Of a stretch of DNA of 64,000 nt, positions 1 through 64,000 are shown in pieces. How positions within the stretch are numbered: the first letter of the stretch is position 1; each line of letters opens with the position of its first letter. The DNA is from Escherichia phage FriedrichZschokke: the sequence record MZ501067. The stretch is one strand, 5' to 3'. The notes beneath the pieces are model-generated. The model was not told where the DNA came from. It saw only the letters and a list, made by a program, of their open reading frames with translations, and did not search any database. Position numbers and translations under genes: made by a program.

Positions 1-482
1 AATCCTTTAAGTTCTTTTAATACTAAAGGTAGTTTTCCATTTTTAGTAAGAATTGATTTATAGTTAATTGCATCATTTGTATTAACTTGATACCGCTTAG
101 CAAGTAACTTAATAATCAATACTTCGGTGGAATCTTCAACTAGTTTTGCCCATTTACCATATCTTTTACCACGAGGAACTGCAGCCATTAGATAATTAAA
201 ATGAGCTTCATCACTTAAGCCTGATCCAATTAAATTCATAGCATATACAGCTGGCATGCACTCTGGAAATTGTGATAATGCATTTTCAACCATGAATTTT
301 GAATAATCTTTTTGAGCAATAGAGCATTTAGTTTTATTATTAATAGCTCCAATTATTTCAAAAAATTCATTTTCAGCTTTTTCTTTAAAAGTATCAGCAG
401 CAGATTGGACAGCTGTCCAATCTTTAGAATACCAAGCAACTTGATGCTCGTTTAATTGAATATCATCTTCAAATAAGCTCAT
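1..482 (-). CDS. 62: Clamp loader small subunit gp62, partial (N-terminal ~160 aa; 3' end lies beyond window start)
   Basis: Manual minus-strand translation from ATG at 482 gives [22 protein letters not shown]..., matching T4 gp62; TGA of gene 44 sits 1 nt upstream of this ATG. Confidence 0.85.
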
Positions 483-483
483 A

Positions 484-1443
484 TCACTTCCACTGCATTT
501 CGCATGCTAATTGAATGAAAAGATAAGCTAAATGCAATTCAGTATTAGCTGCAATACCATGATACTGATTATTTTCGCCGACAATTTCGTACATACGAAT
601 AATACTCTGTGGTGTTACACGTGAATAGATTTCTTCGGCAAGTTTACCCACGAACCACGAATAATCGGCTGCATATTTTGGTGCTAAAGCTCTGAGTTGT
701 TTAACATCTTTATTTTTGAGAGACTCAAGAACATCATCAATAGCACCACGATCGTTAGTAACCAGTGATAAAATACCAGCATCCAAAACACCTTTAGATG
801 AATAGCTATCGAGCTCGCCAATAGTTTTACGAAAATCAGGAAAATTCTTTTTAACCAAAGCTGCTACAACTTTCATATCAGCTATAGCAATACCTTCATG
901 TTTACAGATTTCAGTCAATCGACGAATCATCTGCTTCATCATTTCAATTTTATCTTCATCGGTCGGTTGACCGAACGTAATAACTCGGCAGCGTGACTGA
1001 AGTGGTTTAATAATACCATCAATATTGTTAGCAGTAATAATAATACTACAGTTTGAACTATAAGCTTCCATAAAGGAACGAAGATGTCGCTGAGATTCTG
1101 CTAAACCTGAGCGGTCAAATTCATCAATAACGATTACTTTTTGACGACCATCAAATGAAGCTGCACTCGCAAAATTAGTTAAAGGACCACGAACGAAATC
1201 AATTTTACAGTCTGATCCATTTACAAACATCATATCAGCATTTACATCATGACACAATGCTTTTGCTACAGTTGTTTTACCTGTTCCTGGAGAAGGAGAA
1301 TGAAGAATAATATGTGGAATCTTACCTTTACTTGTAATAGATTTAAAGGTTTCTTTATCAAAGGCGGGAAGAATACATTCATCGATAGTAGATGGACGAT
1401 ATTTCTGTTCAAGAATGTGTTCTTTTTCATTTACGGTAATCAT
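484..1443 (-). CDS. 44: Clamp loader ATPase subunit gp44
   Basis: ORF track 484..1458; protein from [17 protein letters not shown] with Walker A GTGKTT matches T4 gp44; start placed at internal ATG (MITV). Confidence 0.93.
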
Positions 1444-1477
1444 AATTTCCTCATTCAAGTTTTAGTGTAAATTATAA

Positions 1478-1491
1478 AGGGCCGAAGCCCT
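1478..1491 (-). other. Intercistronic C(UUCG)G tetraloop hairpin between genes 45 and 44 (minus-strand RNA GGGCUUCGGCCC)
   Basis: Plus-strand AGGGCCGAAGCCCT, inverted repeat with 4-nt loop, directly after gene 45 stop. Confidence 0.6.
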
Positions 1492-1494
1492 CTA

Positions 1495-2181
1495 TTAAAA
1501 ATCGTGGGTAGAATCAGCTTCAAGAGCTACTACATAATTCGCATGTTCACCTTCAAATTTAGCAGCACCTTGTTTACCTTTTGCCCAGAGCAGAAGTTTA
1601 TAATTTCCTGGTTGCATTTTCATATTTGCCATATTGATAATGAAATTAAATGTATTTTCACCATCATAATCACCAAGAGTCAAAGAATATTTAACACGGG
1701 TCAGAGCAGAATCTTCTACTTTATTAAAACCGTTAATTACGATTTTACCTTCTTTTACCGTGATAGCAATTGTATCAATTTGCAGACCACGAGATACACG
1801 CAACAGTTGTTGAAGGTCTTCAGCTTTAATTTCAGTAACAACAGATGCTACCGGGAATGGAATTGGTTTATTAGGAGCAACTACTGTACTCGGATCGGCT
1901 GCTGGCCAAAAAATTGTTGAACGGGCATCAGCAATTTTAATATTTCCATCTTCTGACTGGGAAATTTCTGCATCATCATTAACTAGAGACAGAATACCGA
2001 GAAAACCGTTCAAATCGTAAATTGCTACATCAAAATCAATAACGTCAGAAATATTTGCTTCCGCATAAGTTGTACCATTAACTGCGCGAGTCATAATAAA
2101 TTGACCGGATTTAAGCATAATACCGGAGTTAATAGTAGCGAAATTTTTAAGCAGAGCAGTAGTATCTTTAGACAGTTTCAT
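1495..2181 (-). CDS. 45: Sliding clamp gp45
   Basis: 228 aa ORF MKLSKDTTALLKNFATINSGIMLKSGQF... matches T4 gp45 in length and sequence. Confidence 0.95.
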   Translation of the reverse strand: MKLSKDTTALLKNFATINSGIMLKSGQFIMTRAVNGTTYAEANISDVIDFDVAIYDLNGFLGILSLVNDDAEISQSEDGNIKIADARSTIFWPAADPSTVVAPNKPIPFPVASVVTEIKAEDLQQLLRVSRGLQIDTIAITVKEGKIVINGFNKVEDSALTRVKYSLTLGDYDGENTFNFIINMANMKMQPGNYKLLLWAKGKQGAAKFEGEHANYVVALEADSTHDF

Positions 2182-2236
2182 GTAATTTCCTTCAATTCAA
2201 ATGAGATTTAATTTTATAACTAATTTAATAAAGCAA

Positions 2237-2626
2237 TTAACGATTAAAATCAGCCGCAATTGTTTCCGCAACAATTTGAGCAGCAACAATTAGACGTTCA
2301 TCTGCATTACCACAATAATCATCTTCAAGGCGTTCACCACATGAAGTCATAATAAATTTAGCACCGGCGTTTAGGGATTCTGTAGTATGTTTGCGCATTA
2401 GTTCAATCCATTTATTACTTACTTCACGATCGATAGCTTCATAATACGCATGACGAGCAGGTGCAGATTTAATTTTGTTCTGAATAACTTCCATTGCGTT
2501 ATCAGAAAGAGACAAAACCCATGCTCGACGAATTTTATTTTGGTTTTGTGGATTTGATTCAGAACGCACGTGTTTTGGCTGAATATCTTTTACGTCAACA
2601 GTATAATTCACAGTAATTTTAGTCAT
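2237..2626 (-). CDS. rpbA: RNA polymerase-binding protein RpbA
   Basis: 129 aa ORF at the T4 rpbA position between 45 and 46; size matches. Confidence 0.75.
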
Positions 2627-2635
2627 AATACACCT

Positions 2636-2824
2636 TTAGTCATAATAATCAGTAACAGTCCAAGCTTCATTTCTATTGGACATTATTTTTGTATATTCTG
2701 CTTTAAATGCATTCCTAAGCATAGATTCAGTAACTATATGCTCTTCATTAGAAAAATTATTTCTCAGAATATATCGTTTTATTTCAGGAAAAGTTAATAA
2801 ATGCTGTCCAGTTGAATATTCCAT
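2636..2824 (-). CDS. Hypothetical protein (T4 45.2 position)
   Basis: 62 aa ORF, synteny with T4 45.2. Confidence 0.55.
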   Translation of the reverse strand: MEYSTGQHLLTFPEIKRYILRNNFSNEEHIVTESMLRNAFKAEYTKIMSNRNEAWTVTDYYD

Positions 2825-2879
2825 GTTTTTCCTCCATAGAGATTATACTCTAATAAATTAAAGCATAATCTCTTATAAA

Positions 2880-4562
2880 TTAAACCATTACAGTAAATCG
2901 ACCAACTTTCTTCATTTGAAGATGCTGACCATATTCTTGTGGGTCATGGTCTTTATGCGAAATTATAAAAACATTAGTATTTTTCATTGAATTTATAATA
3001 TTCGCTACACCTTTAATACCTTCGGCATCAAATGACCCATCAAACACTTCATCGAGTATTAATGTACTAATACTAACACCAGATACAATAGAAGCAATAT
3101 CACGCCAAGTAAATAAAAGAGCAATATCAATTCTTGCCTTTTCACCTTCACTAAATGAAGCATAACTAAAATCTTCACGACCACGGGATTTAATTGTCTC
3201 ATTAAATTCTTCATCTAATGTAAACACATAATCCGCTTCCATTATTTTAAGATAGTGGTTAATCTGCTTATTAAATAATGGAATGTACTTTTTAATAATA
3301 GCACCTTTAATACCAGAATCTTTGAGCATATCAGTCAAAATTCCTCGGTGGTATTTTTCCATTACTAAATTAGTTTTTGTCTTAACAATTTTATCAAGTT
3401 CTTCTTGAAGCAGTGCTATTTCATCAGCATGGTCAATAAACTCAGAAGATGCTTTTTCTATAGCTGCTTTAACTTTTTTAGCTTTATCTACTGTCGTGAT
3501 TAGAGATTGCTTTTTATTGCGAATATCATTTGCCAACGACTGCTGGGTTTTAATATTATCTCGGTATTCATCAACAAGAACTTTTAAATTATCACGGTGT
3601 GTTGAAAGCTGTTCAAACGAATGCGTGCATTCAGAAACTTTATCTTTAATTTTAGAAACAACTTTATCACCGGAACTCAATTGTGACAAACAGGTTGGAC
3701 ATAATCCACCTTCGTGATACATATTAATGACTTTATTATACGAGTCAATTTTTGATTTAATTAAAACTGCTTCTTGACCGATTTTATTAAATGCATCAGT
3801 CGGGTCTTCGTCTAAAACAATATTAACTAATCTTTCATTAGCTTCTTCTATTTCCGATTTTAGCGTTCTAGCTTCTTTTGCCAAATCATCATACATATTT
3901 TGCAGACGAGTAAGATTGTCACCCGTTAATTTTTTCTGGCGTTCAACGTTATCATTATATATTTTAATTTGTTGGATAATACTATCTTTTTTAACATCAA
4001 GCACTTGGTTTTGTGAATTTAATTCACGTATTAGTGCTTTATTAAGCTTATCCATTTCAGCTAATGTTCCTACCTCAAGCAGGTCTTCCACAAGCTTTCT
4101 TCGTGCAGGGGTCGACAAACCCATGAAAGGGGTATACCCTGCTGTACCAAGGACAACAATCTGCTTGAAACTGGCATATGACATTCCGATAAGCTGTTCA
4201 AATTCTGCTTGGAAATCTTTACTGCTGGCAGATTCATTAAGACGTGTACCGTTAACGGTGATTTCGAAAACGTTTGGTTTTTGTCCTCTTTTGATATAGT
4301 ACTTTTTCTCATCATATTCCATCCACAGTTCAACTAAAAGTTCTTTCTTATTTGTGCTGTTTATTAATTGACCTTTCTTTACATCACGAAATGGTTTGCC
4401 AAAAAGCCCAAATGTGATGGCTTCTAACATAGTAGACTTACCACCGCCATTTCGTCCAGTAATAAGAGTTTTTTGAACCTTATCTAATTGAATGTCAATA
4501 GGATTTCCACCTACTGACATTATATTTTGATACCTAACTCGGTTTAATTTAAAATTCTTCAC
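2880..4562 (-). CDS. 46: Recombination endonuclease subunit gp46 (Rad50/SbcC-like ATPase)
   Basis: 560 aa ORF, Walker A GRNGGGKST near N-terminus, long coiled coil, C-terminal signature region; same length as T4 gp46. Confidence 0.93.
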   Translation of the reverse strand: MKNFKLNRVRYQNIMSVGGNPIDIQLDKVQKTLITGRNGGGKSTMLEAITFGLFGKPFRDVKKGQLINSTNKKELLVELWMEYDEKKYYIKRGQKPNVFEITVNGTRLNESASSKDFQAEFEQLIGMSYASFKQIVVLGTAGYTPFMGLSTPARRKLVEDLLEVGTLAEMDKLNKALIRELNSQNQVLDVKKDSIIQQIKIYNDNVERQKKLTGDNLTRLQNMYDDLAKEARTLKSEIEEANERLVNIVLDEDPTDAFNKIGQEAVLIKSKIDSYNKVINMYHEGGLCPTCLSQLSSGDKVVSKIKDKVSECTHSFEQLSTHRDNLKVLVDEYRDNIKTQQSLANDIRNKKQSLITTVDKAKKVKAAIEKASSEFIDHADEIALLQEELDKIVKTKTNLVMEKYHRGILTDMLKDSGIKGAIIKKYIPLFNKQINHYLKIMEADYVFTLDEEFNETIKSRGREDFSYASFSEGEKARIDIALLFTWRDIASIVSGVSISTLILDEVFDGSFDAEGIKGVANIINSMKNTNVFIISHKDHDPQEYGQHLQMKKVGRFTVMV

Positions 4563-4822
4563 AAAAGATTCCTTTTAATGTATCTTTTAGACCATTCTAT
4601 CATATCATCATAATCTAAAAAGTATTCATCAAATTCAGCCATGCAAACAACACCTTGTGCTGCTTTTGATGTGATATAAATTATTCCAACATATCTAGAA
4701 TCTTCTTCGGTATAATCAATATTTGCTATGAATTCATCATTAATGTCAAATGTCGAAAACTTCACAGTATGCATCCTTAATACAAGATACAGCCATATCT
4801 TGTAATGATTTAGGTGTGTCAT
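4559..4822 (-). CDS. Hypothetical protein (T4 46.1 position); start uncertain, may be internal Met
   Basis: 87 aa ORF; overlaps upstream ORF by 77 nt if the first start is used. Confidence 0.45.
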   Translation of the reverse strand: MTHLNHYKIWLYLVLRMHTVKFSTFDINDEFIANIDYTEEDSRYVGIIYITSKAAQGVVCMAEFDEYFLDYDDMIEWSKRYIKRNLL

Positions 4823-5009
4823 TATCTAAAATGTTGAAGTTAAAAGATACAGCCCAGTCAGTGCAGACTGTAACCTTTTTAATACAATTATCTTCAACCT
4901 CTAACGGTTCAAACCAATATTCAATAATTTCTTTATGCCCAATATCATCTTTTACTTCGCATTCAAAATGCTGACTCATCATAACATTTTTAAATTCATC
5001 AAAAGTCAT
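4746..5009 (-). CDS. Hypothetical protein (T4 46.2 position)
   Basis: 87 aa ORF between genes 47 and 46. Confidence 0.5.
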   Translation of the reverse strand: MTFDEFKNVMMSQHFECEVKDDIGHKEIIEYWFEPLEVEDNCIKKVTVCTDWAVSFNFNILDNDTPKSLQDMAVSCIKDAYCEVFDI

Positions 5010-6025
5010 TGTGTTGCCTCTACATATAGCTGGTTTGCATATTGAATAAGTGCTTCACGGTCAGAATCAGTGATGTCTGGAATTGCATTAATGTATTCTT
5101 CCATCAACGTCTGAAGAGATTGAACTTCAACTTCTTCACTGTCATCTGACTCGACAGAGTTATCAATTTTTGACACAACTCGTAATGAATGCACAACTTT
5201 TTCTAGTTCAGATTCGAACTTCGTTAGATTTTTGTCTACTTCAGTTACTATAACACGTACTGATAGATTTGTAAAATCTTTATAGTCAATTTTTCCTTTA
5301 AATGGATAATGAATTCTACGATGCCAAGTAGTGTTGTTTGGAATAAATTCCATTCGTTCTGTTTCTGTATCAAACATCCAGAACCCGCGAGGGTCATTCT
5401 CGTCACCTGCAGTTAGTGTCCATGGTGTCCCAATATATCTGACGTTAGCAGCCTCAGAGATAGTATGGAAGTGACCAGACCACACTTCTTTATAAGTCTT
5501 AAGGAAATCAGGTTCAAGACCATGAGATTTCATTCCTTTATAAAAATAAAATCCGTTCAGTTCCCAGTGACCAACGCAAAAAGAAGCAGATGAAGTTTTG
5601 ATGTGTTCAAGAATTTCACCAGTATTTTCTTCACACATCCAAGGAATTAAATCAATTAAACATCCGTCAAAATCTACTGTAGTAGGCTTATCATACACTT
5701 TAACATTAGGATATTTAGCCAAAAGCTCAGTAGAGGCATTTGGAGTTAAAGTATTTTTAAAGTGCATATCATGGTTTCCTACAACAGTATGTAGGGTAAT
5801 ACCAGCATCATCAAGCATTTGAACTATTTCACGAGCAAACTCCATAGTTTTATGCGTGATTGCTTTTCGCACATCAAAAATATCGCCGTATTGAATCCAG
5901 GTAGTAATTCCATTTTTCTTAGAATATTCTATTGCTTGTTTAATTCCATCCAACTGAATGGATTGAACCCACTCATCATCGGCTTTAACACCTAAATGCC
6001 AATCACCTAAATTTAAAATTTTCAT
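5006..6025 (-). CDS. 47: Recombination nuclease subunit gp47 (Mre11/SbcD-like phosphoesterase)
   Basis: 339 aa ORF with metallophosphoesterase motifs (GDWHLG, GNHD); same length as T4 gp47. Confidence 0.93.
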   Translation of the reverse strand: MKILNLGDWHLGVKADDEWVQSIQLDGIKQAIEYSKKNGITTWIQYGDIFDVRKAITHKTMEFAREIVQMLDDAGITLHTVVGNHDMHFKNTLTPNASTELLAKYPNVKVYDKPTTVDFDGCLIDLIPWMCEENTGEILEHIKTSSASFCVGHWELNGFYFYKGMKSHGLEPDFLKTYKEVWSGHFHTISEAANVRYIGTPWTLTAGDENDPRGFWMFDTETERMEFIPNNTTWHRRIHYPFKGKIDYKDFTNLSVRVIVTEVDKNLTKFESELEKVVHSLRVVSKIDNSVESDDSEEVEVQSLQTLMEEYINAIPDITDSDREALIQYANQLYVEATQ

Positions 6026-6162
6026 ATATCAAGAACCGTCATTGAAATGCAAAATAAAATTATTGAAATAAACCCATCTGGTGTGCTAAAGAACCCAATC
6101 CAACATGCTCTAGTGAATAGATAAAATGCGAGAAAAAGTATCACATATCCAAGAAATATCAT
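6022..6162 (-). CDS. Small hydrophobic protein, 46 aa (T4 47.1 position)
   Basis: Manual translation MIFLGYVILFLAFYLFTRACWIGFF...; GGAG Shine-Dalgarno upstream; stop overlaps gene 47 start (ATATGA); below the ORF-track size cut-off. Confidence 0.55.
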   Translation of the reverse strand: MIFLGYVILFLAFYLFTRACWIGFFSTPDGFISIILFCISMTVLDI

Positions 6163-6185
6163 TATATCAAACTCCGTATAAAGCT

Positions 6186-6203
6186 AAAGGGCCGAAGCCC
6201 TTT
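6186..6203 (-). terminator. C(UUCG)G hairpin / probable terminator after a-gt
   Basis: AAAGGGCCGAAGCCCTTT inverted repeat abutting the a-gt stop, followed on the minus strand by a U-rich tract. Confidence 0.55.
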
Positions 6204-7404
6204 ATTTTGTAATAATGTCAAACTGTTCTTTAAAGCAGAAGCTTGAATCTTGATGTTGATACAAAAATTCATACGCTTTTTCTCGCTCACGGTCATAAAG
6301 AGCTCGGTCAGATGACAGTTCTTTAATACGCTCGAATGTTGATTCCATATCATTTTCATCAAACCAAATGATACCGCTATCATGCGAGGTCAAAGGAGTA
6401 TTATCAACACGGAATTTTAAATTTTCGCCAGTAGATTTCCAAAATACCGGAATTGTTCCACATGCACCAAGCTCAAGATGAGTATATTCTAAAGAGCGCT
6501 GTAGATATTTTTTATCCAACTTACTCAACTGATAACCAAAACCGGATTTACTCATACGTTCAAGCATTTCGCTATTTACATAACGGTCAAGAATTTGCGT
6601 TGGCAAATTAGGAGCAATTTTAATTTGGTCTACTTGATGAAGACGATAATACTCGTATGGAATTCCTTTTTCTTTAATAGGAATGAACGCTGGAGAACGT
6701 TCCAGACCTTCCATAATAGTACTTAGTCCTGCAGGTTTAAGATGTTTTTCATGAAAATCAAACATCTGATAAAAACCTTTCCATGTAGTCGTACGACCAA
6801 TCCAACGGTTGATATTCATGTTAATTTCAGAAACATCTTTCCAGTAGGTTGACCGAACCTTCGCAATATCCATAGGAGGCTGAAAGTTATATACTGTCGG
6901 TGCTTCTTCAATATCATCAAACAGAGAAACTGTTTCAGGATACCATTCTTTCATCAGAACTTTATTAAAATCACCATTATCAGAATGGCTAAAAATAACA
7001 TCAGCTCGACGAACAGTTTCTTCTAATCCCAAATTTCGGCGCAAAGAAAGAGAAGAATGGTCATGTTGATAAACTACAACACGAACAGAAGGTTTAATGT
7101 TATCAATAATTTTTTTATAGTTATTAATAGTGTCTTCTTCAACCGAAGTAGCAGGAACTGAATTGATAATTAGAATATCACAATCATTTACCAGCTTAAG
7201 TGTTTTATCATATTCTTTTGCCAATAAAACCGGAATTGAAAATGATTTATAATCATGCGCGCAATTACGAGTAAATGATTTATCTTTAGCATAAACCAAA
7301 GTTACTTCATGACCATTTTTAATAAACCAATCACGTTGCTCGAGTGAGAATTTTGTTACACCACAACCTTCAAGACCTCGAGCCATAAAAATACATACTT
7401 TCAT
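6202..7404 (-). CDS. agt: DNA alpha-glucosyltransferase (glucosylates hydroxymethylcytosine)
   Basis: 400 aa ORF MKVCIFMARGLEGCGVTKFSLEQRDWF...; length and N-terminus match T4 alpha-gt. Confidence 0.9.
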   Translation of the reverse strand: MKVCIFMARGLEGCGVTKFSLEQRDWFIKNGHEVTLVYAKDKSFTRNCAHDYKSFSIPVLLAKEYDKTLKLVNDCDILIINSVPATSVEEDTINNYKKIIDNIKPSVRVVVYQHDHSSLSLRRNLGLEETVRRADVIFSHSDNGDFNKVLMKEWYPETVSLFDDIEEAPTVYNFQPPMDIAKVRSTYWKDVSEINMNINRWIGRTTTWKGFYQMFDFHEKHLKPAGLSTIMEGLERSPAFIPIKEKGIPYEYYRLHQVDQIKIAPNLPTQILDRYVNSEMLERMSKSGFGYQLSKLDKKYLQRSLEYTHLELGACGTIPVFWKSTGENLKFRVDNTPLTSHDSGIIWFDENDMESTFERIKELSSDRALYDREREKAYEFLYQHQDSSFCFKEQFDIITK

Positions 7405-7455
7405 TTAATATCCTCTTTGTTTTGGTTTATTTTACCAAAAATTTATAAAGCAATA

Positions 7456-7474
7456 TAGGAGCCGAAGCTCCTAT
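7456..7474 (-). terminator. UUCG-tetraloop hairpin, possible terminator
   Basis: TAGGAGCCGAAGCTCCTA inverted repeat with 4-nt loop in the intergenic region upstream of a-gt. Confidence 0.4.
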
Positions 7475-7558
7475 CCACATAATACGCCATACAGAGGCTC
7501 ATTAGAACTTTTAAATTTTATGCGCTTATATTTTATAGTTCCTTCTGCTTTAGCTTTA

Positions 7559-7586
7559 TCATGAGACTCTTTAAAGAGTCTCATGA
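7559..7586. repeat. Perfect 28-bp palindrome TCATGAGACTCTT-TA-AAGAGTCTCATGA
   Basis: 13-bp arms are exact reverse complements with a 2-bp centre; intergenic. Confidence 0.8.
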
Positions 7587-7647
7587 TTTCCTCTTTAGAG
7601 GAACGAATTTTATTATAATCTATTTCAGAAGTCTGGGTGTTCATCTT

Positions 7648-7854
7648 TCATAACTGCCACCATTTTTTGACTTGATAAGAATCAACCCACACTTTCATAT
7701 TAGGGTCTGCTCTTACAATAGGAGGATTAACTTCTTTAATTGAACTATCATGGTATTCTTTTTCAGAAATTTTCACACAAAGATGACCATTCAAAGATTC
7801 AGTAAATCCTGCATTAATTTTAAGACGCTTGAATTTTACGTGTGTAAGCATCAA
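7648..7854 (-). CDS. Hypothetical protein
   Basis: 68 aa ORF in the a-gt to 55 intergenic gene set. Confidence 0.4.
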   Translation of the reverse strand: MMLTHVKFKRLKINAGFTESLNGHLCVKISEKEYHDSSIKEVNPPIVRADPNMKVWVDSYQVKKWWQL

Positions 7855-8137
7855 TCATATCCTCAATTTGCGATCTAGTAGTCTTCCAAAGAATACTGAT
7901 GAGTTCATCGTTATATGGCTGTTTTAGAATATCCCGACTTTTCTTGATAGCATATTCGTATTGAGCAAAATTATTGTTTTCAGCTGCAATCTGAGCGTGC
8001 TTATAAAGACGATTCAGTTCGCGTTTGTTTTTAGACAATAACTTATTTGCTTTTCTTTCTGCTTCAAGACGGTTCTTTTCTTCAATAGAAGAAATAAGCT
8101 TTTCCACTTCATCATTAATTTCGGGTTTATCAGTCAT
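7820..8137 (-). CDS. Hypothetical protein, predicted alpha-helical
   Basis: 105 aa ORF. Confidence 0.5.
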   Translation of the reverse strand: MTDKPEINDEVEKLISSIEEKNRLEAERKANKLLSKNKRELNRLYKHAQIAAENNNFAQYEYAIKKSRDILKQPYNDELISILWKTTRSQIEDMIDAYTRKIQAS

Positions 8138-8138
8138 A

Positions 8139-8357
8139 TTATTTCTCTAATATAAAATAAAAATCATCATCTGTTAAATGATACCTGTAATTTAATTCTA
8201 CACCATTAGATTTAAAAGCGGTATCATACGGATTTTCTGGATCAATATCAATGTCAAGAGCTAAAACTTCCCTGAGATACATTTTAAGTAAATAGGGAAT
8301 AGCTTCAACTTCAGGTATTTCTTCCAAGAATCCGGAGAGGTTAATCGTTAGCCTCAT
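8139..8357 (-). CDS. Hypothetical protein
   Basis: 72 aa ORF immediately downstream of gene 55. Confidence 0.5.
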
Positions 8358-8898
8358 ATAAAAAATCCAAACTAGGAGAATCGTCTACAACACTTTTCTT
8401 TTCAGCCCCCGGTGTTCTATAGGTTGATTCTTCGTAATGCGTCATTTTATCATAGATGTCTTGAATAAAAGTTTCATCTACTAACGCAACCATATCGTCG
8501 TCACGGCTGTCATAGACATTGTGAACGAAGTAACTATATTTCTTTGCAACTTCCTTACGTTCTTTTTTAATACGCTGGACGAATGCATTAAAACAAGCTT
8601 GAGTTATATACGCATGTGGGTTTTTATATTTCGTTTCATCAAAATTGTGAAGCCCCTTAATAGAAGCTTCTATACCATCTGCAATCATTTCTTGTTTCCA
8701 AGACTGGGTGTATCCTGAAAAGTTGAAACGTTTAGATAAGCCTTCTGCAATAAGCATAATGGCTAATCCGATAGTATCATTCTGACGAACTACTTTATTT
8801 GGGTCTTTATTATTTGCTAATTCTGTTTTCCAATCAATAATAGCTTGTAAAAGCTCTTTATTGTTTACGTAATTATATTTAGGCTTAGTTTCTGACAT
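8341..8898 (-). CDS. 55: Late-transcription sigma factor gp55
   Basis: Protein from [23 protein letters not shown]... matches T4 gp55; start set at the internal ATG of ORF 8341..8904. Confidence 0.93.
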
Positions 8899-8976
8899 TT
8901 TCACCTCTTAGCTCAATTCATAGATCTATTATATCATAATATTTGAAGATCTATCTTAAAGCATAGAGGATATCAG

Positions 8977-9246
8977 TTATCTAAGTAAACAGTATGCTTG
9001 GAATACTTTTTCCATCATCTTTTTAAATTCATGAATATCTATATAATGACTAGTTAGATCAGCATGATATAAAAAGTCTAAAAACTTTTCATGTGTACTA
9101 ACATATTCACTTTCATTTAATTCAGAAACATGGCTTTCCCAATATCCAACACCAGTCTTATTTGGGAAAAATGAAATTTTCATGTATTGGTCAACATAGA
9201 AAATGCCATAATTTTCAATAGTAATAGAAATATTAATAAATTTCAT
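8977..9246 (-). CDS. Hypothetical protein
   Basis: 89 aa ORF. Confidence 0.45.
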   Translation of the reverse strand: MKFINISITIENYGIFYVDQYMKISFFPNKTGVGYWESHVSELNESEYVSTHEKFLDFLYHADLTSHYIDIHEFKKMMEKVFQAYCLLR

Positions 9247-9458
9247 ACATTCATCAACTTAGCCGCTTCAAGAGCTGCATCTAGTGAATCAAATTGGTCA
9301 ACGTATTCAATCAATTCGCCATAATTGGCATATAACCACCATTGGCTAAATTCATACTCAAGGATGAATCCGTTTCCTTCAATTTGAGTTAAACCAATGC
9401 CATTTGTATTTACTTCATATCCAGCAAGACGCAAATCGTTAATAAGAGCTTCGTTCAT
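9243..9458 (-). CDS. Hypothetical protein
   Basis: 71 aa ORF, coupled to neighbours by overlapping stop/start. Confidence 0.45.
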   Translation of the reverse strand: MNEALINDLRLAGYEVNTNGIGLTQIEGNGFILEYEFSQWWLYANYGELIEYVDQFDSLDAALEAAKLMNV

Positions 9459-9460
9459 AA

Positions 9461-9787
9461 TTATACCTTAGTAATTTTCAGGTCTGCAAATTTTTTCTTG
9501 CGTTGATTTTTCATGCGACGAATAGTTTTATCGGAAATTTCATGCTTTTGATAAGCTTTAGATTCTACACCAAAAGCTTTAACATCAAATTCTGACAAGA
9601 TATATTGAACCAACAATTCACGGACAGTATTGCGTCCAATCTTCTGATCATTCTGTTTCATCGTCTGATGAAGCTCTTTTTCCCATTTATCCAAACTTTG
9701 AGGAGTTACAATATCGCCTTTTTCTAGCAAAGAAACTACTTTATCATATGCGTAAGAATTGATGGCGTTTTTAATTTGAATAGTCAT
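9461..9787 (-). CDS. Hypothetical protein
   Basis: 108 aa ORF. Confidence 0.5.
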   Translation of the reverse strand: MTIQIKNAINSYAYDKVVSLLEKGDIVTPQSLDKWEKELHQTMKQNDQKIGRNTVRELLVQYILSEFDVKAFGVESKAYQKHEISDKTIRRMKNQRKKKFADLKITKV

Positions 9788-9825
9788 ACATTATCCTCAA
9801 TTGCGTTAAAATTTTATTATCCAAA

Positions 9826-9841
9826 AAGGGCCGAAGCCCTT
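9826..9841 (-). terminator. Rho-independent terminator with UUCG tetraloop
   Basis: AAGGGCCGAAGCCCTT followed on the minus strand by UUUUU. Confidence 0.6.
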
Positions 9842-10040
9842 AGCTAAACTTTTTGGCACCCTTCCAGCCTTCATACATCATTGCGGCTGATATTAATATT
9901 GCTCCTGAACAACTTGAATATTTGTGATTCCAAAACCAGTTTAGAAAAACTTCGTCATCAATACCTTGTGCTATCATATTTTCAAAGAACTGACGACGAG
10001 CTTCGGCAATTCGCTGCGATAATTTAGATTCAGGATTCAT
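9840..10040 (-). CDS. Hypothetical protein
   Basis: 66 aa ORF. Confidence 0.45.
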   Translation of the reverse strand: MNPESKLSQRIAEARRQFFENMIAQGIDDEVFLNWFWNHKYSSCSGAILISAAMMYEGWKGAKKFS

Positions 10041-10256
10041 TTAAATTTTCCAATTACCGTTTTCATCAATGAATTTAATCCAGTCATTTACTGACCACTT
10101 AGTTGTATCGCCTTTTGGAGTAACATTTAAAGTATATAGCCCTTGCTTAAAAAGCATTCGTTTGATATTCATATTTTCCTCAGCTGTAACGATAACACTC
10201 GTTTGATTTACGTTTAGCAACTCGTTGAGAAGTATTATAATCAAAATCATCGTCAA
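10041..10256 (-). CDS. Hypothetical protein (true start may be internal Met near 10175)
   Basis: 71 aa ORF. Confidence 0.4.
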   Translation of the reverse strand: MTMILIIILLNELLNVNQTSVIVTAEENMNIKRMLFKQGLYTLNVTPKGDTTKWSVNDWIKFIDENGNWKI

Positions 10257-10473
10257 TGTAAACTGATTTTTTCAACTTTCTTACTTCACCACGTAATTGG
10301 CGATTTAGCTCATCTTTAACTTCTGAATCAATACCTTTCATTCTACGCCATTTATCTGAGCGAAAAATGTTTTCAACCATATCTTTATGACTTACCCCAT
10401 CAGGAGCTTTACGCTTTCCGAAATAGTCATAATCACGAACTTTCAAGTCTTTACGACGATACGTTTTACCCAT
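10180..10473 (-). CDS. Hypothetical basic protein
   Basis: ORF 10180..10512 trimmed to ATG at 10473, which has an AAGGAAA Shine-Dalgarno upstream; product begins MGKTYRRKDLKVRDYDYFGKRK. Confidence 0.45.
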   Translation of the reverse strand: MGKTYRRKDLKVRDYDYFGKRKAPDGVSHKDMVENIFRSDKWRRMKGIDSEVKDELNRQLRGEVRKLKKSVYIDDDFDYNTSQRVAKRKSNECYRYS

Positions 10474-10648
10474 GGAGTTTAATTTCCTTAGCAACTGAAC
10501 TAAATGCAGCACGATCGCAAATCATGCGTTTATGTAACTTGAGTATAATATAGCAAACTTCAAAACTATTTACATGAGTAACACGAACAGCATTACCATT
10601 AATGAGATAATACTGTCCCTTTTTAATTTCTTTATCAACCATAACCAT
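10466..10648 (-). CDS. Hypothetical protein
   Basis: 60 aa ORF with GAGG Shine-Dalgarno, downstream of a predicted early promoter. Confidence 0.45.
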   Translation of the reverse strand: MVMVDKEIKKGQYYLINGNAVRVTHVNSFEVCYIILKLHKRMICDRAAFSSVAKEIKLHG

Positions 10649-10677
10649 ATCAATTCCTCAAAGGTAATTCATATGTT

Positions 10678-10706
10678 AATAATACCACGGTTTGAACTTG
10701 TTGTAA
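10678..10706 (-). promoter_or_regulatory. T4-type early promoter (-35 TTTACA, 17-nt spacer, -10 TATATT)
   Basis: Minus strand GTTTACA-N17-TATATT upstream of ORF 10466..10648. Confidence 0.45.
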
Positions 10707-10788
10707 ACAACTTTGTGAAAAATATTTCAGGGAATGATAAGAAAGGAACGATAGCTTAGAATGGTAATATACAGAATGTAAGAAAGAA

Positions 10789-10804
10789 AGGCCCAGAGGG
10801 CCCA
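10789..10804 (-). terminator. Hairpin terminator downstream of the redoxin gene
   Basis: GGCCC-AGA-GGGCC inverted repeat followed on the minus strand by a U-rich tract. Confidence 0.45.
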
Positions 10805-10806
10805 TC

Positions 10807-11130
10807 TTAGTCTTCTATGATATCTCTATCATATCCAAGTGAAATGAGAGTTTCTTTGAAGTGTTTAATGTTCTTTTGTCTGGAATCATTAATGAAAATG
10901 ACTGGATAACGAATGTTAAGAGATGTGAATCCAGCGCGTTTAGCAAGAGATACAATCAGTTGACGATCATACTCAATCTTACCATTATTAGTAAGAACTT
11001 TATAAAAAGTAAAAGGAGCATTGAGCTCCTTTAGAAGTTTTGTAACTGATTGACATCCAGGACAACGACCTACTTCATCTGGAATTCCATAGACTTCAAT
11101 CTTATTCTTTAAGTTCGAGTTTTGTTCCAC
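10807..11130 (-). CDS. Glutaredoxin/thioredoxin-fold redoxin (NrdH-like), probable GTG start
   Basis: CPGC redox motif in KIEVYGIPDEVGRCPGCQSV; the N-terminal 43 codons of ORF 10807..11259 look non-coding and overlap ORF 11102..11413. Confidence 0.55.
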   Translation of the reverse strand: MEQNSNLKNKIEVYGIPDEVGRCPGCQSVTKLLKELNAPFTFYKVLTNNGKIEYDRQLIVSLAKRAGFTSLNIRYPVIFINDSRQKNIKHFKETLISLGYDRDIIED

Positions 11131-11413
11131 GAGAAATAATTCCTTGGTAAGCCCAATAAGGAGGATTAACAGAATCCTCACCAGAGTTTTCTTCAGGAAA
11201 ATAAACCTGGATAACGAAGCCGGATTCATCAAAGGTAAAATAAACCGTAGGCAGTTCACCTAACAAATCGGCACGAGCGTTGATTTCTTCGAGGTCTTGT
11301 TCACGTCCAGCCCAGAAGATTGGGTTCAGACTACATTCATAGAAATAATAGTCATTACCGAACATATCAAAACCATTCCAACTCTCTACTACATACCGCT
11401 CAAAACTAATCAT
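11102..11413 (-). CDS. Hypothetical protein
   Basis: 103 aa ORF with balanced composition. Confidence 0.5.
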   Translation of the reverse strand: MISFERYVVESWNGFDMFGNDYYFYECSLNPIFWAGREQDLEEINARADLLGELPTVYFTFDESGFVIQVYFPEENSGEDSVNPPYWAYQGIISRGTKLELKE

Positions 11414-11415
11414 AA

Positions 11416-11631
11416 TTAATCCTTTTTATCAAGAACCGCATTCAGCTTGTTAGTAATTTTATCCAGACGCTCATTGAACTCACTAGAAGATAAGCCCTTT
11501 TCTGGAGAAATTAAACTAATCACGAAAAATACAACAATAAAAGGAATAAGAAAAATAGCTCCAACTGCCATAAACAGAAAGAACGTTACAGTTGTAAGAA
11601 AATCAGCTAAACCTTTACGAAATTTATACAT
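11416..11631 (-). CDS. Small membrane protein (one predicted transmembrane helix)
   Basis: 71 aa ORF with hydrophobic stretch TVTFFLFMAVGAIFLIPFIVVFFVISLI. Confidence 0.5.
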   Translation of the reverse strand: MYKFRKGLADFLTTVTFFLFMAVGAIFLIPFIVVFFVISLISPEKGLSSSEFNERLDKITNKLNAVLDKKD

Positions 11632-11746
11632 ATTTTACCCTTAATTGATTAACCAAGCATTGATAAGCACTAAACTATATTGCGAATAAAATTCTGGACC
11701 AAAATGAAAAATCATATCATTTATAGTATCCATAATGTAATTCAAT

Positions 11747-12217
11747 TTAATCATGTGTCCACACCCCATCGGTATTTGACCAAAGTCGCTGATTATCTGA
11801 TCCTCGCCACAGCTTTTTAGTCGGAAGATTTTTCTCATACTTCCCATCAATAATAACATCAACATATTTAAGCATTTCTAGTTGTTTAATATCTTCAAAC
11901 TTATATCCTGTCCACAACCAAATGCTTTTATTGGGATAAAGATTTTTTACTGTTTGAACCACAGAGTGAATCACGTCTCTGTTATCAGGATAAAGAGGGT
12001 CACCTCCGGTTATAGTTAATCCTTCTATATAATCATTATTCAAACATTCAATTAATTGTTCTAGTGTTTCACCAGTGAATGGAATACCATTTCTAGCATT
12101 CCATGTTGATTTATTATAACACCCTTCGCATTTATGCAAACAACCTGTAACGAAAAGAACGACCCTGCATCCAGGGCCATTCACAAAATCGCAAGGATAA
12201 AATCTATCATAATTCAT
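11747..12217 (-). CDS. nrdG: Anaerobic ribonucleotide reductase activating protein NrdG (radical SAM)
   Basis: 156 aa ORF with CxxxCxxC cluster motif (CLHKCEGC); stop overlaps the nrdD start. Confidence 0.9.
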   Translation of the reverse strand: MNYDRFYPCDFVNGPGCRVVLFVTGCLHKCEGCYNKSTWNARNGIPFTGETLEQLIECLNNDYIEGLTITGGDPLYPDNRDVIHSVVQTVKNLYPNKSIWLWTGYKFEDIKQLEMLKYVDVIIDGKYEKNLPTKKLWRGSDNQRLWSNTDGVWTHD

Positions 12218-14031
12218 TGGTGTTTAACCCTATGCATGATTTCTTTATTTTTGCCGAGATTAAATCCGCGTTCGTTCGGATTTCCCAAATAACCACATGT
12301 TCTTCTTATTGTGTTCATCTTTTTAGGATCAGTTTCTCCACAAATAGAACAAACAAATCCATTTTCAGTAGGAGTCATTTCATGGGTACTTCCACATGTA
12401 AAACATTTATCTACTGGCATATTAACACCAAAATAATCTAAATGTTGTGCAGCATAATCCCATACAGCCTCAAGACCTTTTAAGTTATTTTTCATATCAG
12501 GAAGTTCAACATAAGAAATGTGACCACCTGTCGCAATGAAATGATATGGCGCTTCACGAGAAATCTTTTCAAACTGAGTAATATTTTCTTCTACTGAAAC
12601 GTGGAAACTGTTAGTGTACCAGCCTTTATCGGTAACATCTTTTACACTTCCATATTTTTCTGTATCAAGTTTACAGAAGCGATAACAAAGGTTTTCAGCA
12701 GGAGTAGAATACAAACTAAAAGCAAACCCAGTTCTTTCAGTCCACTGTTTAAGACGAGCATTCATTTTAGTTAAAATTTCTCGTCCAATATCACGACCGA
12801 CAAGAATATTCAATTCGTGAATACCAATGTATCCTAAGGACACTGAACTTCTACCATTTTTAAATAACTCAATTATATCGTCATCAGGTTTAAGACGAAC
12901 CCCGAATGCACCTTCTTGGTAAAGAATAGGAGCAACAGTCGCTTTAACTCCTTTTAAGGAACTAATTCTACACATCAATGCTTCAAAACATAAATCCATT
13001 CGTTCATTGAACAATTCAACAAATTTCTGCTCATTGAATTGAGTTCCAATATAAGAATCTAATGCGATACGAGGAAGATTCAGTGTTACAACACCGAGAT
13101 TATTACGTCCATCAAGAATTTCATTACCGGTTGAATCTTTCCACACACTCAAGAAACTACGACAACCCATTGGAGAAACAGGAATAGATGAGCCGGTGAT
13201 AGCTTTATTGTTCTTAGCCGAAATGATGTCAGGATACATTCTTTTGCTTGCGCACTCTAAAGCAAGCTGCTTAATATCATAGTTCGGGTCGTCTTTATAA
13301 AGATTAATACCTTCTTCAACGAACATAACAAGTTTAGGGAAAATAGGAGTTATCCCATCACGACCAAGACCTTTAATACGATTTTTCAGAATTGCTTTCT
13401 GAATCATTCGTTCAGTCCAGTCAGTTCCCGTACCAAATGTAATTGTTACAAAGGGTGTTTGTCCGTTTGAACTAAAGAGAGTATTTACTTCATATTCATA
13501 AGCTTGGAATGCATCGTATACATCTTTTTCTGTTTTAGATTGAGCATAATTCAATGCATCAGCGATTTGCCATTTTTCTGCATCCTCAATATGTTTTGCA
13601 TAGGTGCGTTTAACATAAGGAGAAAGTACTTTATCTACATTAGCAAAAGTCGTTCCGCCGTATTGGTGGGAAGCAACCTGTGCAGTAATTTGTGCCATAA
13701 TTGCAGTAGCAACGCCAATTGATTTAGGAGTTTCAATCTGCGCATTACCTAGCTTAAATCCGTTCTCAAGCATTCCTTTTAAATCTACTAAACAACAATT
13801 AGTAAATGGAAGAGCAGGGGAATAATCAATATCGTGGAAATGAATAATTCCGCTTTCATGCGCTTTCATAATAAAAGACGGGACCATATTTTTGGCAATG
13901 TGTTTAGACACAATACCAGCCATAAGGTCCCGTTGAGTTGGAAAAACACGAGAATCTTTATTGGCATTCTCGTTTAAAAGGTCTTTATTAGTTTTATGAA
14001 TCAATCCTTCAATTTCTTTTTCAATTGTCAT
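12214..14031 (-). CDS. nrdD: Anaerobic ribonucleotide reductase NrdD, uninterrupted
   Basis: Continuous 605 aa ORF with C-terminal glycyl radical motif RTCGYLG and Cys-rich zinc site. Confidence 0.93.
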   Translation of the reverse strand: MTIEKEIEGLIHKTNKDLLNENANKDSRVFPTQRDLMAGIVSKHIAKNMVPSFIMKAHESGIIHFHDIDYSPALPFTNCCLVDLKGMLENGFKLGNAQIETPKSIGVATAIMAQITAQVASHQYGGTTFANVDKVLSPYVKRTYAKHIEDAEKWQIADALNYAQSKTEKDVYDAFQAYEYEVNTLFSSNGQTPFVTITFGTGTDWTERMIQKAILKNRIKGLGRDGITPIFPKLVMFVEEGINLYKDDPNYDIKQLALECASKRMYPDIISAKNNKAITGSSIPVSPMGCRSFLSVWKDSTGNEILDGRNNLGVVTLNLPRIALDSYIGTQFNEQKFVELFNERMDLCFEALMCRISSLKGVKATVAPILYQEGAFGVRLKPDDDIIELFKNGRSSVSLGYIGIHELNILVGRDIGREILTKMNARLKQWTERTGFAFSLYSTPAENLCYRFCKLDTEKYGSVKDVTDKGWYTNSFHVSVEENITQFEKISREAPYHFIATGGHISYVELPDMKNNLKGLEAVWDYAAQHLDYFGVNMPVDKCFTCGSTHEMTPTENGFVCSICGETDPKKMNTIRRTCGYLGNPNERGFNLGKNKEIMHRVKHQ

Positions 14032-14501
14032 TTTAAACTCTTTCTAAGCTGCTTCTTAAATGAAGCTATTAACTGTGTTTTGGTGTCAGATTCATTATAT
14101 TCAAATCCTCTTTGAAGCATCTCGGCCATCATTTCCTCTTTTCCTAAACGAGAAAATTCCTTTGATTTATCTCCAACAAAGTTAGGGTGAATATTATTTT
14201 GGGTGTAATCGGATTTTAAATAAGTAAGTAAATTTTCTAACCATTCAAGATAATCAACACCTTGTCCCTTTAAGCCAGAACGATTAAATTTATGCTTCAT
14301 TTGACCTTCTGCGGCATTGCAGAGATTACAAAGCAATCCACGTACCTTTCCTGCTTTTGGTCCATTTAATTCATGGTCATGGTCGAGGTGATTAGCTTGA
14401 ACGTCAGGATTTAGTTCTCGTTGGCAAATTAAGCATTTACCATTTTGTGCATCATAAAATTTCTGTTTTTCTTCTTTATATAATTTGCCAGTCAATAACA
14501 T
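14028..14501 (-). CDS. 49: Endonuclease VII (Holliday junction resolvase) gp49
   Basis: 157 aa ORF MLLTGKLYKEEKQKFYDAQNGKCLICQRELNPDVQANHLDHDHE... matches T4 endo VII. Confidence 0.93.
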   Translation of the reverse strand: MLLTGKLYKEEKQKFYDAQNGKCLICQRELNPDVQANHLDHDHELNGPKAGKVRGLLCNLCNAAEGQMKHKFNRSGLKGQGVDYLEWLENLLTYLKSDYTQNNIHPNFVGDKSKEFSRLGKEEMMAEMLQRGFEYNESDTKTQLIASFKKQLRKSLK

Positions 14502-14543
14502 AATAAAACCCTTACCTTAAATAGATAAGGGTATTTATTATTT

Positions 14544-15029
14544 TCAAGTATTGTAAAACATTTGATGCAATCGCTTATATTGCCGAATCTTTTGGTCAGA
14601 AAAAGAAATTTGAGTTTCAAGCCATTCAATGTATTCTGCGGCAGCTTGCATCAGGTTACCTTCATAGCCATCGTTATTTTCTTGCGCAGCTAATTTAGCT
14701 AATGCGTATGAAATACGTTCACCTTGAAAATCGGCTTTAGGCTTCTGAACAACTTGATTAGTTCGCTCTACAACTTCTTCAATTTCGCCATTTTCAACGG
14801 ATTCAGTATTCCATAAGCACCAATACGTAATTGGCTTATCGTAGATGTTAATAATCTTTCCATCAGAAAGTTCAATTTCAATAATTCCAGTATCAGGCTC
14901 TATATCATCTTCACATTCTTTTGCAAGTTCACGAACTTTAAAGACAGTACCTGCGCTAAGTTCCGGCCAGTAATTACACAGCCCTGTATCAGCACGATTA
15001 ATTCTAAACCACTTATCTACTGTAATCAT
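14544..15029 (-). CDS. pin: Pin (inhibitor of host Lon protease)
   Basis: Synteny after gene 49; 161 aa from the internal ATG (MITVDKW); the ORF-track first codon is TTG. Confidence 0.7.
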   Translation of the reverse strand: MITVDKWFRINRADTGLCNYWPELSAGTVFKVRELAKECEDDIEPDTGIIEIELSDGKIINIYDKPITYWCLWNTESVENGEIEEVVERTNQVVQKPKADFQGERISYALAKLAAQENNDGYEGNLMQAAAEYIEWLETQISFSDQKIRQYKRLHQMFYNT

Positions 15030-15152
15030 GTCCCATCTCCATATCAATTAAGTCATTTATCGTTGGTTCATTATATACTGTTTCTTCATCAGTGTAAACC
15101 GGTTCTTCCGGCTCTGGCTCTACAGTTTCCCATCTAGCCGCCCACCAAGGTT

Positions 15153-15473
15153 TTATAGCGTAATCCATTCTCGTACTATCTGAGTTACTACACGTTCACG
15201 GGGCTCGACTAGTTCAACAGTCGGAACTGCATAATACCAGTCAGAATGGTAAGAACCCGAACGGCATTCATTTACGGAAACATGTACGTTATGTTTTGGA
15301 CTAAAATAAACACACTGACGATATTGACATTTACCATCTTGCACCCAGTCTTCTATTTCGACAGGTTTAAGATAATCGGAAAAATCGAAATCATAGTTTT
15401 CCGAAAATGCATCATGGTCTTCAATGATTTCGCTCAGAACTGCATCAACATCTAATTTATTTTCAATAGTCAT
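15153..15473 (-). CDS. Hypothetical protein (T4 49.1 position)
   Basis: 106 aa ORF. Confidence 0.5.
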   Translation of the reverse strand: MTIENKLDVDAVLSEIIEDHDAFSENYDFDFSDYLKPVEIEDWVQDGKCQYRQCVYFSPKHNVHVSVNECRSGSYHSDWYYAVPTVELVEPRERVVTQIVREWITL

Positions 15474-15483
15474 TTTTCACCAA

Positions 15484-15693
15484 TTAATTTCGCAATTTAT
15501 TAAGTTCTTCATAATCAATCCAGGATTCTAATCCTGATGGCAAATCAGATTCAATTTCCCAAAGAAGTTCTTCAATTTTATGAAGACGATCTAGTTCTTC
15601 AGCAGGAATAGTAACCATTGACGGAGCTCTTGCTACATTAATATCGTAAATCATATTTACCCCAGTTTGACCATACAATCGCCGTATTTCCAC
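15484..15693 (-). CDS. Hypothetical protein (T4 49.2 position)
   Basis: 69 aa ORF. Confidence 0.45.
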   Translation of the reverse strand: MEIRRLYGQTGVNMIYDINVARAPSMVTIPAEELDRLHKIEELLWEIESDLPSGLESWIDYEELNKLRN

Positions 15694-15872
15694 TTAGAAA
15701 TAGACTTTTCACCGTTAGAATAATAAACTTCAAGTTTAGCACGATTATTTTTAATTTGAATAACCTTTGCTGTCATCAAAGTTCCATACCCATAATAAAC
15801 TGCAACTTCATCACCTACATATACCGCGCTTCCGCGGTAATCGTGAATATAGTCAGTTCCTTCGAGCATCAT
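15657..15872 (-). CDS. Hypothetical protein (T4 49.3 position)
   Basis: 71 aa ORF; stop overlaps nrdC. Confidence 0.45.
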   Translation of the reverse strand: MMLEGTDYIHDYRGSAVYVGDEVAVYYGYGTLMTAKVIQIKNNRAKLEVYYSNGEKSISKWKYGDCMVKLG

Positions 15873-16132
15873 TTAAAATATTCTCGCAGTTGGTCAAATC
15901 CACCAATATGACTTCCATCAGGAGCAAATACCTGGGGCATTGTCAAGCCGATTTGAGTATCACGACCTAGTTTAGTCAGAAGCTCAGCAATTTTCTCATC
16001 ATCAAAAACACCTTTTTCCGGCATAATGTTGATAAATTCAAACGGCTGTTTCTTCACGGTCAAAAGACGTTTTGCATTATCGCAATACACACATTTATGA
16101 ATGTTGCTATCATAACCATATACTTTAAACAT
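15869..16132 (-). CDS. nrdC: Glutaredoxin/thioredoxin NrdC
   Basis: 87 aa ORF MFKVYGYDSNIHKCVYCDNAKRLL... with CVYC redox motif; matches T4 NrdC. Confidence 0.9.
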   Translation of the reverse strand: MFKVYGYDSNIHKCVYCDNAKRLLTVKKQPFEFINIMPEKGVFDDEKIAELLTKLGRDTQIGLTMPQVFAPDGSHIGGFDQLREYFK

Positions 16133-16133
16133 A

Positions 16134-16376
16134 TTATTCCTTAATTCCTAGTACTTGTTTAAAAGTCTCGTCGTAATCAAGACTTTGGCCCGTTTGTTCT
16201 TTATGTTTGTATATAATATCACTTACTTCTGATAGCATATTTTTATATGAACGAGTTAAAGCAGATTTAAGCACGCTGTATCTATCAGGAAATTTACCAT
16301 GTTCATTATAATAAGCTATTGCTAATTCACGGACTGCCTTTTCAGCAGCCTCCATATATTCTTTACGCTTGGTCAT
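16134..16376 (-). CDS. Hypothetical protein (nrdC.1 position)
   Basis: ORF 16134..16517 trimmed to the internal ATG ([13 protein letters not shown]) so that it overlaps the upstream gene by only 14 nt. Confidence 0.45.
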
Positions 16377-16680
16377 TTTCTTCTCGGTCAAATCGGTGTT
16401 TACAATGGCGACATTTATAACGAAGATTACTAGTCTGCCAATGGACCAATTGCACCTGTTCAGTACCGCATTCAGGGCAATTAGGAACGTTTTTAGAAGC
16501 TCTTTCACGTCGTTCAACCATAGCCATAATAGCGTCCCAGGCCGGCGGTTTAAAATCTAAATCGTCGCAGCCGTGAATCTTTCCACGCATTTCCATATCA
16601 TCTTCCTCACCAGCCATAATAATTTTAATTAAACTGGAATTACTTGAAGCTGCAATGTCTTCTAATAAACGCTTTTTCAT
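16363..16680 (-). CDS. Zinc-ribbon protein (nrdC.2 position)
   Basis: 105 aa ORF with CPECG...CRHCKH four-Cys motif. Confidence 0.5.
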
Positions 16681-17606
16681 TTCAATACCTCAATAGCATT
16701 ACGTAAACCATTTGCTTTTGCATTAAGAGCTTTTAACAATTTGGTGTGTTCTGCAATTTGGGCTTCAACTTCAATCAAACGGGCATTGAGATATTCACGT
16801 TCTTCACTCAGATTATCAACCTTTTCTACTTTAGGCTCTTTTACAACTGTCTTATATGTATTAGGGTTCTTCAGTTTAATTAGAATGCGTGAACTGTATA
16901 ACATTGAACCATTATCTTCGGTTTCGTCATACATTTCCACTACGTCCATAATTTTTAACATCATGCGGAGTTTATAAGACAACGAACGAATAGTTTTGTT
17001 GTGCTTATTAATTTCTTTAGCTGTCATGGTGCCAAGATTACGTGAGTAATAATAAGGAACCTGGATATTAATTAATACTGATGAACCACCTGGCTTGTGT
17101 GTTACTTCATCAGCAATAACCCAGTCCTTAACATGAACTGTATTTGTACGGTCATCGCCCGCGGTAAATAGTTTGCGAGCATGCTTAAAAAGCATATTCA
17201 CTTGGTCATTGAATTGACAAGCAAATTTATCAGCAAATTTAGTTTCAGGAATGGTAGAAAACCAATCAGCCAAATGAGTCTTTTTAACATCATTAACAAT
17301 AGTAAATTCAACAAAATCGGTTATAGATGTCTCAGATTTAATGAAGCTCGGCTTCATAAAGTTTTTAATGTTCTCATGAGCTACAGTAGAAGATAACATA
17401 CGAGAACGTTTAAACCATTCAAGCAAATTGCCTAACGAATGAGAATAAGCGTTTTGAGTATCTTTACAGATATGATTTTCCCGACCAACATATTGAAGGA
17501 AATCACGAAGAATATTATTGATTACTGCTCTGTGCCCGATCTGATAATTACGGTGTTTAGTAATAAGACTGTCAAAATAATCAATATAATGTTTACGAGT
17601 TTTCAT
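16677..17606 (-). CDS. Hypothetical protein with C-terminal coiled coil (paralogous family member 1)
   Basis: 309 aa ORF; C-terminal heptad-rich segment. Confidence 0.6.
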   Translation of the reverse strand: MKTRKHYIDYFDSLITKHRNYQIGHRAVINNILRDFLQYVGRENHICKDTQNAYSHSLGNLLEWFKRSRMLSSTVAHENIKNFMKPSFIKSETSITDFVEFTIVNDVKKTHLADWFSTIPETKFADKFACQFNDQVNMLFKHARKLFTAGDDRTNTVHVKDWVIADEVTHKPGGSSVLINIQVPYYYSRNLGTMTAKEINKHNKTIRSLSYKLRMMLKIMDVVEMYDETEDNGSMLYSSRILIKLKNPNTYKTVVKEPKVEKVDNLSEEREYLNARLIEVEAQIAEHTKLLKALNAKANGLRNAIEVLK

Positions 17607-17660
17607 GTTCTTCTCACTTGGTTAATGATTTATACTCCGAGCCATCCTTGGCTTTAAATT

Positions 17661-18689
17661 TTACTTAATTAACTGTAAAGCCTGTTCTAAACGATCAAGA
17701 CGATTAACAGATTCTTCCCAAATCCTTTTAGCCTGCTCATATTCTTTCTGCGCTTTATTAGAAATTTCTAGAACTTCTTTATAAGCTTTTTCTAATGCAA
17801 TAACTTCTGGACGAATTTCTACCGGTTCAGGTGAATCATCAAGATTATTCATTAGTTCCTCAAGGGTAGTTTCTTCTTTAGGAGTATTCACAATTTCCTC
17901 ACATTTTTGTTGATAAATTTCTTTATCAGTAGGTGAATAAGCACATTTCACTTCACGAAGACTAATTACAATTTTATATCCTTCCCATCCGCATATATTC
18001 TTAAAAGGATATGTATGAATATTTTCTACCGTTTCCATACAAAGTAATGCAGTCTCTAACTGACGAGTTATAGTGCTAGCAATTGAGAAAAATTTATTAA
18101 TATTCTTTTGGTTAGCGTTTGGTGTAAAAAATCCATAATTCACAAAAATAGCTACTTTATTTTCATCAAGATCATATTCTTTTACGATAATCATATCAGA
18201 AGCCAAAGGATGAATTTGACGATAATCGCCATAACATAATTTAGAAGCTGATTTTAGAATTTGTCCTTTGAAAAGTCTGAAATTACTAATCCAACGGCGA
18301 GTAAAAATATTCTCAGGGTCTTCTTTATTAAGATGATAAGAATTAACATCACCGAACCAATTATATCCTACTACATCTTTGGTTCGTTTAATTTCTTTCC
18401 CAAAATTACCAAGAATATCCCGATTAACCAAATATGAAAGAAGACGAGACTCTTTAAAGGTTTTCTTGATAACATCTTTATCTACACGGCTAGAAATTTT
18501 ACGAATTTCATGAATAAATTTAGCAGAAGAAACAATACTTGCATCAACACTATTGAGCCACTGATTGATAATAGAAAGAACGCTATTTTGACCAAACATC
18601 GGTATAGCTTTATCATCAATAACTCTATTGAATGATTTAATATATTCGTTGCGAGTCATATTAATCTCCTCAGTAGAAAGTAAGAACAT
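17661..18689 (-). CDS. Hypothetical protein with C-terminal coiled coil (family member 2)
   Basis: 342 aa ORF. Confidence 0.6.
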   Translation of the reverse strand: MFLLSTEEINMTRNEYIKSFNRVIDDKAIPMFGQNSVLSIINQWLNSVDASIVSSAKFIHEIRKISSRVDKDVIKKTFKESRLLSYLVNRDILGNFGKEIKRTKDVVGYNWFGDVNSYHLNKEDPENIFTRRWISNFRLFKGQILKSASKLCYGDYRQIHPLASDMIIVKEYDLDENKVAIFVNYGFFTPNANQKNINKFFSIASTITRQLETALLCMETVENIHTYPFKNICGWEGYKIVISLREVKCAYSPTDKEIYQQKCEEIVNTPKEETTLEELMNNLDDSPEPVEIRPEVIALEKAYKEVLEISNKAQKEYEQAKRIWEESVNRLDRLEQALQLIK

Positions 18690-18716
18690 TATACCACATC
18701 CTTGTGGCGAAGTAAA
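18688..18716 (-). promoter_or_regulatory. T4-type early promoter with a hairpin in the spacer
   Basis: Minus strand TTTACT-N17-TATAAT; spacer contains CCACAAGGATGTGG. Confidence 0.45.
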
Positions 18717-19736
18717 CTAGTTTAGTGCATTTAGTGCGTTGTTCAATTTAGAACGTTGCTTCGTGAGATTTTTTACTTTTTCTTGAGCTTTTTCTAGCAT
18801 CTTTTCAGCTTCTAACGCTTCATTAGTTGCTTTAACGAGTTCATCATCTACTGCCTTGATAGACTTCTCAATCGCATCCGCGTGCCATTTTTCAACAGGT
18901 TTAAGACTAGGATTTTCAACAGGAAGAAAATTCACTTTATTAAATTTCCATGCATCTTTATTACCTGAACTATACATCCAAAATTTAGGATCGTTTGATG
19001 AGCAATTAGATAAATTTAAGTTATCTTGTACTTCCTGCTTTTTCTCTTGCGTGACTTCGTCTTTTCTCAAAAAATCATATTTAAATGAAACGATCATATC
19101 AAGTTCATATGTTGTTGTATGTTCCCAATTTCGCTCAAAACGAGGTAAAATCTTAGATTGAACAGCAGCAACAACATCCATATACTTAAATGCTTCTGTC
19201 AGCTGTGATTTAAGACATTCACAAATTGAACGAGAATTTTTAGTATTAGGTTTAAAGCTAATTCGTGCAGTTCTATTATTTTCTTTAGATGGTCTTACTT
19301 CCATTTGAAGAGTATAACCATCAAATTTCAGATTCTTTAAGTTAATATCAGAGCCTTTTAATCGACTAGCAGTAGACAAAATTTGCTTTAATTGTTTACG
19401 AAATAGAGCAATAAATCTCCATTCAATACGATAATGATTTGGATTAAAAAATCCTGTTGATAAATCAACCTTACTCTGACCAACGCCTTGAACAAATAGA
19501 GGATTTTTATAATCAATAGTTTTACAGAAATCGGTGAGCTGCTCACGAGCAGTCATTTGTGTAATATATCCCGCTTTACTAAAATGACGTAACCATTCAC
19601 TGCTATTCATATACTTAAAGTGAATGGAACTATTAACTCTATCAGGGTCTAAATTATTTTGGTACAAAAATGTCATAACATTACGGGTATAGCTGGCATT
19701 ACGAACCATATCTTCAATTTGAGAACGAGTTTTCAT
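18717..19736 (-). CDS. Hypothetical protein with C-terminal coiled coil (family member 3)
   Basis: 339 aa ORF. Confidence 0.6.
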   Translation of the reverse strand: MKTRSQIEDMVRNASYTRNVMTFLYQNNLDPDRVNSSIHFKYMNSSEWLRHFSKAGYITQMTAREQLTDFCKTIDYKNPLFVQGVGQSKVDLSTGFFNPNHYRIEWRFIALFRKQLKQILSTASRLKGSDINLKNLKFDGYTLQMEVRPSKENNRTARISFKPNTKNSRSICECLKSQLTEAFKYMDVVAAVQSKILPRFERNWEHTTTYELDMIVSFKYDFLRKDEVTQEKKQEVQDNLNLSNCSSNDPKFWMYSSGNKDAWKFNKVNFLPVENPSLKPVEKWHADAIEKSIKAVDDELVKATNEALEAEKMLEKAQEKVKNLTKQRSKLNNALNALN

Positions 19737-19744
19737 AGTGTTCC

Positions 19745-20653
19745 TTAAGATTTAAGTAAATCAACAATTTTAATTAATTTTTCACGCTCAGATTTAGCTT
19801 TACTACTCAATCCAGATAGTCTGAAAATTTCATCGTCATACTGTTGAATAGAAATATTCAGCTCTTCAATTTGCTTATTAAAATAATCAATTTGCTCAGA
19901 ATGTTTTTCATTACTGCGAACTGGTACAGGTTTTGTAGGCAATTTAGTTAAACTGGATTCATCCGGGCGATAAATTAAAATACAACTTGAACCAATCGGG
20001 CATTTAGCACCAGACACATATTCTAATGTTCCGGCTTCTTTTAAAACTTCAAAAGCTAAACAGAGATGATGCCCCATATTAACATAATCTGTAGAGCGAG
20101 CTCTGACGTAATAATCATCGCCGCGAATACTAAATTTAAAGCATTTAAGGTCTTCTGTATTATTGGTCTTAAAAATCATTTGTTTATCTAGACCTTTAGC
20201 TAATCGAGCGCCTAATGCTAATAATCGTCGTTGATTTTCCCACAAATCTGCGATCATTTGGTCAAATGATAATTTCGGCATTAGTCGACCGTAAAGATCA
20301 TAGCCTTTATTATAATTGCGAAGAATTTCACTCGCGTTAATACGAGACAATGCTCCAATTTTATTAAGGGCTTTCATGATGCGATTAGATAAACCCATTC
20401 CAGACCCGTTTGTTCGTTGTAAATGTTTATCTAATCCAAACCCAATATCAACTTTAAATTTATCTAAAATTTCAGCATGAACATCTCTGTCAATAACATT
20501 CAAATCCAAAGTTGGGTTAAATCTATGAAAAAATTTATCTGGCTCTCCACGACGAAGTACAGTCCATTCATTCAATTTTTTATTAACTAAAGATTTAATT
20601 ACTGCATTGACATTATTAATTACTACTGACATATTTTCCTCACTCAATTTCAA
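19745..20653 (-). CDS. Hypothetical protein with C-terminal coiled coil (family member 4)
   Basis: 302 aa ORF. Confidence 0.6.
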   Translation of the reverse strand: MKLSEENMSVVINNVNAVIKSLVNKKLNEWTVLRRGEPDKFFHRFNPTLDLNVIDRDVHAEILDKFKVDIGFGLDKHLQRTNGSGMGLSNRIMKALNKIGALSRINASEILRNYNKGYDLYGRLMPKLSFDQMIADLWENQRRLLALGARLAKGLDKQMIFKTNNTEDLKCFKFSIRGDDYYVRARSTDYVNMGHHLCLAFEVLKEAGTLEYVSGAKCPIGSSCILIYRPDESSLTKLPTKPVPVRSNEKHSEQIDYFNKQIEELNISIQQYDDEIFRLSGLSSKAKSEREKLIKIVDLLKS

Positions 20654-21047
20654 TTTTACTAAATACGCAGAATATGATGGAAAAGACTATATAAGCACCG
20701 CATACAGATTGAACTAATACCATTCCAAAGAACCAAACAATATTATCAAACAATGTCTGTTTTACGTCGAAAGGACGTAAACTTACAGTAATATTATCGC
20801 CTTTTTCTATTGATGAATACATCTCTGGGGAAATATATTCACTAAATCTATAACCGTCTTTGAGTTCATATACGGCAATAAACGATAAACTAGACCCCTT
20901 TCCTTGAGTTCCTGTAAAGGTATTAACCACAGTAACATCATAATCTTTATAATGCATATAATCATTAATTGCGTAATAACCATATGCAATTGCTATACAT
21001 AAACAACATATCAATAAATTCAATCTTTTAATTATCAACTGTTTCAT
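20640..21047 (-). CDS. Membrane protein (N- and C-terminal transmembrane helices)
   Basis: 135 aa ORF with two hydrophobic segments. Confidence 0.55.
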   Translation of the reverse strand: MKQLIIKRLNLLICCLCIAIAYGYYAINDYMHYKDYDVTVVNTFTGTQGKGSSLSFIAVYELKDGYRFSEYISPEMYSSIEKGDNITVSLRPFDVKQTLFDNIVWFFGMVLVQSVCGAYIVFSIIFCVFSKIEIE

Positions 21048-21076
21048 AATAATCTCAATTAAAAGGGCTTAGAACC

Positions 21077-21101
21077 ATTATACCATCCTTGGTATAAAGC
21101 G
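21077..21101 (-). promoter_or_regulatory. Candidate middle promoter (MotA-box-like GCTTTA, 12-nt spacer, -10 TATAAT) with a spacer hairpin
   Basis: Minus strand CGCTTTA-TACCAAGGATGG-TATAAT. Confidence 0.35.
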
Positions 21102-21102
21102 G

Positions 21103-21630
21103 TTATGCGAGTACCGTCTTTAACCGTTCTTCAAACTTCCGAAGAGTATTTTGGCGTTCAGCTCTTTGCTTTTTGTAAGTTTCAATACGCTCTGAAATGA
21201 GAGTGTATCGTTCATTTACTGATTCTTTCATAAAATCAGGAATTTCACGAGAAGCTTTAATCTCGTCAAATTTATCAATAACAGCTTGCTCTTCAGCAAT
21301 TAAGTTATCATACATCAAAATATCTTTCTTGATGAACTCAATATCTTCTTGAGTTACACGAGATAACTTAGATGCTTTATCCTTTTTGTACTGTTCATTA
21401 GTATCACGAGACCAGTGTAATGTACGATTTTTATTCGTATTCTTATAAATTTCTACAATACCAATCTCATCAATAATAACGATCCAATTCCAACGGGATT
21501 TGTAAATTTGTCCTCCATCAACTGTGATTTCACCTCCGATTGAGATGTCATTAAAGAACTTGCTTTGTGCTTCAGATTTAAATTTACCATCGTTGTAATT
21601 TACCAAGTTGAAAATATCTTTAGCGTTCAT
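21103..21630 (-). CDS. Hypothetical protein
   Basis: 175 aa ORF. Confidence 0.55.
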   Translation of the reverse strand: MNAKDIFNLVNYNDGKFKSEAQSKFFNDISIGGEITVDGGQIYKSRWNWIVIIDEIGIVEIYKNTNKNRTLHWSRDTNEQYKKDKASKLSRVTQEDIEFIKKDILMYDNLIAEEQAVIDKFDEIKASREIPDFMKESVNERYTLISERIETYKKQRAERQNTLRKFEERLKTVLA

Positions 21631-21657
21631 TTTCTGTTCCTCCGTAGTTGATAGTTG

Positions 21658-21688
21658 TATAGTACCACAGAGGAACAGTCTTGTAAAC
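21658..21688 (-). promoter_or_regulatory. T4-type early promoter
   Basis: Minus strand GTTTACA-N17-TACTATA upstream of ORF 21103..21630. Confidence 0.45.
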
Positions 21689-21690
21689 CA

Positions 21691-22005
21691 CTAAAAGAAG
21701 CTTCTTTCACAATTTTTTCCACTGAACCACGCGCTCACTGCTTTCTTAGTCTCAGGAGCAGTGTTATCCATAAACCATTCAAAGGCAGCCTTTTTATGAT
21801 TCTGGAGGGCTTCTCGGGCTTTAATCTGCTCACGGTCTATTAACACTAACATGTGAGCCTTTCTTGTCACCAAGGGCTTCTTATGATTCTTGGAGTATTC
21901 CCAGTCATTTGTCCAACGCATTGTCGTTGCGAACTGATGAACCGCGTCTTTAATTTTAGTTTCGTAAATTTCACGAGCCTTTGAGTATAACATCACTACC
22001 TCCAT
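21691..22005 (-). CDS. Hypothetical protein
   Basis: 104 aa ORF. Confidence 0.5.
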   Translation of the reverse strand: MEVVMLYSKAREIYETKIKDAVHQFATTMRWTNDWEYSKNHKKPLVTRKAHMLVLIDREQIKAREALQNHKKAAFEWFMDNTAPETKKAVSAWFSGKNCERSFF

Positions 22006-22094
22006 TTACCAGTTTAATTCTAATCATCTTTTTGATGGCAGTCCATATAATCTATTTCTGAACTGCCTTTTTGTCATAGAAGTCCTCTTATGAA

Positions 22095-23063
22095 TTATTT
22101 CAGAAGAGTAACCTCAGCAATTTCTTCCCAACCGTTTTTGTCGGTCATAATAAAGTCAGCAAGATAAAGAGCAGTACGCAGTGAAACATTACGTAAACGG
22201 TTAACATTGACTTTCATCCATGATAATGCTTTATAAGTTTCTTCATCAGAAAGACCGCGTTTTTGCATCATGTCAGTTGAAAGAATAACATCTTCAACCC
22301 TGACCATAATTTCTTCATTAGTGTGAACACCCAAATCCAAATAAACTGAGCGGGACACTAATGCTTGTAAATGTGGAGCAAGTTTAGTACCACGGTCTAA
22401 TTCGCGGTCAATGTCAACGTTTGTGATAAAAACAATCGTTCCTTTAAATTCAAACTCACGCTCAATGCCTTTTTCTTCTAAGTAAGAAGATGCGGTGCTC
22501 CAGCAGACTTTACGGGTCTCTCCAGTGTCCAGAGCGGCTTTTAGAAGATTAAGAATGTCCATATCAGAGAAAACATCCACATCATCAATCAAAAGGACAT
22601 AATTCTCTTCACGATTATTCCAAAGCTGTTCATAAAGACCGATACCAGAGATTTTACCATTAATGCTTTTATATTCAATGTATCCAATATCATTTGCTTT
22701 ATTTAAAGCTTTATCTAAAGAATACGTTTTACCAATACCCGCCGCACCAGAGATAATTAATGAACGAATGTTTCCGTTAATAATACCATTCGTCATCATT
22801 CCCATAACATTAAATCTTTTATTAATGCGGGTTTTCATGTCTTCATACGATTCTTTAACTTCTTCAACTTTTACACCATCATATGAAATGTCTGATTTGT
22901 AAACCCAAACACCGCGACGCTTACCGTCAATTTCAACAAAAACTTTACCATCTCCTTGTGCATCTACCGGAGCATTATCTGGGAACCATTCGCCTAAGAG
23001 CTCAAAAGTTCCAGAGATTTCTTTACCGAAGTAGATACCCTTATTGATAGTTACAGTTTTCAT
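22095..23063 (-). CDS. P-loop ATPase of unknown function (nrdC.10 position)
   Basis: 322 aa ORF with Walker A GAAGIGKTYS and Walker B-like LLIDDVD. Confidence 0.65.
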   Translation of the reverse strand: MKTVTINKGIYFGKEISGTFELLGEWFPDNAPVDAQGDGKVFVEIDGKRRGVWVYKSDISYDGVKVEEVKESYEDMKTRINKRFNVMGMMTNGIINGNIRSLIISGAAGIGKTYSLDKALNKANDIGYIEYKSINGKISGIGLYEQLWNNREENYVLLIDDVDVFSDMDILNLLKAALDTGETRKVCWSTASSYLEEKGIEREFEFKGTIVFITNVDIDRELDRGTKLAPHLQALVSRSVYLDLGVHTNEEIMVRVEDVILSTDMMQKRGLSDEETYKALSWMKVNVNRLRNVSLRTALYLADFIMTDKNGWEEIAEVTLLK

Positions 23064-23120
23064 TTTATTCTCCTTTGATTTGATAGGACTACTATAACAT
23101 AGTCCTATCAGTTTGTATAC

Positions 23121-23321
23121 TTATTTTGACATTTCTTCGATGTCACGACGATACCCGTCACGAACTTCACGAAGAGCTTCAAGGCCACACATAGGCTCGA
23201 TACCAGTAATGTGAACTTGATTAATCTGATACTCTACATCTTCTAACTGAGCGAAAACATAACGACGTTCAGCTGCACACCCAGATTTAGCTTTACCGAA
23301 ACGTTTATTCAAAGTAGTCAT
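23121..23321 (-). CDS. Hypothetical protein
   Basis: 66 aa ORF downstream of an early promoter. Confidence 0.45.
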   Translation of the reverse strand: MTTLNKRFGKAKSGCAAERRYVFAQLEDVEYQINQVHITGIEPMCGLEALREVRDGYRRDIEEMSK

Positions 23322-23358
23322 TTTGTATCTCCAATTTACTCATTTGTTTTGATAGTTG

Positions 23359-23389
23359 TATAGTACCATAAAGCTTTATGCTTGTAAAC
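23359..23389 (-). promoter_or_regulatory. T4-type early promoter with a palindromic spacer
   Basis: Minus strand GTTTACA-N17-TACTATA; spacer contains the perfect palindrome CATAAAGCTTTATG. Confidence 0.45.
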
Positions 23390-23410
23390 AGTTTTGTGAA
23401 AAATTTTTGA

Positions 23411-23438
23411 AATAAAAAAGGGAGCCCGAAGGCTCCCT
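23411..23438 (-). terminator. Rho-independent terminator with UUCG tetraloop
   Basis: GGGAGCC-CGAA-GGCTCCC followed on the minus strand by UUUUUU. Confidence 0.6.
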
Positions 23439-23439
23439 A

Positions 23440-24452
23440 TCATTTATAATAACTTCGGTGGTTTTCAAGATAGACCTTCTCAAGGAAGTCATCCCAGAAA
23501 CTCATGTCTACTGTTTTAGGCATACCGTTCTTAGAAGCTTCAGTAGATGCTGCTTCTACTTGATCGACCACATCTTCCAAAAACTCTTGAACTGTTTTAA
23601 ATGGATGTTTACCCAACTTCACGTCGAGAATAAATGGAGCATCTTGAAGTGGATAGACTAAGTCACCAGTTTTGTAAATTTCCAATAGTTGGAGTCCACC
23701 ACGACAAGCATGACTTAGTGCTTTCCAATCAATGCCTTCATTGGCTTCGGCCTTACGAGCACGTTCACCGTATTCAGCATCTAATTTGTTCAGTGACTGC
23801 TTAAGCTCAATAAGAGAAAGCGTTGTCTGATATTTACGACCCAACACAGTGTAGAACGTTTGTGGGCCTGTTTTCTCATGATTATGGAACACCCATTCAC
23901 AGAATTCGTTTTCTGGAAGACGATGCTTAATATCTTCAACTTTAGTACGACGCTGCTTAATGGAACCGTCTTCTTGGTAATCAACCATTGCTCAGGGATT
24001 TGATTAACTACTTTCAATACATCACGTAATGCAGCCAAACGAGAACCCTTGACGCCGTATTTAGAAGCTTGCTTGCGGACATATCCTAAATATGATTTCA
24101 TGTTAGTCGTATAAAAACGAGAACGGTTGTCTTGAATAAACTTCCACACATCAGGCAAATCGGATTTAACCACTAGTTCAGGTGGAGTGTGAAGCATATC
24201 CAACGCTACAGTTTCACCATCTGCTGCTAATTTAAAGAAATATTTAAGACTGTATAGTTCATGGTCAATATCATCTTTAGTGTTTTTAGATGATGTATTG
24301 TTAGTATTTTTACTCATATGCTCTTTAACATTTCCGATAAGAATATCACGAGCAGGAGGAACAAAGATTTCTTTAAAATCTACATCAGATTCTGGGGTAG
24401 AAGTTCCATAAAGATGACTACCAAAATAGCTTTTCATTACTGTTTTCATCAT
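23440..24452 (-). pseudogene. Pol-beta-superfamily nucleotidyltransferase-fold protein, apparently split by a -1 frameshift near 23986-23995 (~150 aa N-terminal part plus 182 aa C-terminal part)
   Basis: N-terminal G[S]x10DxD motif YFGSHLYGTSTPESDVDF; after residue ~155 the upstream frame becomes low-complexity while the overlapping frame (ORF 23440..23988) is protein-like; TGA in the downstream frame lies 6 nt before its ATG. Confidence 0.45.
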
Positions 24453-24910
24453 TCAGCCTTATATTCAATAACAGGACATACTTTAGCTTTACGAGCTTTT
24501 AAAAATTCAACGATAACCGATTTCTTGGGTTGAATAGGAGGTAAACCTTTATACGCCCTATCAATATTTTCTACGTGTAAAGCATAATCCTTTTTCCATT
24601 TATAATCTTTATATTTTTCACGCAAATGTGCAGGAATAACAAATGAACCGATAATAAGTAAAACAACCAAAAGCGCAAGTATAAATGCTGATGGAAGCAA
24701 AGTCCATAAACTACCAAAAATAATCCAACGTTGTAGGCTTTCTGCACAAATAATTGTTAGCCCTACGAGTATAGCACATCCAAAAATAGAAACGAAAAAT
24801 GTAGGAATGGCAATAGACCAAAAATATGCGCACAGTGTCTTAGGTCGTTGCCATTCATCGTTAAACAATTTGAATAATTTATAGTGCCAAGAGTTTTCAT
24901 TAATAATCAT
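24449..24910 (-). CDS. Membrane protein (multiple transmembrane helices)
   Basis: 153 aa ORF with hydrophobic segments. Confidence 0.5.
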   Translation of the reverse strand: MIINENSWHYKLFKLFNDEWQRPKTLCAYFWSIAIPTFFVSIFGCAILVGLTIICAESLQRWIIFGSLWTLLPSAFILALLVVLLIIGSFVIPAHLREKYKDYKWKKDYALHVENIDRAYKGLPPIQPKKSVIVEFLKARKAKVCPVIEYKAE

Positions 24911-24912
24911 AA

Positions 24913-25434
24913 TTATTCTTTCATTGAAGGCGTAACGGTTGTTAAATACTTAATCATAGCTTCAGCTTCTGATTTTGATAGTGAAATTTCTTCACCGTTT
25001 TGGCGAATAGAAACAAAATCTGGATGACGATCACCACCAGCTTTTAAAACACACATATAAGTATCAGCTTCGCCTTCAATATTTGAAATGATTGAAGCAG
25101 TTCCACATGAATGAGGTTTTTGATAAATCAATACAGCTTTTCTTCCACCATTTGACTGTTCATAGGCTTTTAATACATCAAGCAAATCAGTTCTTTTATC
25201 AATAGCTAAGATGTTATTTTCATCTTCAATATTAAATCCTTCGGATACTTCATAAAGAGTTACCCATAAATCACCGATGTCAATAACAGCATTTACTTTT
25301 CCACGGCTTTCAAGAGTATGACAAATTTTCTTGATTTCGTCATAACTCATTTTAATAATATCATCTCCTTGACTAAGGAAGATGTCATTTTTAAATTCAA
25401 CACGAATTAAACCGCTTCCACTTGAAATAAACAT
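24913..25434 (-). CDS. Hypothetical protein, tandem paralog A
   Basis: 173 aa ORF; C-terminus and GFNIE motif resemble the adjacent ORF. Confidence 0.5.
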   Translation of the reverse strand: MFISSGSGLIRVEFKNDIFLSQGDDIIKMSYDEIKKICHTLESRGKVNAVIDIGDLWVTLYEVSEGFNIEDENNILAIDKRTDLLDVLKAYEQSNGGRKAVLIYQKPHSCGTASIISNIEGEADTYMCVLKAGGDRHPDFVSIRQNGEEISLSKSEAEAMIKYLTTVTPSMKE

Positions 25435-25440
25435 ATTTCC

Positions 25441-25995
25441 TCACTTTGAAATCATAGTTGGAATAACAGAATCAAGATAAGTCTTTAGTGCAATAGCTTC
25501 GTCTTTGGTAAATGTGACAATATGTGCTCGAGAATCATCAATTTGACGAATAGTTAAGACATCTCCATCTTCATAACATTTTGATACGTTTAAAACAGTT
25601 TCATCATTCTGATTGCAAGCGTTAGTAATAATAGCATTGCAATTTTTAAACCATTTTAAACTATGTTTTCTTTCATTAGAATAATAAAAATATTTAATCT
25701 TATCTATAAAACTATCCCAATGGATAACTGATAAGCATATTGACTCGCTTTCAATATTAAATCCTGGGCATGAAGAATAAAAATGAATTTTATGCTCATC
25801 ATTAATGCTTACAATTTTATCAGTATAAGGATTTTCAATTTGGGTTAAATGAATGATTTCACTAGGCGTAAAATATAGCATATCGTCTTCTTGTGTCAAA
25901 CGATACATATTATTTACTTTTTCTATAGCCAATTCACCAAAAAGTGAACTAACTTCTAATACTAATCGTTTCATATTAATCCTTTTTATTGGCAC
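25441..25995 (-). CDS. Hypothetical protein, tandem paralog B
   Basis: 184 aa ORF; C-terminus similar to paralog A. Confidence 0.5.
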   Translation of the reverse strand: MPIKRINMKRLVLEVSSLFGELAIEKVNNMYRLTQEDDMLYFTPSEIIHLTQIENPYTDKIVSINDEHKIHFYSSCPGFNIESESICLSVIHWDSFIDKIKYFYYSNERKHSLKWFKNCNAIITNACNQNDETVLNVSKCYEDGDVLTIRQIDDSRAHIVTFTKDEAIALKTYLDSVIPTMISK

Positions 25996-26254
25996 GAATT
26001 TGTTCTAAAATTTTAGAGTATTCCTTTGTATCAGATTTACGTACAATCGATACACTATACGGCATACTATCGGTGTCTTTTATAAAGCGTTCCAAATGAC
26101 ACTCTAATAAAATTTCTGGATTATAAATCGTGTACATCAAATTACCTGTTGCTCCACGATATTGACAGATTTCTACTGATTGAACACCATTCCATAATTT
26201 TGTTAAGACCAAATCACCTACTTCTAATTTAGGAAAGCCCATGTTATTCACCAA
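25976..26254 (-). CDS. Hypothetical protein
   Basis: 92 aa ORF. Confidence 0.45.
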   Translation of the reverse strand: MVNNMGFPKLEVGDLVLTKLWNGVQSVEICQYRGATGNLMYTIYNPEILLECHLERFIKDTDSMPYSVSIVRKSDTKEYSKILEQIRANKKD

Positions 26255-26429
26255 TTAAAGTTTCAATATAAGAATCAAGATTTACTTTAGCTTCTTCCAT
26301 AAGAGTTTTGTATTTAATCTTGTTAGCATGTCCGGAGAAAGCTGATTCATCAATAACTGTTGATGTATGAACAGCTCTACTATACGTCTCAATTAATTCT
26401 CTTAATTTAAAAGCCTGCTCACTTGTCAT
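26244..26429 (-). CDS. Hypothetical protein
   Basis: 61 aa ORF. Confidence 0.4.
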   Translation of the reverse strand: MTSEQAFKLRELIETYSRAVHTSTVIDESAFSGHANKIKYKTLMEEAKVNLDSYIETLIGE

Positions 26430-26560
26430 TACATACTCCTTTGAATCATATCAATAATATTGTTCACCAGATTATAGGTAAACATTGGGTAATTATATTG
26501 AATCATCACATATATAACAAACAAAACTTTCATTCTCTTCTCCTTGACAGTTGACAAGAT

Positions 26561-26589
26561 TACTATACCATAACCTTGCCAACTTGTAA
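26561..26589 (-). promoter_or_regulatory. T4-type early promoter
   Basis: Minus strand TTTACA-N17-TATAGT. Confidence 0.4.
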
Positions 26590-26767
26590 ACCGTTAAATG
26601 TTGTTTTCAATAAAATTCTGAAGCTTTGTGTGAGCATCAACCATGATTTTCATTTCTTCCTTTGCGAAAGCTGTATCTCTTTCCCGAGCAGAATACTCAT
26701 AGTCAGAAACTGCATTAGCATATTCTTCAATTAGCTTCATTAAAAACATCTGCTTTTCAGTTTTCAT
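26588..26767 (-). CDS. Small hypothetical protein, 59 aa (below the ORF-track cut-off)
   Basis: Manual translation MKTEKQMFLMKLIEEYANAVSDYEY...; AGGTGG Shine-Dalgarno upstream; start overlaps the stop of ORF 26757..26951. Confidence 0.4.
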
Positions 26768-26951
26768 TATTCCACCTAATCATTTCAAGATATTGAACTA
26801 ACTTAGCTTTAGATTTATCCAAATCCTTTTTAGCTGCTTCTATACCGTCGTATGAATATCCTTCACAATGCTCAACTGCTAATTGATATGAATCTATTTC
26901 AATATCACGTGCTAATTTAATGATTTTTTCAAACTGTTCGCGTGTTAGCAT
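26757..26951 (-). CDS. Hypothetical protein
   Basis: 64 aa ORF. Confidence 0.4.
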   Translation of the reverse strand: MLTREQFEKIIKLARDIEIDSYQLAVEHCEGYSYDGIEAAKKDLDKSKAKLVQYLEMIRWNNEN

Positions 26952-26953
26952 AA

Positions 26954-27193
26954 TTAAACTCTCGTATTATGATCGATAATTTCATCAAGAAACATATCTA
27001 ACGCTTCTAAAGCATTATCAACTTTAGTTTCAAAGTCTTTAATGCCTTTATTCGAAATACCCGATGAATACCAAGCAAAGTCAATCAGCTCTTCATCTGC
27101 TCTACGAATTGAAGCCACTAATTCCTTGATTTTATCTGCTCGCTCTATACTAATCATTATTCCACCACATATGACAGAGAGAATATTGCACAC
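26954..27193 (-). CDS. Hypothetical protein
   Basis: 79 aa ORF. Confidence 0.4.
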
Positions 27194-27345
27194 GCCATAT
27201 GCGTTGCAGCTTCATCACACATATTATAACGTTTCTTCAAAACTTCAACAAGTTCTTCACTAGTAACTTCATCCATGTCGACGAAAAAATCACCATTAAT
27301 GATGACGTAGATATTTCCTTCTTGATTGAGTGCTTCAATTTTCAT
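27157..27345 (-). CDS. Hypothetical protein
   Basis: ORF 27157..27390 trimmed to the internal ATG ([10 protein letters not shown]), which has a GAGGAG Shine-Dalgarno; lies downstream of an early promoter. Confidence 0.45.
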
Positions 27346-27372
27346 GATGTTCTCCTCTTTATTCGATAGTTG

Positions 27373-27403
27373 TATAGTACCACAACTCAAACGGAAAGTA
27401 AAC
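27373..27403 (-). promoter_or_regulatory. T4-type early promoter
   Basis: Minus strand GTTTACT-N17-TACTATA. Confidence 0.45.
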
Positions 27404-27410
27404 CGGTAAA

Positions 27411-27436
27411 ATGAAAAAAGTCTCCCGAAGGAGACT
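27411..27436 (-). terminator. Rho-independent terminator with UUCG tetraloop
   Basis: AGTCTCC-CGAA-GGAGACT followed on the minus strand by UUUUU. Confidence 0.55.
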
Positions 27437-27440
27437 AATG

Positions 27441-27827
27441 TTATTCGAGGGAAAGAAGATACTTACTCTGGTAAAACATTCCAGTAATATCATCTATCGT
27501 GCTTTGAATGGCTGGAGGCATTTCTTTATAAATGCTGTTAGATTGGTCTAGTATGCGATCAATCATTTTAATTGTGTCGGTAGGAAGTTTACTGGCATCT
27601 GGAATTGAAGGTGTGTATTTTCTACCAGAATACCCCAAATATTGCTCACCAAATTTATCAATCAAATCTGGCAACTCGGAGAAAATAAAATCGTATGCTT
27701 TGTGTCTAGCATAACTTTTAGTTTCAAAATGTGCAGAATGAAAATAAGCTTGTGCAGCCATTAATAAACCTAAGTATTCATCTGCCTTTGAAGGTTTTCC
27801 ACTTTGTGAAAAGTCGCTGAATTTCAT
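27441..27827 (-). CDS. Hypothetical protein (T4 rI.-1 position)
   Basis: 128 aa ORF adjacent to rI. Confidence 0.5.
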
Positions 27828-28117
27828 TCAGTCTCCAATTTAATGTTCATAATTCTAGCGTATGATTGTGCCATCTCCGCGCCTCGTTCTATACATTCAA
27901 AATCAGAAGAGCACGGGTCATTTTTATAGGTCGTTCTCATAAAACTATAGAATTGTTCAGACGATTCTACGCTTTTATTTTCAAAAAGCATATAAACATG
28001 TCTAATACCAGATTCCATAAATTTATCAAAATGAGGATTGACATTCGCTTCAATCGATGGAGATAAAACAAATGACAATCCTAGCATGGCAAATAGTGCC
28101 GTTGCTTTTAAGGCCAT
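27824..28117 (-). CDS. rI: Lysis inhibition regulator RI (secreted, signal-anchor)
   Basis: 97 aa ORF MALKATALFAMLGLSFVLSPSIEA... with N-terminal signal sequence; matches T4 RI in length and sequence. Confidence 0.85.
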   Translation of the reverse strand: MALKATALFAMLGLSFVLSPSIEANVNPHFDKFMESGIRHVYMLFENKSVESSEQFYSFMRTTYKNDPCSSDFECIERGAEMAQSYARIMNIKLETE

Positions 28118-28129
28118 AAAGGCCTCCTA

Positions 28130-28342
28130 TCATTTTTGTCCTGTATTTACTTTATGCCGATGCACGGCCTTAACTTTATCAAGGTATTTTTCAAAATTTC
28201 GCAATCTAGTATAGTCTGCCGGAGATTGGTTGAGTGATACTTCTCGACGCAAAGCTGAAATAACATTTCCAACTTCCCTACGAATTTCATCTAATTGAAG
28301 CACAGTAAGATTGCGAAGTTGCTTTTCAGTTAATTGTAGCAT
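28130..28342 (-). CDS. Hypothetical protein (T4 rI.1 position)
   Basis: 70 aa ORF. Confidence 0.45.
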
Positions 28343-28384
28343 ATATACCCCTTTAGTTAGATAAACCTATTTATAACTTTTGCA

Positions 28385-28966
28385 CTAACCGAGCTTTTTA
28401 GTTAATTCATTCCAATGTTTTCTACACAAAGAAACATAAATTTCATCACCAATACAGATTTGATTACCTTCTTTAACTGGTGTTCCATCTTCCATTAATC
28501 GAGCTGTCATAATCGCTTTTTTGCCGCAATGACAAACTGCCTTTAGTTCAATAAGTTTATCTGCAATCGCTAAAAGTTCTTTAGAACCTTCAAACAATTT
28601 TCCAGCGAAATCAGTCCTTAATCCATAAGCCATAACAGGAACATTATATGTATCAACAATTCGGCTCAATTGATGTACTTGTTCAGTTTTTAAAAATTGG
28701 GCTTCATCTACAAATACGCAATGAATATCTTTTTGTGCTTCAGCCCATTTATAGAACTCGAAAATATCCATATCATCTGTAATAATATTCGCTTCCTGTT
28801 TAATTCCAATGCGAGAAACGACTTCGCAGACAGAATCGCGAGTATCAATAGCAGGCTTAAGAACTAATACACTCATTCCACGTTCTTTATAATTATGTGC
28901 AGCAGTCAAAAGAGAAGCAGATTTTCCAGCATTCATTGCTGCATAAGTAAAAATTAAACTCGCCAT
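28385..28966 (-). CDS. tk: Thymidine kinase
   Basis: 193 aa ORF with Walker A AAMNAGKS and C-terminal Cys zinc motif; matches T4 Tk. Confidence 0.93.
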   Translation of the reverse strand: MASLIFTYAAMNAGKSASLLTAAHNYKERGMSVLVLKPAIDTRDSVCEVVSRIGIKQEANIITDDMDIFEFYKWAEAQKDIHCVFVDEAQFLKTEQVHQLSRIVDTYNVPVMAYGLRTDFAGKLFEGSKELLAIADKLIELKAVCHCGKKAIMTARLMEDGTPVKEGNQICIGDEIYVSLCRKHWNELTKKLG

Positions 28967-28975
28967 ATCACCTTC

Positions 28976-29161
28976 TTAAAGCGTATTCACATAAGCTATT
29001 AATTCATTTTCTTTCTTATCAAACCGATCAGCAAATTCTTCCTGCTGTTCGGGAGATAGCGGGCCGTATTCATCATAAAAGGTGTTTGCTTCTATATGCT
29101 CATCTAGAAGTTCATGGATAAGCTCAAACAATTTATCTTTTTGTTCTTTACTCAGACTCAT
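28976..29161 (-). CDS. Hypothetical acidic protein
   Basis: 61 aa ORF. Confidence 0.45.
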   Translation of the reverse strand: MSLSKEQKDKLFELIHELLDEHIEANTFYDEYGPLSPEQQEEFADRFDKKENELIAYVNTL

Positions 29162-29327
29162 ATATTAATTTCCAGGAGTTTTAAAATAATTCGCTTTTGC
29201 TTAAATATTTCCATAGTTAAATGACCAGTATCTTTTTGACCGATTCCAATGGCAAAACCTTTATTAACAGCGAGTTCAATTAAATTATCAAGCTCACGTA
29301 ACACTTCGTATTGTAACTCAAAACTAT

Positions 29328-29540
29328 TCATTTTGGTTTACCTTCTTTAACGAAATCAGGATAAGGATAAAATCCTGAATAAAATCCTTCACCTTTATGA
29401 TTGATGCATCCTTTATTAGAACAATAGCACCAATAATCGAAATCACAAGCCATTTCATCATTACATAAAGCAAAAACAACAGGCCATTTACACTTTTCAC
29501 AATGGGCATTTTTAAGAATACTAGTTTGGCTCATAACCAT
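29328..29540 (-). CDS. Small Cys-rich protein (8 Cys, putative zinc-binding)
   Basis: HCEKCKW...CNDEMACDFDYWCYCSNKGC; start uncertain. Confidence 0.4.
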   Translation of the reverse strand: MVMSQTSILKNAHCEKCKWPVVFALCNDEMACDFDYWCYCSNKGCINHKGEGFYSGFYPYPDFVKEGKPK

Positions 29541-29743
29541 GTAACCTTTAAGCAATATTCTTCTACATGTTGTTTACGACCTTTCTTATCAATAAAGGTA
29601 TATTCAACGAATGTTCCAATGTAGTCTTTATCTACATCATGTGGACTATTAATTGGACATTTAGTACGGCAAATGCGTTCCCATTGACGAATAATTTCCA
29701 CTTTGTTTTTAGGATCAAACGGATGTGGGTAATGTACTTTCAT
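29531..29743 (-). CDS. Hypothetical protein
   Basis: 70 aa ORF. Confidence 0.4.
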   Translation of the reverse strand: MKVHYPHPFDPKNKVEIIRQWERICRTKCPINSPHDVDKDYIGTFVEYTFIDKKGRKQHVEEYCLKVTWL

Positions 29744-30194
29744 AATCCACCACTATTAAATCAATATCAGGAGTAAACATGTCGATTAATTTAGAAACCT
29801 TATCCCAATCGCCGCCAGCAATACCACAACCTATGCGTGGAATGTAAATTACTGGTTTAAACAAAAGGGTTTCTGCCTGTAGATTTAATTCTATCATGCA
29901 GTTTACTAAAGCACCATAATCAAGATTAGGACCTGGTTCGTATTGCGTATACAGGTTATAGCATATACCAAAACCATTAGGTTTATGTTTAAAAACAATA
30001 GACATATCGCCTAATTTATCACGAGAACCGTACTCAGTAGTGGTTTTATCTATTTCTAAAATTTTGGGATAGGCTCTTGCTAATTGACCAGCTACACCTG
30101 AACCCATAGTATGAAAACAATTGCACCCGTGCGCAATAATATTACCTTGAAGAAATAGGGCGACAATATCGCCCTTGATATATTTTACAATCAT
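29715..30194 (-). CDS. Macrodomain-like protein (putative ADP-ribose binding / ADP-ribosyl hydrolase)
   Basis: 159 aa ORF; GDIV...NxxxxxGxGVAGQL and IGCGIAGG motifs resemble the macrodomain diphosphate-binding loops. Confidence 0.45.
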   Translation of the reverse strand: MIVKYIKGDIVALFLQGNIIAHGCNCFHTMGSGVAGQLARAYPKILEIDKTTTEYGSRDKLGDMSIVFKHKPNGFGICYNLYTQYEPGPNLDYGALVNCMIELNLQAETLLFKPVIYIPRIGCGIAGGDWDKVSKLIDMFTPDIDLIVVDYESTLPTSV

Positions 30195-30532
30195 CTAGTA
30201 CTCAATCCTCGATTATAAGAATCTACCAAACGGTCAACCATTGAATGACAAGCGGCTTTATCTTTCTCCTCCGCAACTGAACATTCTAAGGTATTCCACT
30301 TTTTAGCATATCGTTTTAACAATGTATCATTTTTGTATCTGCTTGATTTATCTCTTTCTCCGTCTTTATATGCATATATTAATTTCTGCGCAAATTCAGC
30401 TTGGCATGCTTTATTTTTCCCGCAATAATCCGCTGCAGTACGGTTTACATACTCTCTAATTTCAGTATATGATGTATCTGCTAACGCAGAAAATGAAATT
30501 AATCCTATACATAAAACCAAAATTTTAGTCAT
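30191..30532 (-). CDS. Secreted protein with signal peptide (T4 vs position)
   Basis: 113 aa ORF MTKILVLCIGLISFSALA...; synteny only. Confidence 0.45.
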   Translation of the reverse strand: MTKILVLCIGLISFSALADTSYTEIREYVNRTAADYCGKNKACQAEFAQKLIYAYKDGERDKSSRYKNDTLLKRYAKKWNTLECSVAEEKDKAACHSMVDRLVDSYNRGLSTR

Positions 30533-31070
30533 TTACTATTTCCAAAAGTTTATTATTTTTAAGGTAATTAGCCTTTTCTAGGACTTCAGAAGCATATTTA
30601 GAACCTGCTTTAACATTCCATCCCGAATTATAAGAGGATATTGCTTTTCTTATATCGCCCTTATGTATATTTAACCAATAAGAAAGTTCAATGTACGCCC
30701 AGGAAGCTGAATTGGACCGTTTATTCAACATTCTTTTTATTTCAGCATCGGTCATATTATAACCAAGTTCCTTAACTCTTGCTCGCATAGTAGGCAAATA
30801 ATTTTGGAACATTCCGTAGGCGTGATGCTTTGGTTTAGATTTTAAATTAACTCCGCCAGAGCTTTCTTGCCATAAAATAGCAGCCATTATATGACCTAAT
30901 CCGCTCTTGTGGATATTTTTATGTGTTTTATATTTTCCATCCTTAGAAAATTGTTCCCCGAATTGATACGCGTAACGCATGTTATCGAGTTGGACATTAC
31001 TGAAAGTATGCTCGGAGCTATGTGCCATCATTGAAATGGCCAATAGACCAGCGAGTAGTGCTTTTCTCAT
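30525..31070 (-). CDS. Secreted lytic-transglycosylase-like protein (SLT-like motifs)
   Basis: 181 aa ORF with signal peptide and ES...GMFQ...Y motifs. Confidence 0.5.
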   Translation of the reverse strand: MRKALLAGLLAISMMAHSSEHTFSNVQLDNMRYAYQFGEQFSKDGKYKTHKNIHKSGLGHIMAAILWQESSGGVNLKSKPKHHAYGMFQNYLPTMRARVKELGYNMTDAEIKRMLNKRSNSASWAYIELSYWLNIHKGDIRKAISSYNSGWNVKAGSKYASEVLEKANYLKNNKLLEIVND

Positions 31071-31077
31071 GCTTACC

Positions 31078-31539
31078 TCATTGAGTTTTAATTACTGCTT
31101 TAGAAGCCTTTCCTGGTAAACGACGACTGTTGATAATTGCCATCCTGCATTGAAGTGACGGGTCTTTGAACTTCTCATTAGGCTTACAAACCGTAAATCC
31201 AAGCCAAAGATTTCCATCTGTGATTTCTAAACGTCCAGGACGATATTCAACCCCATCAATAAAATCCTCGTCAATGTCAGGACGCGGAGGCATACTCAGG
31301 AATTCATTAACTTCTAAAACATGGTCTTTTATTTTATGGAATAATTCAAAAACATATGTCTCATCAATCTCCCGTTGAATTGCACGATCAAGAAGATGTT
31401 GAGAATATTTTAGATGAAACGATGAGACTCCTGCTGCTTTTGATGCCTCACGAATCTCATTGTTAATTTGACGAAACTCCGACTCAAAGTGACGACGAAG
31501 CTTATTTCGACGGATAAAAACTTCTGTATTGATAGTCAT
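31078..31539 (-). CDS. regB: Site-specific endoribonuclease RegB
   Basis: 153 aa ORF MTINTEVFIRRNKLRRHFESEF... at the T4 regB position and of the same length. Confidence 0.8.
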   Translation of the reverse strand: MTINTEVFIRRNKLRRHFESEFRQINNEIREASKAAGVSSFHLKYSQHLLDRAIQREIDETYVFELFHKIKDHVLEVNEFLSMPPRPDIDEDFIDGVEYRPGRLEITDGNLWLGFTVCKPNEKFKDPSLQCRMAIINSRRLPGKASKAVIKTQ

Positions 31540-31566
31540 GTTGTTCTCCTCTTAACTGATAGAAAA

Positions 31567-31595
31567 ATTATACCACAGTCAAGAGGAAAAGTAAA
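31567..31595 (-). promoter_or_regulatory. T4-type early promoter upstream of regB
   Basis: Minus strand TTTACT-N17-TATAAT. Confidence 0.5.
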
Positions 31596-31598
31596 CAG

Positions 31599-31877
31599 TT
31601 ATTCTTTAAATCTAATCAATTTATTCATAGACTTTGAAACTTCTGCACGAACCTCATGTAAGTTTTTAAGCTGTTCAAGACGCTGCTCATAGTAAGCAAT
31701 TTCATCTTCTTCGAGACAGTCCTGTGAATCTTCTTTAAGATAGCGTGCATAGTCCTGGAAAGCTTTACGGACTACTTCCTGGAAGTCATCAAGACTTTGA
31801 ATTTTCTTAGGAGCGGCAGATACACGACGAGGGGCAGTATAATACTCATAACCAAACCCTGCACTTAATTGAGCCAT
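31599..31877 (-). CDS. Hypothetical protein (T4 vs.3 position)
   Basis: ORF 31599..31919 trimmed to the internal ATG ([13 protein letters not shown]). Confidence 0.4.
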
Positions 31878-32143
31878 TAGTATTTTTCCTCTGGTTGGAA
31901 CACAGCACGGCAAGCCCACATACTTGCTTCTTTGAGTTTCGTTTTAGCAATAGTTAACTGATCGAGGCTTTCGGCGTAATTCTTCGCGAGTTCATCATCT
32001 TCACAGCTATCAAATGCTTCCCAGAATTCATCGTATAAAGCGTCAAAGATAAGTCCTAAACGAACTTCAGCGTCTTTGATAGCATTCACTTTACCGATTT
32101 TCTCTTCAGTATGCGGCTTATAACCTTTAATGTCTTCAATCAT
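31877..32143 (-). CDS. Small helical protein at the T4 vs.4 position (possible Acb2-type anti-CBASS sponge, by synteny only)
   Basis: ORF 31877..32179 trimmed to the internal ATG ([15 protein letters not shown]); position between regB and the GrcA-like gene. Confidence 0.3.
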
Positions 32144-32357
32144 ATTTGACTTCCTCACCAGTACATAAATCGTATTCAACTAAACGAATAGGTTCATGAA
32201 TGCCATATCCCTGAACAGAAATTTCTGTAGTAGGATAAATTCCATCAATATCACCCATATTCCACGCTTCGTTAAATTGCTGTTCGCCTGAATTACTAAA
32301 CCACTCGGCGAAAGCATTTAGCACATCTTTAGAACCTTCAATAATTATCTTTGCCAT
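32136..32357 (-). CDS. Hypothetical protein
   Basis: 73 aa ORF. Confidence 0.45.
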   Translation of the reverse strand: MAKIIIEGSKDVLNAFAEWFSNSGEQQFNEAWNMGDIDGIYPTTEISVQGYGIHEPIRLVEYDLCTGEEVKYD

Positions 32358-32719
32358 TATAAGCTCTCAGTAAAGGTACGAGCAATAACGTCGCGCTGCT
32401 GTTCCGGAGTCAGAGAGTTAAAGCGAACTGCATAACCGGATACACGGATGGTCAGCTGCGGATATTTTTCCGGATGCTTAACTGCATCTTCCAGAGTTTC
32501 ACGACGCAGAACGTTAACGTTCAGGTGTTGACCACCTTCAATTTTAACTGTAGGCTGTGGCTCAATTTCAATTTCACGAGCATGCAAACCGTAGAAAATT
32601 TCTGGGTCTACAAAAGAGTCCTCTTTAAAGGTTTTAGAGACAATAATTCGTGCTTGAATACCATCTTCAAAATAAATAGTACCTTTATGTGTGCCTTCAA
32701 GAATTTGATATGCTTTCAT
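32357..32719 (-). CDS. Autonomous glycyl-radical cofactor (GrcA/YfiD-like)
   Basis: 120 aa ORF whose C-terminal ~60 aa ([59 protein letters not shown]) carry the RVSGY glycyl radical motif. Confidence 0.85.
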
Positions 32720-32726
32720 ATAAACC

Positions 32727-33053
32727 TCAATTAGAAAATAAATTTATCCAAGATTGTTCTTTAATTAAAAATGGCTCAGAATCATATGCCATTAAACTTT
32801 GGGTGATTAGTCCTTTAAAAGGTCCATCAATAAATTCCATGGTAAAATATGGAATTTTATTCATTAACTGTGCGTTAGGAGCAGTGCACAAAACTCTGCA
32901 TCCTTTGAATACACCTTTTTGTAATTTGTATTGCTTGGGATAAAATTCGCTTAAAATGTTGTTATTTGCCAAAATTTCAAAATGATTTACCAATTTATTT
33001 TTAATAGTTTTTGGCGAAAAATAGAGATATTCGAAAAGCTGTGTGTCTGTCAT
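32727..33053 (-). CDS. Hypothetical protein
   Basis: ORF 32727..33107 trimmed to ATG at 33053 (MTDTQLFEY), overlapping the upstream stop in TAATG. Confidence 0.45.
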
Positions 33054-33649
33054 TATTGCATTCCGATTACGAAAAACTGTGGACGAGTAATACCACCAAT
33101 GCAACATTTACTATTACAGCAGTAGTGTACAGTGTCAATATGGACGCTATAAATCTTATCCATATCAGGAGATTTGACAGGCTCATCAATTATATACAAA
33201 ATTCGCGAAAGCGATAAACCTCTGAACTTGCTTCCTTTATTACCAATAAAACTGCGTACAGAATCAGTAAATAAACGAAAACGTATATCATCATTAGAAT
33301 AACGCGAAAATTCCTTTTTAATGTTATTTGCAGAAATTTTAGCGTAAGCTGAAGTATTAGAAAGAACAATAACTGTTCCGCCATCATACAGCCAATTAGC
33401 AGCAAAGTTAGTCACAGCAATTGATTTACCAGATTGACGTCCACCATCTATACGAAGTGTGCAGTACTGCTTAAGTAATTCTTCAAATGGCGGGATATAT
33501 TCGTTTTTACAAATTTCTTCTACTCTAGCATCAGAATGGTGTGTAAAAGCATTCATCAGGGATAGATACGGGCCAGTTAAAAATGTTCTCATATTTTCTC
33601 TCTTAATTTTTGGGCCATTCCATGGCACATGAGTTGTCCATTCCTGCAT
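33053..33649 (-). CDS. Small P-loop NTPase-like protein
   Basis: Walker A-like GGRQSGKS and Walker B-like LYIIDEP; start uncertain. Confidence 0.45.
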   Translation of the reverse strand: MQEWTTHVPWNGPKIKRENMRTFLTGPYLSLMNAFTHHSDARVEEICKNEYIPPFEELLKQYCTLRIDGGRQSGKSIAVTNFAANWLYDGGTVIVLSNTSAYAKISANNIKKEFSRYSNDDIRFRLFTDSVRSFIGNKGSKFRGLSLSRILYIIDEPVKSPDMDKIYSVHIDTVHYCCNSKCCIGGITRPQFFVIGMQ

Positions 33650-33727
33650 TACCCATTACCGCGCTTTGGCTCGACCTTATCACAGGTTGACGGGAATACC
33701 TCAAATGAGGTCCAGGCTGTTCCCATA

Positions 33728-34201
33728 TTATTTGAACGATTTAACGTACTGAATAGAACCTTTACTATTTACAAAGGCAATTTTACCATTTTTACTATAC
33801 ATGGTAGCAGTACGTTGATAACCATAAGTTTGTTTACCAGATTGATAACCAACTAATGCGAAATTATCTTCGCCCATTTTATTCTGTTTAGCGCGAATGC
33901 GTTCATGACCATGTGCCATAAGAACCTTAGCATCACCGGTTGCAATGGATCGACGAGTTTTTTCATCTTCAACTGTATTAACAAAGTCGTCAAATGAATC
34001 AAATTTAGCATGAGATTTATTATACAGTTTTCCATCTACTGCATAATTATATCCCTGTACATCCATCTCAACTTCTGTACCATCATCCAATACAGCAGTG
34101 ATTTTTTGACCTTTTTTAAATTTCAAAAGATCAGTAAAAGATTCAGCAATAATTTGAGAATTAATAGCTGCTTCAGTGATAAATTCTTGATATGTTTTCA
34201 T
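33728..34201 (-). CDS. Capsid-targeted internal protein (IP-family), 157 aa
   Basis: N-terminal capsid targeting sequence MKTYQEFITE as in T4 internal proteins; body not recognised. Confidence 0.6.
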   Translation of the reverse strand: MKTYQEFITEAAINSQIIAESFTDLLKFKKGQKITAVLDDGTEVEMDVQGYNYAVDGKLYNKSHAKFDSFDDFVNTVEDEKTRRSIATGDAKVLMAHGHERIRAKQNKMGEDNFALVGYQSGKQTYGYQRTATMYSKNGKIAFVNSKGSIQYVKSFK

Positions 34202-34217
34202 ATGATTCCTTTAATTT

Positions 34218-34535
34218 TTATTCTTTAGGAAAATTTTTAGAATATGCGTCGTAAAGCTTATTTCCAATACGACGAAAAACTCTAGCTGCAAAACGATTTT
34301 CTGGGTTTTTAATCATAATTTGCATCATATAAGTACCCGCGTCTGAAAGAGCTTCTTCATAGTACCCGTTAATTTCTTTAAGAGTCCTACGTTTACCACC
34401 AGGACCATCAACAGTGATTTTCCATTTACCTGTAGAAGTGCGACTCGGCGGCTCAACTTGTTCAATCCAAATATAACCGCCTTCTACACGTTGTCCTGCA
34501 GCAGATTCTGCAATAAATTCTTGATATGTTTTCAT
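34218..34535 (-). CDS. Capsid-targeted internal protein (IP-family), 105 aa
   Basis: N-terminal MKTYQEFIAE capsid targeting sequence. Confidence 0.6.
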   Translation of the reverse strand: MKTYQEFIAESAAGQRVEGGYIWIEQVEPPSRTSTGKWKITVDGPGGKRRTLKEINGYYEEALSDAGTYMMQIMIKNPENRFAARVFRRIGNKLYDAYSKNFPKE

Positions 34536-34544
34536 ATGTTTCCT

Positions 34545-34961
34545 TTAAATGTAAATATTTTTACCGTAATACTTATACCAATGTGGTTTCATTAAAATTT
34601 TTTCATCAAGTCGTTGTTGACTCAATTTAATAGCTGATTTGCATGGATTATAATCATTTTTCCATTCTACTGGAATATCGCTGATGTCAGGAACTTCAGT
34701 ATCTTTTATACTGAACCCTCGTTTTAAGCATTCCGTTATAATGTCTAATTGACGCTTTCGCAAAAATTCTAACTTATCGTAAAAGAAAGTAACATGACCA
34801 GAACCTAAAATAAATTTAGAAGATATTTTAAAATCTTTAACGCGCTTACCGTTTGCCACATGCTTACGAACTATACCAAAAACACGCGGCAATTCACGGT
34901 ATTCTGCGATTAAATGTTGATCAGCAAGTTCAGATACTAAAGTCAAATTAATACGAGTCAT
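34545..34961 (-). CDS. denV: Endonuclease V (pyrimidine dimer DNA glycosylase) DenV
   Basis: 138 aa [31 protein letters not shown]... matches T4 DenV, with divergence in the C-terminal half. Confidence 0.9.
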
Positions 34962-34985
34962 TTTATCCCTCCAAGTAACTGTGAA

Positions 34986-35014
34986 TATACTATCACAATT
35001 CTAGGAGAAAGTAA
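34986..35014 (-). promoter_or_regulatory. T4-type early promoter upstream of denV
   Basis: Minus strand TTTACT-N17-TAGTAT. Confidence 0.4.
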
Positions 35015-35020
35015 ACAACT

Positions 35021-35989
<969 letters not shown>

Positions 35990-36008
<19 letters not shown>

Positions 36009-36478
36009 TCAGTGATAAAGTTATTTAAATTTTGAGTATATTTCTTTTCATCAAAAATCCTTTGTTGTCTGCGTAGCCGCCATGGCATTTCAATGAACGT
36101 GTACCATATCCCAGATAATATTGCTGCTGTAAAAATATTAACAAGTATGGTTAAAAGAATCCAATCTCCTATTCTGTCCATTGGATTTTTTATAAAAAAG
36201 TAAAATACGAATGATGTCACAGGAAAACTAATAATGTACCACAGAATCATAATTTTATCTGTGAACCAATCAGCATTTGTTAACTTAGCACGACCATTAT
36301 GAATACACACGAATTTATCATCTGTTATAATAGATGGCTTAGCTGCTTGATATCCCATTCTAAACTCCCTAATCAACAAATTTTTCATATCTTCGGAACA
36401 ACCATTCCAGTCAACTCTATTAACTGAAATGCCATCATCCCCATCATCTAAATCATACCAGCGAGTTTTTAAAATCAT
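35990..36478 (-). CDS. Membrane protein (e.2-type); C-terminal FITECRKLK
   Basis: 162 aa ORF with transmembrane segments. Confidence 0.5.
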
Positions 36479-36849
36479 TTAATTTTCCTACAATCATTCA
36501 CGAATTCTTTCATTGATTCATTTTCAATATAAGACATGTAGTTATTATATTCTTTTAATTGTATTTTGTAATCCTTTTTTCTTTGCCAATTTATTTTAAA
36601 ATTATCATAATGAAAATATAAAATGATACTAAAGAATGAAAATAATGAAATTGCTATAGTATAATGAAGTTCACTCCAAACTTCTATTATATCTACTATA
36701 CCGCTGACGTTACTGCGGATGTTTAAAATAATACAGTCAATCATTAATCCAATAAGACTACCAGCAAGAGCTGCAGCCAACGCCACAGCAAAAATTAAAA
36801 ATGACTCAGAAAAAGAATATTTGACTTTATTTAGTTTTGGCTTTTGCAT
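36475..36849 (-). CDS. Membrane protein; C-terminal FVNDCRKIK
   Basis: 124 aa ORF with transmembrane segments. Confidence 0.5.
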   Translation of the reverse strand: MQKPKLNKVKYSFSESFLIFAVALAAALAGSLIGLMIDCIILNIRSNVSGIVDIIEVWSELHYTIAISLFSFFSIILYFHYDNFKINWQRKKDYKIQLKEYNNYMSYIENESMKEFVNDCRKIK

Positions 36850-37223
36850 CGTGATTCCTTAACAAATTTCATAATTTCATTAAATTCATACATATTTAGT
36901 TTAAGCTGGTGTTCCTTTTTAATCTTTTTACACTGAGCTTTCCATTCACGTACACGTTTACGATAATGCCTTCCTTGATACCAATATCCTACCCAATTTA
37001 CAGGTACCAATAAAAATGGAACTACTAATGGAAGAATTAATACTAACAAAAATATTACGCCAGATTTAATATCAGTCATAAAGTCTATAACCATTCCAAC
37101 AATCAATAGAATTACAAATGATATAGCTGTCACAGGACCTATTAATACATCAGTAGGAATTAGCTGACGTTTTAGTTCATACTTCACAGGTTCACTTGGA
37201 AGGTATAGTGATGGCTTTGACAT
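36831..37223 (-). CDS. Membrane protein; C-terminal FVKESRCKSQN
   Basis: ORF 36831..37244 trimmed to ATG (MSKPSLYLP), which has an AAGGAA Shine-Dalgarno. Confidence 0.5.
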   Translation of the reverse strand: MSKPSLYLPSEPVKYELKRQLIPTDVLIGPVTAISFVILLIVGMVIDFMTDIKSGVIFLLVLILPLVVPFLLVPVNWVGYWYQGRHYRKRVREWKAQCKKIKKEHQLKLNMYEFNEIMKFVKESRCKSQN

Positions 37224-37797
37224 ATTCTCTACATTCCTTAACAAATTTTTCTAATAATAAATCGCTTTCAAAATTAGGATTTTCTACGAATTTATCAAAA
37301 AGATCATCAACAATAGTTAAGATATTCTTTTTACTAAGAATACGTTTATTTTCATGCTTTGTTTCAGAATCAACTATAAGAGTAAAGAAATATTTCTTGC
37401 CCTGAAATTTTACAGTAGTATCAATATAGAATAAATTTGACTTTTGTAAATTACGTTTAAACCATGCATCACTTAAACTATAAACACCAAGATAATCATA
37501 ATCGTCGTTTAAATAACATACTGTCCATTCAGGAGAAATGAAATCAGTAAATTCAACATCAAAATCACATGTTAATGAATGAATTGATTCAATACTGTTA
37601 ATAAGTATTCCAGGACGTATTAAAGACTTTTTACCTTTATAAAATCCAGAAAGACTTTCATCAGTTTCATATGAAGAACCCCAATAATAATTACGTCCTT
37701 CTGCCATACGTTTAAGAGCATTTAATAATTGGTCTGGAACATCAACCTGTCTTTGGAACTCTTCAAACATTGAATTGAAATCACTTTGCATTTTCAT
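37192..37797 (-). CDS. Hypothetical protein; C-terminal FVKECREYV
   Basis: 201 aa ORF. Confidence 0.5.
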   Translation of the reverse strand: MKMQSDFNSMFEEFQRQVDVPDQLLNALKRMAEGRNYYWGSSYETDESLSGFYKGKKSLIRPGILINSIESIHSLTCDFDVEFTDFISPEWTVCYLNDDYDYLGVYSLSDAWFKRNLQKSNLFYIDTTVKFQGKKYFFTLIVDSETKHENKRILSKKNILTIVDDLFDKFVENPNFESDLLLEKFVKECREYVKAITIPSK

Positions 37798-37817
37798 TCC
37801 TACTTACTCCAAGTAAT

Positions 37818-37833
37818 AGGGGCCGAAGCCCCT
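37818..37833 (-). other. Intercistronic UUCG-tetraloop hairpin
   Basis: AGGGGC-CGAA-GCCCCT inverted repeat. Confidence 0.5.
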
Positions 37834-37838
37834 TATCA

Positions 37839-38432
37839 TTATTTCAGAGAATTAATGTATTCCTGAACATCGGCAGAGGTAGTTTCAACCCCAGAAATAT
37901 TGCCATTAAAGGTTTCAACTCGAGCAAGAGTATCTTCAATATCAACCTTAGTCAGTGCTGCAATTTCAACTACATCATCAGCAGTACTAATTCCAAGGGC
38001 ATTTGCTGCACGAGTTTCACGGATATATTCCAATTTAACTGCAAGTTCTTGGCGAGCATCATCCAATTCAACTACTTTCTTGGCGATTTCAATTCGCATT
38101 TCAGCATAACCATCAGCTTTAGTAGTCAACTGTTCAGCTGTTCGACGATATAGCAAGCCGAGTTTAGCATGCATTGTTACATCTTGACCTTCAGAAAGAA
38201 GCTTGCGAATTTCACGCTCTTTTGATTCGGCCTGTCGATTCTTTTCGACAATAAGTTCACGAATACGTTTTTCTTCATTAATAGATTTAACAGAAGCAGT
38301 TTTTAGATCTTTAATCTTATCAAGTAGTTTTGCTGCCGCAGCAGTATACTGTTCTTCAACAGATAGATTTTTAGCCATAGCAGAACCAAGTTTAGTGCGA
38401 ATAAACTCAACAATTTTCTTCAGTGTGTTCAT
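37839..38432 (-). CDS. Alpha-helical coiled-coil protein (loosely PspA-like)
   Basis: 197 aa ORF rich in E/K/R/A heptad-like repeats. Confidence 0.5.
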
Positions 38433-38489
38433 AGTATTTCCTTAGGTTGGTATAATTAGATAATATCACGTTTCTAATAGATTGTAAAC

Positions 38490-38825
38490 TTATTCTTCGT
38501 CTAGCTCGTCGATAAAGGCGTCGATGGCCTCGACAACGGCATCATTGATAGCCAATAAAATAAAATCATCGTCAGTACCTTTAGAAGATTTTAAAGCATT
38601 GATATATGCTTGGTTGGCGAGTTCCCAAGCCTTTTTAAAATAAGGAGCTTCATCATCGGGGCCAACGAAACGTACGCCTTCAAAGATACGGTTAGCATAA
38701 TCCAATACCCAATGTACAGGTATGTTTTGAGAACGTTCGTTAAACTCTTTAAATTCCTTAGATTCAAAAAGCTCTTCAGGATAATCATTTCTATTACAAA
38801 AAGCTTTACTAAAGTTACGTTTCAT
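38490..38825 (-). CDS. Hypothetical acidic protein
   Basis: 111 aa ORF downstream of an early promoter. Confidence 0.5.
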   Translation of the reverse strand: MKRNFSKAFCNRNDYPEELFESKEFKEFNERSQNIPVHWVLDYANRIFEGVRFVGPDDEAPYFKKAWELANQAYINALKSSKGTDDDFILLAINDAVVEAIDAFIDELDEE

Positions 38826-38850
38826 AATGTTTTCCTTGTGATGATAAGTC

Positions 38851-38880
38851 TATAGTAACGCCTTCATACTTAGATGTAAA
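38851..38880 (-). promoter_or_regulatory. T4-type early promoter
   Basis: Minus strand TTTACA-N17-TACTATA. Confidence 0.45.
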
Positions 38881-39040
38881 CTATTTCAACATCGCCTTTT
38901 GCTGTTTTATAACCTTCAGCCCAAGATACAACCGAGTTTTTATCTGAAGATTCAAATTCTGGCATTGGGCTTTCGCCAATGTTCACGCAGTATGTTTCTT
39001 CATTTTCGTCGAACCAAATAATTAAAGTAGTCATTTATTT
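38876..39040 (-). CDS. Small hypothetical protein, 54 aa (below the ORF-track cut-off)
   Basis: Manual translation MTTLIIWFDENEETYCVNIGESPMPEFESSDK...; GGAG Shine-Dalgarno upstream. Confidence 0.4.
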
Positions 39041-39070
39041 CTCCGTTTCTGTATTTGTTTTGATAAGTCT

Positions 39071-39099
39071 ATAATAACACCATCCTTGGTGTTTGTACA
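39071..39099 (-). promoter_or_regulatory. Early-type promoter with a spacer hairpin
   Basis: Minus strand TGTACA-N17-TATTAT; spacer ACACCAAGGATGGTGT forms a 6-bp stem with a 4-nt loop. Confidence 0.35.
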
Positions 39100-39102
39100 C
39101 AA

Positions 39103-39378
39103 TTATTTCATATTATTGAAATATTCTTCTGCGATTTCGTCGTTATCATGGTAAACTTTAGAAGACAGTTTAACATAACCTTCAGCAGTGAACATGTTAA
39201 TCACAACCTTTACAGTATACCACTGACCATCTTCATTACCCATTACTGCGTAAGTTTCAAACATCGGATGGTCAGGACCGATAACTTTAATATCATTCAC
39301 TGTACGACCGAAATCTTCTGAAACACATTTCATAAAGAAGTTGAACAGTTCGCCGTAATTATCCATTTTATTCTCCAA
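39103..39378 (-). CDS. Hypothetical protein
   Basis: 91 aa ORF. Confidence 0.5.
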   Translation of the reverse strand: MENKMDNYGELFNFFMKCVSEDFGRTVNDIKVIGPDHPMFETYAVMGNEDGQWYTVKVVINMFTAEGYVKLSSKVYHDNDEIAEEYFNNMK

Positions 39379-39408
39379 GTTGTTTTCTGTATCAGTAGTT
39401 GATATTGA

Positions 39409-39438
39409 TATAGTACCATGGAAGAACAGGGATGTAAA
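39409..39438 (-). promoter_or_regulatory. T4-type early promoter
   Basis: Minus strand TTTACA-N17-TACTATA. Confidence 0.45.
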
Positions 39439-39550
39439 CAGTTTTGTGAAAAAATTTTTTAAAAAGTTTTGGGGAATTCTGGGGCAGGGAGGGGCAATTA
39501 AAGGATAGGATAATATATTATAACGGGTAGAAACTAAATGATGTCTGGAG

Positions 39551-39600
39551 AGGCCCAGAAAGGCCTAGATGCCAAAAAGCCCCAACCTTTCGGTCGGGGC
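39551..39600 (-). terminator. Tandem hairpins; strong rho-independent terminator at the end of the tRNA/stable-RNA transcription unit
   Basis: Minus strand GCCCCGACC-GAAA-GGUUGGGGC followed by UUUUU, then a second hairpin AGGCC-UUUCUG-GGCCU. Confidence 0.65.
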
Positions 39601-39917
39601 TAAGCCTTGCGGCAACCTTGTCGGGGTTCCACCTGCTAAGGCAAGTGTTTGTACGAAACGCCGGGATTCGAACCCGGTTATTAAGCAGTTGACGCTACTC
39701 AATATTTTTAAAAGGCCATATCTCGACCATATCCGAACGTTCCGTCAAAAACGCTACTCGGCTTACGGCAAAGATATTTCCTCGAATCGATAATTCGGTG
39801 CGCCGTTTCTGCTGTGATGTAAGGGGATATTAACAAATCATAAAGATTTATTAAGACCAGTCCTTACTCAGGGAACATCAGTCCGACGTCTTGCCGGTAG
39901 CGACCCGGCTTCTTGTT
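39601..39917 (-). ncRNA. Putative stable small RNA(s) downstream of tRNA-Arg, with a tRNA-like T-arm (possible counterpart of T4 rnaC/rnaD species)
   Basis: Non-coding ~320 nt between tRNA-Arg and the terminator; contains CCGGG-TTCGAAT-CCCGG followed by CGTTTCG, but no canonical cloverleaf. Confidence 0.35.
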
Positions 39918-39993
39918 TGGTCGAGGCAGTAGGGATCGAACCTACGACCCAGGACTTAGAAGGTCCTTGCTCTTCCTTCTGAGCTATGCCCCG
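39918..39993 (-). tRNA. tRNA-Arg (anticodon TCT), CCA encoded
   Basis: Manually folded cloverleaf: acceptor CGGGGCA/TGCCTCG, anticodon loop CTTCTAA, T-arm GTAGG-TTCGATC-CCTAC. Confidence 0.8.
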
Positions 39994-39997
39994 TAAT

Positions 39998-40073
39998 TGG
40001 GGTGACCGATGGGAGTCGAACCCATGACTACGAGAATCACAATCTCGAGTTCTACCAACTGAACTACGGCCAC
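39998..40073 (-). tRNA. tRNA-His (anticodon GTG), CCA encoded, C73 discriminator
   Basis: Cloverleaf: acceptor GTGGCCG/CGGTCAC, anticodon loop TTGTGAT, T-arm ATGGG-TTCGACT-CCCAT. Confidence 0.75.
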
Positions 40074-40187
40074 ATTAATACCTACTCCAACAATCAAGAT
40101 GTCTTCACACGAAATTAAGAGAAGAGTGATCAGTTCAACCCCTATAATCGCGTCAAGTAGATATTAATGTGACAGTTGTCACAAATT

Positions 40188-40262
40188 TGGCGGACGTGAT
40201 AGGATTCGAACCTATAACCAATCGCTTAACAGGCGATCGCTCTGCCATTGAGCTACACATCC
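40188..40262 (-). tRNA. tRNA-Asn (anticodon GTT), CCA encoded
   Basis: Cloverleaf: acceptor GGATGTG/CACGTCC, anticodon loop CTGTTAA, T-arm ATAGG-TTCGAAT-CCTAT. Confidence 0.75.
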
Positions 40263-40266
40263 AAAT

Positions 40267-40353
40267 TGGTGGGGAGTGGTGGAGTCGAACCACCCGAGTC
40301 GCAATGACAATGGATTTACAGTCCACACCGCTACCTCTACGGGATAACTCCCC
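40267..40353 (-). tRNA. tRNA-Tyr (anticodon GTA), long variable arm, CCA encoded
   Basis: Acceptor GGGGAGT/ACTCCCC, anticodon loop CTGTAAA, variable arm with GTC/GAC stem, T-arm GGTGG-TTCGACT-CCACC. Confidence 0.75.
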
Positions 40354-40366
40354 TTAATTCTTAATT

Positions 40367-40441
40367 TGGTGGCCCTGGGTGGAATTGAACCACCATCTGG
40401 CGATTATGAGTCGCTTGCTTGAACCTTCCAGCTACAGGGCC
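40367..40441 (-). tRNA. tRNA with CAT anticodon (Met, or Ile2 if lysidine-modified), CCA encoded
   Basis: Acceptor GGCCCTG/CAGGGCC, anticodon loop CTCATAA, T-arm GGTGG-TTCAATT-CCACC. Confidence 0.7.
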
Positions 40442-40442
40442 T

Positions 40443-40518
40443 TGGTGCTGATTGACGGAATCGAACCGCCGACCTTCTCATTACAAGTGAGTTGCTCTAC
40501 CTACTGAGCTAAATCAGC
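40443..40518 (-). tRNA. tRNA-Thr (anticodon TGT), CCA encoded
   Basis: Acceptor GCTGATT/AATCAGC, D-arm GCTCAGTAGGTAGAGC, anticodon loop CTTGTAA. Confidence 0.8.
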
Positions 40519-40523
40519 AAAAC

Positions 40524-40613
40524 TGGCGGAGGCGATAGGATTTGAACCTATGAGTCGCCGGAGCGACTGCCGGTTTTCAAGACCGGTGCATTAAACCACT
40601 CTGCCACGCCTCC
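40524..40613 (-). tRNA. tRNA-Ser (anticodon TGA), class II with long variable arm
   Basis: Acceptor GGAGGCG/CGCCTCC, anticodon loop CTTGAAA, long variable arm, T-arm ATAGG-TTCAAAT-CCTAT. Confidence 0.8.
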
Positions 40614-40615
40614 AG

Positions 40616-40689
40616 TCTCCATACAAGGATTTGAACCTTGGACCTCCTGATCCCAAATCAGGCGCTCTACCAAACTGAGCTACACGGAG
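40616..40689 (-). tRNA. tRNA-Pro (anticodon TGG), 3' CCA not encoded
   Basis: Acceptor CTCCGTG/TATGGAG, anticodon loop TTTGGGA, T-arm CAAGG-TTCAAAT-CCTTG. Confidence 0.8.
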
Positions 40690-40699
40690 TAAATTAAAT

Positions 40700-40773
<74 letters not shown>

Positions 40774-40778
40774 AAATT

Positions 40779-40865
40779 TGGTGCGAGAAGTGGGACTCGA
40801 ACCCACAAGGAAATCATTCCGCAGCATTTTAAGTGCTGTGCCTTTACCAATTTGACCATTCTCGC
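40779..40865 (-). tRNA. tRNA-Leu (anticodon TAA), class II, CCA encoded
   Basis: Acceptor GCGAGAA/TTCTCGC, anticodon loop CTTAAAA, long variable arm, T-arm GTGGG-TTCGAGT-CCCAC. Confidence 0.8.
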
Positions 40866-40866
40866 G

Positions 40867-40939
40867 CTGGGAATAAAGGACTCGAACCTTTGCATCCTGG
40901 AATCAAAATCCAGTGCCTTACCAACTTGGCTAATTCCCA
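40867..40939 (-). tRNA. tRNA-Gln (anticodon TTG), 3' CCA not encoded
   Basis: Acceptor TGGGAAT/ATTCCCA, anticodon loop TTTTGAT, T-arm AAAGG-TTCGAGT-CCTTT. Confidence 0.8.
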
Positions 40940-41008
40940 ATTATTAACAAAGGCTCTTAAGCAAGAACCCTTGATGATAGAGGGTATTAATCAGTGCGGT
41001 ATGAGTTA

Positions 41009-41034
41009 ATAATAACAAATAATTCTTAAAGCAT
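41009..41034 (-). promoter_or_regulatory. Candidate middle promoter for the tRNA cluster (MotA box ATGCTTTA, 12-nt spacer, -10 TATTAT)
   Basis: Minus-strand motif immediately upstream of tRNA-Gln. Confidence 0.35.
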
Positions 41035-41036
41035 AT

Positions 41037-41330
41037 TTACCATTTATGATAATACATATTTACGATGCATTCAAGACCCAAAGGATTCTTGAAAATATCA
41101 TATTCAAGAGGACCTTTTTCTGTTTCAATAAAGAAATCAAAATTTACTGTATTAAATTTACGGTCTTCCTTTACTAATTTAACTTGAGAAGATGAACGGT
41201 CAATGTAAACCTTTTCAACTTCAAAACATGTTAAAATGCCATAATCATCAATCAAGGCTTTAGCTGCTTCTTGATCATATTTATATCCATTTTCAATGGA
41301 TGATACTTTCGCATAAAGAATCATTATCAA
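41037..41330 (-). CDS. Hypothetical protein
   Basis: 97 aa ORF. Confidence 0.5.
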   Translation of the reverse strand: MIMILYAKVSSIENGYKYDQEAAKALIDDYGILTCFEVEKVYIDRSSSQVKLVKEDRKFNTVNFDFFIETEKGPLEYDIFKNPLGLECIVNMYYHKW

Positions 41331-41710
41331 CCTTCATCAACAATAGTGTGCGTATTGGCATTAACTATTTGCCACCAATCAAAGCGATTAAAACCATACA
41401 TCGGTTTGTTTTCATTTTCTTTGATAATGTCACGGAGTTCATCTTCGGTAGCGGCTTTCGCTATTAAATCAGCATATCCACCACGAGGATAATAATTATC
41501 ACCTGCAAAAAGTAAAAAGTTTGGTTTAATGTTATTGAACTCTTCAAGAGTAATAACTTTTCCTGATGGTAGTTGAACAATCTCTACATATTTATATCCC
41601 AATTTTTGAGCAGCATCTACTGCTTCAAGCAAAGTATCATGAGCCCATCCAATTTGACAACCTGGCTTTTCAGATGGATTAGCCTGATAATCCGCATACA
41701 CTTTGTACAT
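41327..41710 (-). CDS. Hypothetical protein
   Basis: ORF 41327..41749 trimmed to ATG at 41710 (MYKVYADYQ), which has an AAGGTGA Shine-Dalgarno. Confidence 0.5.
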   Translation of the reverse strand: MYKVYADYQANPSEKPGCQIGWAHDTLLEAVDAAQKLGYKYVEIVQLPSGKVITLEEFNNIKPNFLLFAGDNYYPRGGYADLIAKAATEDELRDIIKENENKPMYGFNRFDWWQIVNANTHTIVDEG

Positions 41711-41711
41711 T

Positions 41712-41897
41712 CTATTCACCTTTAGAAATTTTATCCATAACGATAGCAATTAAACCAATTAAAAATGCTACTACAAGTGAAAAAACATTTTCTGCTGTAG
41801 TCAATAATCCGCATATAAATCCAACAAACATTGAAAAACTAAAAGCGGAAGCAGAAATTGCAATAGCAACATTTCGAATTAATTCACAACGTTTCAT
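41712..41897 (-). CDS. Small membrane protein
   Basis: 61 aa ORF with hydrophobic segments. Confidence 0.45.
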   Translation of the reverse strand: MKRCELIRNVAIAISASAFSFSMFVGFICGLLTTAENVFSLVVAFLIGLIAIVMDKISKGE

Positions 41898-41925
41898 TTT
41901 ATTCTCCTCAGTAGTTGATAGGGTA

Positions 41926-41954
41926 ATAGTATCACAACTAAAACCCTATGTAAA
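41926..41954 (-). promoter_or_regulatory. T4-type early promoter
   Basis: Minus strand TTTACA-N17-TACTAT. Confidence 0.45.
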
Positions 41955-41973
41955 CAACTTTGTGAAATATTTA

Positions 41974-42261
41974 TTACAAAAGATTTTTAGCAATAATCTT
42001 GAGATGTGCCGCAGAAATGTGTTTAGCTTTAAACAACGCAGTTTCTTCAGCAGGAGAGATAACGATTGTAGCACCATCCTTTTTAGCAGACCACCCATCA
42101 CCTAGGTAAACAGTACCTTTGATTTCTTCGCCATCAACCAGACTAATCATTGGTTTACCTTCTCGTCCTTTATTTGCTTTAATAACTTCAGAAGTAAGAG
42201 TAGCCTCGGTAATGGTAGAAACCGGGGTAGTTGTAGAAGTAAATTCTTTGAAAGTTTTCAT
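41974..42261 (-). CDS. ipI: Internal protein I (IPI), capsid-packaged anti-restriction protein
   Basis: 95 aa ORF MKTFKEFTSTTTPVSTITEATL...; same length and position (between the tRNA cluster and 57B) as T4 IPI. Confidence 0.8.
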   Translation of the reverse strand: MKTFKEFTSTTTPVSTITEATLTSEVIKANKGREGKPMISLVDGEEIKGTVYLGDGWSAKKDGATIVISPAEETALFKAKHISAAHLKIIAKNLL

Positions 42262-42291
42262 TTTATTTTCCTAATTAATTTTGATGAGATA

Positions 42292-42320
42292 ATAGTATCA
42301 CTACCTCATCAACGTGTAAA
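42292..42320 (-). promoter_or_regulatory. T4-type early promoter upstream of ipI
   Basis: Minus strand TTTACA-N17-TACTAT. Confidence 0.45.
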
Positions 42321-42333
42321 CAACTTTGTGAAA

Positions 42334-43030
<697 letters not shown>

Positions 43031-43031
<1 letters not shown>

Positions 43032-43744
43032 TATAGTACCTTTAGTGTATTTTTAATTTTAGAAAAAAGCTCTTCAAGAGAACCATCGTTTGTAATTACT
43101 AAATCGCCATCACGAATTGGCAATCCAGCTTCTGTAATATGAGTATCATTGGATTTTTGACCAGGACGAACTACATGAATTACTGTAGCACCCATCGCCC
43201 TAGCCGCATCCATTTCATGATCTTGACGAGTATCAGGAACGATATAATAATCATAACCTGAGTTAAATTTATCAAGATAATCTAAAGCAAATAATTTTAC
43301 CCAATACATGCGGTCGAAGTTATTAACAATCAAATCCGTACCTAGGGCTTGCATCAGACGACGGACTGACCATTGATCTTCAATATTATTTATAACGTCA
43401 GCAATCTTGTTAAATGCTACGAAATTAACTGCGTCATCAAAAACAAACACACCTTTAATTGGGCTTTTACTATTAAGATAGCAAAATGCTTGTTCCATAA
43501 TCGTAATTACTTCTAATTTAGTCAGATTTAAATTAGTTTCACGATCATAGTCAATTCCTTCAAACTCTTTACGAGTTAAACAAGGATAGTCAGTGTTTGC
43601 TGCAAATACACCCCATGCATAAGCCAATGCATCTTTAATAGGACCAGCAAGTTGATATTTAACTGCAGAATAATTGCTCATGATAAAATCTGCAGTAGTA
43701 TCTTTTCCACTACGCTTTACACCACTTAAAAAGATTAGTTTCAT
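43031..43744 (-). CDS. 1: Deoxynucleoside monophosphate kinase gp1
   Basis: Protein from MKLIFLSGVKRSGKDT with P-loop; start set at the internal ATG of ORF 43031..43783. Confidence 0.9.
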
Positions 43745-43793
43745 ATGTTTCTCCTCAAATTTAATTAAGATTATAACACACAAAACTGAAGCA

Positions 43794-44324
43794 TTAAACT
43801 TCTGCTATAATTTTTCCATCTTTTTCTACTTGAAAATACGTATAAGGAATCGTTGCTGTGCATACTAAGGCTGGGTCTGAATCTTCTGTGTAGCTAAATT
43901 CTACTTCAGATAGGTCAGAAACCCAAGGCTTATAAAAATTTATTGACATCACGATTTCAGTTTTGCTATTATCTAAGATGTAAAGCGTAATGTACTCAGG
44001 ACCTGTTTTTTGGGCAGTATTTTCACCTGTAAGATAGTTACTAGTTCCTAGCATCCATTCATACATTCCTATCCACGACTTAAGTTCTTCATCAACTATA
44101 AATCTCACGATGAGTGGATCATACTCGAATGTAACACCAGGACGTTGTGCTCGGCCCAGTCCAAACGGCCCAGTCACGGTATCAGTAACAGGTATTCTAA
44201 TTCCCGGAATAGGAACTGACTGAGCATTTAAAGTAAAAGCAGATGTAGTATTACTATGCGGTATTGATACTACAAAGTTAGTTGTATTTGCTTGGTTAAA
44301 AATTTGTTGCAGAGCTTGCGACAT
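43794..44324 (-). CDS. 3: Tail completion / sheath stabiliser gp3
   Basis: ORF 43794..44405 trimmed to MSQALQQIFNQANTTNF (176 aa), matching T4 gp3. Confidence 0.85.
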   Translation of the reverse strand: MSQALQQIFNQANTTNFVVSIPHSNTTSAFTLNAQSVPIPGIRIPVTDTVTGPFGLGRAQRPGVTFEYDPLIVRFIVDEELKSWIGMYEWMLGTSNYLTGENTAQKTGPEYITLYILDNSKTEIVMSINFYKPWVSDLSEVEFSYTEDSDPALVCTATIPYTYFQVEKDGKIIAEV

Positions 44325-44430
44325 ATATTCCTCATAATGCTTTATAACTGTTGGTGGTATAATGGGTCTAAGTCCCTTCCATTCAATTCCATTTAGAACA
44401 AACAATAGAAAAGAATGGAAGATAATAGAA

Positions 44431-45255
44431 TTAGATATTTGACCAGACTTTGTTTGCAGAGAAACGTTTTCCTTTTGAAACGAACTGCTGAAGTGGCATT
44501 AACACAACGTTCGCCCAGTCTTTCGGGGCGATTTCAACAAGGCTACCCATAATATTACCAGGTATATATGCCTTAATCATTTGGTCTGCACCCCTAAATC
44601 CTTTCACTTGACTCCAATCAATTTTTAATTTCGTTTTATTAGTAATAGTAGGTGTATTTGCATATTGCTTTAAAAGCTCTTCTAGAAATTGCTGACGAGC
44701 TTTAGGTGGAATATAGTGCAAGTTCAATCCGTACATTAAGTTATGCTTACCTAAACCAAGATAAATTATCAAAGGAAATTTATCCCAGTAAGGAAGAGTT
44801 TCCTTGTGTTTAGCATCATAAGCAAAAGCATATATTCGTCCCGGCTGCGGGCGAACAACTTTATGTCCTTTTACTTGCTTAATAGTTTCAGCAAACCACT
44901 TTCTGGTTTTATTATTAATTGCTGCACCTTCATTACGAATTTTATCGCGCAATGTTTGTCTGAATGAATTTATCATAAGCAGTTGTCTTTCTTGCTTATT
45001 GAGTTTATTCATTGGTTTTGATTCAAGCTTTTGAATCTTTTCAGCCGTTTTAATTCCTGAAGCATATTTTGACATTGCTGAAGTAAACGTAGAGTATTTG
45101 ATTCCTCTTTCTTCAGCAAATTGCTTTCCTGTCATTCCTTTTGCTTTGGCCTTTTTATATTCAAGACCTATCTGAATCCATTTCTTTTCGTTTAATGATT
45201 GCTTAACCTTTGGAACTTGGGGAGTGCTTTCATTAATTATTTGAAAAATAGCCAT
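44431..45255 (-). CDS. 2: DNA end-protector protein gp2
   Basis: 274 aa ORF at the T4 gene 2 position, same length. Confidence 0.88.
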
Positions 45256-45707
45256 TATGCCCCCTTAAAGCCAAGAGCTCGTAATCCATCTTCTGTTAGA
45301 ATTCTAAATTTTATTCCACGCTTTTCAGCTAAAGCTTGCGCTGCTTTCCATTTGTCGGTATTAACGGAATATGTATAAATTTCATTCATAAATCTTTTCT
45401 TCGCTGCGGTTGTTAGATGTGCTGGTTTAACTGGTGGTTGTGTTTCTTTTTTAGGTTTTATTTCAATAAAAAATTCTTGTCCAGAAGAATCTTTCATCCA
45501 AATATCCATGAAGTATCTACGTTTTTTCCCTTCTGCATTACAAAAATAAGGAATTACTGCTGTTTCACTACCCCATGCAATAATTTCTGGATTTTTATCT
45601 AACCATTCAAAAAAGAATTTTTCCCAATTTGATCTATACGTAATTTTTTTAGGGTCACCTCTATACTTTGATATATTTTTAGGAACCCATTTTCCAGAAT
45701 ATGCCAT
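45255..45707 (-). CDS. 4: Head completion protein gp4
   Basis: 150 aa [24 protein letters not shown]... Confidence 0.88.
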
Positions 45708-45718
45708 TGGATTCTCCT

Positions 45719-45742
45719 TATAAATAGATAATATATTTATAA
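45719..45742. promoter_or_regulatory. Divergent late promoters (TATAAATA on plus for gene 53 and on minus for gene 4)
   Basis: TATAAATA at 45719-45726 (plus) and reverse complement of 45735-45742 (minus), between the divergent genes 4 and 53. Confidence 0.55.
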
Positions 45743-45754
45743 ACAGGAGGGCCC

Positions 45755-46345
45755 ATGCTCTTTACATTTTTTGATCCGATTGAATATGCGGCCAAAACGG
45801 TGAATAAAAACGCGCCGACTATTCCTATGACAGATATTTTTAGAAACTATAAAGACTATTTTAAACGCGCTCTTGCGGGATACCGCTTACGTACTTATTA
45901 TATTAAAGGTTCACCACGCCCGGAAGAATTAGCAAATGCTATATATGGAAATCCGCAGTTGTATTGGGTTTTATTGATGTGTAATGATAATTATGATCCG
46001 TATTATGGATGGATTACTTCGCAAGAAGCTGCTTATCAAGCATCTATACAAAAATACAAAAACGTAGGTGGAGACCAAATAGTATATCATGTGAATGAGA
46101 ATGGTGAAAAATTTTATAATTTAATATCATACGATGATAATCCATATGTTTGGTATGACAAAGGTGATAAAGCTAGAAAATATCCTCAATATGAAGGAGC
46201 ACTTGCTGCGGTAGATACGTATGAAGCTGCTGTTCTTGAAAATGAAAAACTTCGTCAAATAAAAATAATAGCAAAATCAGACATCAATTCATTTATGAAC
46301 GACCTTATACGTATAATGGAGAAATCTTATGGAAATGATAAGTAA
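45755..46345 (+). CDS. 53: Baseplate wedge protein gp53
   Basis: 196 aa ORF; AGGAGG Shine-Dalgarno; synteny and length as T4 gp53. Confidence 0.9.
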   Translation: MLFTFFDPIEYAAKTVNKNAPTIPMTDIFRNYKDYFKRALAGYRLRTYYIKGSPRPEELANAIYGNPQLYWVLLMCNDNYDPYYGWITSQEAAYQASIQKYKNVGGDQIVYHVNENGEKFYNLISYDDNPYVWYDKGDKARKYPQYEGALAAVDTYEAAVLENEKLRQIKIIAKSDINSFMNDLIRIMEKSYGNDK

Positions 46346-48056
46346 TAACCTTAATTGGTTTGTTGGTGTTGTTGAAGATAGAATGGACCCATTAAAATTA
46401 GGTCGTGTTCGTGTTCGTGTAGTTGGTCTGCATCCACCTCAAAGAGCACAAGGCGACGTAATGGGTATTCCAACTGATAAATTACCATGGATGTCAGTTA
46501 TTCAACCTATAACTTCTGCAGCAATGTCAGGAATTGGAGGTTCTGTTACAGGGCCAGTAGAAGGAACTAGAGTTTATGGTCATTTTTTGGACAAATGGAA
46601 AACTAACGGAATTGTCCTTGGCACGTATGGTGGGATAGTTCGCGAAAAACCTAATAGACTTGAAGGATTTTCTGACCCAACCGGGCAGTATCCTAGACGT
46701 TTAGGAAATGATACTAACGTACTAAACCAAGGCGGAGAAGTAGGATATGATTCCTCTTCTAACGTTATTCAAGATAGTAACTTAGACACCGCAATAAATC
46801 CCGATGATAGACCACTATCAGAGATTCCAACCGATGATAATCCAAATATGTCAATGGCTGAAATGCTTCGCCGTGATGAAGGATTAAGACTAAAAGTTTA
46901 TTGGGATACCGAAGGATATCCGACAATTGGCATTGGTCATCTTATCATGAAGCAGCCAGTTCGTGATATGGCCCAAATTAATAAAGTTTTATCAAAACAA
47001 GTTGGTCGTGAAATTACCGGAAATCCAGGTTCTATTACAATGGAAGAAGCGGTAGCTTTATTTGAGCGTGATTTGGCTGATATGCAACGTGACATTAAAT
47101 CACATTCTAAAGTTGGCCCAGTTTGGCAAGCAGTTAATCGTTCTCGTCAAATGGCGTTAGAAAATATGGCATTTCAGATGGGTGTTGGCGGTGTAGCTAA
47201 ATTTAACACAATGTTAACTGCCATGTTAGCAGGAGATTGGGAAAAAGCATATAAAGCCGGTCGTGATTCATTGTGGTATCAACAAACAAAAGGCCGTGCA
47301 TCCCGTGTTACCATGATTATTCTTACGGGGAATTTGGAATCATATGGTGTTGAAGTGAAAACTCCAGCTAGGTCTTTATCGGCAATGGCTGCGACTGTAA
47401 CTAAATCTTCTGACCCTGCTGACCCTCCTATTCCAAATGACTCGAGAATTTTATTCAAAGAACCAGTTTCTTCATATAAAGGCGAATATCCTTATGTGCA
47501 TACAATGGAAACTGAAAGTGGACATATTCAGGAATTTGATGATACCCCTGGGCAAGAACGATATAGATTAGTTCATCCAACTGGAACTTATGAAGAAGTA
47601 TCACCGTCAGGGAGAAGAACAAGAAAAACTGTTGATAATTTGTATGATATAACCAACGCTGATGGTAATTTTTTGGTAGCCGGCGATAAAAAGACTAACG
47701 TCGGTGGATCAGAAATTTATTACAACATGGATAATCGTCTTCACCAAATAGATGGAAGCAATACAATATTTGTACGTGGCGATGAAACTAAGACGGTTGA
47801 AGGTAATGGAACTATCCTAGTTAAAGGTAATGTTACTATTGTAGTTGAAGGTAATGCTGACATTACAGTTAAAGGAGATGCTACCACTTTAGTTGAAGGA
47901 AATCAGACTAATACAGTAAATGGAAATCTTTCTTGGAAAGTTGCTGGGACAGTTGATTGGGACGTTGGTGGTGATTGGACAGAAAAAATGGCATCTATGA
48001 GTTCTATTTCATCTGGTCAATACACAATTGATGGATCGAGGATTGACATTGGCTAA
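46329..48056 (+). CDS. 5: Baseplate central spike / tail lysozyme gp5
   Basis: 575 aa ORF with internal lysozyme domain (MAEMLRRDEGLRLKVYWDTEGYPTIGIGHL) and C-terminal beta-helix VxGxxxxx repeats. Confidence 0.95.
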   Translation: MEMISNNLNWFVGVVEDRMDPLKLGRVRVRVVGLHPPQRAQGDVMGIPTDKLPWMSVIQPITSAAMSGIGGSVTGPVEGTRVYGHFLDKWKTNGIVLGTYGGIVREKPNRLEGFSDPTGQYPRRLGNDTNVLNQGGEVGYDSSSNVIQDSNLDTAINPDDRPLSEIPTDDNPNMSMAEMLRRDEGLRLKVYWDTEGYPTIGIGHLIMKQPVRDMAQINKVLSKQVGREITGNPGSITMEEAVALFERDLADMQRDIKSHSKVGPVWQAVNRSRQMALENMAFQMGVGGVAKFNTMLTAMLAGDWEKAYKAGRDSLWYQQTKGRASRVTMIILTGNLESYGVEVKTPARSLSAMAATVTKSSDPADPPIPNDSRILFKEPVSSYKGEYPYVHTMETESGHIQEFDDTPGQERYRLVHPTGTYEEVSPSGRRTRKTVDNLYDITNADGNFLVAGDKKTNVGGSEIYYNMDNRLHQIDGSNTIFVRGDETKTVEGNGTILVKGNVTIVVEGNADITVKGDATTLVEGNQTNTVNGNLSWKVAGTVDWDVGGDWTEKMASMSSISSGQYTIDGSRIDIG

Positions 48057-48090
48057 TATACTTCCAATGAGCGCTGATTTAGGAGAATCC

Positions 48091-48585
48091 ATGGAAGGTT
48101 CTTCTATCGACGTCACCTTTACCGCTCAATTAGAAACAGGTGAAACGTTAGTATCTATAAATATAACTAGTTACGAAGAAACTCCTGGGGTTTTAGTAGA
48201 AGAAAATCGCTTATATGGAACATATGAATCTGTATTTGGTTTCGGAAATGACGCGTTGAAATATCGTTTAGGCGATGAATTTAAAACTGCTGCTTCATGG
48301 GAAGAACTTCCTACTGATTCTGATACTCAGTTGTATTTGTGGAAAGCTCCTCAAAATCTCCAGAAGACATTCACTTACGAAGTAACATTAATATATGACT
48401 ACCAAGAACAAAGTGAATCTGGAGGTTCTGGCAGTAATTCTAGGTCATCTTCTGATACTACTGAACCGACAGATCCTCCTGCTCCAGTAAGAAAAACTCT
48501 CGTTAAAAATTATACTAAAACTATAGTTGGAAATTGGAGTCGTTGGGCTAATAAATTAAGAAGCTATGTGTATGAGAGGTCATAG
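48091..48585 (+). CDS. Hypothetical protein (T4 5.1 position)
   Basis: ORF 48028..48585 trimmed to the ATG at 48091, which has an AGGAG Shine-Dalgarno. Confidence 0.55.
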
Positions 48586-48879
48586 ATGTCAGGATTAAGT
48601 TATGATAAATGTGTTACTGCTGGTCATGAAGCATGGCCTCCAACAGTTGTGAATGCTACACAAAGTAAAGTATTCACTGGAGGAATTGCTGTTCTCGTAG
48701 CAGGTGATCCAATTACAGAACATACAGAAATTAAAAAGCCATATGAAACACATGGCGGAGTGACACAACCCAGAACTTCTAAGGTATATGTCACTGGAAA
48801 GAAAGCTGTTCAAATGGCTGATCCAATATCATGCGGTGATACTGTGGCTCAGGCATCATCTAAAGTATTCATTAAATAG
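48586..48879 (+). CDS. 5.4: PAAR-like spike tip protein gp5.4
   Basis: 97 aa ORF, same length and position as T4 gp5.4. Confidence 0.8.
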
Positions 48880-48887
48880 GATTTAAA

Positions 48888-50870
48888 ATGGCAAATACCC
48901 CTGTAAATTATCAATTAACAAGAACAGCAAATGCTATTCCCGAGATATTCGTCGGGGGTACGTTTGCTGAAATAAAACAAAACCTCATTGAATGGCTTAA
49001 TGGCCAAAATGAATTTTTGGATTATGATTTTGAAGGCTCAAGATTAAACGTTCTGTGTGACCTTTTGGCTTATAATACATTGTACATTCAGCAGTTTGGT
49101 AATGCTGCTGTATATGAAAGCTTTATGCGTACTGCTAACTTACGAAGTTCAGTTGTTCAAGCTGCACAAGATAACGGATATTTACCTACTTCAAAATCCG
49201 CTGCGCAGACCGAAATTATGTTAACATGCACCGACGCATTGAATAGGAATTACATTACTATTCCTCGCGGAACTCGCTTTTTAGCATATGCAAAAGATAC
49301 TTCTGTTAATCCATATAACTTCGTTTCTACCGAAGACGTTATTGCCATTCGTGATAAAAATAACCAATATTTTCCGCGTTTAAAATTGGCCCAGGGACGT
49401 ATAGTAAGAACTGAAATCATTTATGATAAATTAACACCTATTATCATTTATGATAAAAATATTGATAGAAACCAGGTTAAATTATATGTTGATGGAGCGG
49501 AATGGATTAACTGGACGAGAAAGTCAATGGTTCATGCTGGTTCAACATCAACGATTTACTATATGCGTGAAACTATTGATGGAAACACTGAATTCTATTT
49601 TGGCGAAGGTGAAATTTCTGTTAATGCTTCTGAAGGAGCTTTGACCGCTAATTATATCGGAGGTCTTAAACCTACCCAGAACTCTACGATTGTTATTGAG
49701 TACATCAGTACTAACGGTGCAGATGCGAATGGCGCAGTCGGATTTTCATATGCAGATACATTAACAAATATAACTGTCATCAATATTAATGAAAATCCAA
49801 ACGACGACCCAGATTTTGTCGGAGCAGATGGCGGCGGTGATCCAGAAGATATTGAGCGTATTCGCGAATTGGGTACTATTAAACGCGAAACCCAGCAACG
49901 CTGCGTAACTGCGACTGACTACGATACATTCGTTTCAGAGAGATTTGGTTCTATTATTCAAGCTGTTCAGACTTTCACTGATTCTACTAAACCTGGGTAT
50001 GCATTTATTGCTGCTAAACCTAAATCAGGATTGTATTTAACTACTGTGCAACGTGAAGATATTAAAAATTATCTCAAAGACTATAATTTAGCTCCTATTA
50101 CGCCATCAATTATTTCTCCTAATTATCTTTTTATTAAGACTAATTTAAAAGTCACATATGCCTTAAATAAGCTGCAAGAATCCGAACAGTGGCTCGAAGG
50201 TCAAATAATTGATAAAATTGATCGTTATTATACCGAAGATGTAGAAATTTTTAACTCGTCTTTTGCCAAGTCTAAGATGTTGACATATGTAGATGATGCA
50301 GATCATTCTATCATTGGTTCATCAGCGACAATTCAAATTGTTCGTGAAGTACAAAACTTCTATAAAACGCCTGAAGCAGGTATTAAATACAATAATCAAA
50401 TAAAAGATCGTTCTATGGAATCTAATACGTTTTCATTTAATTCTGGACGAAAGGTTGTAAATCCTGATACTGGTTTAGAAGAAGATGTATTATATGACGT
50501 TCGTATAGTATCAACAGACCGAGATTCTAAAGGAATTGGTAAAGTTATTATTGGTCCATTTGCTTCTGGCGATGTTACAGAAAATGAAAACATTCAGCCG
50601 TATACAGGAAACGATTTTAACAAATTAGCAAATTCTGATGGACGCGACAAATACTATGTTATCGGTGAAATAAATTATCCAGCTGACATGATTTATTGGA
50701 ATATCGCTAAAATTAATTTAACATCTGAAAAATTTGAAGTTCAGACTATTGAATTATATTCTGACCCAACCGATGATGTTATCTTTACTCGTGATGGTTC
50801 ACTGATTGTATTTGAAAATGACTTACGTCCACAATACTTAACTATCGATTTGGAGCCTATATCACAATGA
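48888..50870 (+). CDS. 6: Baseplate wedge protein gp6
   Basis: 660 aa ORF, synteny and length as T4 gp6. Confidence 0.93.
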   Translation: MANTPVNYQLTRTANAIPEIFVGGTFAEIKQNLIEWLNGQNEFLDYDFEGSRLNVLCDLLAYNTLYIQQFGNAAVYESFMRTANLRSSVVQAAQDNGYLPTSKSAAQTEIMLTCTDALNRNYITIPRGTRFLAYAKDTSVNPYNFVSTEDVIAIRDKNNQYFPRLKLAQGRIVRTEIIYDKLTPIIIYDKNIDRNQVKLYVDGAEWINWTRKSMVHAGSTSTIYYMRETIDGNTEFYFGEGEISVNASEGALTANYIGGLKPTQNSTIVIEYISTNGADANGAVGFSYADTLTNITVININENPNDDPDFVGADGGGDPEDIERIRELGTIKRETQQRCVTATDYDTFVSERFGSIIQAVQTFTDSTKPGYAFIAAKPKSGLYLTTVQREDIKNYLKDYNLAPITPSIISPNYLFIKTNLKVTYALNKLQESEQWLEGQIIDKIDRYYTEDVEIFNSSFAKSKMLTYVDDADHSIIGSSATIQIVREVQNFYKTPEAGIKYNNQIKDRSMESNTFSFNSGRKVVNPDTGLEEDVLYDVRIVSTDRDSKGIGKVIIGPFASGDVTENENIQPYTGNDFNKLANSDGRDKYYVIGEINYPADMIYWNIAKINLTSEKFEVQTIELYSDPTDDVIFTRDGSLIVFENDLRPQYLTIDLEPISQ

Positions 50871-53800
50871 CAGTAAAAGCACCTTCAGTCACTAGTCTCA
50901 GAATTTCCAAGTTATCCGCAAATCAGGTGCAAGTACGCTGGGATGACGTTGGTGCTAATTTCTACTATTTTGTAGAAATCGCTGAGACAAAAACAAACTC
51001 GGGGGAAAATCTCCCGAGTAATCAATACAGATGGATTAACTTAGGATATACTGCAAATAACAGCTTCTTTTTTGATGATGCTGATCCATTGACATCATAC
51101 ATTATCAGAGTAGCTACAGCTGCGCAAGATTTTGAGCAGTCTGATTGGATTTATACCGAAGAGTTTGAAACTTTTGCTACAAATGCTTATACATTTCAAA
51201 ACATGATTGAAATGCAATTAGCCAATAAATTCATTCAGGAAAAATTTACTCTTAATAATTCTGATTATGTTAATTTTAATAATGACACTATAATGGCTGC
51301 ATTGATGAATGAATCATTTCAATTCAGCCCATCGTATGTTGATGTTTCATCAATAAGTAATTTTATTATTGGTGAAAATGAGTATCATGAAATACAAGGT
51401 TCTATTCAGCAAGTATGTAAGGATATTAACCGAGTTTATTTGATGGAATCAGAAGGAATTCTATATCTTTTTGAGCGCTATCAACCTGTAGTTAAAGTAT
51501 CCAATGATAAAGGACAAACTTGGAAAGCTGTAAAGCTCTTCAATGACCGTGTAGGATATCCTTTATCTAAGACAGTATATTACCAATCTGCGAACACAAC
51601 ATACGTTCTAGGATACGACAAGATTTTCTATGGCCGCAAATCTACTGATGTTAGATGGTCAGCTGATGATGTCAGATTTAGTTCACAGGATATAACATTC
51701 GCTAAACTTGGTGACCAATTGCATCTAGGATTTGATGTAGAAATTTTTGCCACTTATGCGACTTTACCAGCGAATGTATACCGCATTGCAGAAGCTATTA
51801 CTTGCACCGATGATTACATTTACGTTGTCGCCAGAGACAAAGTTAGATACATAAAAACGAGTAATGCACCTATAGATTCTGATCCATTATCTCCAACATA
51901 TTCGGAAAGACTTTTTGAACCTGATACCATGACTATAACTGGAAATCCTAAAGCAGTATGCTATAAAATGGATTCTATCGGTGATAAAGTTTTTGCTCTT
52001 ATTATTGGTGAAGTTGAAACATTGAATGCTAATCCGAGAACATCAAAAATAATTGATTCTGCTGATAAAGGAATATATGTTTTAAATCATGATGAAAAAA
52101 CATGGAAAAGAGTTTTTGGTAATACCGAAGAAGAAAGAAGACGTATTCAACCCGGATATGCGAATATGTCAACTGACGGTAAATTAGTTTCTCTGTCTTC
52201 GAGTAATTTTAAATTTTTAAGTGATAATGTTGTTAATGACCCTGAAACTGCAGCAAAATATCAGTTAATTGGTGCTGTCAAATATGAATTTCCTCGTGAA
52301 TGGTTAGCTGATAAGCATTATCATATGATGGCATTTATAGCAGATGAAAAGTCTGATTGGGAAACTTTTACTCCTCAGCCGATGAAATACTATGCAGAAC
52401 CATTCTTTAACTGGTCTAAAAAATCTAACACACGTTGTTGGATAAACAACTCTGATAGGGTTGTAGTAGTTTATGCTGATTTAAAATACACTAAAGTTAT
52501 AGAAAATATTCCGGAAACATCACCAGATAGATTAGTTCATGAATACTGGGATGATGGCGATTGCACTATAGTAATGCCAAATGTTAAATTCACTGGATTT
52601 AAAAAATATGCATCTGGGATGCTTTTCTATAAAGCCTCTGGTGAAATAATTTCTTACTATGATTTTAACTATCGCGTGAGAGATACAGTAGAAATTATTT
52701 GGAAGCCAACTGAAGTATTTTTAAAAGCATTTTTACAAAACCAAGAGCATGAGACTCCTTGGTCACCAGAAGAAGAGCGTGGATTAGCTGACCCTGATTT
52801 AAGACCATTAATTGGCACAATGATGCCTGATTCTTATTTGTTACAGGATTCGAATTTTGAAGCATTTTGCGAAGCATATATTCAATATCTTTCTGATGGA
52901 TATGGAACTCAGTATAACAATTTACGAAATTTAATTCGTAACCAATATCCACGAGAAGAGCATGCATGGGAATATTTGTGGTCAGAGATATATAAAAGAA
53001 ACATTTATTTAAATGCTGACAAACGCGATGCTGTTGCGAGATTCTTTGAATCACGTAGCTATGATTTTTATTCTACTAAAGGAATTGAAGCATCATACAA
53101 ATTTCTTTTTAAAGTTCTTTATAATGAAGAGGTTGAAATTGAAATTGAATCTGGGGCTGGTACTGAATATGATATAATCGTTCAATCTGATTCTTTGACT
53201 GAAGACTTAGTAGGACAAACGATTTATACAGCTACAGGAAGATGTAATGTTACTTATATAGAAAGAAGCTATTCTAATGGTAAATTGCAATGGACCGTAA
53301 CTATTCATAATCTTTTGGGACGATTAATTGCTGGTCAAGAAGTTAAAGCAGAAAGACTTCCTAGTTTTGAAGGCGAAATTATTCGTGGAGTTAAAGGAAA
53401 GGATTTGCTTCAAAATAATATAGACTATATTAATAGAAGTCGATCATATTATGTAATGAAAATTAAATCCAATTTACCTTCTTCTCGTTGGAAATCTGAC
53501 GTTATTCGTTTTGTTCATCCAGTAGGATTTGGATTTATAGCAATTACCCTTTTAACGATGTTTATTAATGTTGGTTTAACTCTTAAACACACAGAGACTA
53601 TAATTAATAAATACAAAAACTATAAATGGGATTCTGGATTGCCTACTGAATATGCTGATAGAGTAGCTAAATTGACTCCAACTGGTGAAATTGAGCATGA
53701 TTCGGTAACAGGCGAAGCAATTTATGAGCCTGGCCCAATGGCTGGTGTAGAATATCCTCTTCCTGATGACTATAATGCTGAAAATAATAATTCAATATTT

Positions 53801-53965
53801 CAAGGTCAATTGCCGTCTGAACGACGTAAATTAATGAGTCCTTTATTTGATGCATCTGGAACAACATTTGCGCAATTTAGAGATTTAGTTAATAAACGTC
53901 TAAAAGATAATATAGGAAATCCAAGAGACCCTGAAAATCCAACACAGGTTAAAATAGATGAATGA
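50867..53965 (+). CDS. 7: Baseplate wedge protein gp7
   Basis: 1032 aa ORF, synteny and length as T4 gp7. Confidence 0.93.
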   Translation: MTVKAPSVTSLRISKLSANQVQVRWDDVGANFYYFVEIAETKTNSGENLPSNQYRWINLGYTANNSFFFDDADPLTSYIIRVATAAQDFEQSDWIYTEEFETFATNAYTFQNMIEMQLANKFIQEKFTLNNSDYVNFNNDTIMAALMNESFQFSPSYVDVSSISNFIIGENEYHEIQGSIQQVCKDINRVYLMESEGILYLFERYQPVVKVSNDKGQTWKAVKLFNDRVGYPLSKTVYYQSANTTYVLGYDKIFYGRKSTDVRWSADDVRFSSQDITFAKLGDQLHLGFDVEIFATYATLPANVYRIAEAITCTDDYIYVVARDKVRYIKTSNAPIDSDPLSPTYSERLFEPDTMTITGNPKAVCYKMDSIGDKVFALIIGEVETLNANPRTSKIIDSADKGIYVLNHDEKTWKRVFGNTEEERRRIQPGYANMSTDGKLVSLSSSNFKFLSDNVVNDPETAAKYQLIGAVKYEFPREWLADKHYHMMAFIADEKSDWETFTPQPMKYYAEPFFNWSKKSNTRCWINNSDRVVVVYADLKYTKVIENIPETSPDRLVHEYWDDGDCTIVMPNVKFTGFKKYASGMLFYKASGEIISYYDFNYRVRDTVEIIWKPTEVFLKAFLQNQEHETPWSPEEERGLADPDLRPLIGTMMPDSYLLQDSNFEAFCEAYIQYLSDGYGTQYNNLRNLIRNQYPREEHAWEYLWSEIYKRNIYLNADKRDAVARFFESRSYDFYSTKGIEASYKFLFKVLYNEEVEIEIESGAGTEYDIIVQSDSLTEDLVGQTIYTATGRCNVTYIERSYSNGKLQWTVTIHNLLGRLIAGQEVKAERLPSFEGEIIRGVKGKDLLQNNIDYINRSRSYYVMKIKSNLPSSRWKSDVIRFVHPVGFGFIAITLLTMFINVGLTLKHTETIINKYKNYKWDSGLPTEYADRVAKLTPTGEIEHDSVTGEAIYEPGPMAGVEYPLPDDYNAENNNSIFQGQLPSERRKLMSPLFDASGTTFAQFRDLVNKRLKDNIGNPRDPENPTQVKIDE

Positions 53966-54962
53966 TTCAAGTGTTATCTATCGTGCGATAGTTACTTCAA
54001 AATTTAGAACAGAAAAAATGTTGAATTTTTATAATTCAATTGGAAGTGGTCCGGATAAAAACACTATCTTTATCACATTTGGAAGATCAGAACCGTGGTC
54101 ATCAAATGAAAATGAGGTGGGCTTTGCCCCACCTTATCCTACCGATTCTGTATTAGGTGTAACTGACATGTGGACTCATATGATGGGAACAGTAAAAGTT
54201 CTTCCATCAATGCTTGATGCTGTTATTCCTCGCAGAGATTGGGGAGATACTAGATATCCGGATCCATACACATTTAGAATTAACGATATTGTAGTGTGTA
54301 ACTCAGCTCCTTACAACGCTACTGAATCAGGCGCAGGCTGGTTAGTATATCGTTGTTTAGATGTTCCTGATACCGGAATGTGTTCAATCGCATCTTTAAC
54401 TGATAAGGATGAATGCCTTAAGTTAGGTGGAAAATGGACTCCTTCTGCTAGGTCAATGACTCCTCCTGAAGGTCGAGGAGATGCTGAAGGAACAATTGAA
54501 CCTGGGGACGGATATGTTTGGGAATATCTATTTGAGATTCCGCCTGATGTATCTATAAATAGATGCACGAATGAATATATCGTGGTTCCTTGGCCTGAGG
54601 AATTAAAAGAAGACCCGACTAGATGGGGATATGAAGATAATCTCACTTGGCAGCAAGATGATTTTGGATTAATTTACCGTGTTAAGGCAAATACTATCCG
54701 TTTTAAAGCATATTTAGATTCAGTTTATTTTCCTGAAGCTGCATTGCCAGGAAATAAAGGATTTAGACAAATATCAATAATCACGAATCCTCTTGAAGCT
54801 AAAGCTCATCCAAATGACCCAAACGTTAAAGCTGAAAAGGATTATTATGATCCGGAAGATTTAATGAGGCATTCGGGCGAAATGATTTATATGGAAAATA
54901 GGCCACCTATTATTATGGCAATGGATCAGACAGAAGAAATCAATATTCTGTTTACATTTTAA
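53958..54962 (+). CDS. 8: Baseplate wedge protein gp8
   Basis: 334 aa ORF, synteny and length as T4 gp8. Confidence 0.93.
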   Translation: MNDSSVIYRAIVTSKFRTEKMLNFYNSIGSGPDKNTIFITFGRSEPWSSNENEVGFAPPYPTDSVLGVTDMWTHMMGTVKVLPSMLDAVIPRRDWGDTRYPDPYTFRINDIVVCNSAPYNATESGAGWLVYRCLDVPDTGMCSIASLTDKDECLKLGGKWTPSARSMTPPEGRGDAEGTIEPGDGYVWEYLFEIPPDVSINRCTNEYIVVPWPEELKEDPTRWGYEDNLTWQQDDFGLIYRVKANTIRFKAYLDSVYFPEAALPGNKGFRQISIITNPLEAKAHPNDPNVKAEKDYYDPEDLMRHSGEMIYMENRPPIIMAMDQTEEINILFTF

Positions 54963-54967
54963 ATTAA

Positions 54968-54992
54968 GGGAGCCCATGGGCTCCCTTTTTCT
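54968..54992 (+). terminator. Rho-independent terminator after gene 8
   Basis: GGGAGCC-CATG-GGCTCCC hairpin followed by TTTTTCTTT. Confidence 0.65.
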
Positions 54993-54993
54993 T

Positions 54994-55001
54994 TATAAAT
55001 A
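54994..55001 (+). promoter_or_regulatory. Late promoter TATAAATA upstream of gene 9
   Basis: Exact TATAAATA 25 nt upstream of the gene 9 ATG. Confidence 0.55.
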
Positions 55002-55025
55002 CTATAAACTCATAAGGAAACCGCT

Positions 55026-55892
55026 ATGTTCATTCAAGAACCAAAGAAATTGATTGATACCGGCGAAATTGGTAACGCTTCTACTGGTGATATCTTATTC
55101 GACGGTGGTAATAAAATTAATAGTGATTTTAACGCAATTTATAATGCGTTTGGCGATCAACGTAAAATGGCAGTAGCAAATGGCACCGGAGCAGATGGTC
55201 AAATTATCCATGCTACTGGATATTATCAAAAACACTCTATTGCAGAGTATGCAACTCCAGTAAAAGTTGGCACTAGGCATGATATTGATACCTCTACCGT
55301 AGGTGTTAAAGTTATCATTGAAAGAGGCGAACTCGGCGATTGTGTTGAATTCATTAATTCTAACGGATCAATATCAGTTACTAATCCTTTGACAATTCAA
55401 GCTATTGATTCAATTAAAGGTGTTTCAGGTAATTTAGTAGTAACTAGCCCATATAGTAAAGTTACTTTACGCTGTATTTCATCTGATAATTCTACGTCGG
55501 TTTGGAATTATTCTATTGAAAGTATGTTTGGACAAAAGGAATCACCAGCTGAAGGTACATGGAATATTTCTACATCTGGATCAGTTGATATTCCACTATT
55601 TCATCGCACTGAATACAATATGGCTAAATTACTAGTTACATGCCAATCGGTAGATGGAAGAAAAATTAAAACAGCAGAAATAAATATTCTTGTGGATACT
55701 GTCAATTCAGAGGTAATTTCTTCTGAATATGCTGTCATGCGAGTTGGGAATGAAACCGAAGAAGACGAAATCGCTAATATTGCATTTAGTATTAAAGAAA
55801 ATTACGTAACGGCGACTATAAGTTCTTCAACTGTCGGTATGAGAGCAGCAGTTAAAGTTATCGCTACGCAGAAAATCGGGGTGGCTCAATAA
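55026..55892 (+). CDS. 9: Baseplate protein gp9 (long tail fiber socket)
   Basis: 288 aa ORF, synteny and length as T4 gp9. Confidence 0.93.
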   Translation: MFIQEPKKLIDTGEIGNASTGDILFDGGNKINSDFNAIYNAFGDQRKMAVANGTGADGQIIHATGYYQKHSIAEYATPVKVGTRHDIDTSTVGVKVIIERGELGDCVEFINSNGSISVTNPLTIQAIDSIKGVSGNLVVTSPYSKVTLRCISSDNSTSVWNYSIESMFGQKESPAEGTWNISTSGSVDIPLFHRTEYNMAKLLVTCQSVDGRKIKTAEINILVDTVNSEVISSEYAVMRVGNETEEDEIANIAFSIKENYVTATISSSTVGMRAAVKVIATQKIGVAQ

Positions 55893-57700
55893 TGAAACAA
55901 AATATTAATATCGGTAATGTTGTAGATGATGGTACCGGTGACTACCTGCGTAAAGGTGGTATAAAAATAAATGAAAACTTTGATGAGCTTTATTATGAAC
56001 TCGGTGATGGTGATGTTCCATATTCAGCCGGTGCCTGGAAAACTTATAATGCTTCATCAGGACAAACATTAACAGCAGAATGGGGAAAATCGTACGCTAT
56101 TAATACATCTTCTGGAAGAGTGACTATAAATCTTCCAAAGGGCACAGTTAATGATTACAACAAGGTAATTAGAGCTAGAGACGTATTTGCTACATGGAAC
56201 GTCAACCCAGTTACACTAGTAGCTGCTTCCGGAGATACGATTAAAGGGTCTGCAGTACCAGTTGAAATTAATGTTCAATTCAGCGATTTAGAACTAGTGT
56301 ATTGTGCCCCAGGACGTTGGGAATATGTCAAAAATAAACAAATTGACAAAATTACCAGTTCAGACATTAGTAATGTAGCTCGTAAAGAATTTTTAGTCGA
56401 AGTCCAAGGACAAACAGACTTTTTAGATGTTTTCCGTGGAACCAGTTATAATGTAAATAACATCAGAGTAAAACATCGTGGTAACGAATTGTATTACGGC
56501 GATGTGTTTAGCGAAAACAGCGATTTTGGCTCTCCGGGCGAAAATGAAGGAGAACTAGTTCCTCTTGATGGATTTAATATTCGATTAAGACAGCCTTGTA
56601 ATATTGGTGACACTGTTCAAATTGAAACATTTATGGATGGTGTATCGCAGTGGAGAAGTTCATATACAAGACGTCAAATTAGATTGTTAGATTCAAAATT
56701 AACGTCAAAAACTTCTTTAGAAGGAAGCATTTACGTTACTGATTTATCAACAATGAAATCAATTCCATTTTCAGCTTTTGGATTAATTCCAGGTGAACCT
56801 ATTAATCCTAATTCTCTTGAGGTTCGTTTTAATGGAATTTTACAAGAATTGGCTGGAACAGTTGGAATGCCATTATTTCATTGTGTCGGTGCAGATTCAG
56901 ACGATGAAGTAGAATGCTCTGTTTTAGGTGGAACTTGGGAACAATCTCATACCGATTATTCAGTTGAAACTGATGAAAACGGCATACCGGAAATTTTACA
57001 TTTCGATAGAGTATTTGAGCATGGTGACATTATCAATATCACCTGGTTTAATAATGATTTGGGTACATTATTAACGAAAGATGAGATTATTGATGAAACT
57101 GATAATCTCTATGTATCGCAAGGACCAGGAGTAGATATTTCCGGTGATGTAAATTTAACAGACTTTGATAAAATTGGATGGCCAAATGTAGAAGCAGTTC
57201 AATCTTATCAACGCGAATTTAATGCTGTTTCAAATATCTTTGATACGATTTATCCTATTGGAACTATATATGAAAACGCTGTTAATCCAAACAACCCTGT
57301 TACATATATGGGATTCGGCTCATGGAAATTATTTGGGCAAGGAAAAGTTTTAGTTGGATGGAATGAAGATATTTCGGATCCGAATTTTGCTCTAAATAAC
57401 AACGATTTAGATTCTGGCGGAAATCCTTCGCATACTGCAGGTGGAACAGGTGGTTCTACTTCTGTTACATTGGAAAATGCTAATCTTCCTGCAACTGAAA
57501 CAGATGAAGAAGTTCTAATAGTTGATGAAAATGGATCAGTCATTGTTGGTGGGTGTCAATACGATCCAGATGAATCCGGTCCAATTTACACTAAATACCG
57601 TGAAGCTAAAGCATCTACTAACTCTACTCACACTCCGCCAACATCAATAACTAACATTCAACCATATATTACAGTTTATCGTTGGATAAGGATTGCATAA
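55892..57700 (+). CDS. 10: Baseplate protein gp10
   Basis: 602 aa ORF, synteny and length as T4 gp10. Confidence 0.93.
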
Positions 57701-58359
57701 TGAGTTTACTTAATAATAAAGCGGGAGTTATTTCCCGCTTAGCCGATTTTCTTGGTTTTAGACCTAAAGCTGGTAATATAGATGTAATGAATCGTCAATC
57801 AGTTGGGTCAGTGACAATTTCTCAATTAGCGAAAGGATTCTATGAACCAAACGTAGAATCAGCTATTAATGATGTTCATAATTTTTCTATAAAAGACGTT
57901 GGTACAATTATTACTAATAAAACTGGTGTTTCTCCTGAGGGTGTTTCTCAAACCGATTATTGGGCATTTTCTGGAACTGTAACAGACGATTCTCTTCCTC
58001 CGGGTTCTCCTGTTACGGTATTAGTATTTGGTCTTCCAGTTTCAGCAACTACTGGAATGACGGCAATTGAGTTTGTTGCAAAAGTTCGTGTTGCCCTTCA
58101 AGAAGCTATTGCGTCATTTACTGCTATTAACTCATATAAAGACCATCCAACAGATGGTAGTAAATTAGAAGTTACTTATTTAGATAATCAAAAACATGTA
58201 TTAAGCACATATTCTACATATGGAATAACTATTTCACAGGAAATTATTTCTGAGTCTAAACCTGGCTACGGTACATGGAATTTATTAGGCGCACAAACTG
58301 TAACTTTAGATAATCAGCAGACTCCTACAGTATTTTATCATTTTGAGAGAACAGCATGA
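57700..58359 (+). CDS. 11: Baseplate protein gp11 (short tail fiber attachment)
   Basis: 219 aa from [23 protein letters not shown]; ATG overlaps the gene 10 stop (TAATG). Confidence 0.93.
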
Positions 58360-59939
58360 GTAATAATACATATCAACACGTTTCTAATGAATCTCGTTAT
58401 GTAAAATTTGATCCTACCGATACGAATTTTCCACCAGAGATTACTGATGTTCAGGCTGCTATAGCAGCCATTTCTCCTGCTGGCGTAAATGGAGTTCCTG
58501 ATGCATCGTCAACAACAAAGGGAATTTTATTTCTTGCCACTGAACAGGAAGTTATAGATGGAACTAATAATACCAAAGCAGTTACACCGGCAACGTTGGC
58601 AACAAGATTATCATATCCAAATGCTACCGAAGAAGTTTATGGACTTACACGTTATTCAACAGACGATGAAGCTGTAGCTGGTGTTAATAATGAATCATCT
58701 ATAACTCCGGCTAAATTTACTACAGCAATTAATCACATTTTTGATACACGAATTTCTTCTGAAAGTTCACTTGGCGTTATTAAGTTATCATCTCTACCGC
58801 AAGCATTAGCTGGTGCAGATGATACTACTGCAATGACTCCATTAAAAACGCAGCAGTTAGCTATTAAATTAATTGCGCAAATTGCTCCTTCTGAAACCAC
58901 AGCTACCGAATCGGACCAAGGTGTTGTTCAATTAGCAACAGTAGCGCAGGTTCGTCAGGGAACTTTAAGAGAAGGCTATGCAATTTCTCCTTATACGTTT
59001 ATGAATTCATCTGCTACTGAAGAATATAAAGGCGTAATTAAATTAGGAACACAGTCAGAAGTTAACTCGAATAATGCTTCTGTTGCTGTTACTGGTGCAA
59101 CTCTTAATGGTCGTGGTTCTACAACGTCAATGAGAGGCGTAGTTAAATTAACTACAACTGCCGGCTCACAGAGTGGAGGTGATGCTTCATCAGCACTAGC
59201 TTGGAATGCTGACGTTATCCATCAAAGAGGCGGTCAAACTATTAATGGAACACTCCGCATTAATAACACGCTTACAATAGCTTCAGGTGGAGCAAATATT
59301 ACCGGAACAGTTAACATGACCGGTGGTTATATTCAAGGTAAGCGTGTCGTAACACAAAATGAAATTGATAGAACTATTCCTGTCGGAGCTATTATGATGT
59401 GGGCCGCTGATAGTCTTCCTAGTGATGCTTGGCGTTTTTGCCACGGTGGAACTGTTTCAGCGTCAGATTGTCCATTATATGCTTCTAGAATTGGAACAAG
59501 ATATGGCGGAAGTTCATCAAATCCTGGATTACCTGATATGCGTGGTCTTTTTGTTCGCGGCTCTGGTCGTGGCTCTCACTTAACAAATCCAAATGTTAAT
59601 GGTAATGACCAGTTTGGTAAGCCTAGATTAGGTGTAGGTTGTACTGGTGGATATGTTGGTGAAGTACAGAAACAACAGATGTCTTATCATAAACATGCTG
59701 GCGGATTTGGTGAGCATGATGATTCTGGAGCATTCGGTAATACCCGTAGATCAAATTTTGTTGGTACACGTAAAGGACTTGACTGGGATAACCGTTCATA
59801 CTTCACCAATGACGGATACGAAATTGACCCGGCATCACAACGAAATTCCAAATATACATTAAATCGTCCTGAATTAATTGGAAATGAAACACGTCCATGG
59901 AACATTTCTTTAAACTACATAATTAAGGTAAAAGAATGA
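58356..59939 (+). CDS. 12: Short tail fiber protein gp12
   Basis: 527 aa ORF, synteny and length as T4 gp12. Confidence 0.93.
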
Positions 59940-61399
59940 CAGATATTGTACTGAATGACTTACCATTCGTTGACGGCCCTCCTGCGGAGGGCCAGAGCCG
60001 CATTTCCTGGATTAAAAACGGCGAAGAAATATTAGGAGCTGACACGCAGTATGGAAGCGAAGGTTCAATGAATAGACCTACAGTTTCTGTACTAAGAAAT
60101 GTTGAAGTTCTTGATAAAAACATTGGAATACTTAAAACATCTTTAGAAACCGCAAATAGTGATATTAAAACCATCCAGGGCATCTTAGATGTATCTGGTG
60201 ATATAGAAGCTTTAGCACAAATAAGTATCAATAAAAAGGATATTTCTGACCTCAAAACGCTAACCAGTGAACATACAGAAATATTAAATGGAACTAATAG
60301 TACAGTTGACAACATTCTTGCTGATATTGGTCCATTTAACTCCGAGGCCAACTCTGTATACAGAACGATCAGAAATGATTTACTGTGGATAAAGCGTGAA
60401 CTTGGACAATACACTGGTCAAGATATTAATGGTCTTCCTGTTGTAGGAAATCCTAGTAGTGGAATGAAGCATCGCATTATTAATAATACTGATGTCATTA
60501 CTTCACAGGGAATACGTTTAAGTGAATTAGAAACAAAATTTATTGAATCTGATGTAGGTTCTTTGACCATTGAAGTTGGTAATCTTCGCGAAGAGCTTGG
60601 ACCGAAACCACCGTCTTTTTCACAAAACATTTACAGCCGCTTAAATGAAATTGACACTAAACAGACAACAGTTGAGTCTGACATTAGTGCTATTAAGACC
60701 TCAATAGGATATCCAGGAAATAATTCGATTATCACGAGTGTTAATACAAACACTGATAATATTGCATCTATTAATTTAGAGCTAAATCAAAGTGGAGGTA
60801 TTAAACAGCGTTTAACCGTTATTGAAACTTCTATTGGATCAGACGATATTCCTTCGAGTATTAAAGGCCAAATCAAAGATAATACAACTTCAATCGAATC
60901 TTTAAATGGAATCGTCGGTGAAAACACTTCATCTGGTTTAAGAGCGAATGTTTCGTGGTTAAACCAAATTGTTGGAACTGATTCTAGCGGTGGACAACCT
61001 TCTCCTCCTGGGTCTCTTTTAAACCGAGTTTCTACAATTGAAACTTCTGTTTCAGGCTTGAATAACGATGTTCAAAACCTACAAGTAGAGATTGGTAATA
61101 ACAGCACAGGAATTAAAGGGCAAGTTGTAGCGTTAAATACTTTAGTAAATGGAACTAATCCAAACGGTTCAACTGTTGAAGAACGCGGATTAACCAATTC
61201 AATAAAAGCTAACGAAACTAACATTGCATCAGTTACACAAGAAGTGAATACAGCTAAAGGCAATATATCTTCTTTACAAGACGATGTTCAAGCTCTCCAA
61301 GAAGCCGGTTATATTCCTGAAGCTCCAAAAGATGGCCAAGCTTACGTTCGTAAAGACGGCGAATGGGTATTACTTTCTACCTTTTTATCACCAGCATAA
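59936..61399 (+). CDS. wac: Fibritin (whisker antigen control) Wac
   Basis: 487 aa ORF with segmented coiled coil and C-terminal foldon-like [27 protein letters not shown]. Confidence 0.95.
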
Positions 61400-61402
61400 C
61401 AT

Positions 61403-61418
61403 GGGGCCGCAAGGCCCC
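61403..61418 (+). other. GC-rich hairpin between wac and gene 13
   Basis: GGGGCC-GCAA-GGCCCC inverted repeat. Confidence 0.5.
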
Positions 61419-61430
61419 AAAGGATTTTAA

Positions 61431-63132
<1,702 letters not shown>

Positions 63133-63173
63133 TAAATATTATAAACTAATTAAAGCCCAGATTAGGAGAAATC

Positions 63174-63992
63174 ATGTTTGGTTATTTTTATAATTCGTCT
63201 TTTAGACGATATGCTACCTTGATGGGCGATTTGTTTTCAAATATCCAAATCAAACGTCAGTTAGAATCTGGTGATAAGTTTATACGTGTTCCTATTACGT
63301 ATGCATCAAAGGAACACTTCATGATGAAATTGAATAAATGGACATCGATAAATTCACAAGAAGATGTAGCTAAAGTTGAAACTATTCTACCTCGTATAAA
63401 TTTACATTTAGTTGATTTTAGCTATAATGCTCCATTTAAAACAAACATTTTAAATCAGAATTTACTACAAAAAGGCGCAACTTCCGTAGTATCGCAGTAT
63501 AATCCATCTCCTATTAAAATGATTTATGAATTGAGTATCTTTACTCGCTACGAAGATGATATGTTTCAAATAGTTGAACAGATTCTTCCATATTTTCAAC
63601 CTCATTTTAATACAACTATGTACGAGCAGTTTGGAAATGATATTCCATTTAAAAGGGATATTAAAATTGTACTGATGTCTGCTGCTATAGACGAAGCTAT
63701 AGATGGGGACAATTTATCTCGTCGTAGAATTGAATGGTCATTAACATTTGAAGTAAATGGATGGATGTATCCTCCAGTAGATGATGCAGAAGGATTAATT
63801 CGTACTACTTATACAGATTTTCATGCTAATACCAGAGATTTGCCTGATGGCGAAGGCGTTTTTGAATCTGTTGATAATGAAGTTGTTCCTCGAGATATTG
63901 ACCCAGAAGACTGGGATGGAACAGTAAAACAAACTTTCACTAGTAATGTAAATAGACCAACACCGCCAGAACCTCCTGGCCCAAGAACATAG
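63174..63992 (+). CDS. 15: Tail sheath stabiliser / tail terminator gp15
   Basis: 272 aa ORF, synteny and length as T4 gp15. Confidence 0.92.
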   Translation: MFGYFYNSSFRRYATLMGDLFSNIQIKRQLESGDKFIRVPITYASKEHFMMKLNKWTSINSQEDVAKVETILPRINLHLVDFSYNAPFKTNILNQNLLQKGATSVVSQYNPSPIKMIYELSIFTRYEDDMFQIVEQILPYFQPHFNTTMYEQFGNDIPFKRDIKIVLMSAAIDEAIDGDNLSRRRIEWSLTFEVNGWMYPPVDDAEGLIRTTYTDFHANTRDLPDGEGVFESVDNEVVPRDIDPEDWDGTVKQTFTSNVNRPTPPEPPGPRT

Positions 63993-64000
63993 AGGTTATT

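What the first reader, a model, noticed from the sequence alone, without database searches (positions are those of the whole stretch)
33728..34535. Two divergent capsid-targeted internal proteins next to denV
Both ORFs begin with the T4 capsid targeting sequence (MKTYQEFITE / MKTYQEFIAE) that directs proteins into the prohead and is cleaved by the prohead protease, but their bodies do not match what I recall of T4 IPII or IPIII. IP loci are hypervariable and encode proteins injected with the DNA; T4 IPI (present here at 41974..42261) blocks a host restriction system. The 157 aa protein (VLMAHGHERIRAKQNKMGEDNFALVGYQSGKQTYGY...) may be an uncharacterised injected effector. Gene order here (two IP genes, denV, e) also differs from the T4 order as I recall it (denV, ipII, ipIII, e).
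Basis: partly seen in the sequence, partly recalled or inferred. Interest (0 to 1): 0.5.

Follow-up and report, generated by a model that had tools for sequence, protein, structure and literature searches.

The report
Known phage internal proteins Ip4, Ip10
The two genes are the already catalogued "internal head proteins" Ip4 and Ip10 of T4-like phages, which are probably packed into the capsid and injected with the DNA; their host targets are unknown, but the genes and their shuffled order are ordinary for this phage group.

Summary
On the minus strand, 33728-34201 encodes a 157 aa protein and 34218-34535 a 105 aa protein. Both start with the T4 IPII/IPIII capsid targeting sequence (MKTYQEFITE and MKTYQEFIAE). 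Neither resembles IPII, IPIII, IPI or the other beyond about residue 13. The gene order is e, denV, 105 aa, 157 aa, vs.8, against e, ipIII, ipII, denV, vs.8 in T4.

Neither protein is new. The window is a Tequatrovirus. The 157 aa protein is Ip4 (Pfam DUF7412, PHROG 3155). It is 99.4% identical to the annotated ip4 of phage T2 and occurs in 470 phage records, more than IPIII (261) or IPII (198). The 105 aa protein is Ip10: 100% identical to PP01 Ip10, found in 189 records.

The locus is a known cassette-shuffling hotspot. A 61-nt direct repeat (ribosome site plus targeting-sequence DNA) marks the exchange points.

Function is inferred by analogy. T4 Ip1, Ip2 and Ip3 each inhibit a different GmrSD type IV restriction enzyme, and another such protein inhibits McrBC. 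A 2025 study tested ip4-10 against GmrSD variants and found no reproducible effect.

Structure prediction and fold searches were uninformative. Verdict: real, correctly read, already known, with low to moderate interest.

The parts
33728..34201 (-). ip4: 157 aa internal head protein precursor (Ip4 / DUF7412 family)
   Evidence: ORF. Pfam DUF7412 E 1.6e-95, full length; PHROG 3155 'internal virion protein' E 1.9e-101. 99.4% identical to the T2 gene annotated ip4 and to PP01 ipIV. 64 invariant columns across 13 homologues of 60-81% identity.
34172..34201 (-). Codons 1-10 of ip4: capsid targeting sequence MKTYQEFITE, with an I-T-E prohead-protease motif. A second conserved I-A-E motif ends at residue 20.
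   Evidence: Y4, F7, I8 and E10, the residues reported as critical for targeting and processing (PMC9026906), are all present.
34218..34535 (-). ip10: 105 aa internal head protein precursor (Ip10 family)
   Evidence: ORF. PHROG 3966 E 2.7e-34. 100% identical to PP01 'Ip10 internal head protein' and 71% to SP18 Ip10.
34506..34535 (-). Codons 1-10 of ip10: capsid targeting sequence MKTYQEFIAE, identical to that of T4 IPII and IPIII
   Evidence: The T4 record X04567 annotates residues -10 to -1 of IpII and IpIII as the removed signal peptide.
34166..34226 (.). Copy 1 of a 61-nt direct repeat (ribosome binding site plus targeting-sequence DNA) at the 5' end of ip4
   Evidence: the repeat finder family D1, 82% identity between the copies. 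Phage AndreasVesalius (Bas42) equals the window minus everything between the two copies.
34500..34560 (.). Copy 2 of the 61-nt direct repeat, at the 5' end of ip10; it runs into the last codons of denV
34545..34961 (-). denV (endonuclease V), directly upstream of ip10 with a 9-nt spacer; a diverged allele
   Evidence: Pfam Pyr_excise, PHROG 1183. 78% amino-acid and 79% nucleotide identity to T4 denV, while the flanks are 94-96% identical.
34962..35020 (-). e-denV spacer: T4-type early-promoter-like TTTACT-N17-TAGTAT overlapped by a hairpin (PeSL-like element). It is the only such element in the denV-ip10-ip4 block.
   Evidence: Sequence. Fold -18.3 kcal/mol, z -3.8. Published PST/T4 PeSL consensus is TTTACW-N17-TAYWAT (PMC4122927). 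T4 has such an element before each of ipIII, ipII and denV.
35529..35549 (-). Two TATAAATA late-promoter motifs just upstream of e; the only ones upstream of the ip genes
   Evidence: No terminator-like site on the minus strand between e and ip4. That late transcripts read through to ip10 and ip4 is inference.
35021..35515 (-). e (T4-type lysozyme), the upstream boundary of the variable block
33053..33649 (-). vs.8 homologue, the downstream boundary of the variable block. Homology to T4 resumes exactly at the ip4 stop codon.
   Evidence: PHROG 1488. Window 32700-33728 aligns to T4 at 94%.
41974..42261 (-). ipI (IPI, GmrSD inhibitor) at the second internal-protein locus
   Evidence: Pfam IPI_T4 E 7.3e-54; ORF.

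Best explanation
The two genes are ip4 (157 aa, DUF7412) and ip10 (105 aa), two members of the known catalogue of T4-type internal head proteins. They sit in one of the two known cassette-shuffling internal-protein loci of a Tequatrovirus.

Proposed mechanism:
1. They are transcribed with denV from the early-promoter/hairpin element in the e-denV spacer, and late from the promoters upstream of e (inferred).
2. The 10-residue N-terminal capsid targeting sequence carries each precursor into the scaffolding core of the prohead (inferred from an intact, experimentally defined signal).
3. The prohead protease gp21 cuts after Glu10 (I-x-E). In Ip4 it may also cut after the conserved Glu20. This leaves basic mature proteins of about 15.5-16.5 kDa (Ip4*) and about 10.8 kDa (Ip10*) (inferred).
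4. The mature proteins are ejected with the DNA (inferred).
5. In the cell each most likely binds and blocks one specific first-line host defence against the modified phage DNA. The best candidate is a subtype of type IV, modification-dependent restriction enzyme, as shown for T4 Ip1, Ip2, Ip3 and Bas37_0260 (analogy only; target unknown).

The difference in gene order from T4 comes from homologous exchange at the conserved ribosome-site-plus-targeting-sequence DNA and at promoter/hairpin elements.

Confidence by step: identity as Ip4 and Ip10, about 0.97; packaged, cleaved and injected, about 0.85; specific anti-defence inhibitors, about 0.55.
For: Identity:
- Pfam DUF7412 and PHROG 3155 'internal virion protein', both full length.
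- 99.4-100% identity to genes annotated ip4/ipIV in T2 and PP01, and 100% to PP01 ip10.
- The window is 100% identical over 3 kb to Tequatrovirus vB_EcoM_R5505.

Signal:
- The first 10 residues match T4 IPII/IPIII in 9/10 (Ip4) and 10/10 (Ip10) positions.
- Published mutagenesis shows the first 10 residues of IPIII suffice for packaging. Residues 4 and 7 govern targeting, residues 8 and 10 govern processing, and gp21 cuts after L/I-x-E (PMC9026906). All of these residues are present here.
- Distant Ip4 homologues from metagenomes (34-42% identity) have a different but equivalent N-terminus, MNFxxFLNE|S. So a cleavable propeptide is conserved with the body rather than being a local relic.
- Mature pI is 9.1-9.6, like IPII and IPIII at 9.5-9.65.

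Locus:
- The genes lie between e and vs.8. Related phages carry other internal-protein cassettes at the same place: T4 ipIII-ipII, T2 ip4 alone, PP01 ip10-ip4, Bas45 ip10 plus others, Bas37 none.
- Breakpoints fall at the 61-nt repeat.

Function by analogy:
- T4 Ip1, Ip2 and Ip3 each inhibit one distinct GmrSD enzyme (PMC12373910).
- IPIII is needed for T4 to infect ECOR17, and works without its targeting sequence when supplied in the cytoplasm (PMC9391042).
- Bas37_0260, another unrelated protein with the same signal, inhibits McrBC (bioRxiv 10.1101/2025.11.20.689424).
Against: - I found no proteomic or genetic evidence that Ip4 or Ip10 is in virions, cleaved or injected (searches found nothing). 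Repoila et al. 1994 could not be read.
- ip4-10 were tested against a panel of active GmrSD variants with no reproducible inhibition (PMC12373910, Supplementary Fig. 9).
- T2 carries an Ip4 that is 99.4% identical, yet is restricted by GmrSD-ECOR21 and GmrSD-ECOR17 in that study. If Ip4 is an anti-restriction protein, its target is something else.
- Neither protein resembles any characterised inhibitor in sequence or predicted fold.
- Ip4 is nearly invariant within Tequatrovirus, which is not what rapid sequence-level arms-race evolution would predict.
- No late promoter lies directly upstream of either gene.
Confidence: 0.7

Rival explanations
1. Ip4 and Ip10 are packaged, but they serve the phage particle rather than attacking the host. 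As abundant basic proteins of the scaffolding core, they would help head assembly or DNA condensation and ejection, with no specific host target.
For: Both mature proteins are basic (pI 9.1-9.6), like the classical internal proteins, which are present at about 300 copies each. T4 IPIII mutants assemble heads at about half the normal rate, have about 40% of normal burst and accumulate polyheads (PMC9026906). Ip4 is the commonest cassette at this locus (470 records) and is nearly invariant within Tequatrovirus. It is also conserved as far as distant metagenomic T4-like phages. That pattern fits a housekeeping role better than an arms-race role. No GmrSD target was found for ip4-10.
Against: Some related phages have no internal-protein gene at all at this locus (Bas37: e-denV-vs.8), or lack ip4 (T4) or ip10 (T2, Bas42, Bas44). 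So neither protein is needed for making heads. All four proteins with this signal whose function is known are defence inhibitors, including IPIII itself.
Confidence: 0.2
2. The proteins are not packaged. The targeting-sequence codons would be only a recombination scar that comes with the conserved ribosome-site cassette, and the proteins would act as ordinary cytoplasmic early proteins.
For: The conserved DNA block extends upstream of the ATG, so it could persist for recombination or translation reasons. The genes are co-transcribed with the early gene denV and have no late promoter of their own.
Against: All residues shown to matter for targeting and cleavage are intact in both proteins. Distant Ip4 homologues keep a functionally equivalent but different propeptide with a conserved x-x-E|S site, which a mere DNA scar would not explain. 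E10 and E20 are invariant across 13 Ip4 homologues. Fusing these 10 residues to foreign proteins is enough to package them (PMC9026906).
Confidence: 0.05
3. One or both are injected enzymes, like the ADP-ribosyltransferase Alt, that modify a host component instead of binding and blocking a nuclease.
For: Ip4 is larger than most internal proteins. Among close homologues it has a well conserved core with an LMAHGHxRI motif and an NKxGEDNFAL-GYQSGK block.
Against: The histidines and acidic residues of those motifs are not conserved in the distant homologues; only G, N, K, A, T, Q and Y positions stay invariant. There is no match to any enzyme family in Pfam, NCBIfam or PDB sequences. The Ip4 structural model is too poor to support any fold assignment.
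Confidence: 0.05

Closest known systems
Ip4 (ipIV) of phage T2 and many Tequatrovirus, Klebsiella and Salmonella T4-like phages; Pfam DUF7412, PHROG 3155
   Same: The 157 aa protein is this family. It gives a full-length match, is 99.4% identical to T2 Ip4 and 100% identical to the PhiZZ23 protein, and sits in the same locus.
   Different: Nothing of substance. Only the neighbours differ: T2 has e-ip4-vs.8 without denV or ip10.
Ip10 of phages PP01, SP18, VR20 and VR25; RB69 ORF124c; PHROG 3966
   Same: The 105 aa protein is 100% identical to PP01 Ip10, 95% to RB69 ORF124c and 71% to SP18 Ip10. PP01 has the same ip10-ip4 adjacency.
   Different: Here denV lies between e and ip10; PP01 lacks denV at this place.
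T4 IPII and IPIII (Ip2, Ip3)
   Same: Same 10-residue capsid targeting sequence with the same protease site. Same locus between e and vs.8. Similar size range and basic charge. Same conserved ribosome-site-plus-signal DNA.
   Different: No detectable similarity in the mature parts. In T4 each gene has its own promoter/hairpin element and lies upstream of denV. Ip2 and Ip3 have known GmrSD targets; ip4 and ip10 do not.
T4 IPI (Ip1, IPI*), also present in this window at 41974-42261
   Same: Packaged and injected small protein with a cleavable N-terminal propeptide. It is the model for the function proposed here.
   Different: Different locus. Different, longer propeptide (MKTFKEF...ITE, cleaved at residue 19). 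Unrelated mature sequence.
Bas37_0260 (phage KarlGJung), an McrBC inhibitor with the same signal
   Same: MKTYQEFIAE signal followed by an unrelated small body. It shows that targets of this protein class are not limited to GmrSD.
   Different: 77 aa, near-neutral (computed pI about 5.8-6.5), encoded at the ipI locus. No similarity to Ip4 or Ip10 beyond the signal.

Membership tests
T4-type internal head proteins (proteins carrying the capsid targeting sequence) | N-terminal capsid targeting sequence of about 10 residues (MKTYQEFIAE type), with the residues needed for targeting at positions 4 and 7 | tested here: met
   MKTYQEFITE and MKTYQEFIAE, with Y4 and F7 present in both. Requirement taken from PMC9026906.
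T4-type internal head proteins (proteins carrying the capsid targeting sequence) | Prohead protease (gp21) cleavage motif L/I-x-E at the end of the signal | tested here: met
   I8-T9-E10 in Ip4 and I8-A9-E10 in Ip10; a second I-A-E ends at residue 20 of Ip4. Motif taken from PMC9026906.
T4-type internal head proteins (proteins carrying the capsid targeting sequence) | Encoded in one of the two variable internal-protein loci of T-even genomes | tested here: met
   The genes lie between e and vs.8, the place of ipII and ipIII in T4. The two-locus rule is stated in PMC2839356.
T4-type internal head proteins (proteins carrying the capsid targeting sequence) | Physically present in the mature head in processed form | not testable with these tools
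   No virion proteomics for Ip4 or Ip10 was found in the searchable literature.
T4-type internal head proteins (proteins carrying the capsid targeting sequence) | Ejected into the host with the DNA | not testable with these tools
   Needs experiment.
T4-type internal head proteins (proteins carrying the capsid targeting sequence) | Prohead protease gene 21 and scaffold core genes present in the same genome | not tested
   Judging by the T4 map (my knowledge), gene 21 should lie outside this 64 kb window; I did not scan the window for it. The review calls the head core genes part of the core genome of T4-related phages (PMC9026906).
Ip4 / DUF7412 | Full-length match to the family profile above its curated threshold | tested here: met
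   Pfam PF24183: 317.9 bits against a cutoff of 27, residues 1-157 on profile positions 1-158. PHROG 3155 E 1.9e-101.
Ip10 / PHROG 3966 | Full-length similarity to proteins annotated Ip10 | tested here: met
   100% identical to PP01 Ip10, 71% to SP18 Ip10. PHROG 3966 E 2.7e-34.
T4 IPII / IPIII | Sequence similarity of the mature protein | tested here: not met
   BLASTP aligns only residues 1-13/14.
Injected inhibitors of type IV restriction enzymes (functional class of Ip1, Ip2, Ip3, Bas37_0260) | Homology to a characterised inhibitor | tested here: not met
   No similarity beyond the signal. No PDB sequence or fold match to IPI* or any other inhibitor.
Injected inhibitors of type IV restriction enzymes (functional class of Ip1, Ip2, Ip3, Bas37_0260) | Relieves restriction by a defined enzyme | not testable with these tools
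   Published test of ip4-10 against GmrSD variants found no reproducible effect (PMC12373910, Supplementary Fig. 9). I could not confirm that the sequences used there equal those in the window.

The most novel reading that the evidence does not exclude
Ip4 (DUF7412) is the commonest cassette at this locus and is conserved as far as distant uncultured T4-like phages. It could be an injected inhibitor of a widespread first-line defence that is neither one of the GmrSD variants already tested nor yet recognised as a target of internal proteins. Ip10 could target another such system. In that case the pair would be ready-made probes for finding new defence systems in wild Enterobacteriaceae.
Probability: 0.4. 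Interest if true: 0.5.

Novelty: already known. Interest (0 to 1): 0.2.

Why it matters
Injected internal proteins are the phage's first countermeasure, since they act before any phage gene is expressed. Recent work shows that each one studied so far disarms one specific restriction enzyme. Ip4 and Ip10 are still orphans without a target. Ip4 is more widespread than the well-studied T4 proteins, so finding its target would help explain host range in therapeutic T4-like phages. This window adds no new sequence or arrangement: identical genes are already deposited and named.

Tried and rejected
1. Structure prediction. The AlphaFold2 model of Ip4 from 13 sequences is poor (mean pLDDT 50), so it was not used for fold search. 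The Ip10 model is moderate (mean 62, core residues 21-76 at 72-85).

3. Profile searches against PDB sequences gave nothing below E 0.1.

5. A possible metal-binding HGH motif in Ip4 was rejected because it is not conserved in distant homologues.

6. An exhaustive HMMER search of 1.84 billion representative proteins with mature Ip4 found only 5 clusters, all of the same family. There is no link to any cellular protein family.

7. Comparison with the McrBC inhibitor Bas37_0260 showed no similarity beyond the signal.

8. The spacer downstream of ip4 (33650-33727) folds no better than shuffled sequence (z -0.09), so it is not claimed as an element.

9. Literature searches for Ip4 or Ip10 by name and for virion proteomics found nothing specific. 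Repoila et al. 1994 is not held.

Full report
**What is there**

The window is a Tequatrovirus (T4-like coliphage). Window 33000-36000 is 100% identical to Escherichia phage vB_EcoM_R5505 and 99.9% to Citrobacter phage PhiZZ23. 716 phage records match this stretch.

On the minus strand the order is as follows:
- e lysozyme (35021-35515)
- denV (34545-34961)
- a 105 aa ORF (34218-34535)
- a 157 aa ORF (33728-34201)
- the vs.8 homologue (33053-33649)

The spacers are 9 nt between denV and the 105 aa ORF and 16 nt between the two ORFs. Each holds an AGGA-type ribosome site.

Both ORFs begin with the T4 IPII/IPIII capsid targeting sequence, as MKTYQEFIAE and MKTYQEFITE. They are the only such ORFs in the window.

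**Check against T4**

T4 has e, ipIII, ipII, denV, vs.8, so the reported difference in gene order is real. BLASTP of the two proteins against IPIII and IPII, and against each other, aligns only the first 13-17 residues.

**What they are**

The 157 aa protein:
- It matches Pfam DUF7412 over its full length (E 1.6e-95) and PHROG 3155 'internal virion protein'.
- tblastn finds it in 470 phage records. It is at least 95% identical in 306 of them and about 70% identical in Klebsiella, Salmonella and Serratia T4-like phages.
- The annotations read ip4, Ip4 or ipIV in T2, PP01, ime09, RB32, Shfl2 and Kha5h.

The 105 aa protein:
- It matches PHROG 3966.
- It is 100% identical to 'Ip10 internal head protein' of PP01, 95% to RB69 ORF124c and 71% to Ip10 of SP18, VR20 and VR25. 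It occurs in 189 records.

For comparison, T4 IPIII occurs in 261 records and IPII in 198. Ip4 is thus the commonest cassette at this locus, and T4 is the less typical phage.

According to later papers, the numbering of internal proteins beyond Ip3 goes back to Repoila et al. 1994. 'At least 10' variants are credited to that paper and 'more than 30' to Comeau et al. 2007 (PMC12373910; PMC2839356). I could not read the 1994 paper itself.

**How the locus varies**

Comparison with six relatives shows a cassette system:

| Phage | Order at the locus |
|---|---|
| T2, Bas44 | e-ip4-vs.8 |
| Bas42 | e-denV-ip4-vs.8 |
| PP01 | e-ip10-ip4-vs.8 |
| window | e-denV-ip10-ip4-vs.8 |
| Bas45 | e-orf-denV-orf-ip10-orf-vs.8 |
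| Bas37 | e-denV-vs.8 |
| T4 | e-ipIII-ipII-denV-vs.8 |

- Homology to T4 is 94-96% in the flanks and stops exactly at the ip4 stop codon on one side and in the e-denV spacer on the other.
- Inside the block, the only DNA shared with T4 ipII and ipIII is 45-58 nt covering the ribosome site and the targeting-sequence codons, at 91-98% identity.
- In the window this DNA forms a 61-nt direct repeat, 34166-34226 and 34500-34560. Bas42 differs from the window by precisely the segment between the two copies. That is the expected product of homologous exchange between them.
- The e-denV spacer carries a T4-type early-promoter-like TTTACT-N17-TAGTAT overlapped by a hairpin (-18.3 kcal/mol, z -3.8). 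It fits the published PST/T4 PeSL consensus TTTACW-N17-TAYWAT at 11 of 12 positions (PMC4122927).
- T4 has one such element before each of ipIII, ipII and denV. The window has it only before denV.
- Such elements at the two internal-protein loci, and their suggested role in shuffling, are already in the literature (PMC2839356).
- About 58 records share the ip4-ip10 junction region. Most ip4 phages have denV-ip4 directly adjacent.

**How it most likely works**

The steps below are inferred from sequence unless marked.

1. Expression. The two genes have no promoter element of their own. They presumably ride on the denV early transcript and on late transcripts from the two TATAAATA motifs upstream of e (35529-35549). 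No terminator-like site intervenes on that strand.
2. Targeting. It has been shown for IPIII that its first 10 residues suffice to package even foreign proteins. Residues 4 and 7 are needed for targeting and residues 8 and 10 for processing (PMC9026906). Y4, F7, I8 and E10 are present in both proteins.
3. Cleavage. gp21 cuts after L/I-x-E, and both proteins have I-x-E10. Ip4 also has I-A-E20, and both E10 and E20 are invariant in 13 homologues.
4. Products. The mature proteins are basic (pI 9.1-9.6), like IPII and IPIII.
5. A conserved propeptide. An exhaustive search of 1.84 billion representative proteins with mature Ip4 found only five clusters. The distant ones (34-42% identity) keep a different but equivalent N-terminus, MNFxxFLNE|S. 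A cleavable propeptide is therefore a conserved property of the family and not a local scar.
6. Function in the host, by analogy only.
   - T4 Ip1, Ip2 and Ip3 each inhibit one distinct GmrSD type IV restriction enzyme, with no cross-protection (PMC12373910).
   - IPIII is required on ECOR17 and works from the cytoplasm without its signal (PMC9391042).
   - The unrelated Bas37_0260, which has the same signal, inhibits McrBC (bioRxiv 10.1101/2025.11.20.689424; sequence compared).

**What argues for caution**

- The same 2025 study tested 'ip4-10' against active GmrSD variants and found no reproducible interaction (Supplementary Fig. 9).
- T2 carries an Ip4 that is 99.4% identical as its only gene at this locus, yet it is restricted by GmrSD-ECOR21 and GmrSD-ECOR17.
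- If Ip4 and Ip10 are anti-defence proteins, their targets therefore lie elsewhere.
- Ip4 is almost invariant within Tequatrovirus. This and its breadth leave room for a structural or assembly role, as once described for IPIII. Against that, related phages do without ip4, ip10 or any internal-protein gene at this locus.

**Attempts to get at function directly**

- The AlphaFold2 model of Ip4 is unreliable (pLDDT 50).
- The Ip10 model is moderate (pLDDT 62; three strands, a long helix, one more strand).
- No PDB, Pfam or NCBIfam family is hit above noise.
- A candidate HGH motif in Ip4 is not conserved in distant members.

**Verdict**

The finding is real and was read correctly, but it describes two already named and widely deposited genes in a locus whose polymorphism has been known for three decades. 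Novelty: already known. The remaining interest is that both are still orphan injected proteins in a field now assigning targets to this class, and that Ip4 is the most widespread of them.

Noticed in passing
L003 (T4 NC_000866) 3720-3747, compared with window 34536-34563: The 28 nt upstream of T4 ipII are identical to the ribosome site plus the last 19 nt of the window-type denV allele (AAAAATATTTACATTTAA, reading K-N-I-Y-I-stop). In T4, however, denV lies downstream of ipII and ends differently (…GKAIY-). This looks like a relic of an earlier denV-ip junction like the one in the window.
   Followed up: partly
window 34545-34961: denV is only 78% (protein) and 79% (DNA, and only over part of the gene) identical to T4 denV, while the flanking e and vs.8 regions are 94-96% identical. 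Bas37 carries the window-type allele at 98.9%. So denV itself behaves as an exchangeable cassette. It is absent from this place in T2, PP01 and Bas44.
   Followed up: partly
window 34962-35020: A promoter-plus-hairpin (PeSL-like) element sits in the e-denV spacer. An inverted 46-nt match to the T4 ipIII-ipII spacer reflects its palindromic stem. T4 has three such elements in this locus; the window has one.
   Followed up: partly
window 33053-33649: The vs.8 homologue has a Walker-A-like GGRQSGKS motif and weak similarity to the ATPase part of large terminase subunits (PHROG 2, E 5.7e-6; Pfam AAA_14, E 0.015). Its start codon is annotated differently in different records (540 or 597 nt), and T2 has it split into two fragments.
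   Followed up: no
window 41897-41974 versus L004 (R5505) 13984-14360: The window lacks the 77 aa ORF with the same signal (MKTYQEFIAEAADVKVEF...) that R5505 carries next to ipI. That ORF is a close homologue of the McrBC inhibitor Bas37_0260. The window is also about 1.5 kb shorter than R5505 between the two internal-protein loci. So the window is not R5505, despite 100% identity around denV.
   Followed up: partly
window 34142-34201 (Ip4 residues 1-20): Ip4 has a second prohead-protease motif (I-A-E20) after the one at E10, and both glutamates are invariant in 13 homologues. The mature N-terminus may therefore be Ser21 rather than Ala11, recalling the 19-residue propeptide of IPI.
   Followed up: partly
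window 33728-34535: Both proteins give sub-threshold hits to curli-inhibitor families: Ip10 to Pfam CsgH and PDB 2n59, Ip4 to NCBIfam 'curli synthesis inhibitor'. This is probably coincidence, since the scores are far below the cutoffs.
   Followed up: no

What the first reader, a model, noticed from the sequence alone, without database searches (positions are those of the whole stretch)
39601..39917. Non-coding region downstream of tRNA-Arg with a tRNA-like T-arm
About 320 nt between tRNA-Arg and the strong terminator contain no plausible ORF but include CCGGG-TTCGAAT-CCCGG followed by CGTTTCG, which resembles a T-arm plus the 3' acceptor strand. The candidate 5' acceptor partner lies ~150 nt upstream. 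This is consistent with stable tRNA-like small RNAs, as reported for T4 (species 1 and 2 RNAs), whose functions remain unclear.
Basis: partly seen in the sequence, partly recalled or inferred. Interest (0 to 1): 0.4.

Follow-up and report, generated by a model that had tools for sequence, protein, structure and literature searches.

The report
T4 species 1 and 2 RNAs
This stretch holds the genes for two small stable RNAs already known from phage T4 (rnaD and rnaC, function unknown for 50 years); comparing many phages shows that rnaC is a tRNA look-alike whose two remaining arms are tied together by a loop-to-loop contact.

Summary
The window is a T4-like (Tequatrovirus) genome. On the minus strand, 39916-39797 and 39790-39652 are the orthologues of T4 rnaD (species 2 RNA; 102/120 identical) and rnaC (species 1 RNA; 137/139 identical). 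They lie between tRNA-Arg and the operon terminator, so the element is already known. The T arm belongs to rnaC. Its real 5' acceptor partner is CGAUUCG at 39789-39783, not the GAAACG in the 3' end of rnaD that lies about 150 nt upstream.

Going beyond the finding, rnaC homologues occur in at least 12 genera of T4-like phages, usually filling a slot between two tRNA genes. None were found in bacterial or E. coli genomes, and no Rfam family matches the region. On 32 distinct sequences, 40 of 53 proposed pairs show compensatory changes. They support:
- a 7-bp acceptor stem;
- a T arm;
- a discriminator U followed by N-C-A (a true CCA in three lineages);
- a 6-bp kissing contact between the two other loops, with four lineage-specific complementary versions.

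rnaD is an independent module with a swappable apical hairpin. Function remains unknown; a tRNA-mimic decoy is my inference, not a result.

The parts
39918..39993 (-). tRNA-Arg (UCU), the last true tRNA of the 11-gene cluster and the upstream neighbour of rnaD
   Evidence: ARAGORN; Rfam tRNA model, 63.9 bits
39797..39916 (-). rnaD, orthologue of T4 species 2 RNA (120 nt)
   Evidence: Mapped through alignment A1 onto the T4 annotation. 102/120 identical to T4. 735 phage records hold a match.
39893..39909 (-). rnaD 5' hairpin GCCGG-GUCGCUA-CCGGC (5-bp stem, 7-nt loop)
   Evidence: Folds. The base pair of the stem covaries: A-U 10, G-C 6, G-U 3. Read on the plus strand, this hairpin is what the scan reported as terminator-like.
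39816..39870 (-). rnaD upper stem and hypervariable apical hairpin
   Evidence: At least four unrelated sequence types among 19 distinct rnaD sequences. Each folds as a hairpin. Three pairs of the stem below it covary.
39791..39796 (-). Spacer GAAUUA between rnaD and rnaC
   Evidence: A similar 5-6-nt spacer (AAYWA plus U/A) follows the CCA of the preceding tRNA in other genera
39652..39790 (-). rnaC, orthologue of T4 species 1 RNA (139 nt by the T4 annotation)
   Evidence: 137/139 identical to T4. Covariance model R1 gives 160.3 bits. 750 phage records hold a match.
39783..39789 (-). rnaC acceptor stem, 5' strand CGAUUCG
   Evidence: Pairs with 39660-39654. A-U changes to G-C at the third pair (13 versus 18 sequences). 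The two U.U mismatches become Watson-Crick pairs in Tegunavirus, PM2 and Jiaodavirus.
39714..39782 (-). rnaC long arm (helices 2-4, with a conserved 3-nt bulge)
   Evidence: RNAalifold. 22 of its 25 pairs have double-sided changes on A7. The sequence is replaced in Gelderlandvirus, PEi26, Marfavirus and PM2 while the pairing and the total length (138-143 nt) are kept.
39743..39748 (-). Kissing loop 1, UUGACG (apical loop of the long arm)
   Evidence: Fully complementary to 39694-39689. Four lineage-specific complementary versions.
39705..39713 (-). A/U-rich single-stranded linker UUUUAAAAA
   Evidence: AAAAAU is invariant in the first 15 sequences but diverges in Jiaodavirus and PG7
39679..39704 (-). 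rnaC 10-bp hairpin in the variable-arm position. Its 6-nt loop CGUCAA (39694-39689) is kissing loop 2.
   Evidence: All 10 stem pairs have double-sided changes on A7
39661..39677 (-). rnaC T arm CCGGG-UUCGAAU-CCCGG
   Evidence: Read directly. Two of its 5 pairs covary (G-C to U-A 15 times; C-G to U-A twice) and it is 100% paired.
39650..39660 (-). rnaC acceptor 3' strand CGUUUCG, then discriminator U and ACA
   Evidence: U followed by N-C-A in all 20 sequences (14 lineages) listed. A true CCA in Marfavirus, Jiaodavirus and PM2.
39601..39651 (-). 3' trailer with a 7-bp hairpin (39647-39630)
   Evidence: Kept in Dhakavirus JS10 directly after rnaD, where rnaC is missing.
39574..39600 (-). Intrinsic terminator of the tRNA operon: 10-bp hairpin plus U5
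   Evidence: The homologous site is annotated as a terminator in Aplg8. PMC2330249 states that T4 transcription ends after the species I gene.

Best explanation
The region encodes the orthologues of phage T4 rnaD (species 2 RNA) and rnaC (species 1 RNA). These are two small non-coding RNAs made from the 3' end of the long tRNA-operon transcript, which stops at the hairpin-U5 terminator (39600-39574).

Shown here: rnaC is a tRNA mimic. It has a 7-bp acceptor stem, a canonical T arm joined directly to the 3' acceptor strand, and a discriminator U followed by N-C-A. A four-way junction sits in place of the cloverleaf core. The other two arms (a long bent arm and a 10-bp hairpin) carry no anticodon. 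Their 6-nt loops pair with each other (UUGACG with CGUCAA), which would close the body of the molecule.

Inferred from established tRNA biology and from what is reported for T4: because the acceptor/T-arm half is all that RNase P, the 3'-trimming nucleases and the CCA-adding enzyme need, rnaC is cut out of the transcript like a tRNA, and the closed fold makes it stable.

rnaD is a separate module. It has a conserved 5' hairpin, a conserved terminal stem ending in CACC(A/G) where a tRNA 3' end would sit, and an apical hairpin that is exchanged between phages.

Function is not shown. My preferred guess, at about 0.3, is that rnaC occupies or titrates a host or phage factor that recognises the acceptor/T-arm half or the 3' end of tRNAs, and that rnaD's variable hairpin is under host-dependent selection. 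The confidence given below is for identity, structure and biogenesis, not for this function.
For: Identity:
- 91.8% identity to T4 over 390 nt. The T4 record annotates rnaD and rnaC there. Coordinates were mapped.
- rnaC is 137/139 identical to T4 and rnaD 102/120.
- T4 RNAC and RNAD are reported as expressed RNAs of unknown function, validated by northern blot (PMC9697503; PMC3014915).
- The T4 primary transcript is described as the precursor of the tRNAs and of species I and II RNAs, ending after species I (PMC2330249).

Structure:
- RNAalifold on 15 sequences gives 46 pairs, 19 of them compensatory.
- On 32 distinct sequences, 53 pairs including the kissing helix are 92.9% paired. 40 pairs have double-sided changes, against 22.6 +/- 2.4 in shuffles (0/500 reach the observed value) and 8-18 in the slid controls.
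- Kissing helix: 99.5% paired. Its two variable positions show A-U/G-C/C-G and C-G/U-A/A-U. Each lineage's loop 1 matches its own loop 2 at 6/6 and other lineages' at 4-5/6.

tRNA-likeness:
- rnaC fills a slot between two tRNA genes in Moon, Pet-CM3-4 and Melville, among others.
- U-N-C-A at the 3' end everywhere, CCA in three lineages.
- The rnaC model weakly hits genuine tRNAs; class II tRNA-Ser scores best, 20.7-20.9 bits.

Selection:
- Retained in phages with few tRNAs nearby: RB69 has 2 and fHe-Yen9-01 has 3 in the stretches examined.
- Phage-only: 0 hits in one genome for each of 185,579 bacterial and archaeal species and 0 in 5,426 E. coli genomes.

rnaD:
- Present without rnaC in Dhakavirus JS10.
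- The structure I tested is 97.3% paired, with 4 covarying pairs.
- A convergent SNP in rnaD arose in 3 of 3 lines of a T4-like phage adapting to a semi-permissive host (PMC12685909).
Against: - No RNA data exist for this particular phage. Expression is inferred from T4.
- The mature ends are taken from the T4 GenBank annotation. That annotation puts the 5' end one nucleotide before the acceptor stem and the 3' end at U-A. This does not fit simple RNase P cleavage plus a CCA end, so the processing steps are inferred, not shown.
- The covariance-model alignments (A4, A5, A7) are fitted to the proposed structure, which inflates pair counts somewhat. The MAFFT-only alignment A3 gives the same picture with fewer events.
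- The kissing helix varies at only two of its six positions and rests on three independent lineage events. In PM2 only 4 Watson-Crick pairs plus one G.U of the 6 remain.
- Covariation cannot tell an intramolecular kiss from pairing between two molecules.
- In Enterobacter-type Kanagawavirus and in Winklervirus the T loop is UGCAUGC or UGCAUUC, which is not tRNA-like.
- T4 deletions that remove the whole tRNA region are viable on laboratory strains (my recollection, not checked here), so any function is conditional.
- Nothing here tests the decoy idea.
Confidence: 0.85

Rival explanations
1. rnaC and rnaD act in cis for the operon, not as RNAs with a job of their own. As structured, tRNA-shaped blocks they would guide RNase P and 3' processing of neighbouring tRNAs, or protect the end of the transcript from exonucleases. 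The stable RNAs would then be by-products.
For: They are always inside or at the 3' end of a tRNA operon. In Tequatrovirus and Jiaodavirus rnaC is the last unit of the tRNA cluster, followed by the terminator in the former and by a CDS in the latter. The spacers look like those between tRNAs. A third structured spacer sits upstream of tRNA-His.
Against: In many genera rnaC is in the middle of the cluster, where end protection makes no sense. A spacer would not need a conserved length, a covarying kissing contact and a tRNA-like U-N-C-A end. rnaC persists where few tRNAs are left nearby. Dhakavirus keeps the tRNAs and rnaD without rnaC.
Confidence: 0.2
2. The two complementary loops pair between molecules, not within one, so that rnaC forms dimers or rings.
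For: Covariation of the two loops is equally compatible with pairing in trans. In phi29 pRNA, loop complementarity kept across relatives was the phylogenetic evidence for the intermolecular contact (my background knowledge).
Against: No sequence or context similarity to pRNA. As far as I know, T4 packaging does not need RNA. The conserved total length and the conserved 3-nt bulge that could fold the long arm back fit a closed monomer. None of this is decisive.
Confidence: 0.12
3. rnaC and/or rnaD are base-pairing regulatory small RNAs that target a phage or host mRNA.
For: The literature calls them 'small regulatory RNAs' (PMC9697503). rnaD has a variable hairpin, and a convergent adaptive SNP arose in it.
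Against: The remaining invariant single-stranded stretch is a plain A/U run that diverges in Jiaodavirus and PG7. No target was sought or found. Reviews state that no trans-acting RNA function has been shown in T4 (PMC3014915).
Confidence: 0.1
4. They are decayed tRNA genes or neutral remnants that still get processed but no longer do anything.
For: tRNA-like ends and a position in tRNA slots. Weak similarity to class II tRNAs. The function has stayed unknown after 50 years. rnaC has been lost in Dhakavirus and VR26.
Against: 40 of 53 pairs kept by compensatory change across 12 or more genera. Length conserved while the sequence is replaced. A loop-loop contact that covaries. At least 99% identity in 490 of 750 records. 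Neutral remnants do not behave like this.
Confidence: 0.06
5. The region codes for small proteins, as many GenBank records annotate it.
For: ORFs of 42, 45 and 74 codons exist. Two of them match PHROG families of unknown function, phrog_24262 and phrog_28391, at E about 1e-33. Many records place 'hypothetical protein' over the region.
Against: No Pfam match. No reading frame stays open across lineages, and the 74-codon frame is broken in T4 itself. Single-base length differences occur between close relatives. Substitutions follow RNA pairing, not codons. The RNAs are known products in T4. The PHROG families are most likely built from the same mis-called ORFs.
Confidence: 0.01

Closest known systems
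Phage T4 rnaC (species 1 RNA) and rnaD (species 2 RNA), NC_000866.4 70908-71046 and 71053-71171
   Same: Direct orthologues. Same order (tRNA-Arg, rnaD, rnaC, terminator), same strand logic and same lengths. rnaC is 137/139 identical and rnaD 102/120.
   Different: The apical hairpin of rnaD is a different sequence type from T4's. The upstream tRNA-Arg differs from the T4 one, and the cluster carries His, Asn, Tyr and Met instead of Ile and segB.
Class II tRNAs (long variable arm: Ser, Leu, Tyr, Sec)
   Same: A 7-bp acceptor stem, a 5-bp T stem with a 7-nt UUCGAAU loop joined directly to the 3' acceptor strand, and a discriminator plus N-C-A. A hairpin sits just before the T arm, where a long variable arm would be. 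The gene sits in a tRNA array. The best non-self hits of the rnaC model are tRNA-Ser. The only tRNA-clan hit in Rfam is tRNA-Sec, at 16.6 bits and not significant.
   Different: No D arm and no anticodon arm or anticodon. 139 nt. Not called by ARAGORN and not matched by the Rfam tRNA model. The two non-T loops pair with each other.
tRNA-like domain of tmRNA
   Same: The acceptor/T-arm half of a tRNA joined to a large non-tRNA body that contains tertiary pairings.
   Different: ARAGORN finds no tmRNA or tag reading frame. The third acceptor pair is A-U or G-C, not the G.U that alanyl-tRNA synthetase needs. Much smaller. No Rfam hit.
Bacterial Y RNA-like YrlA (Rfam RF02553) and viral tRNA-like structures
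   Same: Non-coding RNAs that copy part of a tRNA so that tRNA enzymes accept them.
   Different: The only YrlA hit in the region is a sub-threshold match over tRNA-His/Arg, not over rnaC (17.7 bits against a gathering score of 69). As far as I know E. coli K-12 has no Ro protein. The architecture differs.
phi29 packaging RNA; ColE1 RNA I/RNA II and HIV TAR-TAR* kissing complexes
   Same: Hairpin loops that pair loop to loop. In pRNA the complementarity is kept across relatives while the sequence changes, as seen here. In the TAR-TAR* complex all six nucleotides of a 6-nt loop pair, as proposed here.
   Different: No homology. Here both loops are on one 139-nt molecule, and whether they pair within or between molecules is open.

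Membership tests
T4 rnaC (species 1 RNA) | Sequence homology to the T4 rnaC gene | tested here: met
   137/139 identical; blastn E = 1e-71 class hits to records annotated rnaC
T4 rnaC (species 1 RNA) | Position in the tRNA operon, after rnaD and before the terminator | tested here: met
T4 rnaC (species 1 RNA) | Accumulates as a discrete stable RNA of about 140 nt in infected cells | not testable with these tools
   Reported for T4 only (PMC9697503 northern blot)
T4 rnaD (species 2 RNA) | Sequence homology to the T4 rnaD gene, directly after tRNA-Arg | tested here: met
   85% identity (102/120) with conserved 5' and 3' parts and a different central hairpin
tRNA (Rfam RF00005) | Cloverleaf with D arm and an anticodon arm with a 7-nt loop | tested here: not met
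   Not called by ARAGORN. No RF00005 hit even at E <= 10. The covariation-supported structure has no such arms.
tRNA-like RNA (acceptor/T-arm mimic) | 7-bp acceptor stem continuous with a 5-bp T stem and a 7-nt T loop | tested here: met
   The T loop is canonical in most lineages but not in Enterobacter-type Kanagawavirus or Winklervirus.
tRNA-like RNA (acceptor/T-arm mimic) | Single-stranded discriminator plus CCA at the 3' end | tested here: inconclusive
   U-N-C-A is encoded everywhere: CCA in three lineages, ACA in this window. Whether the mature RNA carries CCA cannot be tested here.
tRNA-like RNA (acceptor/T-arm mimic) | Processed by RNase P, or a substrate of the CCA-adding enzyme or of a synthetase | not testable with these tools
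   Inferred from the structure and from my recollection of the 1970s-80s T4 literature, which the paper library does not hold
tmRNA | Tag-peptide reading frame and a G3.U70 alanine identity pair | tested here: not met
   ARAGORN reports no tmRNA. The third acceptor pair is A-U or G-C.
Hammerhead ribozyme (considered for rnaD because of CUGAUG ... GAAAC) | CUGAUGA and GAAA cores arranged around three stems with an NUH cleavage site | tested here: not met
   No Rfam hammerhead hit at E <= 10. The final A of the CUGAUGA core is a U here. No stem I lies between GUC and CUGAUG. CUGAUG is paired inside a helix.
Kissing-loop (loop-loop) pseudoknot | Two hairpin loops complementary to each other, with the complementarity kept by compensatory change | tested here: met
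   6/6 in four sequence versions and 99.5% of cells paired. Pairing within or between molecules is not resolved.

The most novel reading that the evidence does not exclude
rnaC defines a widespread, phage-only family of tRNA mimics with no Rfam entry. Its members have the acceptor/T-arm half, a U73-NCA end and no anticodon, and the body is locked by a covarying kissing contact. The family would work as an RNA decoy or adaptor for a factor that reads tRNA ends or elbows, for example a tRNA-targeting defence toxin, or as a chargeable RNA outside translation. rnaD's exchangeable hairpin would be a host-range determinant evolving in an arms race. That would finally give the 50-year-old T4 species 1 and 2 RNAs a function.
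Probability: 0.2. Interest if true: 0.75.

Novelty: already known. Interest (0 to 1): 0.38.

Why it matters
[quoted passage not shown] What matters is that their function is still unknown.

The comparative analysis turns 'two odd stable RNAs of T4' into a defined RNA family that reaches well beyond T4, with a structure model and precise handles for experiments. Those handles are compensatory kissing-loop mutants, the invariant discriminator U with N-C-A, and the exchangeable rnaD hairpin, in which a convergent adaptive mutation has already been reported.

There is also a practical annotation point. The two genes are unannotated or labelled 'hypothetical protein' in most of the listed records among the 800 or so phage records that hold the region. 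Two PHROG families (phrog_24262, phrog_28391) appear to be built on those mis-called ORFs.

Tried and rejected
1. It forms in the minimum-free-energy fold of the unprocessed transcript. I rejected it for the mature RNA. The partner that covaries is CGAUUCG, rnaC exists without rnaD in most genera, and rnaD exists without rnaC in JS10.

2. An inner acceptor strand, ACGGAACG (from 39745), suggested by the sub-threshold tRNA-Sec alignment. It pairs 8/8 with the 3' end in this window. It is broken by A.C and worse in other lineages, where the hairpin it belongs to covaries instead.

3. rnaD as a hammerhead ribozyme. Rejected; see the membership test.

4. Protein coding. Rejected.

5. Host or prophage origin. 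No match in one genome for each of 185,579 bacterial and archaeal species with a structural pattern, and none in 5,426 E. coli genomes by blastn.

6. Rfam at gathering and at E <= 10. Only the real tRNAs reach threshold.

7. Reaching more distant T4-like phages through loci around the lysozyme gene. This gave little, because the tRNA cluster often lies outside the 10-kb flank. I did not examine Krischvirus, Pseudotevenvirus, Slopekvirus, or the Vibrio, Aeromonas and Acinetobacter T4-like phages, so the outer limit of the family is unknown.

8. The original papers on the sequence and processing of species 1 and 2 RNAs are not in the paper library. Statements about RNase P processing of these RNAs rest on my memory.

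9. Three pattern searches failed on syntax, and three paper calls failed on a term shorter than three characters.

10. The simple terminator scan did not report the operon terminator, although folding does.
Full report
**What is there**

ARAGORN and Rfam find eleven tRNA genes on the minus strand, from 40939 down to 39918. The last is tRNA-Arg(UCU) at 39993-39918. It ends just before a 10-bp G+C-rich hairpin (39600-39579) with a U5 run. The description in the finding is therefore correct.

**Identity**

A blastn search of 39530-39920 against 50,697 phage records finds 804 records. One is T4 itself, at 91.8% identity over 390 nt. In the T4 reference record the matching stretch carries two misc_RNA features:
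- rnaD, 'small, stable RNA; species 2 RNA', 119 nt, starting two bases after the end of tRNA-Arg;
- rnaC, 'species 1 RNA', 139 nt.

Mapping through the alignment gives rnaD = 39916-39797 and rnaC = 39790-39652 in the window. rnaC is 137/139 identical to T4 and rnaD 102/120.

The library of papers says the following:
- Both are transcribed from the tRNA region and their roles are unknown (PMC3014915).
- They behave as late-accumulating RNAs, validated by northern blot (PMC9697503).
- The T4 primary transcript runs through the whole cluster, ends after the species I gene, and is the precursor of the tRNAs and of both RNAs (PMC2330249).

No Rfam family covers it.

The hexamer complementary to the 3' acceptor strand that lies about 150 nt upstream is GAAACG at 39809-39804, inside the 3' stem of rnaD. 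It does pair in the fold of the unprocessed transcript, but it is not the partner that evolution maintains (see below). The last 50 nt or so of the interval is 3' trailer.

**rnaC beyond T4**

rnaC is extremely conserved within close relatives: at least 99% identity in 490 of 750 records. Iterated blastn, degenerate pattern scans and a covariance model (R1) also found it in the following groups:
- Mosigvirus (RB69)
- Gaprivervirus (VR7)
- Karamvirus
- Kanagawavirus
- Moonvirus
- Tegunavirus
- Gelderlandvirus
- Winklervirus
- Mosugukvirus
- Jiaodavirus (138 Klebsiella and Raoultella phage records)
- Marfavirus
- two unplaced phages, EcS1 and Ursula

In Moon, Pet-CM3-4 and Melville it sits between two tRNA genes, for example tRNA-Met | rnaC | tRNA-Gly in Moon and tRNA-Trp | rnaC | tRNA-Gly in Pet-CM3-4 and Melville. 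There is no rnaD beside it there. In PM2, Kc304 and fHe-Yen9-01 a tRNA-Trp gene follows it directly. It survives in phages with few tRNAs in the stretches examined, such as RB69 and fHe-Yen9-01.

The same structural pattern finds nothing in one genome for each of 185,579 bacterial and archaeal species. blastn finds nothing in 5,426 complete E. coli genomes.

**Structure of rnaC**

RNAalifold on a MAFFT alignment of 15 distinct sequences predicts a four-way junction with these parts:
- an acceptor stem (CGAUUCG with CGUUUCG);
- a long arm;
- an A/U-rich linker;
- a 10-bp hairpin;
- one unpaired base, then the T arm, which runs straight into the 3' acceptor strand.

Counting pairs on that alignment gives 95% pairing and 19 pairs with double-sided changes. 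Shuffles give 7.1, and slid controls give 2-5. On 32 distinct sequences aligned to the model, 40 of 53 pairs have double-sided changes. Shuffles give 22.6 +/- 2.4 (0/500 reach the observed value) and slid controls give 8-18. That alignment is fitted to the structure, so the numbers lean towards it. The unfitted alignment tells the same story.

The acceptor stem is the one formed by the RNA's own 5' end. Its third pair is A-U in 13 sequences and G-C in 18. The two central U.U mismatches of most lineages become U-A and C-G in Tegunavirus, U-A and U-A in PM2, and U-A and A-U in Jiaodavirus. An alternative inner strand (ACGGAACG) that looks better in this window is broken in other lineages.

**A loop-loop contact**

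The apical loop of the long arm (UUGACG, 39748-39743) is the exact complement of the loop of the 10-bp hairpin (CGUCAA, 39694-39689). The complementarity is kept in four sequence versions:
- UUGACG / CGUCAA in most lineages
- UUGAUG / CAUCAA in Tegunavirus
- UUGGCG / CGCCAA in Marfavirus
- UUGCAG / CUGCAA in Jiaodavirus

Each lineage's loop 1 matches its own loop 2 at 6/6 and the others' at 4-5/6. PM2 is the one weak case, with four Watson-Crick pairs plus a G.U.

The long arm's sequence is replaced wholesale in Gelderlandvirus, PEi26, Marfavirus and PM2. Its pairing, a 3-nt bulge below the apical helix and the total length (138-143 nt) are all kept. That is what a closed geometry would require. 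Covariation cannot say whether the loops kiss within one molecule or between two.

I could not find this contact described in the searchable papers. The older literature is not held.

**The 3' end of rnaC**

After the acceptor stem, all 20 sequences (14 lineages) listed have U, then one variable base, then C-A. Marfavirus, Jiaodavirus and PM2 have a genuine U-CCA. This window has U-ACA (39653-39650).

The spacer in front of rnaC (AAYWA plus U or A) follows the CCA of the preceding tRNA. In T4 and in this window it instead follows the CACC(A/G) end of rnaD, so rnaD ends where a tRNA would end.

The rnaC model also gives weak full-length hits to real tRNAs, best to class II tRNA-Ser.

One tentative extra: a GG next to the junction (39717-39716) becomes CG exactly in the lineages whose T loop changes from UUC... 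to UGC.... This would fit an elbow-like contact, but it rests on one or two events.

**rnaD**

Among 19 distinct sequences, the first 47 nt or so and the last 25 nt or so are nearly invariant. The central apical hairpin comes in at least four unrelated sequence types, each folding as a hairpin.

A structure with the 5' hairpin (RCCGG-GUCGCUA-CCGGY), a terminal stem and the lower part of the long stem is 97.3% paired, with four covarying pairs. The terminal stem never varies, so it is untested.

rnaD occurs in Tequatrovirus, Mosigvirus and Dhakavirus. In Dhakavirus JS10 it is followed directly by the trailer and terminator, with rnaC missing. Gaprivervirus VR26 has neither. The two RNAs are therefore independent modules.

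A 2025 study found a single convergent SNP in rnaD in three of three lines of a T4-like phage adapting to a semi-permissive E. coli (PMC12685909). By my reading of their coordinates it falls in the variable hairpin.

**How it most likely works**

- Shown: the sequence identity with the T4 genes, the structure, the distribution and the tRNA-like ends.
- Established for T4 in the literature: co-transcription with the tRNAs, and accumulation as discrete RNAs.
- Inferred: the acceptor/T-arm half is what RNase P, the 3' nucleases and the CCA-adding enzyme recognise, so rnaC is excised like a tRNA. The closed body makes it long-lived.
- Guess, at about 0.3: with no anticodon and both other loops occupied, rnaC can only present the tRNA top half and 3' end. 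It could therefore act as a decoy or adaptor for something that reads those parts.

The rivals are a purely cis-acting processing or stability role (0.2), loop pairing between molecules (0.12, a variant of the structure and not a separate function), a base-pairing small RNA (0.1), a functionless remnant (0.06) and protein coding (0.01).

**Verdict**

The element is already known. Interest is moderate, and only because an old open question becomes more testable.

Noticed in passing
window 40074-40170 (minus strand), the spacer between tRNA-Asn (40188-40262) and tRNA-His (39998-40073): A third structured, non-tRNA element of the operon that is not annotated in the records I saw. It folds with z = -4.36 and has no Rfam hit. 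It is about 80% identical in Klebsiella Jiaodavirus phages, where it again lies just upstream of tRNA-His (355 records). A 14-bp closing stem covaries in 5 genera (7 of 24 predicted pairs compensatory). It could be another processed small RNA or a leader needed for tRNA-His maturation.
   Followed up: partly
window 39565-39702 (-) and 39708-39836 (-): ORFs translated straight across rnaC and rnaD match two PHROG families of unknown function, phrog_28391 and phrog_24262, at E about 1e-33. Together with the many 'hypothetical protein' annotations over this region, these look like spurious protein families built on RNA genes.
   Followed up: partly
window 39918-40939, compared with T4 (L001): The cluster has 11 tRNAs (Gln, Leu, Gly, Pro, Ser, Thr, Met, Tyr, Asn, His, Arg). 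T4 has 8 tRNAs plus the segB homing endonuclease gene. The tRNA-Arg(UCU) here has a different sequence from T4's and matches the one in Aplg8. This resembles the segB-less arrangement described for T2L, RB1 and RB3 (PMC2330249).
   Followed up: no
L002 (phage Aplg8) 434-797; also the L010, L011 and L022 types: In many Tequatrovirus phages about 360 nt are inserted between tRNA-Arg and rnaD, so rnaD is then preceded by an A/U-rich stretch and not by the tRNA 3' end. I did not examine what the insert encodes.
   Followed up: no
L073:1434-1499, and the same place in L076, L086 and L088-L090 (Marfavirus): A conserved element of about 60 nt (GGGGUGG...CCCACCCC) lies between tRNA-Met and rnaC, in the position that rnaD holds in T4. 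It has no sequence similarity to rnaD.
   Followed up: no
GenBank MK327928 (G2133), MK327940 (G29), NC_054920 (G9062): These records carry 'tRNA-Lys' or 'tRNA-OTHER' features under matches to rnaC or the rnaD-rnaC region. These look like tRNA-finder calls on the rnaC tRNA-like end, but I did not check the feature coordinates.
   Followed up: no
window 39717-39716 and 39672-39666 (rnaC junction GG and T loop): The GG beside helix 2 is CG in exactly the three sequences whose T loop is UGCAU(G/U)C instead of UUCGARU. This may be an elbow-like tertiary contact. It rests on too few independent events to claim.
   Followed up: partly
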